Origin: Octopus vulgaris
Lineage: Eukaryota
Direction of reading: 5' to 3'
Length of the DNA stretch: 64,000 nt
NCBI GenBank assembly: GCA_951406725.2
Contig: OX597816.1
Location: 118,916,001-118,980,000, forward strand
Part shown: piece after piece, positions 1 through 64,000 of the stretch
Position numbering within the stretch: position 1 is the stretch's first letter
Layout of the letters: every line of letters begins with the position of its first letter
Position numbers and translations under genes: made by a program
The notes under the pieces: generated by a model
Seen by the model: only the letters and a program-made list of their open reading frames with translations
Told to the model about the DNA's origin: nothing
Databases searched by the model: none

Positions 1-2751
1 GCTGTGGTTAATAACCGGTGGTGGTTCTCTCTCAAGAAAGCTATTCGTTTCGAGTCTATTAGGTTTAGCCATCGGCTAAGACTAGATAAGGCCAGAATAG
101 AAGGGCAACTAGTTAAGGACTTAGAGGCGGCGTTGAGATTGGGCTCTGCATCCCACATTTTAGCAGCGAGAACGGCCTTGGTCCGTCATCTTAAAGCCAA
201 ACATAAGGAGTGCAGAGTTCGGGCTAAAGTGCGCACATTGGGCTGTGAGGTAATTAATGTTGCCGGATGGGCCCGTACGGTAGAAAACCAGCGTAGCAAC
301 GATGCCACAATTAGGTCTTTCGCTGATGACAATGGGTGTTCGGTTGATGTGCAGGACGAGATGTGTGAGGCGCTTTACAAGCACTTTGCCGAGTTGTTCG
401 GGAGGAGCGGGGTGCTGGCGGCTCGCGTCTCTCGGCACGAGAGGCTGAGAGCTGTGAAGGGCCAATCACAGCCGAGGAGGTGCTGGGCGAATGCCCCGGG
501 GAGAAGTCGCCGGGTCTCGATGGTCTGCTTTATGAATTCTATAAAAGTATGCCAGACTTGTTCGGGCACTTGCTGGCCGGCATCTACGCCAACTGGCAGC
601 AGAATAGGAGAATTTCTAAGTCTGCGAGCCGGGGGGTGGTGACGTTGATCAAGAAGGACTCGAGCAAGGGGGACGAAATAGGGAATTTCAGGTCCCTAAC
701 TCTGCTAAACACAGAGTTAAAGATTTTGGCCAAGGTGCTAGCGAAAAGGTTGGCGCGGGTTGTGGACAGACTTGTCGGGGAAGCGCAACGTGGGCTGTCC
801 CGGGCAGGACAATCCACGACAATCTCCACCTTGTACACTACTCCTTAGAAAGGGTGGGGAAGCTTTATGGCGCAGGGGGAGGGGCACTGGTACATTTAGA
901 CCAGTCCAAAGTATTTGATGGGGTCGACCATCGGTACTTGACGGCGGTCCTCGAGAAGGCTGGCCCGGGCCTGACCTTCCGCGGTTAGATTGCTGCTTTG
1001 TACAGCGACATCGAGTCTGTCGTCAAAGTGAACGGTCTCTTTTCGAAACCATTCAGGATCAAGCGCTCAGTGCGTCAGTGGTGTCCCCTGTCTCCACTTT
1101 TTTATGTGTTGGCTCTCGAGCCATTACTGCGGAGGTTGGAGGCACTAGGGGGCGCATCGCATGATCCATGGTGTGAAAGAGGAGCTACGGCCATCATCGT
1201 GGCGGATGAGGGCCAGCTTCCCGTCGTGAAAGAGGCTATCAAAAGTTTCGAGGCGGTGGCAGGAGCAAAGTTTAACAAGGACAAATCGGTCGGTTTGCAA
1301 CTCGGCACCTGGAGGGGCAAGCCGATGGCGTCCAATAACGACGTCGGGCGTTGGACGGAAGATCCTGTTAAGCTGCTGGGAGACTGGTTTGGCCCAGACC
1401 TCCAGATAGAGAAAAATTGGAGTGAGGTGACCAGCAAGGTGACTGCTCTAACCCAGACCTGGTCTGGGCGGGCGTTATCCTTGCTAGGGAAGGCGGAGGT
1501 GGTGCAGATGCTTATAGCATCGGTTATCAGCTACCGTCTGACCGTGGTGCCTTGCTCCGATTTGTGGCTGAACAAGTTGGAGAGAATCCTTTTCCGCTTT
1601 TTGTGTAAGGGAGGAAAGCCAGTTGTGAAGCGCTCTGTCTGCTACCAGAAACCGTTAAAGGGTGGGCTAGGGATGCCTTGGCTGTGGATGCGAAAATTCG
1701 CGTTAAGGTTCAGGCACCTCTGTCTTTACCTGGATGGAGAGCAGGTGTGATCACCGCACGTCCGGTTCTACCTTCCGCAGTTAACGCCATTAACAAACAT
1801 TGGTACATTGATCAGGCAGAGACCTAGACTGGGGGACTGGCAATTGGAGTACCGTCAGGCACTTCAGCTACTCTTTCGGGTGAGCAATATCGGCAACAGG
1901 AGTTCCATCGCATATTTTTATAGTGGGTTAGTAGAATTTATGTCTGAAGACGCCTTGAGAGAGACCCTGGGCTACGGTGACAATCAGTTGATCAACTTGT
2001 TCAGGAGAACTTTCAGGCTGGGGCATCTGGACAATTACCAGAAATCCCTGGCTTGGAAGTGCTTCCGTGAGGCGTTACCTGTTCGTGATAAACTGCCAAG
2101 TCACAGAAGTGCTGTCTCGCCGGCATGTCCGAGGTGCGGGCGGGACAGGGAAACCGTCTTGCACGCATTTGTGGAATTTCCGGAATTAACGGGACTGATA
2201 GCTTTCACAGAACAACTATTGTCATCGATGGGAAGAGTACAGCTATCAGCTGAGTCTATCATCGAGATTGTGCCGTCTCCTTCCCTTGACAAGGAAAGGA
2301 AGGCTTTCTTTTTCTGTGTAGTAGCTATACTGAAAGAAACAGTATTGAAGACGCGTGTATGAGGCATAGTGACGGGTATCTTTGTCTCCGGCCAGGGGTT
2401 GGTTAACTTTTTTAGTTATCACCTCAGTAGCAAAATCAGGCTGGGGAAGGGGTACCTGTCACGAAAGAGATTCGCGAAAAGATGGAAGCCTGCGGCAAGC
2501 AAGGTGAGAGCAATTGGCACCAGGTAAGTGGAGTCCGGGAAAAAAGCGAAGGTTCTACCCTGGTGGTCGGATGCCTTTCCTTCAGGGAATTCCTTGCAAG
2601 TCGCAATGAGTATCATGTCATCATTTAATATTTAATTGTATCACATAAATTTATCATCCGAAATGTGAACTTTTAATCGTTATAGCAGCTACTTCACTTT
2701 TTTATGTTTGTCTGTCTTTGTAATGCCTTCATGGCAAATTTAATGAAATAA
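1..2751 (+). mobile_element. Decayed Tx1/L1-clade LINE ORF2 (reverse transcriptase and C-terminal zinc knuckle) with short 3' UTR; 5' part lies outside the window
   Basis: Frameshifted ORFs carry KSPGLDGLLYEFYK, NFRSLTLLNTELKILAKVLAKRL, SVRQWCPLSPLFYVL, GGLGMP and CPRCGRDRETVLHAF. The YADD motif is deleted. Coding-like sequence ends near 2527 and AATAAA lies near 2747. Confidence 0.92.
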
Positions 2752-2880
2752 AGTAGCTTGCTTACCAGCCACATGGTTCTGGGTTCAGACCCACTGCGTG
2801 CACCTCTTCTACTGTAACCTCGGCCAACTAAAGCCTTGTGAGTGGATTTGGTAGATGGAAACTGAAAGAAGCCTGTTGTA
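2752..2880 (+). mobile_element. Partial tRNA-derived SINE, family A (most abundant family in the window)
   Basis: Matches the 5' half of the 60051-60470 copy (GCCTTGTGAGTGGATTTGGTAGA.GGAAACTGAAAGAAGCC). Confidence 0.8.
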
Positions 2881-3420
2881 TGTATATATATATATGTTTT
2901 CGTTTTTCATTGTGTTCAACGTTTTTTGATGTCCTGTACCCATATATGCATTTGTATATATACATATATATGTAGGTATGTACATATATGTATGCATATA
3001 TTTATATATTATTTATATTATTATATGATCGGATGCCACGCATCCTTTTCCAAGTAAGTTTTATCTTAATAATTACGATGCGCACTCTTCTACCTTTACT
3101 GTCTCTTCTCTGTCTATGTCTCTCGCTCTCTTGTTCTTCATCCTTTCTTGTTTTCTCTTCCACCCTCCCTATTCTTCTCTCCTCTTCACCGTTCTCTCTC
3201 TAGATGTTATAAGAATTTTAAAAAAGTCAAAGCCTGCTCGTGGGATTCGATCGTCAAACTTCTTTAACACGACTGACGTTCCACCAAAGCAATCCATCGA
3301 ATATCTCTATACATTTTAGGAACTTTATTCTTACCAGTCTTCGAATTCTAACCAAAAGGCTTTTAACCAAATATCTCCATGCTTTTATTTAAAACCGTTA
3401 TCTGATTTGAGTTTCACTGC

Positions 3421-3492
<72 letters not shown>

Positions 3493-3529
3493 GTTTTCGT
3501 TTCTCATTGTGTTCAACCTTACGAGTTTT

Positions 3530-3670
3530 TTTTACAAGGCTTAGAAAAGCTGGAGGACCGCTGCAATAAGTGTGTGAATCTGAGGGGGGGCATATGTTGA
3601 ATAAAATCATAATTAACTAATCCTTCTGTATTTTCTTTTGCTCAAAGTCAGGAACTTTCCAGCACCCCTC
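3530..3670 (+). mobile_element. mariner transposase 3' end and TIR remnant
   Basis: Translates to GLEKLEDRCNKCVNLRGAYVE*, a typical mariner C-terminus, followed by the TIR-like GGAACTTTCCAGCACCCCTC. Confidence 0.65.
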
Positions 3671-4290
3671 CACCAAACACAGATCATTGTCTTGTGTGGC
3701 TACAACTTTGGTGTGGCTTGCGGAGTTGTTTGCTTTCGGGACTGAGTTTTTTTTTCTTTGATTCATATTTACCGGTGACGATGCGGTAGAAAAGCTTTGT
3801 GCTTGATGTCAAGCGAGCTCACAGGCATCTATAAGAGGTGCTGTGGAGTTTGGCTCTTTCGTTCAGAGTGTGTCGCACCTATGTACCAAGTTCTTTGACC
3901 TTATCTATCAAGTGAAGGTCTCGGTATCCTGATAGCATCCTATCTGCAGGGCCATTTCTTCGGTTGTTTGATACGGGTCTTCGAAGATGAGTTCGTTCAA
4001 CAGACCCCCACTATACTGAATATTTTCAACCTAAATGTGGAGAGACTGTGCGGTCGAATTTCCCATCCTTGATGAATGAAAGCCAATTTTGTGCAATTCT
4101 TTTAGTAATAGCGCCTTCTCTACACAAAGAACAAATGTCCCGAGAGGTTTCGCCAGCATATGACTGGAAGCGTTAAGAAGCAGGTGTTGGAAGTACTCAT
4201 TTTCTTTTTCTACTTGGCCCGCCATCGTCGTATGCATGAAAAGAGTCAAAATTTATTCAAATTTCAAAAACGATAAACAAAAGGAGAGCA
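3671..4290 (-). mobile_element. Degenerate mariner transposase, N-terminal half
   Basis: MAGQVEKENEYFQHLLL start, HTH-like residues in shifted frames, and a KTMICVWW-like motif near 3675-3695. Confidence 0.7.
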
Positions 4291-4767
4291 TATTTATGAA
4301 ATTATTTATATACTAGCGGGACCAGTGAATATTTTACGGAATTAATTATAAACTTATTGGGTTATTTCTGAAAACTTTATCCCAAAAACTTGAAAGCGTA
4401 GCCTGTGTTGTGGCTGTATCAAAAGGTAGCCGCTCATCTGCTAATTATTGAAAAGTGAAGGAAATTGGAATACGATGATTTATATATACACTTTATATAC
4501 TTCATGCACAATATTATAGACTTAATACACAGCACTTTCTCTCTTTCTCTCTCACTCTTCGCCTTACCCTCTTTTTCTCTCTTCTTTCTCTCTCACTCTT
4601 CGCCTTACTCTCTTTTTCTCTCTCCTTTTTCTTTCGTTCTTCGCCTTTCCCTTCAACTAAACACGTGAAAGCGTTTCAGACGGGCTAAGTAACGGAGAAA
4701 AAAATTAGTTCAAAAACAAAATTACACATTTCACTCACCACCACCTCTCCCTCCACATACTTGATTC

Positions 4768-4798
<31 letters not shown>

Positions 4799-4850
4799 TG
4801 TGTGTGTGTGTGTGCATGCGTGCGTGTGTGTGCGCGTGTGTGTGTGCGCG

Positions 4851-4883
<33 letters not shown>

Positions 4884-4917
4884 GTGTATGTGTGTATTTG
4901 AAACTGAAGCAATTTGT

Positions 4918-4958
4918 CCCGTAACTCGAGTTTCACGCCACTGCAATCTTCAGGCAAA
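4918..4958 (-). ncRNA. Minimal type I hammerhead-like motif with degenerate stem I
   Basis: Minus strand: TTTGC-CTGAAGA-TTGC AGTG GCGT-GAA-ACTCGAGT-T-ACGGG. Core CUGAAGA/GAAA, palindromic stem III ACUCGAGU, GUU site. Confidence 0.55.
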
Positions 4959-5409
4959 CCTGAAACTATATATAGATGTGTGTATGTGTGTGTGTGTTTC
5001 GTTATCGAGTTCCACTCATAAGGCATTGTCCAGTCAAGGCTGAAGTCGAAGATATTTGCCCAAAGTTCCGCATCGTGGGAATGTGCAATGTCTATCTATT
5101 AATGCAATATCGCCGATTCTAAGTGAAAGGATAAAAGACAAAGTTAACCATGATGGGACTTGAACTCAGACTGCAAGCAGCCAGAATTATTACTGCTATA
5201 ACCATTCGGCCAAACAACGGCCTCTATTCAATCTCATGTTACTACATTTTGATGTTCAAATATTCAAATGCTATCCGATTCAACTTAACTTTTCATCCAC
5301 CAAGGGTTGATAAAAGAGGTACCAGTTATCTATTAGGATTACTTTAATCGGTTACATAGTTCTCTTATACCATTGTGATCATGTATCAATATATAACAAT
5401 AAGTATTTG

Positions 5410-5711
5410 TAGCGGCAGGTTTTAGTAGTCGTAGTGGTGGTGGTTGTAACAGTGGTGGTGGTGGTAGTACTAGAAGTAGTAGTGGTGACGGTAGTAGTAA
5501 TGATTGCAGTAGTTGTAGAAGTGGCGTTGATGGTATTTGTGGTAGTCGTAGTCGTAGTCGTAGTAGTAGTAGTAGTAGAATTAATGGTAATAAAGATGTT
5601 TGTAGTAATAGCAATAAATTATAGTGATAGTGACGATGGTGGTGGTGGTAGTAGTAGAGGTGGTTGTGGTGACAGTAGTAGCAGTGGTAATGACGATAGT
5701 AATATTAGTAC

Positions 5712-5742
<31 letters not shown>

Positions 5743-5850
5743 GGTGCTAGTAGCTGTGGAAGTAGTAGTAGAAGTAGTAGTGGTAATGACGCTAACGGTA
5801 GTAAAGGTATTAGTAATAGCAGCAGTAAATATTGTTATTGTTGTTGTTGT
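5410..5850. repeat. Compound (GTA)n/(GGT)n trinucleotide low-complexity tract
   Basis: Directly visible. Confidence 0.9.
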
Positions 5851-7214
5851 GTAACCCCCCGGTCGACTTTAATCGAACAGAACCATATTCAATGTTATTC
5901 TAATCCAAATCAATCGGTCTCTGCTTTTTCTAAGCATTGTCTGTCTGGGGCTACATTCTTCTACCCGATATATCCGTGCGATTTTCTGCTAAGGCAGTAA
6001 GAAGTGATAGGAGGGAGATTTGATTTGACTATTTTTAGCAAATCGAGTGATCACACAGAAGCTTCTTCATTCGCTCATAAGCGGTGTTAGCGGTGGTGGT
6101 TTTTGTTGTTGGTAGTGTGAATGGTATGATAGATAGGTGATCGTATAGTTATACTGGTGACAACGTTGGTGAAGATCCTCAACCTTAATTTGGCAAAGTT
6201 AGACCTAAAACGCGCTAAACAGTTCTTCTTTCGAAAGCGAATCAAGACAATATTGAGCCAAATTATATAAATGAAGTAACTCGAGTAATTGTTTTCTTAA
6301 CCTCTGGCTTTCATCAGAAGAAACTACGTTTGGACAAAGTTGAGCGAAGCTCTATGTTAATTGCTTCTAACGAACTCTAATCAAACGTTGTGCTTGGCTG
6401 TAAAATACAGGATTTAATTGATTTCATATAAAATTTCACTCATTCATTAAAGCTAATGTGTTCTTTGTTTTCTATTGAAATTTGTGGCAGCATCAATTGT
6501 CGGCTTTTACTTGTTTTCTTACTTTGGAGAAGATAAATGCATCAAATTTATAAAGGAAGGAAAATAAGATTGTATGACGCTAATACCTCTCGCCAAAGAA
6601 TAGTAGACTTGGTTTCAACTGCGACTCGACATTTTTATCCATCGTTTTTCATTGGTGTTCCAGTCGTGATATTCACGTCTTTCTTGCGTATGTTTGTTTT
6701 TTTTTAATTGAATTTCTTAATGGCATTACTTATCATTTTTTTCAAGAAACCACTTTTGTGGTATCTGCTCTTCAAAAATGACTCTGCAGAACAGCGTTCG
6801 AGTTCCCTATAAGACATATAACTTAAATTTACAACGTAAAAGAATTTCCCGAAGAGCGCTTGCAACATAAATAAAATGAGATAGTTTTAACCACTCCTCC
6901 TGCTTTTCGCTATTTGGATTTTTAAATCGAAATTCGTGACTTTTTTTTTGTGTGTGTTTTAAATACCATATTCTAAAAATTTCCAGTTTGATGCTTGGTG
7001 GTTGTGCGTTCAATCCACTCAGTGGTCTTGACATTATTATTTCTACTTCCAGGAACGATTCCTTGAAATTATTACTATAACTCATTAGTTCATAGGGTCA
7101 CCCCTGAAGACTGTGTCTTTGTGATGCATGTCTAAGGCAAATCTTCATGAATTCAGCACTTACTGCGAGCGAAATATTCATTAATTGCGCCTACTTATTA
7201 CGGTAATTGTTTCT

Positions 7215-8158
7215 AGTTTAGACACAAGGCCATCAATTTAAGGGCAAGGAGATTAGTCAATTATATCGATCCCAGCACTTGACTTCATTCTATTGACTTA
7301 CCGATACTGAAAAGATGGAAAGCAAAGTCGACCTTCGTGGAATCTGAACCCAGAACAGAAGGGACCGAAAGAAATAAGGATGCTTTCCGAAGCGTTAATG
7401 ATTTTGCTTGCTCATTGCCTTTAATTCCTACAAGAACCCTAAAACGTGATAGCTATTTACAGATGAGGACACAGTAGCTCAATTTGTATTAGTTGCACTG
7501 TCATTGAAATCACATCTTAAACTCTCTTAGACAAAGCCCAAACTTAGTACTTTCTAATTTATCTTTCTTGTTGACGCAAATATGCCTGGACACCAGCTGG
7601 TAGCTATGATCGCGGAAAACCAAGTAAATGACTAAGTTTATCGCACACAGTGACTGTTGACCAAACAGAAACTTCTATATCTTTAAAGGAAAAGAAAACG
7701 GGAAAAATGTAACGCTATTCTTATCTTAGACGAATTCATACTGCAAAGGAGTTTGGCAAAATTGGTCGGGCGTTCGACATTTAATTACGATTCTTTAGCT
7801 TCTGAGTTCATATAATGAAATGGTCATCTTTACTCTTCATCCTTCCAGGGCCAATAAAATAAATACTTGTCATCAGAAACCGGCGTCGACTATAATCAAC
7901 TAAACCACCTCACTCCACTATCACAAACAAAGGGAAAATGATATCTTAGTTTCGAATTTCGGCACAAGGCCAGCAATTTCGGAAAGGGGTAAGTCGATTA
8001 CATCGATCCCAGTATTTAACTGATACTTTTTTCTATCGACCCAGAAAGGATGAAAGGCAAAGTCAACCCCAGCGGCATTTGAACTCAGAACATATCGTCG
8101 CAAGGAATGCTCCTAAGTATTTTGTTCGGTGCGGAAACGATTCTGCTAGCTCGCCGCC
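7215..8158. mobile_element. Three Nin/Deu-domain-like SINE copies, family B: 7215-7420 (-), ~7760-7915 (+), 7945-8158 (-)
   Basis: They share GGCGAGCTGGCAGAATCGTT...GAGTTCAAAT..GCC and GCCTTTCATCCTTTCGGGGTCGATAAAATAAGTACCAG, which resembles the Nin/Deu core. Confidence 0.75.
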
Positions 8159-8959
8159 TATTTTGTGTCCATATTAAGAATCAACATTATAAAGGAAAAT
8201 GCAATGTCTTCAACGGAGAAGCGAAACCGCTTCATTGACTTGACACTGGAAACTAAATTCTTCCTTAACAGCATTTGATAGAGTGCTCCTGGTATTAATA
8301 AATATTTATCTATTACATGGGTGGAGTTGTGGTCCGATTCAATCAACTACAAAATTTGGCTTAATGCCTAGGCAAGTGAAGTTCATACTTTTACTGGGGA
8401 AATCAACCGATTGACACTGAAATCTGTACTTGGCAATTCACTAAGGGAGTTAATATTTTGTCTCCTCATCTCTTTCGCACCGCCTGTCTTCTCATTCTCC
8501 TTAGACACGTATCTACATTATGGTTTCATTATCGTATAAAGTAATATATGAACAGTAAATTCTCATTGAGATTACGAAGAAAGCCATCTCAATACATGTG
8601 GCGACAATTAATGATGGTGGGCTGGGTGCAAGTGAAATGACTAATGACGGGGTCAGCTGGACTAAATAAGGTCACTCTAGTTGAATGATCGAAAGATGCT
8701 TGTTAGCATCATGTGCAGAGGTGAAGTGGAGCTAATAAATAAAACCACCGATCGATTATGATTGTTAGAGGTTGTGGACGGAGACAGAATTTCAATGCGA
8801 ATATACAGAATGGTAAAATTACTCTTACAACCTATACTCACTCTCTTTCTATACATATCTATCTATTTATGTATACTGCACGCATTCATGTAGACATACG
8901 TATTTATACATACATGCGTACATATAAATATACATATACAATACATACATATGTATATT

Positions 8960-9237
<278 letters not shown>

Positions 9238-9864
9238 CTCAGTTGTGTGTGCTGAAGGCTAGAATTTCATAAATCTCGTTATTTTCCTTCATAATGCCTG
9301 TGTCACTTGAAAATCTGATGAATGAAATAAGGGTTGAGGTTGTGATCACACAACAAAAGTCGTATGGTCGATTACCAAGAATTTCATTACAAAAACAAAA
9401 CGAAACAAAAATTATAAAATCACATACACACCAACTTACAGATTTACAGAATGCAATGAGTCACGTGTTCATTGACTGACAGTCATGATTTATCTTAAGA
9501 ATATTACATGCGAAGCCTAAAAAAATTTAGTTCTCAATTGTTATATTCTGTTAATTAAAAAATTTTTTTACTCAAGTTACATGTACGTAAAACTATTTAC
9601 CACCCTCTGGTACCCAGTCGAAAATTTCGATGCCATATTTTGATTCTTTTAACGAGTAACTTCTGAAAAAAAAAAAAAATCCATCCTGAAGGTTGAAAAC
9701 CACGGAACTGGTCAGTTCCCTAGGATCCAGGTCAGTTTTGCAACAACGCAGAGCAAAATAATTTTAAACATAATAATCTTCTAAAACAATTAAAACAAAA
9801 CTCACGAGCGATCTGAAGGGGCATTTTGCCGATACTAAATTATTGATAGTAATAATGCTAATAT

Positions 9865-10460
9865 TTTCTAATTTTGGGACAAGGCTACCAGTTTTGAGGG
9901 GAGGGGAAGTGAATTACATCGACCCCAGTGCTCAACCATTTCTATTGATTCCGAAAGGATGAAAAGCAAAGTCGACCACGGCGGAATTTGAATTCAGAAC
10001 ATAATAGTGGCTACTAGTTTAGGCATAAAACCAGGAATTTTGAGGTGGTGGTGGGTAATAATGGTTACCAAAAATCCCATGCTTGACTGGTACTTTTTTT
10101 ATATCGGCCCCGAAAGGATAAAAGAATAAAGCTGATCTCGGCGGAATCTGACTTCAGAAAGTAGTAATTCTTTTTACTACTGGCAGTTTATCTTATCGAC
10201 CTCGAAAGAATAAAAGGCAATGTCGACCTCGGTGGTATTTGAACTCAGATCACAAAGAACCGGAAGAAACGCTGCTAAGCATTTTGTCCGGCGTGCTTAT
10301 GATTCTTCCATCTCGCTGCTTTTTTAATGGCAATCATCGACACCAATACTTGAGTGGTACTTTAATATATCGAATCTCGAAGAGATGAAAGCTGAAGTTG
10401 ATCTTAGTCGGATTTGAACCGAAATCGTAAAGAGCCGGAAGAAATACGACATTAATAACA
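9865..10460 (-). mobile_element. Cluster of about 4 partial family B SINEs
   Basis: Repeated CGAAAGGATGAAAGGCAAAGTCGACCTCGGCGGAATTTGAACTCAGAAC-like blocks. Confidence 0.75.
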
Positions 10461-10462
10461 TA

Positions 10463-10983
10463 CCGTAAATCCTCGAGTATAGTCTGCCCTTGAATATAAT
10501 ACGCAGGGGATTTTTAGGGGTTGTACCTCTGAAAAAGCTAAACCTTGTGTATAATACGCACCCCTTCTCTAACTTGAGTCGTGCGTAATTAAGCCAGCAG
10601 CACCTAGTCGAACAAACACTTCCGCGCATGCGTAATACAACAATGGTGATGTTCTTAACTGTTATATGGGAATGTAAATATGTTTGCAAATTGTTTTTGT
10701 TACATGTTATTCTGTGTTCTGAATACTTTTATTTTAATAAATGTTGCTTACTGCAAGTTATGGATGATTCTTTTATGACTTCATTGCTTTCAGGCTTAGC
10801 TTAAGGTATTTTCGCGCTCGACATCACAAAATGCGTCTGAATAAACATTGCCGGACAGCAAATAGAGACTCGGACATTGCTTAGAAAATATTTTTCATTT
10901 TTAACCTCGTATATAGTACGCACTAAGGATTTTGACCTTTAAATTTTGGGGAAAAAATGCGGATTATTCTCGAGGATTTACGG
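10463..10983. mobile_element. Non-autonomous Tc1/mariner-superfamily (pogo/Tc2-like) MITE, 521 bp
   Basis: TIRs CCGTAAATCCTCGAG...CTCGAGGATTTACGG with TA on both sides. Confidence 0.88.
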
Positions 10984-11439
10984 TAATTAGTTTGTTATAA
11001 CATAATGGAGAGATTCATTTCTTGCGTAAAGCAGGGTCTCCATAGTTTTTATCTTTATCTCCATTGCACGGCTAATGTGGCTTTCCCGCCTTTATCACAC
11101 AAAGAACAAGCAAGTACCTTATTAGTTTTGTGTAGCTTTTCCATTTGTTGTTACTGCTGTTTCTGTTTGTTTTTTTTTCTTTTTTCTATTTCTACCTTTC
11201 TTTAGTAGAATTTTCTTTCTTTCTTTCTTTTTTTCCCTTCTATTTATTTTTATCCCTGTTTTCTTCTTTCTTTTCTCCTTCTCCTTCTCCTCTGCAGCAA
11301 TTACAACAGCGACGACGACAGCTGCAGTACCATCTATATAGAAGGAAAGATAATGGAAAAAGAATGAAGAGAAAAAGAAGACACCAACATGCTACAAGAA
11401 CAATAAGAAAGTGTCGAAAGACATAGATACAGACGAAAA

Positions 11440-12050
<611 letters not shown>

Positions 12051-12444
12051 GGAATTAAAGAAACAGACGGAGTGATCTAATACATAAGATCACCTGCAAG
12101 GAAAAGAAAAAAAGTAAAGTAAAAAGAAAAAAAATGGAAAAGAACCATTAAAGTAATAATAAAAAATGCAAACAAACCACTACACCACTCATCCTTCTCT
12201 ACCGGTCCCCGTCTTCAGAGCAAAGATTGAAGGGTTGTTTTCTCAGTCCCTAAATATATAAAGTCAAGCTACATTGTTAGTGAGAAGAACGGAATTTTTT
12301 TGTATGGCAATAGATGACTTTAATGACCTATAACGATCACTGTTTACCATGTCTTACACCGAAACCAAACACTGCTACAACCTGCCCCCCTCCACCTACT
12401 CCTCTTACCACCACTCACCCGTTTGTTTTCTTATATTTCTTCTT

Positions 12445-12850
12445 TTTCTTCTTCTTCTTCTTCTTCTTCTTCTTCTTCTTCTTCTTCTTCTTCTTCTTCT
12501 TCTCTCGTTCATTTCTCTTACTATCACTCCAGGATCCTCCGTCACTTTTTATACTCCCTCCTCCTCTTCCTCGTCTTTTTTTTCTTCTTTCTCCTTCACT
12601 TCTTTTGCTATTACTCTAGGATCCTTTGACACTTTCTTTATATCCTCCTCCTCCTCCTCCTCTTCTTCTTTCTCGTTCACTTGCTATTACTCCAGGATCC
12701 TCTGTCACTTTCTTTATATCCTCCACCTCCCCTTCGTCGTCGTCGTCGTCGTCATCATCATCGTCGTCATCATCGTCATCGTCATCGTCATCATCATCAT
12801 CATCATCATCACCATCGTCGTCGTCGTCGTCGTCATCATCATCATCGTTA
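12445..12850. repeat. (CTT)n and (TCA/TCG)n tracts with a degenerate 3-copy repeat containing CTCCAGGATCCTC.GTCACTT
   Basis: The motif recurs at about 12525, 12615 and 12690. Confidence 0.8.
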
Positions 12851-13090
12851 TTAAGTTGTTCTTTAGACCAACTACCCACACTTTCAGCTACCAGAAGCTA
12901 GCTCTGAACGAGTAGACTTATTTCTAAGCGACCATCCTATCTAGTATCTAGCGCTACATTATCCAATGTAGCCTTCATTTTCTTTTTTTTTTCTTTAAGT
13001 CTGTGGTGTGTAATTTCATTTTATCTTAACGGTCATATCTAGCAGATGGGACGACCACGTCTTAGAGAGCCTCCTTCCTCATTGTCACAA

Positions 13091-14040
13091 TAACTCTTTG
13101 AAATTCAGATTACTCTACCAAATATTATGCTTCAATGGAATTCACATTGTTTTGAATTAACCATGCACAATCTGGAAGTTTCAAGATTTCGTCGCTCCCC
13201 TGCTTTGCAATATATATCCGGTGCAGACTGCACCGATAACCGGCTGGAGGAGGCTCCGCCTGGTGGTTAAAAACGGTAATAGCGATTCCTGCGGAATAGC
13301 CATATTGATGTGGCGATAAACATTACTTCTCGGTATAGTTACTACTTTTCGGATATGTTTCTAACAATACTAACACTTTGCTAGGGTGGGCTATGGTGCC
13401 CCATATATGACTAAAAGACTTCACCAAGTGGTGCTATTAAGTTAGACATGACCTGGGCCTTTACTGACCGAAACCTATCAAAGTTATCAAAGTTAACTAG
13501 CTCCTTTGCTTGTTGATATCTACCCTTTGTCATTTACCTTTCACTTGCTTCAGTCATTTGACTCTGGCCATGCTGGGGCATCGCCTTGAAAACTTTTTAA
13601 TCGAATGAATCGGCCCCAGTTCTTATTTTTGTGTTAAGCCTCGTACTTATTCGATCTTTCCTTTTTTGCCGAAACCGCTAAGTTACGTGGATGTAAACAC
13701 AGTAACACCGGTTGTCAAGTGGCAGTGTGGAACACATCTACCCCCACACACATACATGTGTGGCGGGCTTCTCTCAGTTTCCGTCTACCAAATCCACTCA
13801 CAAGGCTTTGGTTGGCCCAAGGCCACAGTAGAAGACACTTGCCCAAGGTGCCATGCAGTGGGACTGAACCCAGAACCAAGTGGCTGGGAAGCAAGCTTCT
13901 TACCACACAGCCACGCCTGTGATTGTTTATTTTTAGAATGACATTGTAGGGTAAGCGTGAGAGGCCGGATCTGGCCAGTTTGATCGTAAAACGGGTAGAA
14001 TGTTTGGGCCAGATATCCCGGTTTAAATACCTACGGGCAA
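13091..14040. mobile_element. Probable short MITE-like element (possibly piggyBac-type) split by a nested insertion of about 730 bp
   Basis: The left part (ATTCAGATTACTCT...TTCAAGATTTC, to ~13190) and right part (GTGATTGTTTATTTTTAGAATGAC...GGTTTAAATACC, from ~13918) resemble a common octopus repeat recalled from memory. The termini are degenerate. Confidence 0.4.
13535..13919 (-). mobile_element. Near full-length family A SINE
   Basis: Colinear with 60051-60470 from the head GGCGTGGCTGTGTGGTAAGAAGC to the tail CAAATGACTGAAGCAAG. Confidence 0.88.
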
Positions 14041-14279
14041 GCCAATGTGCTGGTGCCAGGACTAGGGATGCTAATGCTTGTGGGGATAGTGATGATGATG
14101 GATAGTCTTGGCGTTAGTAGCTGTAGTAATAGTGATGAAGACATTGCTGATGGAAGACTTAATGATAATAGTAATATTAGTTTCAATTTTTTGCATAAGG
14201 CCAGCAATTTAGTGTGAGGGGGTAAGTCGACTACATCGATCTCTAAATGGTACCTACCCTATTGCTATTGTTCTCGTTC

Positions 14280-14620
14280 TTTAGCTCTAGGGCAGACCTA
14301 TGATCAAAAACATTCCAACCTTGGCCGTCTTGCATGTTAAAACGGTAGTATGTAATTTGAGGAACATTTGGCTACTATTTCCAGTAGGTAGAATAACCAT
14401 GTGAAGGCTAACTCGTTGGCTAAAAAATTGCTGCTGTTTTTGTTGTTTAACCCTGGGATCAGCCCAGACCGAGTAGACCTATGATCAAAGGTATTCTCCA
14501 ATGATGCCCACTTGCGGAACCTAGAAGCACAATATCCAACGTGTCCTCTTCAAAAACGGTAACGAGTGATTTGAGGGAGACTTGACTGCTATTTCTACTA
14601 GATGAAGCGAACACATAGAA
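14280..14620. mobile_element. Two copies of another dispersed SINE-like repeat, also at ~5850-6075, ~12870-13080 and ~46130-46270
   Basis: Shared AGACCTATGATCAAA and TTTGAGG.AGA.TTG.CTGCTATTTC blocks. Confidence 0.55.
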
Positions 14621-15099
14621 CAGATATGGGCAAACTTTTTCGAGAAGTGAGCCGCATGAGCTATTGCTAAAAAATTCGAGATAACTTTTCGTCAGGCGTG
14701 CCATTCAGAAAGTCCTACGGGCCGCAGATTGCTCATAACCGACACAGAAGTACACTCTGCATACTATCTCAGCAGACAGGGTTATGCTGGGCGCAAAAGT
14801 AGTAGTAGTAGTAGTAGTAGTAGTATTGGTGGTGGTGGTGGTAGTAGTAGTAGTAGTTGTGACGGCAGTTATTTAATTTTTTTTGTATTTTATTTATTTT
14901 ATTTAATTTTTGACTTTATTTTTCCTTTCCTTATTTGTCTTACCTTAAGCTAGATAGAGACACGGGTTTCACAATGACTTCGCTTGACACTTTCTGCCGA
15001 ACCGTTCGCAACGCCAGAATTTAATTTGTTTGACAACAAAATTTAATGTTGTATTTGGATAAACTAACAGAAGAAAAAAAAGAAAAATTAAGCAACACA

Positions 15100-15184
<85 letters not shown>

Positions 15185-15540
15185 CATACAACACAAAAAC
15201 AAAAGAAATCCTAAAACACAATACCAACAACAACGGCAAATACACCAAATAAAACATTATATAAATAAATAAAACAAATTTCCACGTCTATTTTGCCTCC
15301 GACGAACAATTTGCTTCTGTTATAAACAATTTACCGTACGTGAGAATGTCCCAGAATACTCCATGTTGAAGCACTCACGTGTTTGATGTCCGTGACAGAC
15401 GGCTTCAGTTTGTTCTTCAATTCATCCATTTGTTTTTGCTTCTTTTTTTGCGACAAATGTTTGTTCTTTCCTGCCCCCTTTCTCTTCTACCTCATCGGCG
15501 TATTTCCTTCTTTCTTTCTTTCTTTCCTGCTCCCTTTCTC

Positions 15541-15587
<47 letters not shown>

Positions 15588-15772
15588 CTCTCCCTCCCCA
15601 CCTTCCGACGTATGTCCTTATCTATTGTACTGTGTTATATAGCTTCTTTTGTTTCGTTCGTCCGTCCTTTCTCGTCAGAGGCACAAACAAGGTGAAGGAA
15701 ATCTTGTCAGCGAAGTCAAATTATAGTTTATAAGCGCCAATTTGTTCAGAGTAATTCACACACACACACATA

Positions 15773-15808
<36 letters not shown>

Positions 15809-16548
15809 TGCTCTCTCTCTCTCTCTCTCTATCATCTCACTGTCTGAAATGAAAAAATATTTATGGTCACTATTAAGTTGTCTTCATTTTAGATAAAATA
15901 AGACAATTCTTTTTTATTTTTGAGATGTTTCTCTTCCGTGGTTTTGTTACAATCTTCACATAAACAAAAACACTAAAAGAGAAAAAGAAGTAAAAAAAGC
16001 CATCAACACCACTTTCATCGATGACAACAACAACAACAGCAATACAAAATTTATAAGTGTAATTCGTTGTTTAGAAAATAGAAGCAAAAAAAAAAAATAT
16101 TTAAGAAATTAACAAAGCTAAGTAAGATACATCTAGATCTAAAAAGTGATGTTGCTTCAATGTAGACTAGTTTTAGAAAAGACTTATTTATCAATATGTG
16201 TGTGTACAAAACAATTACAAAGAATTCGCAGACAGGTAACGTCTTTGTATTTTTAACTTTTTCCTTTTTTTCTTTTTACAGTAAATTATGTTGTGAAATT
16301 AAAAGGAGAAATATGATGTACAAATCTCCGTACTCTTTGTAATTGTTTTGGATTTACGCTCCCGTAAATATTTATAATCCAACGAAGCGAACCCAGGATT
16401 TACTCATCGGATGAAATACATTGGGATTGCTCACTCTACGTAATCCTTGGTGCGTCTTACTATTTGATGCGGTTAGTCTGAGCTTGGACTGCACTTGAGT
16501 GCTCAGGATTGCACCTGAGTGCTGACGAGATAATATATCCTTTTACAA

Positions 16549-17160
16549 AGGCGGCGAGCTGGCAGAAACGTTAGCACGCCGGGCGAAATGCTTTGCAGTA
16601 TTTCGTCTGTCGTTACGTTCTGAGTTCAAATTCCGCCGAGGTCGACTTTGCCTTTCATCCTTTCGGGGTCAATTAAATAAGTACCAGTTACGCACTGGGG
16701 TCGATATAATCAATTTAATCCATTTGTCTGTCCTTGTTTGTCCCCTCTGTGTGTAGCTCCTTGTGGGCAGTAAAGAAATAAGAAACGTTAGCACGCCGGG
16801 CGAAATGCTTTGCAGCATTTCGTCTGCATTTACGTTTTGAGTTCAAATTCCGCCGAGGTCGACTTTGCCTTTCATCCTTTCGGAGTCGATTAAATAAGTA
16901 CGAGTCACGCACTGGGGTCGATATAATCGACTTAATCCGTTTGTCTGTCCTTGTTTGTCCTCTCTGTGTGTAGCTCTTGTGGGTGGTACAAGAAATAGGT
17001 ATTTCGTCTGTCTTTACGTTCTAGTTCAAATTTCGCCGAGGTCGACTTTGACTTTCGTCCTTTCGGGGTCGATAAATAAGTACCAGTTGCGTACTAGGGT
17101 CGATTTAATCGACTGCCCCCTCCCCCAAAACTTTCGTGCTGTGTGCTTAGATTAGAAAAG
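16549..17160 (+). mobile_element. Head-to-tail trimer of family B SINE
   Basis: Three consecutive units starting at ~16549, ~16781 and ~16995. The first two share the tail TTGTCTGTCCTTGTTTGTCC.CTCTGTGTGTAGC. Confidence 0.88.
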
Positions 17161-17202
17161 AATATATCCCTTTATACTCATTATATATATACATATATAT
17201 TC

Positions 17203-17553
17203 TTTTATTCTTTTACTTGTTTCAGTCATTTGACTGCGGCCACGCTGGAGCGCCGCTTTGAATGGTTTTATTCGAATGAATCGACCCTAGGACTTCTATT
17301 TTTAAAGCCTAGTACTTATTCTATCAGTCGCTTTTGCTATCAGTTTCTTTTGTCAAACCGCCAAGTCACGGGGACGTAAACACACCAACACCGGTTGTAA
17401 AGCGGTGATGGGGGAACAAATACAGACACAAACACGCACACACATAGCTACACACACGCACACACACACATATATACGGCGGGCTTCTTTCAGTTTCCGT
17501 CTACCAAATCCACTCACAATGTTTTGGTCGGCCTGAGGCTATAGTAGAAGAAA
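17203..17553 (-). mobile_element. 5'-truncated family A SINE
   Basis: Homologous to 60051-60385. Confidence 0.85.
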
Positions 17554-17557
17554 CTTA

Positions 17558-18670
17558 TTAAAATTTCTTTAGAAGAAGAGAGATTGGATATCCTATTACT
17601 AATGCTAGCTATCAAGTTTTTAAACACTATAGGGGATGGTAGGAGTGTTTATGTATGTAGGAAAGTTTCTCAATAGGCTTAGGTTTATATGAATGAGTTT
17701 AGATCTAGGGAAATTTCTAAAAATCGACTTTTGATAGATTTTGATTTTGAAACATAATTGACTAAAGGTAGGGATGAGTTTTTACCTAAATTTATCAAAA
17801 GTGTCACTATCACAACCATGGAAAATTTCCAATTCATCGTCAGTAGAGACTAACATCGTAGGATGGGGACTTGGATCTCAGTGTATTTAATATAAAGAGA
17901 CCTACAAGATCGCAGATGTCAGCACTGTCATGCGAAAACATCAATACATAGAACAATTCATCTGCATCGGATTTTAAAATCCATACTGAGCCCTTACTAA
18001 ATAGGCGTGTTTTTGTCGCATGCATGATAAAGTCTAGGTCTATGTGGTCAAAATCAACATGACTTTGCAAGCTCAATGGCCTTATATAACCTATAATATT
18101 AAATCGTGTAAATGTAGCTCTATTCTTAACCTCTAAATTCTTAAGCCGATCTACTACATATTTCTATTATCCCATTATTGTAGCATTGTAGTCTATCCGA
18201 TTCTGATATTAATATTCCTTAGTATATTTTTGCTACTAACCCGATTTCAGACCTCGTTAGGTTTAACAATTTCTGACACCTTATTACTGAAATTAAGTGA
18301 TCTTTTATAGTGATAAAAGCTTCTCTTTTTGCTAAGTATTCTAATCTATCATCAGTTCAATATTACTACATTTAGAGATCAATTTAGCCTCATTATTAAT
18401 ATCATTGTATCTGTCTATGTTAGATTTCTTGTATTTAGTGGAAATGGTGTCAGTCAGCAACTTATCATAAAGATCATTATTGACGTCGTACAGGCTGTTG
18501 CTCTTTTCAGAAAATACAAGCTTTTTTTTTTAGAGCTTATAAAATTTCTAACATCAGATTTTAGTTTGGCTTCAAAGGGATTATAATATTTATGGAATTT
18601 AACTTTTAGTTTTACAATCAAATTTAGAGATTACATTGATCTTTCGAAGGTTGAATGATGAAATTATGAA
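17558..18670 (-). mobile_element. Degenerate Naiad-type Penelope-like element, RT and thumb region
   Basis: Minus-strand peptides in shifted frames: LVFSEKSNSLYD..YDKLLTDTISTKYKK, EAFITIKDH, LLNLTRSEIG, FIMHATKTRLFSKGSVW...FYVLMFSHDSADICDLVGLFIL (cf. FDVTMGSxDGAExCELVGL) and SISNRISNLSSSKEI. Confidence 0.8.
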
Positions 18671-19244
18671 TGACCAATGTAATCTATAAATTTGACAGTA
18701 AAACTGAAAGGACTCTAACTGTTACATTCGACATACTAGCACAATATTTTCACGTAAGCTACTATGCACTTACAAGAAGAGTCTATTACAAATCATTATA
18801 CCACACACCACAAAGCAAAATTAGGCAGAAATATACTAGAGAAGAATACTTACATTTACTATAGAATTCCCCATCAAAATGTAAGATTAATAATGGAACC
18901 CATACTCATAACGCAATGCAATGCCCAAATAAGCATGCAAACAATACATATATCAAAATATTTACACATGAACATAAAAAATTCAATGGTCAAAACTTTG
19001 GCCGCAACAAACAAATCAACACGTGACTGCTGGTTTGACGGGTCATGAATTCAACCAGTCTATAAGAAACAATGTAGGCGCCAAATATATTCAATTCTTG
19101 AAAATGAAACTGTGAAAGTCTTGAAACGGCGAATATGAACTCAGGAACTTAAAAAGCTAATAGAAAGTTCGAGAGATCAAAAATAAAATGATAAAACTTG
19201 AACACAGTCGTGTATCTAATGAAACATAGATATCTATCTACCTT

Positions 19245-19312
<68 letters not shown>

Positions 19313-19335
19313 TGAGTGTATGTGTGTGTGTGTGT

Positions 19336-19373
<38 letters not shown>

Positions 19374-19880
19374 CGTGAGTAGTGAGAGAGAAAGACAGTA
19401 ACGGTACAGAGAAATATATGTTTTCTACGTGTACCCGTTTCTTCATTATTTTTTTTGGGTGAAAAAAGAAAATGAAACAGAAAAGAGATGCTTAACTTTT
19501 TTGGTGCCGTTGACAGAAATAAGAGAAAATATTCGAAAATTTACTTATATTAAAAAAAAAAAAGAAAAAATAGATATATTAAATGAAAAATGTAATATCT
19601 TATTAAACTCTTAGTTTGATTAAAACACATAAATTTATAGTTTTACTATTATTTTTTTTAAAATAGCTAAATCTTGCGTCTGTAAGCTCCTTTATAGAAA
19701 TAGTCCGAATTATAAGGAAAAATTGTTCCGAGCAGTCAGATTATTGTGAAACCCTATTAATGGACTGAAAGTGTGCATTAGTATATTTTGCACTTCTTTT
19801 GTACCTTTTGTAAATCCTGTCTACCAATGTTCAAAAGCAACAGGATATATTGTTGTTGGTTTATCTGGGTTTTTTTTTTT

Positions 19881-19922
19881 ACACTTAACTGAAGAGACGA
19901 AAACAGGTCGAAATATTGGTGT
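19881..19922 (+). ncRNA. Degenerate hammerhead-like motif
   Basis: ACACTTAA-CTGAAGA-GAC GAAAACAG GTC-GAAATA-TTGGTGT. Core and stem II are canonical; stems I and III are imperfect. Confidence 0.45.
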
Positions 19923-20465
19923 CTTAAAATTCCCCTTAGTCACTAAATCGAGTGTATTGTGAACACACATCGCCTGAATGTAGGTATTCTCTGAAGGCGA
20001 AATACGACAGCGATTAGCATATTCACGTTCAAATCTGCCGGAACCTGCTTAGAATGAAAATGTACATCATAGATTTGATTCGCGCTATTTTACATGATCG
20101 TGATAGCCTATTATGGATTTAGTTTCTGATACTACGCTATCTCTCACTGTTGCTGAATGTTATGATTTAAAGACACATGAATACTCTCACAGGATAAAAG
20201 ATTTAACCCCTTTTGAGGCAGACTTCTTTGATTCACTCACCAATATTAAATGTATATGAACATAATGACACGTGCATGGATATGTGTATGTGCGTATGTG
20301 CGTGTATTGTATGTATGTATGTATGTATGTATGTATGTATGTATGTATGTATGTATGTATGTATGTATGTTTACATATGTATAGACATATATATATATTT
20401 ACACACATATGTGTGTTTGTAAGTATATGTTACACGCGTGTATGAGTATGTATATATATATATAT

Positions 20466-20502
<37 letters not shown>

Positions 20503-20612
20503 TGTATATGTGTGTGTGTGCATATGCAGATTCTATGAACAAAGTTTTACTTTCTCAACACTATTGGAGTAATTTCCCTTTATTCAACGGGTTTTTTTCA
20601 TAGCGTTTTTGT

Positions 20613-20687
20613 TTGTCTTAATAACTGATGAGATGCCGGAGCAGACTTCAGCCCCGGCATCCGAAACTCTGAGTTTTATTATGACAA
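20613..20687 (+). ncRNA. Type I hammerhead ribozyme motif
   Basis: Stem I TTGTCTTAATAA/TTATTATGACAA (11 of 12 pairs), core CTGATGA (20625-20631), stem II GATGCCGG/CCGGCATC plus one extra C, GAAA, near-palindromic stem III ACTC-T-GAGT, GUU site. Confidence 0.8.
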
Positions 20688-20923
20688 CCAACTAATTGTC
20701 ACATATTATATATATATATATACAAAAAAAATATAGATATATATATTTATAGACATGACCTGTTAAATAACCGTTTCAGTGTATAGAAAATTCAATTTCT
20801 GTTATGGTGGCAATAATATTCATTATTTCCAGCCGAACTCCGACTTAGAAAATAGAATGAGAGAGAAGAAGAGAGAAAAAGAAGAGATATAGAGGGAAGG
20901 ATAGATAGATAGATAATAGACAA

Positions 20924-20995
<72 letters not shown>

Positions 20996-21424
20996 TTAAA
21001 GGGAGAGAGAGAGAGAGATAGAGTGGGGAGAGCGTTACAAGAAGATGGGATGGAAAGTTTAATTAGGCGACTGGCTGCTACTGTCAATCACAATAGCAGA
21101 GAAACGGAGACTCTTTAATTACAGATGTCTCTCACTTATCAAATTCAACGAACACAACAGATAGACAGGTGCTGGGAAAAGCCAAAGACCTTCAAATTAA
21201 TTACATATATACAAAAAAGAAAGGTATAAAAAAAATTGCTTTAAAAATGTCAAAGAAAAATAAACTGAAATAGATAAGTGAAATAATAAATGAATCCACT
21301 TTCTTTCAGAGATAAATATATATATGTATGTTAAGCTGAGAGTGGTTGCGGCGGCGAGGATCCCGTTCTCGTTTCGATCGAAATAAAACAAACGCATATC
21401 TCTTATGTGTCATCGATATATACA

Positions 21425-21802
21425 TACGTGCTTGCATGCATGCATACATACATACATACATACATACATACATACATACATACATACATACATGCATGCA
21501 TGCATGCATACATACATACATACATACATGCATACATACATACATACATACATACATACATACATACATACATACATACATACATACATGCATGCATGCA
21601 TACATATATATGCGCGTACATACTGACACATAAACGCTCACATATCTATATATATATTAATAAACATATAGATGTATACACTATCTATCTGTCTGTCTAT
21701 CTATCTATCTATCTATCTTTCTATCTATCTATCGATCGATCTATCTATCTTTATATCTATCTATCAGTCTGTTAGTGTCTGTCTATATACATACATGCAT
21801 AC

Positions 21803-21870
<68 letters not shown>

Positions 21871-21895
21871 TCACACACACACAAACGCATACGCG
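21425..21895. repeat. (TACA)n, (TCTA)n and (CA)n microsatellites
   Basis: Directly visible. Confidence 0.95.
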
Positions 21896-22051
21896 TACGT
21901 ATTGTTTCTACAAGGTTAGCAGTTTTTAGTTACTTTCGTTGGACAGTATGACGAAGGCAAAGTTCGAACTGTCACTTTTCCTCGTGAAAACAGAAATTAA
22001 TATAATACTCCATTGAAATGTGTTTCAATTATATAAAGCTGTGTTTTATAC

Positions 22052-22208
22052 GTAGGGATGGTTGTGTGGTAAGAAGTTTATTTCTCAACCACATTGTTCC
22101 GGGTTCAGTTATACTGAATGGCACCTTGGGCAAGTGTCTTCTACTGTATCTCCGTGCCAACCAAAGCTTTGTAAGTAGCGAGTAGACGGAAACTAAAAGA
22201 AGTCTGTT
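22052..22208 (+). mobile_element. Partial family A SINE
   Basis: Head and body match family A. Confidence 0.75.
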
Positions 22209-22214
22209 GCTATG

Positions 22215-22865
22215 GTTACGACATAGCGCCAAGTTAACAGCGGAGTTCGAAGGGTCCAACATCACCACACTAAGAAGCTTGTAACAGTGCAGCAGATGAG
22301 CTACAGGGAGAGGCTGAAAAACTACGACTTTACTACCTGGAGCAAAGACGTATGTATGTATGTATGTATGTATGTATGTATGTATGTATGTATGTATGTA
22401 TGTATGTATGTATGTATGTATGTATGTATGTATGTATGTATGTATGTATGTATGTATGTATGTATGTATGTATGTATGTATGTATGTATGTGTGTATGCA
22501 TGCATGTATGTATATATTGATGACACATAAGAGATATTATGCGTTTGTTTTATTTCTACATATGGAAAAGTTTGGAAAGGCTTGTACCTAATTTTGGCAT
22601 TGAGCATTATACAAATGCCCGAACTGGACACCGTTTTATTGTACCAAAGGCACTGTCCACTCCATATACAGTCAGGACCAGATACTACTATAACTTAGAA
22701 TTCAAAGGCGCACAAAAATTAAGAAACATACACAATGTGGACGTGGATATCTTCAAAAAGGAGCTAGACCTTCTCTTCTCTACTATACCGGACGAAACAA
22801 GAGCCCAGCATGAGGTACTGATGAGGACAGCGGTATCAAAGTTCCTCATACACCAAATAGGCTAA
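22215..22865 (+). mobile_element. CR1-clade LINE ORF2 3' end, interrupted at 22350-22556
   Basis: Peptides QQMSYRERLK..L..LEQR, then YIWKSLERLVPNFGI, RTG and VDIFKKELDLLFSTIPD, typical of the CR1 C-terminus. Confidence 0.75.
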
Positions 22866-23029
22866 TAACGAAATGATAAGCACATACAAGAATGGAGATA
22901 TGAAATCCCACCACAAACATACACATATATATTTACGAGAGGCTTCTTTCAGTTTCTATCTTCTTAAGAGACACGTGGTTTATAAACGCACGATGCGATG
23001 CATTAAATGTTTATAAATCCATCCAAGAA

Positions 23030-23418
<389 letters not shown>

Positions 23419-24971
23419 CGTACAACAGTTTAGTAAAAGGCTCATTAAACTAGGTGGTGGATAGAGAAATTTCAGATTTGTTTATATTTCCACTGTCACG
23501 CACAAAATAACAGCTTCCAAATCTTGTTTTCTGACTGGTAAAAATTATCAAAATTCAAACCTCTGTAACTTTCTTAAAAATTTTTCCGGAGAAAGTGAAT
23601 TATCTCCTGAGATTCAGCGTGGAAAATTACATCAATACACCAAATTTTAAAATTTTCACTAAATTTTAAAATTTCCACTGGTGCTTAATTCTGAATCTGG
23701 ATCACTTTCAGTCATATGAATTTTAAACATACACAAATTTTACTTCAGTTTTCTCGAGAATTTTTGCCTGGTCTTGCTTGAAAAAAAAATGTGGTAGCTT
23801 AAGTGTAGCTCGGCGATCAGGGAGTTTTGATAGGTCGAGCCGTTACTTCTCCGCATTGCGAGGTCACAAAGACATGCACGCGCACACATACATACAAACA
23901 TTACACACACACATAAATATCAGAAAATGTTACTTGTGATAGGCCGGTTTTATCACTTGCCCCATTCCATATAATAAAACCGAGATGTAATCACCAGATA
24001 TAATGGATATTTGTTTATATTTTTATGTACTATATTCTCAAATGGAGTCCACTCAAATTCCCTACACCCACTGGACTCCAACCCTATTTAATAGCTTTAT
24101 ATTTCAATGAGTGGCTATACGTACAAGACATAGGAACACACATTACAAAAGTAAAATCTTTTCTAAACATTTAAACATTAATTTTTTGCTTTATTTTGGA
24201 AAACGTGCATATAAATTAGTTATCAAATGAGTTTATTTTGTGCTTAATAATTGGTATGTCTAGTGTTTTATAGAATTTTTCTCGTATATAATTCACTACA
24301 TAATTATATCTCGTTTCTTGTTAATAGAAAAGACGCCAATGTTATGAAGGAACAATATAATAAAGGTCAGGATTAACAAAAAATATTCCACCTTTTTGAA
24401 ACGTCTCTTTCGAAAATTCCATTGAAATGGAGCCATAAACGGAATAATTTTAGTTAAATGCAATAAATTAAAATGAATTTTAGGTTTATATATCATTCCT
24501 ACACGCCTGTTTGAATAAGCATTTTATTTTTGTTTTAATGATTTCTTTTTTCTATTTTGAAAGTATCTCGTTAGAGCCAGACAATTATAACGTCTCATCA
24601 ATAACACGCGATGTTATGTGATATTGAAGCGAAATACCAGAATGAATTAAGTATTGAACGAACTTAAACCATACGTTGCGAGTTCAAATCTACCGTAGGC
24701 ACTCCGTTGAGGTTCGAGGCAAAACGCTTTATGTGTATTGGTTCACTTTTACCTCTGTGTCAGTTGTGGAAAGTAGATCACGCTGGAATGTTAACCAGTC
24801 GTAGACTGGGTGGAAATTTTGTCTTTCATTTACATAACGCCATAAAACGAGCAGGTATTCCTTACAATCTCCTCAAGGTATATTGGTAATGTTATTCTGT
24901 TTGTAATGTGTTCGGATGTTACGCTTTAAAGAATTTCAGCTATGAAACGAAATCGAAGAGACAATCGAAAT

Positions 24972-25224
24972 CAGTGATTCTCAACCAATTTTTTGCCTAC
25001 AGACCCCTTTGATTCCTATTCTAATCAGGAAGATGTGGGTGCTGACATAAAACAACCACTATATATTTGTTAGTAGGAATTGCATAAATTACAATTAACT
25101 GATAAATGTTAGAAGGAATTGCAAAAAAAATATGAAAGTAATTTGTGTATTGTAGAAATATGACCAATTTATTGCACCTATGTGGACCCCCAAGGGCCGT
25201 ATGGACTCTGGTTGAGGACCATTG
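24972..25224. mobile_element. hAT (Charlie-like) MITE
   Basis: Termini CAGTGATTCTCAACC...GGTTGAGGACCATTG and an 8-bp TSD ATCGAAAT/ATCTAAAT. Confidence 0.82.
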
Positions 25225-25387
25225 ATCTAAATCTATGATACTGTAAAACAACGTTATGATGGTCTATAAATTTATGCTTGAAATAAGAATAAGGGCGTTT
25301 ATAAACTGTTGAATGTTCACATTTTATAATGTTTATATAGACAACCGGGACTTGTGGAATTTACACGGGCCTTACTAGTCAATATTA

Positions 25388-25643
25388 AAATAAATGCGCC
25401 CTTTTAAAGCCTAGCCAGGCTCATGGGCCCGGTTTCCCGGTTTCTATGGCGTATGTGTTTCCCAGCTGGACGGGACGACAGTCCATCACAGCGTTAATCA
25501 TTCTTGCCAGCTGAGTGGACTAGAGCAACGTGAAATGAAGTGTTTTTCTCAAGAACACAACGCGTCGCCCGGTTCAGGAATCGAAACCGCAATCTTACGA
25601 CCATGATGCTGACACTCTACCCACTAAGCCACGCGCCTCCACA
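25388..25643 (-). mobile_element. Full-length tRNA-headed SINE with Meta/MESC-like core, family C2
   Basis: A box TGGCTTAGTGG, B box GTTTCGATTCC, core TGTGTTCTTGAG.AAAACACTT...CACTCAGCTG, and a perfect 14-bp TSD ACTAGTCAATATTA (25374-25387 and 25644-25657). Confidence 0.9.
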
Positions 25644-25899
25644 ACTAGTCAATATTAGCATTATAATATTATTAATTTGATCTGTTATTGGTACGACGAG
25701 CTCTTTAGGTATACAAAATATTTTTCTTTTACATGTATATAAGAATACAAGAGGCCGAAATGGGGTTCCCCCCAACGGATCCCTGGAGAAAAGTTTCTCG
25801 ACTGGGTACGGAGCTCGGAAATCAGGGTATCTCCCCAGATCGAGTCGCTACTTCTCTGCATTGACAGACCACGACTTCAGTACTACAGACATGTAATTA

Positions 25900-26835
25900 G
25901 AATGTTGCAAGAAAGAGTTGCAAGACATATTTTTCAAGTGGAGCCCACCGGCAGCGGGTAGGAACCTAGGAGTACACATAGAACGAGATAATCGGATAAT
26001 ATCCATAATCTAACTTGATCATGCTTGGGAGTCCAGCCGGAACGTTTAATGACGGTTGCTTCTGATTGGACGTTGTGAAAGAGGTGCCCAAGGACTTCAC
26101 CCCCACACCCCTTGTAAAAGTACTGGGCGGTGAAGATGGGATAAATGTATATAAGAGATTCTCCTTGATAGGCTACCAGATTACTAGTTGAAGGGTCGAG
26201 GCCGTAGTCACCATAGGTGTTGCACTGATCAGCATATAGAAAAATTAGTAAGTCTTGCTGATTAAACCACAAATAGACTGATATTTACAATCACTAAATT
26301 GTAAACAGATCTCATGGGTAAACAGAGGCCAACATTTTAAAACTAAGTAATGTTTCGTTAGCTTTCTATGTTAAGTTAGAATCAGCCAAAGGACATGTAA
26401 AAAGTTACGAGAAGATACTGTCGTCCCCTTTCTTAGATCGGAACCCATCTATCGTCTCGACCAATTGCAAAATGACACAATATGGCTTTGATAAAGATCT
26501 GGGTATGTTAGATCACGCGCAACAGTTTATTTAATGTTAATTTCCTTATTAAGTATTTAGTCATACAATTTCGAACCACATTGTGATAAGTAAACAAGAT
26601 GGTAACACCATATGTTTTAATCTCTCCGAGAGCAAAAATGAAAGCTATGTGACTAATTTCTAGCTTTCTTAGTGTTTCGAGAAAAAAAGCACCCATCTCC
26701 AATGTAAGCAGCTTATAATTATTTAGACGGACCAATTTAGCTGTTGTGTCTGGGGAGAGCCATCTTCATTTTGTGCCTTTTAATTTAATACACTCACCGG
26801 TAAAATTTCCACTTATTCCTTATTTTTATTTTCCT
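25900..26835 (-). mobile_element. Possible very degenerate PLE remnant with an adjacent terminal fragment
   Basis: 26741-26835 is homologous to the fold-back repeat at 55183-55439. Peptide resemblance in 25934-26735 is weak. Confidence 0.3.
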
Positions 26836-26959
26836 ATATATTCCACAGTGAGGGCATGTTTGTCTATCATAATATAGAGAGGCATTCCGTTTATTACATT
26901 ACATATTATCCACAAAATGCTGTGCATTTATATTACTAATTTATCAAATATCTACGTTA

Positions 26960-27175
26960 TGGCGGTGAGCTGGCAGAACTGCTAGCACGCCGTGCGAAAT
27001 GCTTAGCAGTGTTTCGTCTGCCGTTACGTTTTGAGTTCAAATTTCACCGAAATCAACTTTGAGGTTCATCCTTTTGGAGTCGATAGAATAAGTATCAGGC
27101 ACACACTGGAGACGATGTAATCGACTAGCCCCCTTTTCTTCCAAAATTTTCAAGGCCTTGTGCCTAGAGTAGAAA
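26960..27175 (+). mobile_element. Full-length family B SINE
   Basis: GGCGGTGAGCTGGCAGAA head through the Nin-like core to the GGCCTTGTGCCTAGAGTAGAAA tail. Confidence 0.85.
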
Positions 27176-27453
27176 TAATTAATTATCTACGTCGTCAGTG
27201 CACAAATTGTTATGCAAATTAAAAGGAGGAGTTTAGTGGTTTATTGGATATTATCTAAAGTACGTTACGCAGTGTATTATTACAGGGGTCGATCAAGAAC
27301 GAGATAACTGGATAATAATCATAGTGTCAGTTGGTCACGCTATAGGAAACCAGCCGGAAAATCTAATGGCTGTTGTTTCTGATAGGAACCTATGGAGGAT
27401 GTGCTTGAGGACTCTACTCCCCACACCTCTCCCAGGAATAGTGGGCGGAGAAA

Positions 27454-27610
27454 GACGTGGCTGTACGGTAAGAAGCTTACTTCCCAACCACATGGTCCTG
27501 GGTTCAGTACCATTGCGTGACACTCTGGGTAAGTGTCTTCTACTATAGCCTTGGGCCGTCCAAAGCATTGTGAGTGGATTTGGTCGACAGAAACTGAAAG
27601 AAGCCCATCG

Positions 27611-27661
<51 letters not shown>

Positions 27662-27909
27662 GCGCGCGTATGTGTGTGTGTGTACGTGTGTGTCTGTGTG
27701 TGTGTATTTGTTCAAACATCGCTTGACAAACGATGTTGGTATGTTTACGTCCACGTAACTTAGCGGTTCGGCAAAATAAAACCGATAGAATAAGTACTAG
27801 GCTTACAAGGAATAAGTCCTGGAGTCGATTTGTTCAACTAAAAGTGGTGCTCCAGCATGGCTGCAGTCAAATGACTGAAACAATGACTAAAAGAATAGAA
27901 AATAAAAGA
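27454..27909 (+). mobile_element. Full-length family A SINE with internal (TA)n(TG)n
   Basis: Colinear with the reverse complement of 60051-60470. Confidence 0.88.
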
Positions 27910-27986
27910 ATATATACATGTATATATATAGTTCAAATTTACAGAAAACAAAAGACGAAAGCAGTTGTAGGAACTTATATATATAA

Positions 27987-28185
27987 GTTAGGGCAGCGGA
28001 CTCGCGGTCGGAGGATCGCGGTTTCAATTACCAGACCGAGCGTTGTGTGTGTTTATTGAGCGAAAACACCTAAAAGCTCCAAGAAACTCTTTCGCCCTAA
28101 CTTTCTCTTCCTGTTTCTTGAGTAACGCTGCGATGGACTGGCGTCCCGTCCAGCTGGGGGAAACTAGGCTTGAAAAGGGCGCATA

Positions 28186-28190
<5 letters not shown>
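27987..28190 (+). mobile_element. SINE with a family D head and a family C2 tail
   Basis: Its 5' part matches 59770-59862 and its 3' part matches the tail of 25388-25643. Confidence 0.75.
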
Positions 28191-28238
<48 letters not shown>

Positions 28239-28240
<2 letters not shown>

Positions 28241-29697
28241 TGAGAAAGTTGGTGTGTGAAATAATTGTATACCAGGAATCTTTATCGACCTTTGGAAACC
28301 CCCTCTCTCAATACATAAAAGAGAATTGGAAACGATTCCTGGACGATTGTTTTATTCTCTGGAATGAAAACACAGATAAACTCCTAAAATTCAAAAACCT
28401 ATTGAACAGCATCAACCCAAATATACAGTTCACAATGGAATACAACCAAAAGGAGCTTCCATTCTTAGATATACTAATTAAAAAAATTAACCTTAAAATA
28501 GAAACGGACATTTTTTACAAAGCCACAGACGCTAAACAATACCTACTTTTTGATTCATGCCACCCAAGACACACTAAAACAAACATCCCTTTCAACCTTG
28601 CAAGAAGGATATGCACAATAGTGTCAGAACAAAATACCAGGAACTTTAGATTACAAGAACTCAAAAACACCCTAATTGACAGACACTACCCAGCTCAACT
28701 CATAGAAGATGGGATCAGACGTGCAACAGAAATCGACATAGAAACTTTGAGAAAAGTTCAACACAACAACACACCTTCCCCGAAAATACTGCCTTACATA
28801 TCCACATACAACCCCAGAAACAAAGAAGCCTTCACCATCATCACCCAGAATTTACCAATACTTCATAAGGACCCCAAATTAAAGGAAATTCTAAACATAC
28901 ATAAAATCATTAAAAGCTACAAACAACCTAAATCACTTTAAAAGATTCTCACAAAGGCAAAATTGCTCTCTGAAATTACGGATACAAAAGTAAAAAAATG
29001 TGGTAGACCAAACTGCGCAACATGCCCAAACCTTCAAGAAGGATCAGAATTCCTCTTCAAAGAGGGACAAAAATTCAAGATCAAATCTAATTTTACTTGT
29101 GCTTCTGAAAACATAATTTATGTCATAAGATGCTCGGGCTGCCACCAAAACTACGTGGGGTCCACGAGACTATCACTCAGACGTAGATGCACACTGCATC
29201 GACAACAGATTGCATTCCCAGAATACAGAATGATACCCTTTAGTGAGCATATTGAGAAATGCGCAAAGCAACTACTACCACAATTTTTAATCTTTCCATT
29301 TTATCAATGTGCTATTGGAACACCAACACAAATTAGACTAAACAAGGAAACATTCTTCATTGAAAAATATAAGCCCAAACTTAACCACTCTAACATTCTT
29401 ATACAGAGAAACTCACCCCATTAAATAAAAGGGAAAAGAAATATAAAGCGATTATCTCCCTTATATCGGAAGAAATCACTTATTACCCCCCCCTACCTAG
29501 AACTCTTCATTGCACTTCATAACGAAGACATAACACGATGTTTTGAGAAATTTGAAAAGTTAACACGAAACCGGTAATTTCTTCAAAAACTATGTCACTC
29601 TATGAAAAAAATTTATAACATTCTTCTGACATAATGACTCAAATATATTTTTTTACCTTTTAAAACAAGCCTTCTGTAGTTTTTCACTTTTTACTCT

Positions 29698-29700
<3 letters not shown>
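28239..29700 (+). mobile_element. 5'-truncated Neptune-type Penelope-like element (RT C-terminal half, zinc-finger linker, GIY-YIG endonuclease, 3' UTR with HHR)
   Basis: WKRFLDDCFILW, LPFLDILI, SCHPRHTKTNIP, KKCGRPNCATCP and NIIYVIRCSGCHQNYVGST. ORFs 28240-28941 and 28963-29424 share one frame, separated by a single TAA. Flanked by (TA)n on both sides. Confidence 0.93.
29545..29583 (+). ncRNA. Minimal hammerhead ribozyme, U3-A8 core variant
   Basis: GAGAAAT-TTGAAAA-GT TAAC AC-GAA-ACCGGT-A-ATTTCTT: 7-bp stem I, palindromic stem III, GUA site, located in the PLE 3' UTR. Confidence 0.75.
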
Positions 29701-29773
<73 letters not shown>

Positions 29774-29776
<3 letters not shown>

Positions 29777-31016
29777 GGTGTCCCCCAAAAATGTATACAC
29801 ACTTTAGCAGATGATAACTCAATTGATATTTTTTCTTTCCAGATGAAACCTATAGGATTTAATGATGGCAGTCAGATTAAGCTTTGAACAAAGAAAATTC
29901 ATTCTAAAATGATACTGGAAGTGTGAAAATGCAGTTGAAGTGCAAAAACAGTTGGGGAGGGAGTTTCAAACAGATCCACCAATGCAACTCCCTATCACTT
30001 GAATTAGAGATAAGTTTGAAGCTGATGGAACTGTTCAGAATGTCCACGATAAGCATTCCAGAAGACCCCGAACATCAACAACCCCAACAAAGCAAGGAGT
30101 ACTGGAAATGAATCACCAAAGTCCAAGAAAATCTGTGCGGCAAAGCGAGTCATGAGGTAGGTATTCCAAAATCATCTGTGCAATGCATTTTGAAGCATTG
30201 TCAATGGAAAAGATATATTCCAAGATTAGTCCTTGCTATTAATGATGATGATCTAGACGAAAGAGTGCAGCATTGCGAGTGGTACTTGGAACGATGTGTA
30301 GAAGCTGCACACTTTCCAACAAAGATTGTGTGGAGTGATGAAGCCACATTCAAATTAAATGGTTCAATTAACTGCCACAATTGCACCTACTGGGGTCCTG
30401 AGAATCTGCATGTTATGGTGAAACACCATGTTAATTTGATATTTGTGTGGTGTGGTTTATCATCAAGAGGATTAATTGGACCATTCTTTTGTTATGCTAC
30501 TGTGACTGGTCCCGTTTACTTGAACTTGTTGCAACAGTCTGTTATGCCAAGCATTAGAGAAGACTTTGAAGATGAGGAGTTTTACTTTCAGCAAGATGGG
30601 GCACCCCCACACTACCATTGCTATGTTAAATCCTTCCTTGATGAGATCTTGCTAAACAGGTGGATTGGATGAAGAGGTATGGTTGAATTCACCAGACCTC
30701 ACACCACTAGACTTTTTTATGGGGATACCTTAAAGACAAATTCTACGCTATGAAACATACAAGTCGCTGATTTGAGAGCAGCCATTGGACGAGAGTGCAC
30801 ACAAATACCAAACAAATTCTTTTGTGATATTTGTGATTCCATTCCTTTGCGTTGTCAGCAGTGCCTGGACCAGACCGGACATCAGTTTGAAAACAGGCAT
30901 TGACAAAACGATAAAATAATGTCTGTAGATTCTATTAAATTTTGAAAATGAAGTGTCTTTTAATAAACAACTACTTTACAATTGTTTAAAGTGTGCATAC
31001 ATTTTTTTGGGACACC

Positions 31017-31019
<3 letters not shown>
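29774..31019 (+). mobile_element. Full-length decayed Tc1/mariner element, DD41D (rosa/Visitor)-like
   Basis: ~33-bp TIRs CAGGGTGTCCC..AAAAATGTAT.CACACTTTA within (TA)n. Transposase pseudogene ~29865-30903 with [16 protein letters not shown] and SPDLTPLDF..WGYLK. Spacing is 41 if the deleted WPPR segment is restored. Confidence 0.9.
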
Positions 31020-31053
<34 letters not shown>

Positions 31054-31134
31054 TACAGAATGGAACAAGAACGCAAAACATCCAGACAGTTAGGTGATAC
31101 AAAACATCCAGACACTTTGGTCCCTTATATGTAA

Positions 31135-31197
<63 letters not shown>

Positions 31198-31391
31198 ATG
31201 CTATATCTATTTATAATGCTATCTAGGAAACAGCTAAACTTGTAATATTCATAACAGTACATGCACTGACAATGTAGATGATTAATTCACATGAGTATCA
31301 TGTAAGACATACCTTTCTTTTTAAGTCAATATAAGTTTAGCTTCGCTGTGAAAAGTAAACATTGAGTTTTTTATCTTTCTGTGGGCCGAGA

Positions 31392-31478
31392 TACACACAC
31401 ACACACACACAGACACACACATATGTCTGTCTGTCTGTCTGTCTGTCTGTATCTATCTATCTGTCTATCTATCCATCC

Positions 31479-31563
<85 letters not shown>

Positions 31564-31580
31564 GCTAGCTAGCTAGCTAC
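31392..31580. repeat. (CA)n, (TCTG)n, (TCTA)n and (GCTA)n microsatellites
   Basis: Directly visible. Confidence 0.95.
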
Positions 31581-31824
31581 ATGAATATATACATTCTATT
31601 ATTTTATTCTTCTATACATTTTAGTCATGTGATTGCGGTCATACTGGAACACCACTGTGAATTTCTACTCTGTCCGCCTCCATCTTATGTGGCTGGCTTC
31701 TTCTTGAGGGTGGGATTTCGTGCCACCTCCTTGGATATGATTGTTTTTTTTTTTTGTTTTTTTTTACGAAGGGTGAGCGCTAAGCAGGAATAAGTATAAC
31801 TGCAATGTTACTATCAGTCCAAAT

Positions 31825-32180
31825 ATGCTTGAGGTGCGTTCGAACTGGGATATAAACCATTCATTGTGTTTTGTTATGGAGAAAATTTCTCTTTTTTGAC
31901 ACGGATACACCTATATCAGTTCGCAGCGCCAATTACCTAGACTGTGAGATGCCAGCATTTCGGAGTAGTTGTCTCCTCTTTGGTCACAGAAACCAGGCAG
32001 CTGCCGCTACGACCCGATCAAAGAGACTGTCTCTCATGCTATTATAGTCACCGTACGGTGACTGATAGCGCTATGCGACTGATCTAGGTGTATCCACGCC
32101 ATTTGTAAACAGCGAGAAATTTTCTCCATGACAAAACACAGAAAATGGCTTGTATCCCAGTTCGAACGCGTCTCAAGCAT
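31825..32180. mobile_element. Fold-back MITE with imperfect inverted arms of about 130 bp
   Basis: ATGCTTGAGGTGCGTTCGAACTGGGATA...GGAGAAAATTTCTC...GGATACACCTA is the reverse complement of TAGGTGTATCC...GAGAAATTTTCTCC...TATCCCAGTTCGAACGCGTCTCAAGCAT. Confidence 0.8.
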
Positions 32181-32600
32181 TGTAATGATATTGCAATGAA
32201 TTTTTTTTATCTGGTTGGTGTATAAGGAAGTTTGACACTTCTGCCTTCGTCTATAATTAATACTAGGATGTTGGCTTATCTGATATCGTGGATTGGAGAA
32301 TGTCCACAACCACATTGTGTGTGTGTATACAAGTACATATATACACACACAGGCAGGCATATTTATACATACATATAAACACACAGGCACACATGTGCAC
32401 GCATAAATATGTATGCACTTGTTACAAAGACCGCGAGAGGCGAAACTTGTATTCCCAATCAACGTCATAGGTATAATAAATTTGACTCTACTACTACCAG
32501 TATTGAATTCTTACATCAGTAAATTTATAGCATAACAGCCCTAACGCACACACACACGAGCGCATACATACAAACATACATACATACATACATACATACA

Positions 32601-32636
<36 letters not shown>

Positions 32637-33177
32637 TATATGCGTGTGTATGTATGTATATGTATGCTTGCGTGTGTTTATGTGTATATTCACAAACTCA
32701 CACATAAGGACATATTCCATGTATACATCACACTCGTTGATGCATCATACTCATGCATACACATGAACTCATGCACACACACACACACGCATTCACATGC
32801 AAACATACACACATGCATACACACAGAGCGGTGCATACTTATATATCTGCATATATTCATATTCTGATATTCATATATAGCAATGTTTACATGCATATGT
32901 ATGCATGCACACACAGACATATTTTCACACACACACACACACACACACATACACACACACACACACATACACACACACAAACACACACACACACATATGA
33001 ATATATTAGATAATATAATTTCAGTAACGATTGGAATTATTTATTTATTTTTTTATTCAATTAATTATTACAAAGGAAAGTGTCTATAATTAATTAAAGC
33101 CTACACTTAATTATCTTCAACTTCAAGGGAAACTGAATATTAAAAGCCCTCCCCACTCTCGTCTCTTGGCTAAAAAT

Positions 33178-33955
33178 CAGATGATGATGATGATGATGAA
33201 AATGATGGTGGTGTTACTGACGATGATGATGTTGTTGATGAAAATGATTATGATGATGATGATGATGATGGTGATGATGATTATAATGGTGATGATGACA
33301 ACAGCGATATCGATAATTAACTCAAGAAATTAAAGCAACATCAACCAGTAATGCCATATCTGCCACTTCATCTCGTCATCGTATTGTTCATTATCATCTT
33401 TATCACCATCTCCTCCACCAGCACTAGTTTACCACAATCACCTAATCCTCCTCCACCAGCACCACCAGCACCACCAGCACCACCACCATCACCCACCCCA
33501 CAACCAATAACGCCCCCTCCTCCTCCTCCTCCTCCTCCTCCCCTCCTCCTTATGATCATCATCACCATCATCATCATCACCACCACCTAACCAGCCTCCA
33601 CTACCTTCCTCCCCACCGCCACCATTAATACCAATATCACCACCTCTACCACTACCACCATCATCATCACCACCATCACCTAACCCACCTTCACTAACGT
33701 CACCACCATCATCCTCACTACCACCACCACCACCACAACCAACACCACTACCACCATCATCATCATCATATTCATCATCATCGTGACCACCACTACCGCC
33801 AAACCCACCTTCACCGTCACCGCCACCACAATCATCACCATCACCATTAACAACACCACCTCTACCATCAACACACCACTGTCACTATCTCCACCACTAC
33901 TACCACTACTAAACCATTACTACCATCACCTGATCATTAATCATCATCATCACTA
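33178..33955. repeat. (GAT)n/(CAC)n/(CAT)n/(CCT)n low complexity
   Basis: Directly visible. Confidence 0.9.
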
Positions 33956-34041
33956 CGACACGACCGGTTAGTTACATCATTTAGTTATATCATAGTAAGA
34001 CGAAAGCAAGGACAACATTGTTATAGAGCGACCTTTTAAAT

Positions 34042-34282
34042 CAATGGTGCCCAAACTTTTACAGGCTACCGCCCCTTGACACACAGGTCACATTCCTAGC
34101 ACCCCACCCCAACTAACCATCATAAGCAACTATATTTCAGAAATAAAATTTAACCTAATGAACCCATTATTTGGTTCTTTTTCCACGAATCGCTACCCCA
34201 TTATCGCCCCACTTTTTTTTCGCCTCCTTGGAAGGTTCTACTGCCCTTAGTGGGGCAATACTGCCCACATTGGGAACCACGG
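34042..34282. mobile_element. hAT (Charlie-like) MITE
   Basis: Termini CAATGGTGCCCAA...TTGGGAACCACGG and an 8-bp TSD TTTTAAAT/TTTTAAAC. Confidence 0.75.
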
Positions 34283-34336
34283 TTTTAAACCATGTGTACA
34301 CTTATATCATTGTTATGCTTTTGTGAGACTCCATGG

Positions 34337-34754
34337 CAGAGCCGTCTTATGACATGGGCAGACTAAGCAGTAACCTAGAGCCTCACAATTCTAGGGGCCC
34401 AATTCTGATCTATGTAAGACCTCTTTTCGGTCATGAATGACAATGGGATTGCACCTAGAAAGTTCTCCTCCGAGGCAAAAGTCCGGACAAAGCTGTTTTA
34501 TGGAAGACCAGCAATCGCCCATGCATATCAGCCGTTCCGCTCCACGCCACCGATGTTATCCAAGGGAAAGGCAAAGGCCGATACATTTCAGCACCAGTGT
34601 CGTCGCAACTTACTTCTACATTTCTGAGTGAACTGGGGCAACGTGAAATAGTGCCTTGCTCAAGAACACGCGGCTTACTGACCAATAAATAAACACTTTA
34701 GGGACAAGTGCATTGGTTTACCCGGGGGCTTATAATGCTGCTAAAATGGTCCTG
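34337..34754. mobile_element. Possible hAT-type MITE carrying a nested SINE
   Basis: Degenerate termini CAGAGCCGTCTTA...TAAAATGGTCCTG. The TSD is not clear. Confidence 0.4.
34417..34673 (-). mobile_element. 5'-truncated Meta/MESC-like SINE, family C1
   Basis: Reverse complement of 41900-42157. Confidence 0.85.
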
Positions 34755-35101
34755 GTCCACAACTCAGTATCTACTATACTTCGTTCCCTGGGACTATAGG
34801 TTCAAGCCTAGCCATACAAACTTTTCTCTGATATGAAGTTAAGGATATAATACAGCGCATTAAGGTTTGTTAAATCTATGCCAACGAAGTAGTACGGTAG
34901 TAAAATGATATTATAGATAAGCTGCGTCTTCGATTTCGTTCCTTGGATAAGATTAATTCTTGACATAAAGGGAAAATTGCTAGAGAACCACTCTTATGGT
35001 AGAAGAAGACAAATTCATGAATATAAGAAAAAGTACTATAGCTTTCAGAGATGTTGCTACCTAAGCTTGCGTCTCCTCTAATACCTCTGTAGACTTTTCT
35101 A

Positions 35102-35350
35102 TTGGGTTGGTGCATAATTATTGCGGCTTTTTTTCAACAAAGTTTATTCAACAAATACAATAACAATATTTAACAAAAACATCTTTAAATGACGGTCTGG
35201 CCGTCTGCCAAGCAAATGGGAAGCAGCAATTGAAGGTGGTGAATATGCTCCAGAATAATCATTTAAATATGTTTTTGTTACATGTTGTTATTGTTTTTGT
35301 TGAATAAAATTTGTTGAAAAAAAAGCAGCAATAATTATGCACCAACCCAA
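35102..35350. mobile_element. mariner MITE with Hsmar1/MADE1-like TIR
   Basis: TTGGGTTGGTGCATAATTATTGC...GCAATAATTATGCACCAACCCAA, inverted arms of about 70 bp, TA on both sides. Confidence 0.9.
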
Positions 35351-35499
35351 TAATATCTAAAAATCACATTATTGACACATTCCATAATGTAGACCTATAC
35401 CACCTTCTTATTAAAAGGTTGGGATGGCCGCAAAAGGAACGCTTACCTTTGAATATAGGTTTGCTTGATCAGAATTGACTTGGAAACTAACACTCAATA

Positions 35500-35844
35500 T
35501 TGTTGTCATCGACGACGTCCTCGTCGTCGTCATTGGTATCGTTATCGTTATCATCATCATCATCTTTATCAAATGCATTTTTATCATCGTCGTCGTCATC
35601 ATCATTATCATTATCGTCGTTGTTGTCGTCATTGTCAGCATCGTCGACGTCATCATCATCATTGTCGACATCGTCGTTGTCATCACCGTCGTCGCCACCA
35701 TCATCTTTGTTGTCGGCACACACACATACACACAAACACACACACACACACACTGGCACACACACATTCTCTCTCCCTCTCTCTCTCTCCCTCTCACTTT
35801 CACATATTTACCCATGCTGTGTCGCATATATGTACTCCTTATCT

Positions 35845-35925
<81 letters not shown>

Positions 35926-35960
35926 AACACACACAGACACACACATGCACACACACATAG
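35500..35960. repeat. (TCG/TCA)n, (CA)n and (TC)n low complexity
   Basis: Directly visible. Confidence 0.9.
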
Positions 35961-36217
35961 TAGTTGTAGATATATAAAACCATTGGAAAACTTGCTCTGA
36001 TGGTAAGCATGATACAGATATAATATGGATTTCCCAAATCCTTCGGTTCCAAAGTCTTTCTGGTTTATTGATTTTTCGGAAGCAGGTATGTTTACTTTAG
36101 TCACCGAACTCTAAATTAAACAATTATTTAATTTACTTCAAAATAATTAAATGAAATACAGGTTCTTGTGCCTTAGTACAAATGTTACAGTTCTATTATT
36201 TAATACTGTACTTCTTG

Positions 36218-36400
36218 CGGCAAGCTGGCAGAATCGTTAGCACGTTGGACGAAATGCTTAGCGGTTTTTCGTCTGTCTTTACGGCCTGAGTTCAAATTCC
36301 GACGAGGTCGAAAGAAAGAACTAGAAAAAAGACCTCGGAAGGAAGACCCGACAGAAATGTCGCCGAGCATTTTGTTCGACGCGCTAACGATTCTGCCTTC

Positions 36401-36441
<41 letters not shown>

Positions 36442-37280
36442 CCTTTCTACTAAAGGCACAAAACCTGATATTTCGGGGGAGGGGGACTAGTCGAGGACAT
36501 CCACCCCAGTGTTTCACTGGTACTTAATTTATCACCCCCGAAAGAATGAAAGGCAAAGTCGACCTTGACGGAATTTGAACTCAGAACGTCAAGGCGGACG
36601 AAATACCACAGAGTATTTTGTCCTGCGTGCTAATTATTCTACAAGTTCGCTTCCCTTTTAATAATAATAATGATCCTTTCTACGATAGACACGAGGCTGA
36701 AATTTGGTGGTAGGGGGCTAGTCGATTACATCGACCCCAGTGCTCAACAGGTACTTATTTCATCGACCCCCGAAAGGATGAAAGGCAAGGCCAACCTCGG
36801 CAAGTCGTAATGGCAGACGAAATACATATTTCTTTACTACCCACAAGGGGCTACACACAGAGGGGACAAACAAGGCCAGACAAACGGATTAAGATGATTA
36901 TATCGACCCCAGTGCGTAACTGATGCTTATTTAAACGACCCCGAAAGGATGAAAGGCAAAGTCGACCTTGGCGGAATTTGAACTCAGAACGTAGCGGCAG
37001 ACGAAATACCGCTAGGCATTTCGCTCAGCGTGCAAAGGACCTTGCCACCTCACCGCCTTCAGTAATGATAATCCTTTCTACTATAGGCAACAGGCTTGAA
37101 ATGTTTGAGGGGAGGGTGCTAGTCGGTTACATCGACCCCAGTGCACAACTGGTACTTATTTAAATCGACCCCACAAGGATTAAAGAAAACAGCAGCCATG
37201 GCGGAATTGAATCTTAGAACGTAATGAATCGGCAGAAATGCCTCTAAGCATTTTGTCCGATGAACTAACGATTCTGCCAT
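36218..37280. mobile_element. Cluster of about 6 family B SINE copies (first +, remainder -)
   Basis: Repeated Nin-like core and head blocks separated by (AAT)n tails. Confidence 0.85.
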
Positions 37281-38812
37281 CAGTTTCTTATATTAAATAA
37301 GGCAGAAAAATTAATACTAAGACATTACTTTAATGTTTGTAGCATTTGATGGAGGTTCACATGAAATTTTGTGACAACACACATACGTACATACATACAT
37401 ATACACATACATGCATTTGTGTATATATATTCATGCATACACGCACACACACATTTAAAATAATTTTCCTTCTGTTTGATTTGAGATAATTCCTTTTATT
37501 GATTTGCTCGTTTACTAATTTAGTCTTGCTCTTTTCTTTCTGCTATGAGTGTGCCTGTGTGTTAACATTATGTATGTATGTATGTATGTATGTATGTGTG
37601 TATGTATGTATGTATGTATGTATGTATGTATGTATGTATGTATGCATGTATGTATTGTATGAGTGCGTGTATGTATGAATGTATGTATATACAAATGTAT
37701 ATATACACACATATGTTTATAGATCCACACATAAATATGCACACACATTTGTACATACATGCCTCTCTCTTCCTTTCTCTTCCGCTCTCTCGTTCTCTCC
37801 TCTCTCTCGTTCTCTCCTCTCTCTCTTTCTCTCTATATCCATACACGCACACATATATGTTGATATATACATATGCATACACATATACATATAAACATAC
37901 ACACATACATACATAGTTGTGCGTATTAAAATCTCTTTGCGTTTATAACCATATTTACGGAAGTTTTCAAAAGTTCCAAGACATAAATCTATTGACAGGC
38001 TTCTTCCGTTAGATTACTCCTCAATTAACTAACACATAACATTACATATATTTTTTTTAACTCACTGATTTAGAACAGTTATGCTATGAATGCAATCTCT
38101 TCGCGTTTTTCTCTCCTCTTCTTATCCAAACACAAAGCAAACATGGCTACCTAAACAAACATGACTCCGTTTCGACATTACATTTATTCTGTCTTATGAT
38201 CAAGTCATAAATAAATTTTCATTATAAGCTAATTGCTTATCGAATCTGATTCCAATGAAAAGATTTTTCTAATATTTGTATGTAATTCTTTTTCCGCGTA
38301 TGTTCAAAGCATATATAATTGTACTTCATATCAATATTATTAGAAATGGCAAACTAGGAATAGAAATTGAAATAAAAGCAACAAAAACGACAGTAAACTC
38401 CATGTCATTTTGTAAGTTGTTGCTCTGTTTTTGTTTGTTTATATGTTTTGTTACGCACTGGGCTGGATTTCGCTGACATCATAATGAATGTTATATTACA
38501 ACTTATGTTTTCGATGCTGCTTCTTCAAGCATTGCACATACGAACATACATACATACATACATACATACATACATACATACATACATACATACATACATA
38601 CATACGTACATACATACATACATGCGTGCATACATTCATATATATATATATGTGTGTGTAAATAAATACGTACATGCATACATATACACATATATGCACA
38701 CATGTAGATATATATATCTATGTATGTATGCGTATATATATCATGACATTTATCAGACGGCGTCACTATAACTTATCAAGAAGTTCAACACCCAAGGCAT
38801 GGTGTGTATATA

Positions 38813-38853
<41 letters not shown>

Positions 38854-38854
38854 T

Positions 38855-38923
<69 letters not shown>

Positions 38924-39474
38924 TTATATGTATATATGTATATGTATACGTATGTGTAAACAGACACACACACATATATACATATGTTTTAATATTCAGC
39001 AGCGCATAACATCACATTATTGGTAGATGTAACCTTTGGGGATAACACAATGAGAAAACACATCGTCAGATAGTTACATAGGAAGTATATCGTCGGACGG
39101 CTATAAGGGAAATACAAGCTAGAGACCCATATAATTGTCTGACGGTATGATTGCTCATCGTGCTTGCTCATGATTGCACAATGACTTCATTGCTGGCTGC
39201 AATCTGCTTGAATTCTATTTGTGTATCGTATATGACTTTATGAAGGGTAGCCATAGTTTTTGTTGAGCTAAAGTAAAACAAAATACCCATTGGAACACAC
39301 TTGCATATAGCAGATCCATTTATTAAAGGAAGTGGAGATATTTTAACAATATCTATTTAGGCGTTCGAAAGAAACATTGGTAGCTTGCTTAATAATGAAG
39401 CTATACTCACTAAATACTTGCGATCACTAATTAGCAATGGCCAAAATAATAATGATTGTTCAAACTTCTTTTTT

Positions 39475-39533
39475 TCGCAACTATCGGAGCGAGAAGCGCT
39501 CCTCACGAACGCACGTTCGTGAGATGGTTGTGA
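39475..39533. other. T-shaped (three-way) hairpin
   Basis: TCGCAACTATC [GGAGCG-AGAAG-CGCTCC][TCACGAAC-GCAC-GTTCGTGA] GATGGTTGTGA. Confidence 0.8.
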
Positions 39534-41284
39534 TCTATAGTTTTGAGTAGGAACCGAAGTATGAACCCGCAATGTGCATGTGCTCACTGAATTCGTAAAG
39601 CGAAAGAGAAGGATAAAAACTCAATGCGCATGTCAAAATAAAACAGAAGACAAGAATAAAACACGTTATACCACATCTGACACTATTATCACGCAGCTTT
39701 GTAGTAATATTCTTGTTTAAATTTGATGAAAAGGTCGTATTTTATTCATTTGTTACACGCAACGCCGTATATTCTGCGCGTGCCAAAGAGTTATGATGTT
39801 TAATTCTAATTTCTGATACTAGCCCAATAACACAACTGTGATGGCGTAAGGGGTTAATTTTATCAACTCCAATACTTGACTGGTAGTTATTTTATCCATC
39901 CCGAATGGACGAAAAGCGAAGACGATTCCAGAGTTATTTAAAGCCAGAACTCAAAAAGGACATATCTACATTCTGCAAGGTATTCTGTCCGCTACTTTAC
40001 TGAATATTTCAATCCATCGATCCTTTGTTATTGTTTGTAAATTAAGTATTCATTTGAATTCAGGGTCGTGAAAGTTGAAATATTGAATAAATTTTTTTCT
40101 CTCTCAAAATTGTCTGCATTATTGTCTTTCGGGAATCAATTGTTAGTGCCATTAGAGCTTCGGATGGAATATATTGTGATATTCGTTCTAGATCACTGCA
40201 CACCTTACATTCAATTCCCGTGGAGGTTAACGTTGTCTTTCACTCTTTTGCACACCGAAAAATAGCGTGTAAGCGCCCAATTCCTCTTTTTTCTTTGTTT
40301 GTTTGTTTGTTTGTTTGTTTGTTTCTTTCTTTCTTTCTTTCTCAGTCTACCTTCCTCTCTCATCCAGCTATAACACCCTGGATGTTCTGTTGGGTCATGA
40401 CTGGTAGAACTAAGAAGGTATTTTACTCGCTACTATATGGACACCAAAAACAATTAGTGCAAACATGGTATGTGTTATGAAGTCATTATCAATTGTCAGG
40501 GACACTCCTATTACACTTTGCTATTATTAGTCGTCGCTTAGGTTCTGAGTTTCCAAGAATGATGGTAACAAATTCATAAGAGATCATACACGAAAGCAAA
40601 AACACGGGATAATTAAAATAATGGTTACATGTAATCGAGAAGTTTACAATTTCGGATATGTATTTTTGTGTATGTATATGTTCTCTTTTTTTAATTCTAG
40701 AGTAAATTTTGACCGGCCACCTACTTAGTAGTGCGCTTGTGAAGGAAAATATCTTTTTTTAACCATCATGTTTTAAATCTTAAGAAGGTCTTGAAGATTT
40801 TTATAGTCTGAGATACAGTGACCATTTGTAGCATATGGATTAAAGATTTGCATTCTCTCCTCATGGTCCCAATTCAGCCATACTTTGCCCCAGACGGGTG
40901 TGTATGTATGTATGTATGTATGTATGTATGTATGTATGTATGTATGTATGTATGTATGTATGTATGTATGTATGTATGTATGTATGTATGTATGTATGTA
41001 TGTATGTATGTATGTATGTATGTATGTATGTTTGTGTGTGTGTGTGTGTGTGTCTGTGTGTGTGTGTGTGTACGTATTTATAAATGCCATTATTCAGTTT
41101 TATTTCAAGATTTCTTGCCAATAGAGAAAAAGCCGGTTTGTAACCTAGATCCAAGCCTCCTTCATTGGAATTTCAACATATACAGGGTATTTTTGTACGT
41201 ACGTGTGTGCGCAAATTTGTACGTTTTGTTTAATGTATGTATTCTCATGCATATAGTTGCATGTCTAGAAATAATCATATATAC

Positions 41285-41750
41285 TTAAATGATAAACTTC
41301 TGGGAAGTTCTACAGATTGTTACAGTTCCAGTGATGGCTTGGCTCTGTAGTCTTCGAAACCAGCTTTCTCCTTTATGGTTTTGAGAAGCCTATTTTCTCA
41401 AGATTGGTATTTAGGCAGTGTGTTACATATCCCAGTGCCCCAATAATTACAGGTATAAACCTGAACTTGTAATCTGGATAGAGTAGCTGTAGATTCCTCA
41501 ATGGTTCAGCATAGCTATTTTCTTTTTCGCTGATCTTTAGCTTTAGTTTCACATCCGCTGGGCAGCTGATTTCCACAACTGTACACAGTTTCTCTTCTCG
41601 ATCCCAAATTACTATATCAGGTCCATTATGTTTATATTTTATTGAGATTTTCACTGGGGTCATTCCACCAGTACTCCTTTTTATTATGAGTGGCTCTGGC
41701 TTCTGCTATACTGTAGGTTCTTTCTTTAGCCTTGGGGTTATCCTTCCTAT
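41285..41750 (-). mobile_element. 3' end of an RLE-class LINE (R4/Dong/NeSL-like restriction-like endonuclease)
   Basis: KHNGPDIVIWDREEKLCTVVEISCPAD...EKENSY...IPVIIGALG matches the PD-(D/E)xK RLE signature. Confidence 0.85.
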
Positions 41751-41838
41751 GTAAGTATGTATGTATGTATGTATGTATGTATGTATGTATGTATGTATGT
41801 ATGTATGTATGTATGTATGTATGTATGTATGTATGTGT

Positions 41839-42157
41839 GAAGGCGCATGGCTCTGTGGTTAGAGCATCGAGGTTGTGAGTTCGAATCCCCGACCGGGCTG
41901 CGTGTTGTGTTCTTGAGCAAGACACTTTATTTCACGTTGCTCCAGTTCACTCAGCTGTAGAAATGAGTTGCGACGTCACAGGTGCCAAGCTGTATCGGCC
42001 TTTGCCTTTCCCTTGGATAACATCGGTGGCGTGTAGAGGGGAGGCCGGTATGCATGGGCGACTGCTGGTCTTCCATAAACAACCTTGCCCGGACTTCTGC
42101 CTCGGAGGGTAACTTTCTAGGTGCAATCCCATGGTCAGTCATGACCGAAGAGGGTCT
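41839..42157 (+). mobile_element. Full-length tRNA-headed Meta/MESC-like SINE, family C1, inside (TATG)n
   Basis: A box TGGCTCTGTGG, B box GTTCGAATCC, core TGTGTTCTTGAGCAAGACACTTTA...CACTCAGCTGTAGAAATG. Confidence 0.9.
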
Positions 42158-42361
42158 CAGCATGTATGTATGTATGTATGTATGTATGTATGTATGTATG
42201 TATGTATGTATGTATGTATGTATGCATGTATGTGTATGTTATGTATGTGTGCGCACGTGTATGTGTGTATGCATATGCATGTCTATGTATAGGAATATTT
42301 AAAAATGACAAAACTCATTGCGGGTGAATAAGTAGATATAAATTAAAACATCCATCCATCT

Positions 42362-42672
42362 ACATTATTTACATTATTTATATTTGACGAATATGCTCAC
42401 GGGCATATGGCGTAGTGGTTAAGAGCGCGGACTACTAACCCCAAGATTCCGAGTTCGATTCTAGGCAGTGACCTTAATAGTAACAATAACATCAAAAATA
42501 CCTTAGGAATGAGAACCCAGGTTCAGAATTTTCCCAAGACACCTGATGAAGGCTGGAGAGTATATCAGCTGAAACGTTGTGTTAACAACAAACAAGATGA
42601 GGACAAATATCCGTTAAATATAAATAATGTAAATAATGTACATAATTCCTCATCTCTTAAATCTAGAACTGT
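42362..42672 (+). mobile_element. Non-autonomous element with tRNA-like head, hammerhead and inverted terminal copy
   Basis: A box 42408-42418, B box 42451-42461, HHR 42538-42583, 34-bp inverted repeat 42361-42394 and 42607-42640, flanking direct repeat ATCCATCCATCT. Confidence 0.75.
42538..42583 (+). ncRNA. Minimal type I hammerhead ribozyme motif
   Basis: GACAC-CTGATGA-A-GGCTGG AGAGTATA TCAGCT-GAA-ACGT-T-GTGTT. Confidence 0.72.
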
Positions 42673-42831
42673 ATCCATCCATCTGTCTGTCTGTCTATAT
42701 ATGCGTATGTATGTATGTATGTATGTATGTATGTATGTATGTATGTATGTATGTATGTATGTATGTATGTATGTATGTATGTATGTATGTATGTATGTAT
42801 GTGTGTGTCGTGCATGTCGTGCATGTGTGTG

Positions 42832-42890
<59 letters not shown>

Positions 42891-43168
42891 CCCTGGCCAA
42901 CAGACACAGTAGGCTAATGTTATTTGCTTTAATATTTCAATTCCCTCTGATTTCATCTCGATCTGTTTCTTCGCCGAAATTTCCAAGATTTAATTTGTTA
43001 AAGTAAACAACATTCACAATGAAATTCAACACTTAATGTTTATGTTTAGTAAGATAAACATTAGGTAAGTAAATAAACAAGCAGAAATCTACAGGAAGCT
43101 GGGTAGATGGGTTGATCGATCGATAGATATATAGAGGGATAGGCAGATAGATGGGTAGATAAATATAC

Positions 43169-43221
<53 letters not shown>

Positions 43222-44121
43222 CATAGATAGATAGATAGATAGATACATAGATAGATAGATGGTCTTATGGATATAGCTATATGGTGTTTGAGACATTCTT
43301 ATAAATGTATGTATGCATATACATATTTTAATTGATAGATACGTTTGAAGGTGTATACATACACAAAAGGAGATAGTTATTGCATATGTATGTCTGTGCG
43401 TATATACATATATACATACATATCTCTCCATATATATATATATATATATACATGGATATATGTGTGTGTATACACACACACACATGTATGTATCTGTATG
43501 CATATATGTATAAGTATGTATCTATATATGTATGTATGTGTGTGTGTGTGTGTAAAGATATTGCATGAATATATAAATACACACACTTCTCAACACATAT
43601 TTATTGTTCGCCTTACAGGTCTACAGGTCTTGAAGAGCACACAGTCAATGATAAGGTCACATCGTGTGACAAAAGAACTATGACAGGCTAATCAATTAAC
43701 TAACTATTCCACAGAGCACTTATATAATTGATTGCAAACAAAACTGAAGGGAAACATAATCAGTGCGTGTGCTTTTATTGCTTGTGTGACCTTTCCATAA
43801 CACAACAATATGATCTATTTATTAAGCTCAGCCTTGTTTATTTGTAATATTTATATCTGCACCACTTTTCGATGAGTTTGATCCTCTTCTGCTCTATAAA
43901 CAGTGATTCAAACTATAAGTTTTAATTTCTAACAAAGAGTAATAATAAAACTGTTACCTTCTAGGCAACTGTGGTATATAGATGTGTCAATGGCAAAACA
44001 TATTGCTATCTACGCTTAATTTAATTATTCCTTGTTCGAATCTAGTTTGGAAATATGTACACATCAAGTAGTGTCTATTTGATAAAATTCGGAGAGATAA
44101 CATTCGAAAAATGGGGGATAC

Positions 44122-44455
44122 TTTTTTACTCTTTTACTCTTTTACTCTTTTACTTGTTTCGGTCATTTGACTGCGGCTATGCTGGAGCACCGCCTTTAGT
44201 CGAGCAAATCGACCCCAAGACTTATTCTTTGTAAGCCTAGTACTTATTCTATCGGTCTCTTTTGCCGAATAATTATGTACCAACCTAATACATAATTATG
44301 TACCAACCTAATAGATAACGGGCTTCCACACAGTCTCCATCAACTGAATTTACTCATAAGGAATTGATTGTCTTACAACTATTGCAAAAGAAACTTGCCT
44401 CCTCTGCACTGTCGAATTTGACACCAAGTGGTTGAAAAGTGGATTTCTTAGCTGC
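44122..44455 (-). mobile_element. Family A SINE: young 3' half and degenerate 5' half
   Basis: 44122-44268 is nearly identical to 60051-60188 and has a (TTTTACTC)n tail. Confidence 0.8.
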
Positions 44456-45044
44456 ACAGCCAACATGGATTCGACTTTGCTTTTACATCCTTTTCGGGAT
44501 CGCTAAAATAAGTACCAGTTGTACATCTGAGCCAAAATTTGAAAGCAATATTAGCAAGGGGTAAAACCAATGGAGACATTGCTTTCTCGGTTCGATCAGA
44601 ATATATCGGTTCGAACGCGCTTTGCGACGCAATTGGCAACTATTTCTAATAGATGAAGAGACTACATAGGGGCACTCACGTTACCGAAAGTCCCCTAATA
44701 GAGGACTGTTAGCATACTGCCATCGCAGACCATGTTTTAGGGCTTTTATAGTAAGAAGCAAAAAAGGAGATAGGGAAGGGAGGAATAGACCGTCCCCTTT
44801 TTCTTAACAGAATGGATGACTAGAGAAAATAGGGGTGGAAGAGGAGGAGCATAAGTAAATTATTTGATAAACCTCACTTATTTACATCTTCTCCTCCGTC
44901 CCATTTCCCCGCCCTCCTCTTCTTCTCCCTCTTCTGGCTGACGTAGCGAAGTCATTTTTTCTATTCTAGAGGAAGTGGGATGACCTCTCTCTCTCTCGTC
45001 TCTTCTTTTTCTATGGTTTCTGTCAAGGGGAAAATCGTCTTTTA

Positions 45045-45206
45045 CCTCCTCCTCCCCCTCCACCTCCCCTCCTCCTCCTCCACCACCTCCCCTCCTCCTC
45101 CTCCACCACCACCACCTCCTCCTCCTCCGCCTCCTCCACCACCTCCTCCTCCACCCCCTCTTCTTCTTCCTCTCCCTCCCCTCCTCCTCCTTTTGGTAGG
45201 AAGGAG

Positions 45207-45291
<85 letters not shown>

Positions 45292-45910
45292 GTCTCTCCC
45301 TCCCAATCTCTGTCACTCTTTCTTATTTCTTTCTCTCTCCCGCCCCCTTCTCTTCCCTTCCTTTAACCATACTTGGTGAGAGAAAGCGCGGTGAGGCGGG
45401 GGGAAGAGAAAGAAACAAAAGGTTAGAAAGTGAAGTGTTGTCAAATGATATCACCGTTGCTCCTCCCTCCCTCCTCTCTCTCTTTCTCTCTCTCTCTACA
45501 GTGACGTATGGCTTCACTCACCCACCCGTACTTCTATACGACAGCCACTTCTTTCAGTTCCTCACTAAACAACTTGTCCAATGACAATCGCTCTCTGTCT
45601 TCCTTCACATTATCACCACCAGTTATTCCGCCATTCCCGTCTTCTCTTGTCTCTGTTGTTGTAATCATCATCATCATCCTCATCATCACCACCATCATCA
45701 CCTTCACAAACACCACCACCACCACCACCAAACACCCACCACCACCAAACACCCACCACCACCAAACACTCCACGCCCACCACTATCATTATCGTCAACA
45801 GCGACGTCGTCATCGTCATCGTCATCATCACATCATCATCACTAGCACTACCACCATCACCACCATCACTATCATCGTTAAAATCACCGACACCGACGTA
45901 GTCGTCATTG

Positions 45911-45941
<31 letters not shown>

Positions 45942-46002
45942 CTTCTTCTTCTTCTTCTTCTTCTTCTTCTTCTTCTTCTTCTTCTTCTTCTTCTTCTTCT
46001 TC
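45045..46002. repeat. (CCT/CCA)n, (TCTA)n, (CAT/CAC)n and (CTT)n tracts
   Basis: Directly visible. Confidence 0.9.
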
Positions 46003-46414
46003 CCTTTAATTGATTTTTTCCCCCTTTACATAAAAGTTACTTAGGAAAGGAAATGCATAAATTTCAATAATTCCCTACTTTCATAAAAAAAAAAAATTCT
46101 TACACAATTATCGATGACCTTTTCCATTGTCATTTGATCTGTAAGAAATAGCAGCCAAATCTCTCTTATATAATACTATATATAGTCTCTTAAATCAACA
46201 AAATAAACAGTGAACGTGATTAGAACGCCTTTGAGCATAGCTCTGTTGGATCAGGGCAAACATCGGGTTAACTAACAGCCACAGCATCAGTCATTCGTGA
46301 CCGAAGGGGGTCTTTATCCTTTATATGCTAAATAACTTACACACATCAATTAAGAGCTGAATTTTTCCAAGGTAAAATTTCCCCACACGCTGTTGACATT
46401 TAAGATGAATAGAG

Positions 46415-46845
46415 GGTGGCTAGTTGGCAGAATCGTTAGCACGCCGGGCAAAATGCTTAGCGACATTTCGTCCGTCTTTACGTTCTGAGTTCAAATTTCA
46501 TCAAGGTCGATTTCACCTTTCATCCTTTCAGGATCGATAAAATAAGTATCAGTTGTACATTGGGAGGGGACTTAGCCGCTTCCCTGAAATTTCCGGCCTT
46601 GTGCCAAAATCTGAAACCGATACTAAAGATGAATAGTAGCTGTGGCAGAGCCGTTAAGAAGCCGGACAAAATGCTTAGCGGCATTTCATTCGGATCTTTA
46701 CGTTCTGAGTTCAAACTCCACCAAGGTCGAATTTGCCTTTCACCCTTCCGGGATCGACAAAATAAGTCCCAGTTGAACACAGGGGGTCGATGTAATCGAC
46801 TTACCCCCCTCCGAAATTTCCGGCCTTTGCCAAAATTTGAGATCA
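46415..46845 (+). mobile_element. Tandem pair of family B SINEs
   Basis: Two consecutive head, core and tail units. Confidence 0.85.
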
Positions 46846-47303
46846 GTATTAATCCTTGGCCCGTCCAAATCATTTTCATAAGTTCGTACAAAACGTCCAT
46901 GCTTGTTTTTGGACTTTTCGTAGACCTTTTGGTTTACGCATTCTGAGCAATTATATAACGGTTCCCTAATAATAACTGCTAAGTTATTCTGATAGTTGGA
47001 AAAAATTGAGGTTGTGTATCACATTTGATGCAGGATACCAGGGAAATATGCCCTGGTTGTCACGTGTGATACACAGGACAAGCAAAGGAATTAACAGCCA
47101 CAGTTACTTTTCCTTTTTAGTTTAAATATTATTTGAACATCTGGTTCCGTATCATTTTACATCTCTGACAATTTTAGAAATTCTACTAAGAAGATGATTC
47201 GAAATTTAAGTCCTTCAGCCATTCGTTTCTCAATCAAAGACACAGGATCAAGATAATTTAGACTTCATAGTTCCAACCGTAAAAAGAAAAGAAAAGAAGT
47301 TGA

Positions 47304-47425
47304 AGGCGCTGGAGTGGGTGTGTAGTTAAGAAGCTTGTGTTCCAATCACTTGGTTTCGGGTTCAGTCTCATTGCATATTGGATAAGTGTCTTCTATTATA
47401 GCCCCAGAACTGCCAAAGGCTTATG

Positions 47426-47494
<69 letters not shown>

Positions 47495-47630
47495 GTGTGT
47501 GTGTATAAATACCAGACTTAAAGAAAAAATATCTAAGTACTGGGTTCAATTACTTCGATTAAATCATTCAAGGCAGTGCTCTAGCATGGTCGTAGTCAAA
47601 TAAATGAAACAAGCGAAAGAAGATGAAAGA
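47304..47630 (+). mobile_element. Internally deleted family A SINE
   Basis: Head AGGCGCTGGAGTGG... and tail GCATGGTCGTAGTCAAAT...GAAACAAG. Confidence 0.7.
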
Positions 47631-47924
47631 TACAAACACGCACACATGCACGCATACACGCACGCACATACACGCAGGCATGCACACACAGCACGCGCGC
47701 GCAGATTTATACAGAGTCACTTCGATTGGAATATAGCAAATAACAATTCTGAGTTTCAGAGTTAGCTGTGGCTCTTTGTCCTATCAAAATTATTTCCCTT
47801 TCTATTATTTTCCATTTTCTAACGATATTTATTTCTTACATTGGCACAAGACCAAAACATCGTACGAGAGTGGGAGAATGAAATTAAAATACTATGAGAT
47901 ATATTGACCGACTCTAGTTTGATG

Positions 47925-47957
47925 TATATGAATATCAAACTCGTGTGTGTGTATGTA

Positions 47958-48001
<44 letters not shown>

Positions 48002-48034
48002 TACATACACACACACGAGTTTGATATTCATATA
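47925..48034. repeat. Perfect 110-bp palindrome centred on (TA)n
   Basis: TATATGAATATCAAACTCGTGTGTGTGTATGTAG-(TA)n-CTACATACACACACACGAGTTTGATATTCATATA. Confidence 0.92.
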
Positions 48035-48038
48035 TATA

Positions 48039-48237
<199 letters not shown>

Positions 48238-48269
48238 ACAAGAAAAAAGCAACAAGAATGGATCAGTAG

Positions 48270-48356
48270 TTTAGTACAATTGTTTCATACTAAGAACATT
48301 TTATTTAAAGCTGCAAATATTACAGCAAATATAATGTCAAGTATTCATCAGCTAAA
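48270..48356 (-). ncRNA. Hammerhead ribozyme motif (inverted copy)
   Basis: TTTAG-CTGATGA-ATACT...AGTAT-GAA-ACAATTGT-A-CTAAA with a perfect stem I. Confidence 0.78.
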
Positions 48357-50549
48357 TCACATATATGTTTTTCAAACATCCTAGAGAGTGTAAATATCCT
48401 TATCTAGATAAATCTAAAAAACATACAAATAAAAGTAATATGAATAATAACTCTCGTGGGATCAGTAATAATTCAACTAACCCTAACTCTAATTTAAGAA
48501 AATATAATAACGAAAATATAATCTGGTTGAATGTTCCTTTCAACTGCGCGATCTTATCGGATATATACGGCAGATTCAAATCAATACTAGAAAAAAAAAT
48601 TCCAGCCTCTCATAAATATCATAGAATAATTTCTAAGAGAACGGTTAGGATTTCTTACTCAACCCTCCCAAATATGTCCACTATAATAGCTAGAATTAAT
48701 AATAAAAACATTAAATCAGCCAGGAGTAATAAGACTAATATCAACATGAATACCAATAATAATTGTAATAATAGTATCATAAATAAAAATAAAAATAATA
48801 ACAATAATAATAATTATCAAAATAAGAGCGGCATCAACAGAAATGATATAACTAATATTAATAGGAATAATAATAATGGCAATAATATGGGCAATACAAA
48901 TAGAAATAATATCGGGAATGAAGATAACAATTATATCTATAGCAGTAATAAGCATTCAGATACAAATACAAACAATAATTATAGCAATACCAATAATGTT
49001 GGTAATTGTGATATGGCTATGGTAGATCTAAATGATAGTGTAAACGGATCGATAAATAGTGACCCAACTTCAGATAACAATATTACCTATAATAACGAAA
49101 ATAATACTCATAATAATTTGAATAGCAGCAATGTGAGAGATCTTCCCTTAAATAATTCTAAATCTGAAAATTATCCCCCTAGTTGCAATTGTAGGATTAA
49201 GTCAAAATGTCCGGCATCTGGTCGGTGTGGGGTCCATAATGTAATCTATAAATGTACTATAACAACTTCGAATAGTAAATTTTTTTATCTGGGTTGTACT
49301 ATAAATTTTAAGCAGAGAATTAGCAATCATCTCTCCTCTTTTAGGTTAGATCATAAAGCTGGTTGCACCACACTTTCCAGTAAAATTTAGGAACTCAAAA
49401 CTAATAATATTAAATATAACCTAAAATGGGAAATAGTTAGAAAGGCAGTACCTTATAGAAATAATAGGGTGGGTTGTCAACTCTGTTCCATGGAGACATA
49501 TGAGATTCTAAAGCATAGAAAAAATAAAAATCTACTGAATAACCGCATAGAGTTAGGCCTTTCTTGTATTCACTCAAAAATCAAAACTCTAAAATATTTT
49601 AAATTGAAATTTGTAGGTTCTCCCACTGGTGTTCTTTCTAACTGTACCTTTTTAATATATAAATAAATAGTATTTGTACTATGCTAACTTTTAACTGACT
49701 TTATAGTCAATTTAATTAACCTTACTTAAATCATATAAATTGCTAATCTTTCTTAATTCTATTCTAAATTTTAATATGTAATACTATTCCCTTAATGATA
49801 CATATAATTTTCACTATAAATTTTGATTAAGTAAAGTTCCCCTACTATTTGCTATTGAACTTATTTGACCTCTAGATGTCGACCTAAATTCTTTCTTACA
49901 ATATATAAACATAAGTTAAAATAGAAACAATAATAAATAAATAACCTTCTATTCTAGTGTTATCCTTAACTTTCTTACTGTATCTTCCTCTACTGATAAC
50001 TTATGACCCCTTTAATATTTTCCTTAGATCTCTCTGTATTCTTTATCCCACCATTAACTCTGTGAATTTCTCAGTTCAGAGCTGGCGGTGGTCAAACCTA
50101 CTGTTATTTTTTGAATTTAAGATTCCTTCAACACTGACCTAGATCTTCTGTCACCACAGAAATAGACTAACCTTTGTCTGTGGTATCTTTATTCCCTCTT
50201 ACTCCCCCACTCCTTTCCTCCCATAATGTCCTTTACTTTGGCTAAACCTACCTCGCTGTCTTTCTTGCTACTATAAAATTCTGTCTGCAACAGTTATATG
50301 TGAACTGAACCGGTGTGTGACCAGTATCTTTCCTCATGTCTCCTGGAACTTATATCTGCATCTTTATGGATGGATTTACCTTCTCTGAGAAGTTAATAAT
50401 CATTTTTTAAACTTTTTAAAAAAAATTGTGCATTATTGGAAAACATATAAAGTCTGCTTATAATCTTACTTCAAATTCATAGAACTCACTCCTAATACTT
50501 CATAAGGATATTTGACACTCTCTAGGATGTTTGGAAAACATATATGTGA

Positions 50550-50636
50550 TTTAGCTGATGAATACTTGATATTATATTTGCTGTAATATTTGCAGCTTTA
50601 AATAAAATGTTCTGAGTATGAAACAATTGTACTATA
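50550..50636 (+). ncRNA. Hammerhead ribozyme motif with extended stem II
   Basis: TTTAG-CTGATGA-ATACTT..GCTGTAA TAT TTGCAGC..GAGTAT-GAA-ACAATTGT-A-CTATA. Confidence 0.75.
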
Positions 50637-50976
50637 CTACTGATCCATTCTTGTTACTTTTTTGTTGGTTATAATCACCTCACATAATTTTATGGCTAAT
50701 ACCATAAAGAATTCTGGTGCATCTAAGTTAAGTACCATATTCATTTGAATTCATTTGAATTCATTTGAATCTTAATTGTTTTGCTGAAATTATATATATA
50801 TATACATATATATATATATGCTCAAAATGAGGAGTAGACAGACAGCCGACAACTGATGAACGGTCCTTTCTCTGTTTACTTGTCCTGTTTTCTATTTTTC
50901 CTCGTTTTATACATATTTAACTCGTTTGTTTATGTATTTCCTGTTATTTGCACCGTTAGTGATGTCTTATACATAC

Positions 50977-51051
<75 letters not shown>

Positions 51052-51056
<5 letters not shown>

Positions 51057-51732
51057 GTAGTAACAGAAAAGAGGAATTTCGGTTTTCCCCACGTGGTGGA
51101 TTGTAATGTATATAAGAAAAATAAAAACGGAAAATACGCACACTTACATGGTTATAGTATAATTTTTAATGTATCGACCGGTTTCGCAATCGCTATTCAT
51201 GATACAATGTTTAATTTATATGAAAATATATTTTTTCTTAAGAAGAAAATGGGTCCATGTTGTTTATAATGAGATTCACGAGTGAATGATTTTACAAGTT
51301 GACAAGTAAAGGGAGGTAATTGGTTGTTATTATTGTTATTGTTGTCTATAAGGGAGATAACTGTTAAAATATGTGTACAGAAGGGAGATAGGTTTAAAAA
51401 AGGGGGCTTTGTTTAGTAGGGGATTTATGTACAGTAATGTAATATGTAAGAATATAAAAATTGGTTATGCGTGCTTATTCAGACGCGTTTTGTATTTTTC
51501 AATGAAAAAAGTTTCTTTATTTAAGCGTTCTAGTTGAGAGATTGTGTCTTTGCACTGGTAGAAAGGGAAGACTGTAAAATTTGGTTTGATGTTACCTGGA
51601 CATTTTTCTGTGTTCACTAAGAGGGATTTGTCTCGTATTGCGGGAAACGGATTTGATCCTTATGCAGAGTAATTCTCTTCCTCAAACTTAAACTCGTTTG
51701 TCCAATGTACTGATGACTGCAACCCGAGCAGG

Positions 51733-51735
<3 letters not shown>
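51052..51735 (-). mobile_element. Short 3' fragment of a Neptune-type PLE (GIY-YIG and 3' UTR) inside (TA)n
   Basis: ITCSGCSHQYIGQTSLSLRKRITLHKDQIRFPQY is homologous to the 28963-29424 peptide. Downstream minus-strand peptides include FPFYQCK and ETFFIEKYK. Confidence 0.85.
51170..51206 (-). ncRNA. Minimal hammerhead ribozyme, A3-U8 core variant
   Basis: Minus strand: TGTATC-ATGAATA-GC GATT GC-GAA-ACCGGT-C-GATACA, with a GUC site. Confidence 0.75.
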
Positions 51736-51822
<87 letters not shown>

Positions 51823-52377
51823 TATATACTATTTACCATTTATTATATACACGTTTATGAATTTGTGTTGCAAGATTCCTGATGTGAAACCCTGTGTTGA
51901 AACAGATACTGTTATATTTTGGGACGGTCACTTTTTTTTGCCAAATAAATACACGCACCATATATTCGTTCTTCACTTGTTTATTACAGTTCTTATTTCA
52001 TCTTATGTCCATCTTATCAATTACGTTATCAGCAGTTTCGATTACGTTTTCGTCTATATCTATTTCGTCATCATCGTCAGCTTTAATTTCGTCGTCGTCA
52101 ACTGAAAAATCTTTTTTGTAATCTGAAGCGATTTCTTTTCTTTATGAACATGTGATTACTTGTCGCAGAATTGTAAAAGAACACCAACATTAATGTTTTT
52201 TAACGGATTACAAATTTCGTATTTAAAAATTGTCGCATCTTACATTACTGTCAATATGTTTTCTACTAAAGGTACAAAACCTGAAATTTTGAGGGGGGTA
52301 GTTTAGTCGGTTACATCGATTCCAGTGCTCAACTGGTACTTATTTTATCGACCTCGAGAGGAATTTGGGGTCAGAAT

Positions 52378-52378
52378 G

Positions 52379-52420
<42 letters not shown>

Positions 52421-52436
52421 CACCACCACCACCACC

Positions 52437-52508
<72 letters not shown>

Positions 52509-52575
52509 ACTGCTACTGCTACTGCTGCTGCTACTGCTGCTGGTGATGATGATGATGATGATGATACTGCTGCTG
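52378..52575. repeat. (TAC)n(CAC)n(TGC)n(GAT)n compound microsatellite after a partial family B SINE (~52260-52377)
   Basis: Directly visible. Confidence 0.9.
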
Positions 52576-54034
52576 CGTTTTTCATTTTGTTCATTTTACC
52601 GCCTGAAAATTGTCAAAGTTTTGTACGTGTGTTTGTTGTACACAAACAATTATGTTCATTGTGTGAATATCTGCATATTCTTTCATATGTGCGCACGAAT
52701 ATATATGCATGCATGTTTTCTTGTACGCTTATGCGCGTTTTCTGTATGCGTGGATATGTATGTGTGTATACTTTCATTTATGAGTCTGTGTGCGTCTATG
52801 CGGTCACGTTCGTAAGTGCTGTCGCTGGTACGAGAGTAAAGAGCATGTTTCCTTCGAATGTCCAATCCCACGTGTATTCGTATGCATGAAAGCATAAATG
52901 TATGTATATATATATGTCCATGCATGCTCAGACAGAAAAGGAACAAACATATATGCACGCATGTATGCGCGCAGGCGTTCTTGCATGCACGTACGCACGC
53001 ACGCACAAATGCACTCTTTCGCGAAAAAATTTCCGACGCCCGGAGGTGATGATAGTATTATTGGTGGTGGAGGAAAGAGAATAAGACTAAGTAGCCACCA
53101 GACAATAGAGTATTATTAACACTGTTCATTAACGGACAACGACAGCAATGAGCTGAAAAGCCCACTTACTATTACCTTCTTTCCGTCTATTTCTCTTTAT
53201 CTCAAATACACACACACACACAGATCTTGACGTACATTTACAGACACGCATCGATGATGAACGAGCGTTTAATAACTAGCCACACAGCACCCACACTCAC
53301 ACACATCCTCCGAACATTTAACTCTATGGGTTGATTAAGAAAGAAAACTTTAGAAAAAGGGAGGTAACCAATTAGAGCACAGTTCAACCATATTACTCGA
53401 AAGCGCGAATTACTTTCACTTTCATTTTCGCTCGCACACGCTCGTTTTAATTACAGACATGCTAAGTTTTTCTTTCTGCTCATCATCCGTTTTAATGTTG
53501 ATACTTTATACGGATGTTTGCTAACGTTATATGTTATTATTTTTGCTGTTGTTGTTTAAGCTGTGTGTGTCATTTTTGTTATTGATGATGCTTTTGTTGT
53601 TGTTGTAGTTGTTATTGTTTATGTCCACTGTTGTCGTAATTGTTACAGTGTGTTGACGTTTGTATAATCAGTCAGTCGTTTAGCGAGTCTCCTTGTTTTG
53701 CTTTAACGTGTCGAAAGGAAGTCCCTACACAAGCATGCAAGCATGCATATATGCATAGCAAGCACATATACATACTTACATGTATGCGTACGAGCATGCG
53801 TGCATGCGTAGATATACACTGAAACGCACGTACTCATACATATAATTATGTATATGATCTTCAAAGTTACCGCCGTTATTACGACCATCGCTGTCACCAA
53901 ATACCATCAACATTTCCATTACCGTCATTACTACCATCACAACGAAACGCACCACAATCAACACCTCCGTTAACACCAACATCACTATCACCACCTCACC
54001 ACCAGTCTAAAACCAACACAACCAAAACAATTAG

Positions 54035-54525
54035 AGCCGCCGCCTCCATCTCCGCCGGTGCCCGCGCCTTCGCCTTCATCTCCGCCGGTGCCCCCGCCTC
54101 CACCGTCTCCACCGCCTCTGTCGCTGCCTCTGTCGCCACCGTGTCGCATCTGTCACCGCCGCCTCCGCTTTGCCTCTGCCTCCGCCTCCACCGCCTTCGC
54201 CTCCACCGCCTCAGCCTCCACTGCCTCCGCCACCGCCTCCACTGCCTTCGCCTCCACCGCCTCAGCCTCCACTGCCTCCGCCACCTCTGTTGCCGTTGCC
54301 ACTTCCGCCACCGCCGTTTCCACTTCCACCACCGGCTCCACCGCCGCCGCCTTCGCCTCTGCCGCCTTCGCCTCCGCCGCCTTCGCCTCCGCCGCCTTCG
54401 CCTCCGCCGCCTTCGCCTCCGCCGCCTCCGCCGCCATCGCCTCCGCCGCCACCGCCTCCGCCCCCGCCATCACCTCCACCACCACCACCACTACCTCCAC
54501 CACCACCACCACCACCACCACCACC
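54035..54525. repeat. GC-rich degenerate triplet tract with 15-bp GCCGCCTTCGCCTCC units
   Basis: Directly visible. Confidence 0.9.
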
Positions 54526-54688
54526 TTGCTGGGTATGTCGGATAAAATGCCTCGCTGTATTGTTCCGACTCACTGCACCTTGTCTGAGTTCAAATCTCGC
54601 TGTGGATTGACTTGACATAACACTTCATCTATTTAGGGCCAATAAGCAATGTATCATCCTAGTTAAATACTGTCTTTCTTTCTTTCTC

Positions 54689-54744
<56 letters not shown>

Positions 54745-55182
54745 TACTTTTCTTACTCCCCCCTCTCCCCTCTTCCACCTCTGTCTCTCTCTGAATCGGT
54801 TTTGTTGAAGGGCCCTAGAAAGGCGCTACCACTCTCTAGGGTCACCGAGAAAGGAAGAAAATATAATCGGAAGAGTCTAATTCGAGAGAGAAAGAGAAAG
54901 AATGAGAGAGAGGGAGAGATTTTGTTGCTAATTTTAGCAGGCTGAACGGCCATGTAGACATTCCTTCATCAGCTTACCATTGTTATGGAAAAATGACAAA
55001 AATTGGTAAGCTGCAAAATGGGATCGGTTATTTAGGTTCGATGGTTCTTGAAGTCAAAACAATCCAGCTGCAGGTGCTTCGATATATAAAAGAAAGAAAT
55101 TTAATATTATTTATTCGGTATTACTAAAATAAAATTTCCGTAAAATATGAAGTGTACTTTGTTTTTGGATTTGGTTTGCAAG

Positions 55183-55439
55183 ATTCTTTATATGAGTTCG
55201 TGTGTTGAAGCATGTTCTGTTGTGTCTGGGGAGAGTCATTTTCTTTGTGTGCCTTATAATGTAACACACTCAGGATTATTGAAAAGGTTGCAAGACGCAA
55301 CGAAAATTTTAGGAAAATAAAAATAAGAAGTGAGTGGAAATTTTACCGGTGAGTGTGTTACATTATAAGGCACAAAAAGAAAATGACTCTCCCCAGACAC
55401 AACAGAATATGCTTCAACACACGAACTCATATAAAGAAT
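55183..55439. mobile_element. PLE-type fold-back terminal fragment (90-bp inverted arms)
   Basis: 55183-55272 is the reverse complement of 55350-55439. The spacer holds an HHR-like motif. A homologue lies at 26741-26835. Confidence 0.75.
55276..55312 (+). ncRNA. Hammerhead-like motif with U3-A8 core and truncated stem I
   Basis: TTA-TTGAAAA-G-GTTGC AAGAC GCAAC-GAA-AATT-T-TAG. Confidence 0.5.
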
Positions 55440-56181
55440 GAACTGTACTGTTGAGGATGATTTCTGAATTTCATAAACGTTGCATTTATCAGGGATGTTT
55501 TGAAGAAACTCATCTACGCCTTTATCTGTGACTCCAAGCGCGTCAATTACAACTGGAATTCTTTGTCTTCAACTACCATATTCTAGTAATCTTACCATCA
55601 CCACCACTTCTATCATTATAGAACAGTAACAAAGCTAAATCTAAGTTGTTTGTCAACCAATATTATTTTCATTTCATTTCAGTTCAGATCAATTGTTAGT
55701 TTATATCTACTTTACTTGCTGTCGATGTATCTATCTAGTCCGACAATACAAAATTTGAATAACAAATTTAAAAAATTACATCCACGAGTATTTTGCTGAG
55801 TTATTTCACTTCCATTGAAAAATCTATCTTTCTATTTATAAGTTTATTATTCTATATAAGTCTTCTTTCTTCCATCCAGTCATTATGTATATCAATGTGG
55901 ACAGATAGATAAACAAATCGACAGATTGAAGATATAAAAAATTGAATATTAAATGTCATATTCTTGTCAGTCACAATAATATATGATGTCTAAAATTTCC
56001 ATCGACGAAGCACTTTACATTTCTTTCTGTCTTTTTCTGTCTACCTCTAACTTTTTAATTATATAATTTCCCTCTTCACATCGTTATAATTAATATATTT
56101 CTTTCTCTTTCTCATCATATCTCACTTCCACCAATCACGTGATAGCGTAATGCATTGGCTGGCAAAAGCATCACTACTCTT

Positions 56182-56224
<43 letters not shown>

Positions 56225-56699
56225 CTAACTCTTAATATAACTATCCCTTCCCGCTATGTCTATCTGCCTTTCTGTAACCTCACCACTAGAACCTACCCCA
56301 CTCTTCTAAACATTATATTTCTAACACTTATTTATCTATACCCCTCACTTCAACTAACTTTTTAACCACGTAATAATTTTATTACTCTTGTTGTTGGTGT
56401 TGTTGTTGTTATCATCATCATCATCATCATCATCATCATTATTATTATTATTATTGTTATTATTATATGAAAGCTCACAGCACATTTTGCTGGGTATGAC
56501 GGAAAGTGTCAGCTGTCCATAGCTAGCAGACCAGGGTGACACTTATTTACTGGTCATGCTTCGAGGACCCTGTGAAGAATTCTTGCAATTCCAAGCAATG
56601 CTGATTTTTGTAGGTGTTCTACCTTCACACTTGCACCAATCTTTTTCAGCCATGTTGGCAGTTGAGTGCTGATATTTCAAAGTGCACCAATTACTGTTG

Positions 56700-56799
<100 letters not shown>

Positions 56800-56806
56800 T
56801 TTATTT

Positions 56807-57108
56807 AGGTGCAAGCTGGCAGAATCGTTAACACACCGAACGAAAGGCTTAACGGATTTCTTCCGGCTTTGCTTTCTGAGTTCAAATGCCGCCGAGTTTG
56901 ACTTTGCATTTTATCCTTCTAGGATCGATGAAATAAGTACCATTTGAGGAGTGAGATCGATGAACACGACTAGCCTGCGCCTCCAAAATTTCAGGCCTTA
57001 TGCCAATGGTAGAAATTATTATTATTAGTACCAGTCGAGTGCTAGGGTCGATGTAATCGACTTATCTCCTCCCTTGAAATTGCTGGCCTCGTGCCAAAAT
57101 TCGAAATC
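56807..57108 (+). mobile_element. Family B SINE plus a second 3' fragment within (TTA)n
   Basis: Head GGTGCAAGCTGGCAGAATCGTTA with a Nin-like core. Confidence 0.82.
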
Positions 57109-57109
57109 A

Positions 57110-57173
<64 letters not shown>

Positions 57174-57346
57174 CATTAATAATAATAATAATGATAATAA
57201 TAATTTATTTATTTATTTATTTATAGCCAATAATAGCAAATACTAATATTTACTATTGGATATTTGTTTAGAAACCCAGGGGCTTGTGACTACTCACATT
57301 TATATTTCAAATGCAATTTGTGATCATTTTAGTCCTGAAAAGGCAA

Positions 57347-57426
<80 letters not shown>

Positions 57427-57533
57427 GCACACACACACACACACACACAGATATGCGTGCACACCCACACACCCACGGGGCACAAAAGCAAGCATGCAGA
57501 CATATTACTTAGTCTGACATGGAGGCATCTATC

Positions 57534-57588
<55 letters not shown>

Positions 57589-57630
57589 AGTCTGTCTGTC
57601 TGTCTGTCTGTCCGTCTGTCTGTCTGTCTA

Positions 57631-57673
<43 letters not shown>

Positions 57674-57970
57674 TACTATCTATTGCTAGTTTCTATCTAT
57701 GAGACCAAGAAATCTTTCTCGTACTCGTGTTTATAGACTATACTCCAATTCTTGGTTATAAACAATTTACATCAGTTCCCTTACAAAAGGTTCACATGTT
57801 ATCTTTTCCTTTCTCTAAAGAAAACATGTGGAGATCAGTGATGGCGGATAAACTGTCAAAATGGAAGAACGGGCTGCGTGGGTAAGAACTCAATTCACTA
57901 TTACATAGCTCTAGGTTCATTCTCAAAGCAAGTGGAAAGGATACAAACTAGATATGCTGCGAGTAATGTA

Positions 57971-58145
57971 GGGCGGTGAGCTGGCAGAATTGTAAGCAGA
58001 ATTGTGAGCTCAAATTCCACCGGCGTGGAGTTTGCCTTTCATCCATTCGGGGTCGATAAAGTAAGTATCAGTTGAATACCAGAGTCAATGTAATCGACTT
58101 ACCACCCACCTCCAAAACTACTGGCCCTGTGCCGAAATTGGAAGC
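57971..58145 (+). mobile_element. Family B SINE with internal deletion
   Basis: GGCGGTGAGCTGGCAGAAT...GCCTTTCATCCATTCGGGGTCGATAAA. Confidence 0.8.
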
Positions 58146-58204
58146 CATTACTAGATGAATCAAAGAATGAAATTATGTTGATGACGACAAGGACGATGCA
58201 GGCG

Positions 58205-58343
58205 AAAATGATGATGATGATGGTGATGATGATGGTGATGATAATGATGATGATGATGATGATGATGATGATAAGGATGATGATGGTGATGATGATGATG
58301 ATGATGATGATGGTGATGATGATAATGATGATGGTGATGGTGA

Positions 58344-58377
<34 letters not shown>

Positions 58378-58530
58378 GGTGATGATGATGATGGTGATGG
58401 TGATGATGATGATGATGATGATGAGGAGGAGGAGGAGGATCAAGGATGGTAATGACAACATCGACAACATTAGAAACGTTTGACGGCGATGACGACGATG
58501 ACGATGAGGACGATGATGACAATGAGGACG
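58205..58530. repeat. (GAT/GGT)n tract
   Basis: Directly visible. Confidence 0.92.
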
Positions 58531-58930
58531 CTGATGAGGAGGGCAATGATGGGATGGCAATGAAGATGAACAATAACAAGGACATCAATATCAACAGAAA
58601 TAACATGGATAAAAATAATGATGAAACAAAAAAAGACGATGAGCAACCAGATGATGTAAAAAAAATAAAAAATTGAGAAAAGAAAGGGAGAAGTAAAGAT
58701 TGATTTCAGCATCACTCATCGTTTTTTGAAATTTCTGGTTTTATTTGGTTTCGTTTTATTTTAAATCGAAACCGAGTTTGAAATGAACGTTTAGATAACA
58801 AATTAAATGTTTATTGTTGTCTTATTTTGAAACGAAAAAAAAAAAAACAACCAAAAAAACCAAACGATAAACAAAACAGAAACAATGAAAACAGAGAAAA
58901 TACGAGCAGACATAGAAAGTAGAGTACAAA

Positions 58931-58985
<55 letters not shown>

Positions 58986-59216
58986 AGGAATAAATGAACA
59001 AATAACAAAGATTAAAACTAAATACATAGAAAGATATAGAAATCCACTGATTTTTGTTATTTCTAACTGATCGTTCCAGTTGGATTAGCGCGAGAGTTCC
59101 AGATGAGTAACGGAGGAGAGAGGTAGAGTGAAAGAGAAAGAATGAGAGAAAATAGTGAAGGAGAGAAAGAAAAGGAGAAGGAGAGAGAGGGAGAGAGAGA
59201 GGAATGGAGAGAGAGA

Positions 59217-59264
<48 letters not shown>

Positions 59265-59747
59265 GATAAAGGGTCGTGAAACTGGAAGTTCACAACTTCA
59301 CTCAACATCGTTGAACAAATGCTGACGCATCAGAGTGCATTTGTACTTCAGCCTGGTTTGTTAATCATCTGACGGCAGAATAGGCAGCACATTGGCCCTC
59401 TCCCCCGCCACCAACCCACCTACCTACGTACCCCACCCACCCCAAATGGCATTATCTAATTACGTCGCTTCAACGTCCGGGTTCGAACCAAGCCAAGATT
59501 AACATTGTCTTTCATCCCTCGTGGAGAGACGGTCGATAAAAAGATATATACCAGTTATGTATTAATGTCAACAAGCACACCCATGGCCGTGAAGCTGACT
59601 TCCTCTTACTAAGTGGCTTTGGTGTCAGTCCCACTGCGTGCCATCTACTATGGCCCCGGTCAACCAAAGCTTTCTGAATGAATTTGGTAGGCAGAAAATG
59701 AAAGAAGCCCGGGGTATATATATATACAAATATATATAAATATATAT

Positions 59748-60048
59748 GTGAAGGCGCAATGGCCCATTGGTTAGGGCAGCGGACTCGCGGTTGTAGGATC
59801 GTGGTTTCGATTCTCAGACTGGGCGTTGTGAGTGTTTATTGAGCGAAAACACCTAAAGCTCCACGAGGCTCCGGCAGGGGGTGGTGGCAATCCCTGCTGT
59901 ATTCTTCCGCCGCAACTTTCTCTCACTCTTTTCAGTTGTCCTGCTCACTTAGCCAGCGGGGTGGCGTCATTTGAAGGCTAAAACAATGCGAAGCGCATTG
60001 TGACCAGCGATGTGTAGCAACATCTGATAGCCTGGTCGGTCACGTGAT
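59748..60048 (+). mobile_element. Full-length tRNA-headed SINE, family D
   Basis: A box TGGCCCATTGG, B box GTTTCGATTC, distinct body and tail ...GCGAAGCGCATTGTGACCAGCGATGTGTAG. Confidence 0.82.
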
Positions 60049-60050
60049 AT

Positions 60051-60470
60051 TTTTACTCTTTACTCTTTTACTTGTTTCAGTCATTTGACTGCGGCCATGC
60101 TGGAGCACCACCTTTTAGTCGAGCAAATCGACCCCGGGACTTATTCTTTGTAAGTCCAGTACTTATTCTATCGGTCTCTTTTGCCGAACCGCTAAGTGAC
60201 GGGGATGTAAACACACCAGCATCGGTTGTCAAGCAATGCTAGGGGGACAAACACAGACACACAAACACACACATACATACATATATATATATATATACAT
60301 ATATTCGACGGGCTTCTTTTCAGTTTCCGTCTACCAAATCCACTCACAAGGCATTGGTCGGCCCGGGGCTATAGCAGAAGACACTTGCCCAAGATGCCAC
60401 GCAGTGGGACTGAACCCGGAACCATGTGGTTGGTTAGCAAGCTACTTACCACACAGCCACTCCTGCGCCT
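60051..60470 (-). mobile_element. Full-length, apparently young family A SINE
   Basis: Head AGGCGCAGGAGTGGCTGTGTGGTAAG, B-box-like GGTTCAGTCCC, internal (TA)/(TG) tract, (AAAGAGT)n tail. Confidence 0.92.
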
Positions 60471-60549
60471 ATATATATATATATATATTTTTCTAGTTTC
60501 ATCTCAGAGCTGCGGCCATGCATATATACATATTAGCTTATATATATAT

Positions 60550-60649
<100 letters not shown>

Positions 60650-60924
60650 TACTACGCGCGAGTGAGGGTGTGGTTGTTACTTTCTGTTTCTTATCGCCAT
60701 ATGCTCCCTCATTGTTTCTCTCTACTTTCTCTTTCACTTTCTCACTCTCATACTCTTCCTTTCTCTCGGAGTCTCCCTAGTTTTCTCTCACTCTCTATCT
60801 TTATCTATTTCTCTCCCATTTATAAAAAAATAGATTTACGCGCTTACATTACAAATCCGCTTCCACTTTACCATGTTGAAAATTAGATTGAACTCGGGCA
60901 AAAGGCGTCCAATCTTAAAATAAA

Positions 60925-61464
60925 TTAGCGGTTGGCCAATCGAGATCGATGAAATAATATAGCGGTTCGCCAAATGTGATCGATAAAATTACTTAGCAGT
61001 TCGCCATACGTAAGCGATAAAATAACTTAGCGGTTCGCCAAAGGAGATCGATTAAATGATCTAGCGGTTCGCCAAACATGATCGATAAAATGACATAGCG
61101 GTTCGCCAAACGATATCGATAAAATGACTAGCGGTTCGACAAACGGGATCGATAATATGACTTAGCGGTTCGCCAAACATGATCGATAAAATGACGTAGC
61201 TGCTCGCTAAACGAGATCGATAAAATGACTTAGCAGTTCTTTAAACGACATCGATAAAATGCCGTAGCAGGTCGGCAAACGAGATCGATAAAATGCAACA
61301 GCATTTCGCCAAACGTGATCGATAAAATGACGTAGCGGTTCGCCAAACGAGATCGATAAAATGACTTAGCGGTTCTCCAAACGGGATCGATAAAATGACT
61401 TAGCGGTTCTTCAAACGAGATCGAAAAAGTGACGTAGCTGTTCGACAATCATGATCGAGAAAAT

Positions 61465-61468
<4 letters not shown>
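60925..61468. repeat. Tandem array of about 16 units of 34 bp
   Basis: Consensus CTTAGCGGTTCGCCAAACGAGATCGATAAAATGA with no unique spacers. Confidence 0.92.
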
Positions 61469-61517
<49 letters not shown>

Positions 61518-61606
61518 GGAAAGTTTACGAAGATAAACAAAAGACGAAGACAGGTGGTGTACAAAACAAACAGATGTATTAGTATAGCGCTCAGGAATAG
61601 AAAAAG

Positions 61607-61644
61607 TCTTTTGCGTTTCGAGCCTACGCTCTTCTACAGAAAGA
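61607..61644 (-). ncRNA. Mutated hammerhead-like motif in a short repeat (61514-61720) inside (TA)n
   Basis: TCTTT-CTGTAGA-A-GAGC GTAG GCTC-GAA-ACGC-A-AAAGA. Core A6 and U16.1 deviate. Confidence 0.5.
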
Positions 61645-61723
61645 TACACAGAAAAAAACAAGGAGAGAAACAAGGAAAGAAAACAGGAGAGAAAAAAGGA
61701 GAGAAAAAGGAGAGAAAAAATAC

Positions 61724-61757
<34 letters not shown>

Positions 61758-61924
61758 GTATTACATGGAAAAATGCGTGCGAGAGAAATAATATTCATAA
61801 CATTATAAACCTGGAAAATTACATAAAAGTTATTACACTTGGAAAAGTTCCGGACAAGTTATTACATCTGGTAAAGTACAGAACAAGAAATTTTTTACTT
61901 AAAATATTACAGCTAAGGATAAAA

Positions 61925-62317
61925 TCTTTATATATAAAAGTGAAGTAGTGTGTCTGTCTCCTACGATTTATATTCCTAACTACTCCCACATTTTGCGGTG
62001 CAGTTTAACCAAAACCGGGTATCTTATAGTCGTGATTCATATCGAGCCCTTCTGGGTATTTTCTCGCGTCTACGATGAGTCTACGATTTAAAAAAATTAC
62101 CATAATTTTTTTCCATTTTAATGCATTTTTTCGCTATTATATAAGGGAAGTAACTCTCTAAAAATGTCTACGATGAGTCAACGATTTAAAAAAAAATTTA
62201 CCATCATTTGTTTTCCATTTTTAATGTATTTGTTTGCTAATTTTTGGCTATAACTCTAAAAATGCTTATATAGTTATTTCCCTTACAAACCCGAGCAACG
62301 CCGGGCGATACTGCTAG
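61925..62317 (+). mobile_element. Non-autonomous Helitron
   Basis: 5' A|TCTTTATATATAAAAG, 3' hairpin CCCGAGCAACGCCGGG then CTAG|T, no TSD, and an internal duplication starting TCTACGATGAGTC. Confidence 0.88.
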
Positions 62318-63788
62318 TTTCAAATAAAATATTTAGATTTAGAAAATATCAGTTTTTATCAAAAGTAAAAAAATTGATTACAAGTTATTACTTCTATTTG
62401 TTATTTACTTGTTACTTCTATAAAAAAAAAACTCAAAATATTTTTTGCACTTTAAAAAAATTCATTTTTTCAATTGTTAATTAATAATTAGAAATTTGAA
62501 AGTAGGTTATAAACGAGAATAGTAGTACATAATTAGCACAATAAATAGAATACAAAAATTAGTTATGTATTACAGTAAAATCTACCGATAACAAATTCAC
62601 AATAAAAATTTGCTTGTGTTATTGCCCAAGTCTTAAGATTTTTAGGCTTGAGCCAATGCCTATTTTTTACTTAATGAATTTGCCTACCATATATACTATT
62701 CTACTTTGCATAAAACTTTAGCTATATTGGTACTGCTGGCTCTCAGTTTTAAAGTATTCTAGTGTGTCAACATTTTAACAAAATGATTGTACCTTTTTTA
62801 ATTATAATGTTACTTTATAAATTAAAATCAAATAATTTTTAATATTCAAATTTTTTCCTTAGCTGCAATATTCTAAGTAATAAGTTGTCCTGGCTCGCAT
62901 TTTTCCATGTAATCCATGCTTTTTCCAGGCTATGCTATTATGCTAATTAATAATGTATCAAATGTGTCAATTAGCGGTGTCATTGATAACTTTTTCTTCA
63001 CCTCAATGACGCTGGTGAAATATATTAAAAGTCCCCTTATAGAACTATATTATCATCCAAAAATTTGAGAAACAAACATTCATAACTTTTTTCTTTTAAA
63101 ACTTCATTGCATAAGATTAATACCATGAAATTCCTCGAATTTAAGCTTAATTAAAATATAGTCTGTTTTAAAAATAAAAAGTTAATTATACTTGAATCTA
63201 ATTTTTTGCTTTACTTATATATTTGTCATGATATTTAACCTCACAACATTTTTATTACAAATTTTTTTTTGCATGAGAACAAAACTATGAAATTCTTCGT
63301 GTCTCCTTCTATTATTTGAAGCTAAGATAAATATATTTTGCTTTTAAAATAAAAATGTTAGTTAGATCTAAACTTGATTGGTGGTATTACTTACTCTTCT
63401 GTAACGTTGCTACAAATTTTGATGTAAACTTTTTTTCTACTGGATCAAATCTCAATTTTTTTAATGCTAAAATGTAGCTAGGGATCAGACTTCTTCAAAA
63501 ATGTTAGCAGTTTCCAATTTGGTTAAGTACTGAAGTTGTGACAAGCTCTGATAGGTGCAGCCTTAAGAATATATATATGGAAAAGAAACCGAATAAAGGT
63601 TGAAAATGCGTTGAGTTTTTAATACTTGTATCATTTGTTTATGTTTCTTTTTTTAATATTAAAATACCTTTTTTTTATGTGTTTATATATTACGGAGGTG
63701 AAGGTAAGTTTTACATACATAACACACGCAAAACACACATACACACAGAAAGGGGGAGTAAAGCTTACATGCTACCTTCTTTTATTAT

Positions 63789-64000
63789 TTTACTTGTTTC
63801 AGTCATTTGACTGTGGCCATGCTGGAGCACCGCCTTAAAGAATTTTAGTCGAAGAAATCGACCCCAAGACTTATTCTTTGTAAGCTTACTACTTATTCTA
63901 TCGGTTTCTTTTGCCGAACCACTAAGCTACGGGGACATAAACACACCAGGATCGGTTGTCAAGCGATGGTGGGGTGGAAGACACACAAATATAGACATAT
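63789..64000 (-). mobile_element. Family A SINE 3' half running off the window
   Basis: Near-identical to 60067-60265. Confidence 0.88.

Follow-up and report, generated by a model that had tools for sequence, protein, structure and literature searches.

An A3-U8 core pair kept across a family of minimal hammerheads from the 3′ repeats of Neptune-like Penelope elements

The C3-G8 pair in the core of hammerhead ribozymes is treated as near-invariant. In the stretch of DNA analysed here (the window, 64,000 nucleotides), an initial annotation had proposed a hammerhead with A3 and U8 in their place, associated with a Penelope element (PLE), which raises the question of whether such a motif is a real structure, whether the altered pair characterises a family or a single copy, and whether the RNA cuts itself. 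The motif was found where it had been placed, on the minus strand at 51170..51206, and was assessed by secondary-structure parsing, covariation and a shuffle control. It forms a three-way junction with stems I, II and III in type I order. Stem I has six Watson–Crick pairs, covarying across families, between its 5′ strand (51201..51206) and its 3′ strand (51170..51175). The core strand AUGAAUA (51194..51200) places A3 at 51200, U8 at 51195 and A9 at 51194, and all seven of its positions are identical in the 29 family copies found by BLAST. Stem II (51186..51193) is built of two base pairs, closed by G10.1-C11.1, and a tetraloop; A9 stands directly before G10.1, without the extra nucleotide common in minimal hammerheads (min-HHRs), and the closing pair is G-C in 15 of the 17 rows of a representative alignment. 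The segment 51177..51185 contains G12-A13-A14 and the palindromic stem III ACCGGU (51182-51177), which is predicted to pair with a second copy (duplex −8.3 kcal/mol). By the hammerhead NUH rule, cleavage is predicted 3′ of C17 (51176), in the triplet GUC (site 51175..51176). The core holds U4, G5, A6, A9, G12, A13, A14, A15.1 and U16.1, together with the NUH triplet and the G10.1-C11.1 pair; the canonical letters C3 and G8 are absent, and positions 3 and 8 form a Watson–Crick A-U pair instead.

A relaxed descriptor, which accepted any Watson–Crick 3-8 pair and asked for a palindromic stem III and a stem I of at least six pairs, matched the window twice. In 200 dinucleotide shuffles the average was 0.01 matches, two of the shuffles holding one match and none holding two. 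The folding energy of the monomer was not special with respect to shuffles (z = 0.19), and no Rfam hammerhead match was obtained on 51100-51300 at E up to 10. Rfam finds neither this motif nor the second one, at 29545..29583, its window-wide list consisting mostly of microsatellite miRNA noise; a covariance model built from the two motifs finds only those two and is not independent support. Elsewhere in the window, a segment at 19883-19930 (plus strand) matches Rfam Hammerhead_1 with 34.8 bits, just above the gathering score, and has a canonical core and no PLE ORF nearby, and a third hammerhead-like motif at 42538-42583 (plus strand) has a canonical C3-G8 pair, a long stem II and a five-pair stem I. 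The region 48239-50667 is probably a DNA transposon: it has terminal inverted repeats of 156 nt (96%), and its open frame of 344 aa has no Pfam match.

The A3-U8 hammerhead belongs to a PLE remnant on the same strand. The end of a 5′-truncated ORF encoding a GIY-YIG endonuclease (51465..51736) is frameshifted near 51623-51647, stops at 51467-51465 and matches family copies L017 and L151 at 80-84% in tblastn. It is followed by the 3′ UTR from the stop to the hammerhead (51207..51464) and, beyond the hammerhead, by the 3′ end of the element (51054..51169), which includes an optional tail of ~50 nt (~51110-51054) and runs into (TA)n, two end positions being seen among family copies. A further (TA)n is found on the 5′ side of the ORF remnant, the remnant lying between (TA)n tracts, and the window copy is a dead, truncated insertion. 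A conserved splice-donor-like GTAAGT is found in the family ~27 nt after the cut site (51148-51143 in the window, minus strand), and introns are known in this region of PLEs.

The second motif (29545..29583, plus strand) belongs to a sister PLE lineage. It shares the layout of the first, in agreement with the initial annotation, with a U3-A8 core, a GUA site and different stems I and II. Homologous GIY-YIG coding sequence lies 5′ of both motifs, the sister ORF (28240..29424, plus strand) comprising a truncated RT-thumb, a CxxC linker and GIY-YIG, with one internal stop and 62% identity to the protein of the A3-U8 family. Both hammerheads had been placed at the same position 3′ of this ORF; both do lie 3′ of it, but the positions are only roughly equal, the distance from stop to hammerhead being ~265 nt in the A3-U8 window copy and ~127 nt in the U3-A8 element. 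Family copy L151 has a 635-aa open frame with an RT and, at the C terminus, a GIY-YIG endonuclease, and Pfam gives GIY-YIG and RVT_1 on L017, the latter with 29.0 bits, just below the cut-off of 29.6. A CX2-5CxxC linker, a CxxC within GIY-YIG and a DKG motif were recognised by eye in L151, L152 and L361, the DKG being altered in L151. The A3-U8 family has (TA)n targets, inverted 5′-truncated partners in many copies and the optional tail, and bivalves, or assemblies associated with them, are the source of its named protein relatives. By its protein motifs and insertion pattern, the features from which the clade is assigned here, the element is likely Neptune-like, Nematis being a possible alternative.

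The altered pair is the state of a family. The family consensus at 3 and 8 is A3-U8, neither canonical nor non-pairing, and both letters are present in all 29 copies that were found by BLAST rather than by motif (a subset of 45 BLAST matches), with six core deviations in 319 cells. Of 714 copies that share one fixed sequence context, 676 have A3-U8, 25 differing at position 8 only, 13 at position 3 only and none at both; such single deviations are as expected from post-insertion decay. When positions 3 and 8 were left free, the short scaffold gave 2,215 matches in the 2.8-Gb genome (86 for the reversed-pattern control), 2,014 of which (91%) have a Watson–Crick 3-8 pair: A-U in 1,269, U-A in 664, G-C in 80 and C-G in one. 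The A3-U8 pattern by itself has a control count of 5. A hand count of the 88 matches with C or G at both positions yielded 80 G-C, six G-G, one C-C and one C-G, canonical C3-G8 being practically absent from the short scaffold in this genome. C17 was found in 27 of 30 A3-U8 loci. The combination of A3-U8 with a stem III of CAUG/CUAG type gave only 19 matches (control 11). The loci L362 and L363 (C5, near 101.4-101.5 Mb) are tandem repeats of ~2.5 kb without a match to PLE proteins, and the stem III palindrome of their A3-U8 motifs is broken.

The description of A3-U8 as the rarer core has to be divided. It is apt genome-wide, where non-canonical matches with a longer stem II number ~10,400 (control ~1,050) and are nearly all U3-A8 among the matches listed (97 of 100), but within the short scaffold A-U is the commonest pair. 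Searches with Rfam or based on CUGANGA undercount these elements: non-canonical hammerheads of CCGG type amount to ~12,000 here, against 3,370 matches of a broader canonical pattern (control 714), the canonical ones occurring in other families. A tandem array (L145-L150; C1, near 20.0 Mb), in which every unit of ~356 bp contains a hammerhead with canonical core, has the appearance of a non-LTR retrozyme.

All four Watson–Crick pairs are found at 3-8 in the same scaffold: A-U, U-A and G-C in this genome and C-G in outgroups, where C3-G8 sits on this 2-bp/CCGG scaffold in the PLEs L171 and L220. The 128 metagenome and genome-contig loci have mostly C3-G8 or U3-A8 where the motif was found, many being without it; no convincing A3-U8 was found in these outgroup PLE loci, and no relatives were found in viral contigs. 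A 29-row protein tree was obtained by a quick search with SH-aLRT only, leaving out L224p6423 and L077; the motif labels of outgroups L173, L180, L247 and L248 were read by eye, that of L248 being weak. In this tree all 17 rows from this genome fall into a single clade (SH-aLRT 100), and the nearest rows outside it are C3-G8. Two U3-A8 branches diverge at the base of the clade, and the remaining three groups, U3-A8 (100), A3-U8 (96) and G3-C8 (100), come out in no resolved order. The tree suggests the order C-G, then U-A, then A-U and G-C as the simplest path, with five changes and an imperfect outgroup.

Pairing is kept while the letters change. A3-U8 subfamilies separated by ~0.5 substitutions per site (protein) share 11-12 of 12 core letters but 7-15 of 33 flanking ones. 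Among 17 representatives, hand-picked through motif patterns, 90% of cells pair and both sides change in 12 of 13 pairs, a level reached by none of 500 shuffles and compared with 25-42% for slid partners; the unbiased figures are the scaffold counts with 3 and 8 free and the 29 BLAST-found copies. From the two window elements, covarying stems I and II and a covarying 3-8 pair had been taken as strong evidence for a selected structure. Two elements alone are not strong evidence; the claim holds, and is strengthened, with the family and outgroup data, although the covariation rests on few events (the five changes on the 29-row tree). Judged from sequence, the hammerhead is a real, selected structure, in which pairing at 3-8 was preserved.

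Several further forms were encountered. A sister PLE lineage has a natural G3-C8 core (the 80 matches above, for example L094, L101, L153 and L162), and A17 occurs in 23 of 27 loci; with C17 in the A3-U8 loci, both lineages thus steer clear of pairing between residues 3 and 17, which would trap the site. This avoidance is not general, since many U3-A8 copies have A17. G3-C8 recurs in another hammerhead, in the end of a short inverted element at approximately L303:2385-2425 (minus strand), where stem II is long and stem III is AUAU. Repeated copies of a PLE family in the metagenome contigs L239 and L240 show a U3·G8 wobble, a form that may lie between C-G and U-A. The longer-stem-II families that were placed on the tree (from L299-L328 and L366-L368) belong to the same PLE clade. 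Some contigs deposited under bacterial genomes or MAGs contain animal-type PLEs (L247-L298; P0036, P0038, P0055, P0071), most likely as host contamination. An independent A3-U8 family within the U3-A8 lineage was considered and rejected, L035 being a singleton (one of three matches).

Explanations other than a ribozyme have to be weighed against these data. A chance match, or a palindromic site acting at the DNA level and unrelated to RNA structure, would fit the folding z-score of ~0 and the silence of Rfam, yet two window matches stand against 0.01 expected and 1,269 genomic matches against 5, and compensatory changes occur in stems I and II and at 3-8; this covariation refutes it, and we give it practically no credence. 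It is also very improbable that A3-U8 is a neutral accident, in which two inactivating mutations in one master element were then amplified. The copy number would in that case reflect amplification only, the passage from U-A to A-U needs two transversions with no wobble intermediate, and the lone double switch in L035, a copy of the U3-A8 family, indicates that such changes can arise singly. Against this, A3-U8 persists across the diverged subfamilies, which have kept core and stems with flanks close to random identity, three sister lineages have each fixed a Watson–Crick pair, and no non-pairing family is seen in the A-U context. The conservation across subfamilies largely refutes the accident.

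The main rival, which we regard as unlikely, is that the fold is kept as a structural or protein-binding RNA element, which would serve in dimerisation or in the assembly of RNPs and cleave hardly or not at all, and that the relaxed catalytic demand let the 3-8 pair wander. The copy ends speak for it: of 43 ends, some of them local duplicates, 28 lie ~115 nt past the cut site, 13 lie ~64 nt past it, two lie elsewhere and none is at the site, so the RNA that was copied was uncut there; the two positions beyond the cut are the Penelope tail signature. Published activities, here and below as given in the sections of each paper that were compared, point the same way. In a pairwise scan of a type III hammerhead only G3-C8 rescued at 3-8 and swaps of the A-U type were low (PMC9901934), a result that counts against A3-U8 activity but equally covers the naturally occurring U3-A8. 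The min-HHRs of metazoan PLEs have low activity in vitro, cleavage being weak and confined to dimers or stem III mimics (PMC4209133). Catalytic mutants of an anole PLE hammerhead still insert in vitro, insertion thus not needing cleavage, and no RNA-seq reads end at the site; that this hammerhead does cleave with its protein, and only then, and is partly rescued by C3G/G8C counts for a ribozyme instead (PMC11167929). A structural role, however, would not obviously need all the residues that are kept across lineages, namely G12, A13, A14, G5, A6, A9, A15.1-U16.1 and a non-G residue 17. Moreover, the 3-8 pair belongs to the active conformation: it is present in full-length and not in minimal hammerhead crystal structures (PMC3884650), so its covariation points at the active fold. 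We consider it likely that this minimal hammerhead of type I, which lies within the 3′ repeat of a Neptune-like Penelope element and has A3-U8 across a family of more than 1,200 copies, cleaves itself slowly at GUC as a dimer, probably assisted by the element's own protein.

In such a slow ribozyme, the 2-bp stem III would be too weak alone, and two copies would pair via ACCGGU into a 6-bp stem III and exchange their stem I strands. In computation only, the palindrome would allow this dimer, at −19.7 kcal/mol as compared with −4.8 per monomer. Hammerhead catalysis uses G12 as the base and the 2′-OH of residue 8 as the acid (PMC6155905). The A3-U8 pair would hold the active geometry by positioning that hydroxyl as general acid next to G12 and, because the acid belongs to the ribose, the base at 8 would be free to change as long as the pair holds. 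Slow cleavage would then act by trimming read-through or tandem transcripts, which would give the following unit its 5′ end or yield circles, and generating the template's 3′ end would not be part of its role. In 30 ten-kb regions, no ORF was found between two intact A3-U8 motifs in head-to-tail order; outgroup L171 has head-to-tail pseudo-LTRs with a hammerhead at both ends, although its 100% repeat may be an assembly effect.

A bolder reading, which we offer tentatively and hold to be possible though somewhat doubtful, is that the clade walked its 3-8 pair through C-G, U-A and then A-U and G-C, crossing the double-transversion step, and that A3-U8 is fully functional in vivo, dimerisation or the RT-endonuclease stabilising a site that is nearly dead in standard constructs. 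If so, searches with a fixed core would miss whole classes of natural hammerheads. Whole transposon lineages are fixed for A3-U8 or for G3-C8 on 37-nt scaffolds that hardly differ, and the natural series of four pairs offers a ready test of the importance of base 8 and of the need of PLE hammerheads to cut.

Small PLE hammerhead variants with a diminished stem III, which cleave as dimers, were reportedly described by Lünse, Weinberg and Breaker in 2017; they resemble the present family in the diminished stem III and the PLE association, dimer cleavage being reported there and predicted here. Hammerheads in PLE repeats and natural U3-A8 were already known (PMC4209133; PMC3088659). The family is like the metazoan PLE min-HHRs of Cervera and De la Pena (2014, PMC4209133), among which U3-A8 was reported in Schistosoma (~1,300 matches), in its type I order, in a short palindromic stem III that implies dimers, in its place in the PLE repeat and in its thousands of dispersed truncated copies. 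It differs from them in A3-U8 (G3-C8 in the sister lineage), the 2-bp stem II, the lack of an extra nucleotide between A9 and stem II and the 6-bp stem I, and the parts of that paper that were compared do not mention A3-U8 or G3-C8. With the natural U3-A8 hammerheads reviewed by Perreault et al. (2011, PMC3088659) it shares 3-8 covariation, a two-pair stem II and a weak palindromic stem III; in that source only U3-A8 is named as natural, its section 8 being without mention of forms with a purine at 3 and a pyrimidine at 8. In the searchable text of the papers that were compared, natural A3-U8 was not found, and the natural exceptions to C3-G8 named there are U3-A8.

The anole PAc hammerhead, of the Poseidon clade (Frangieh et al. 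2024, PMC11167929), is similar in that copies extend beyond the cut site, the hammerhead there lying upstream of two RT start sites that define the tail. Unlike the present family, PAc has canonical C3-G8 and no CxxC linker, and its activity was measured, whereas here activity is predicted. The Neptune-clade PLEs of Craig et al. (2021, PMC8557442) resemble the host element in the RT, the CX2-5CxxC linker and the C-terminal GIY-YIG, and in (TA)n targets, inverted 5′-truncated copies and a tail, but the hammerheads of the Chlamys and Hydra elements in File S2 of that work are all C3-G8. Within the text that was compared, the locus adds to these systems an A3-U8 and a G3-C8 form, each fixed in its lineage, on a scaffold shared with U3-A8 and, in the outgroup, with C3-G8.
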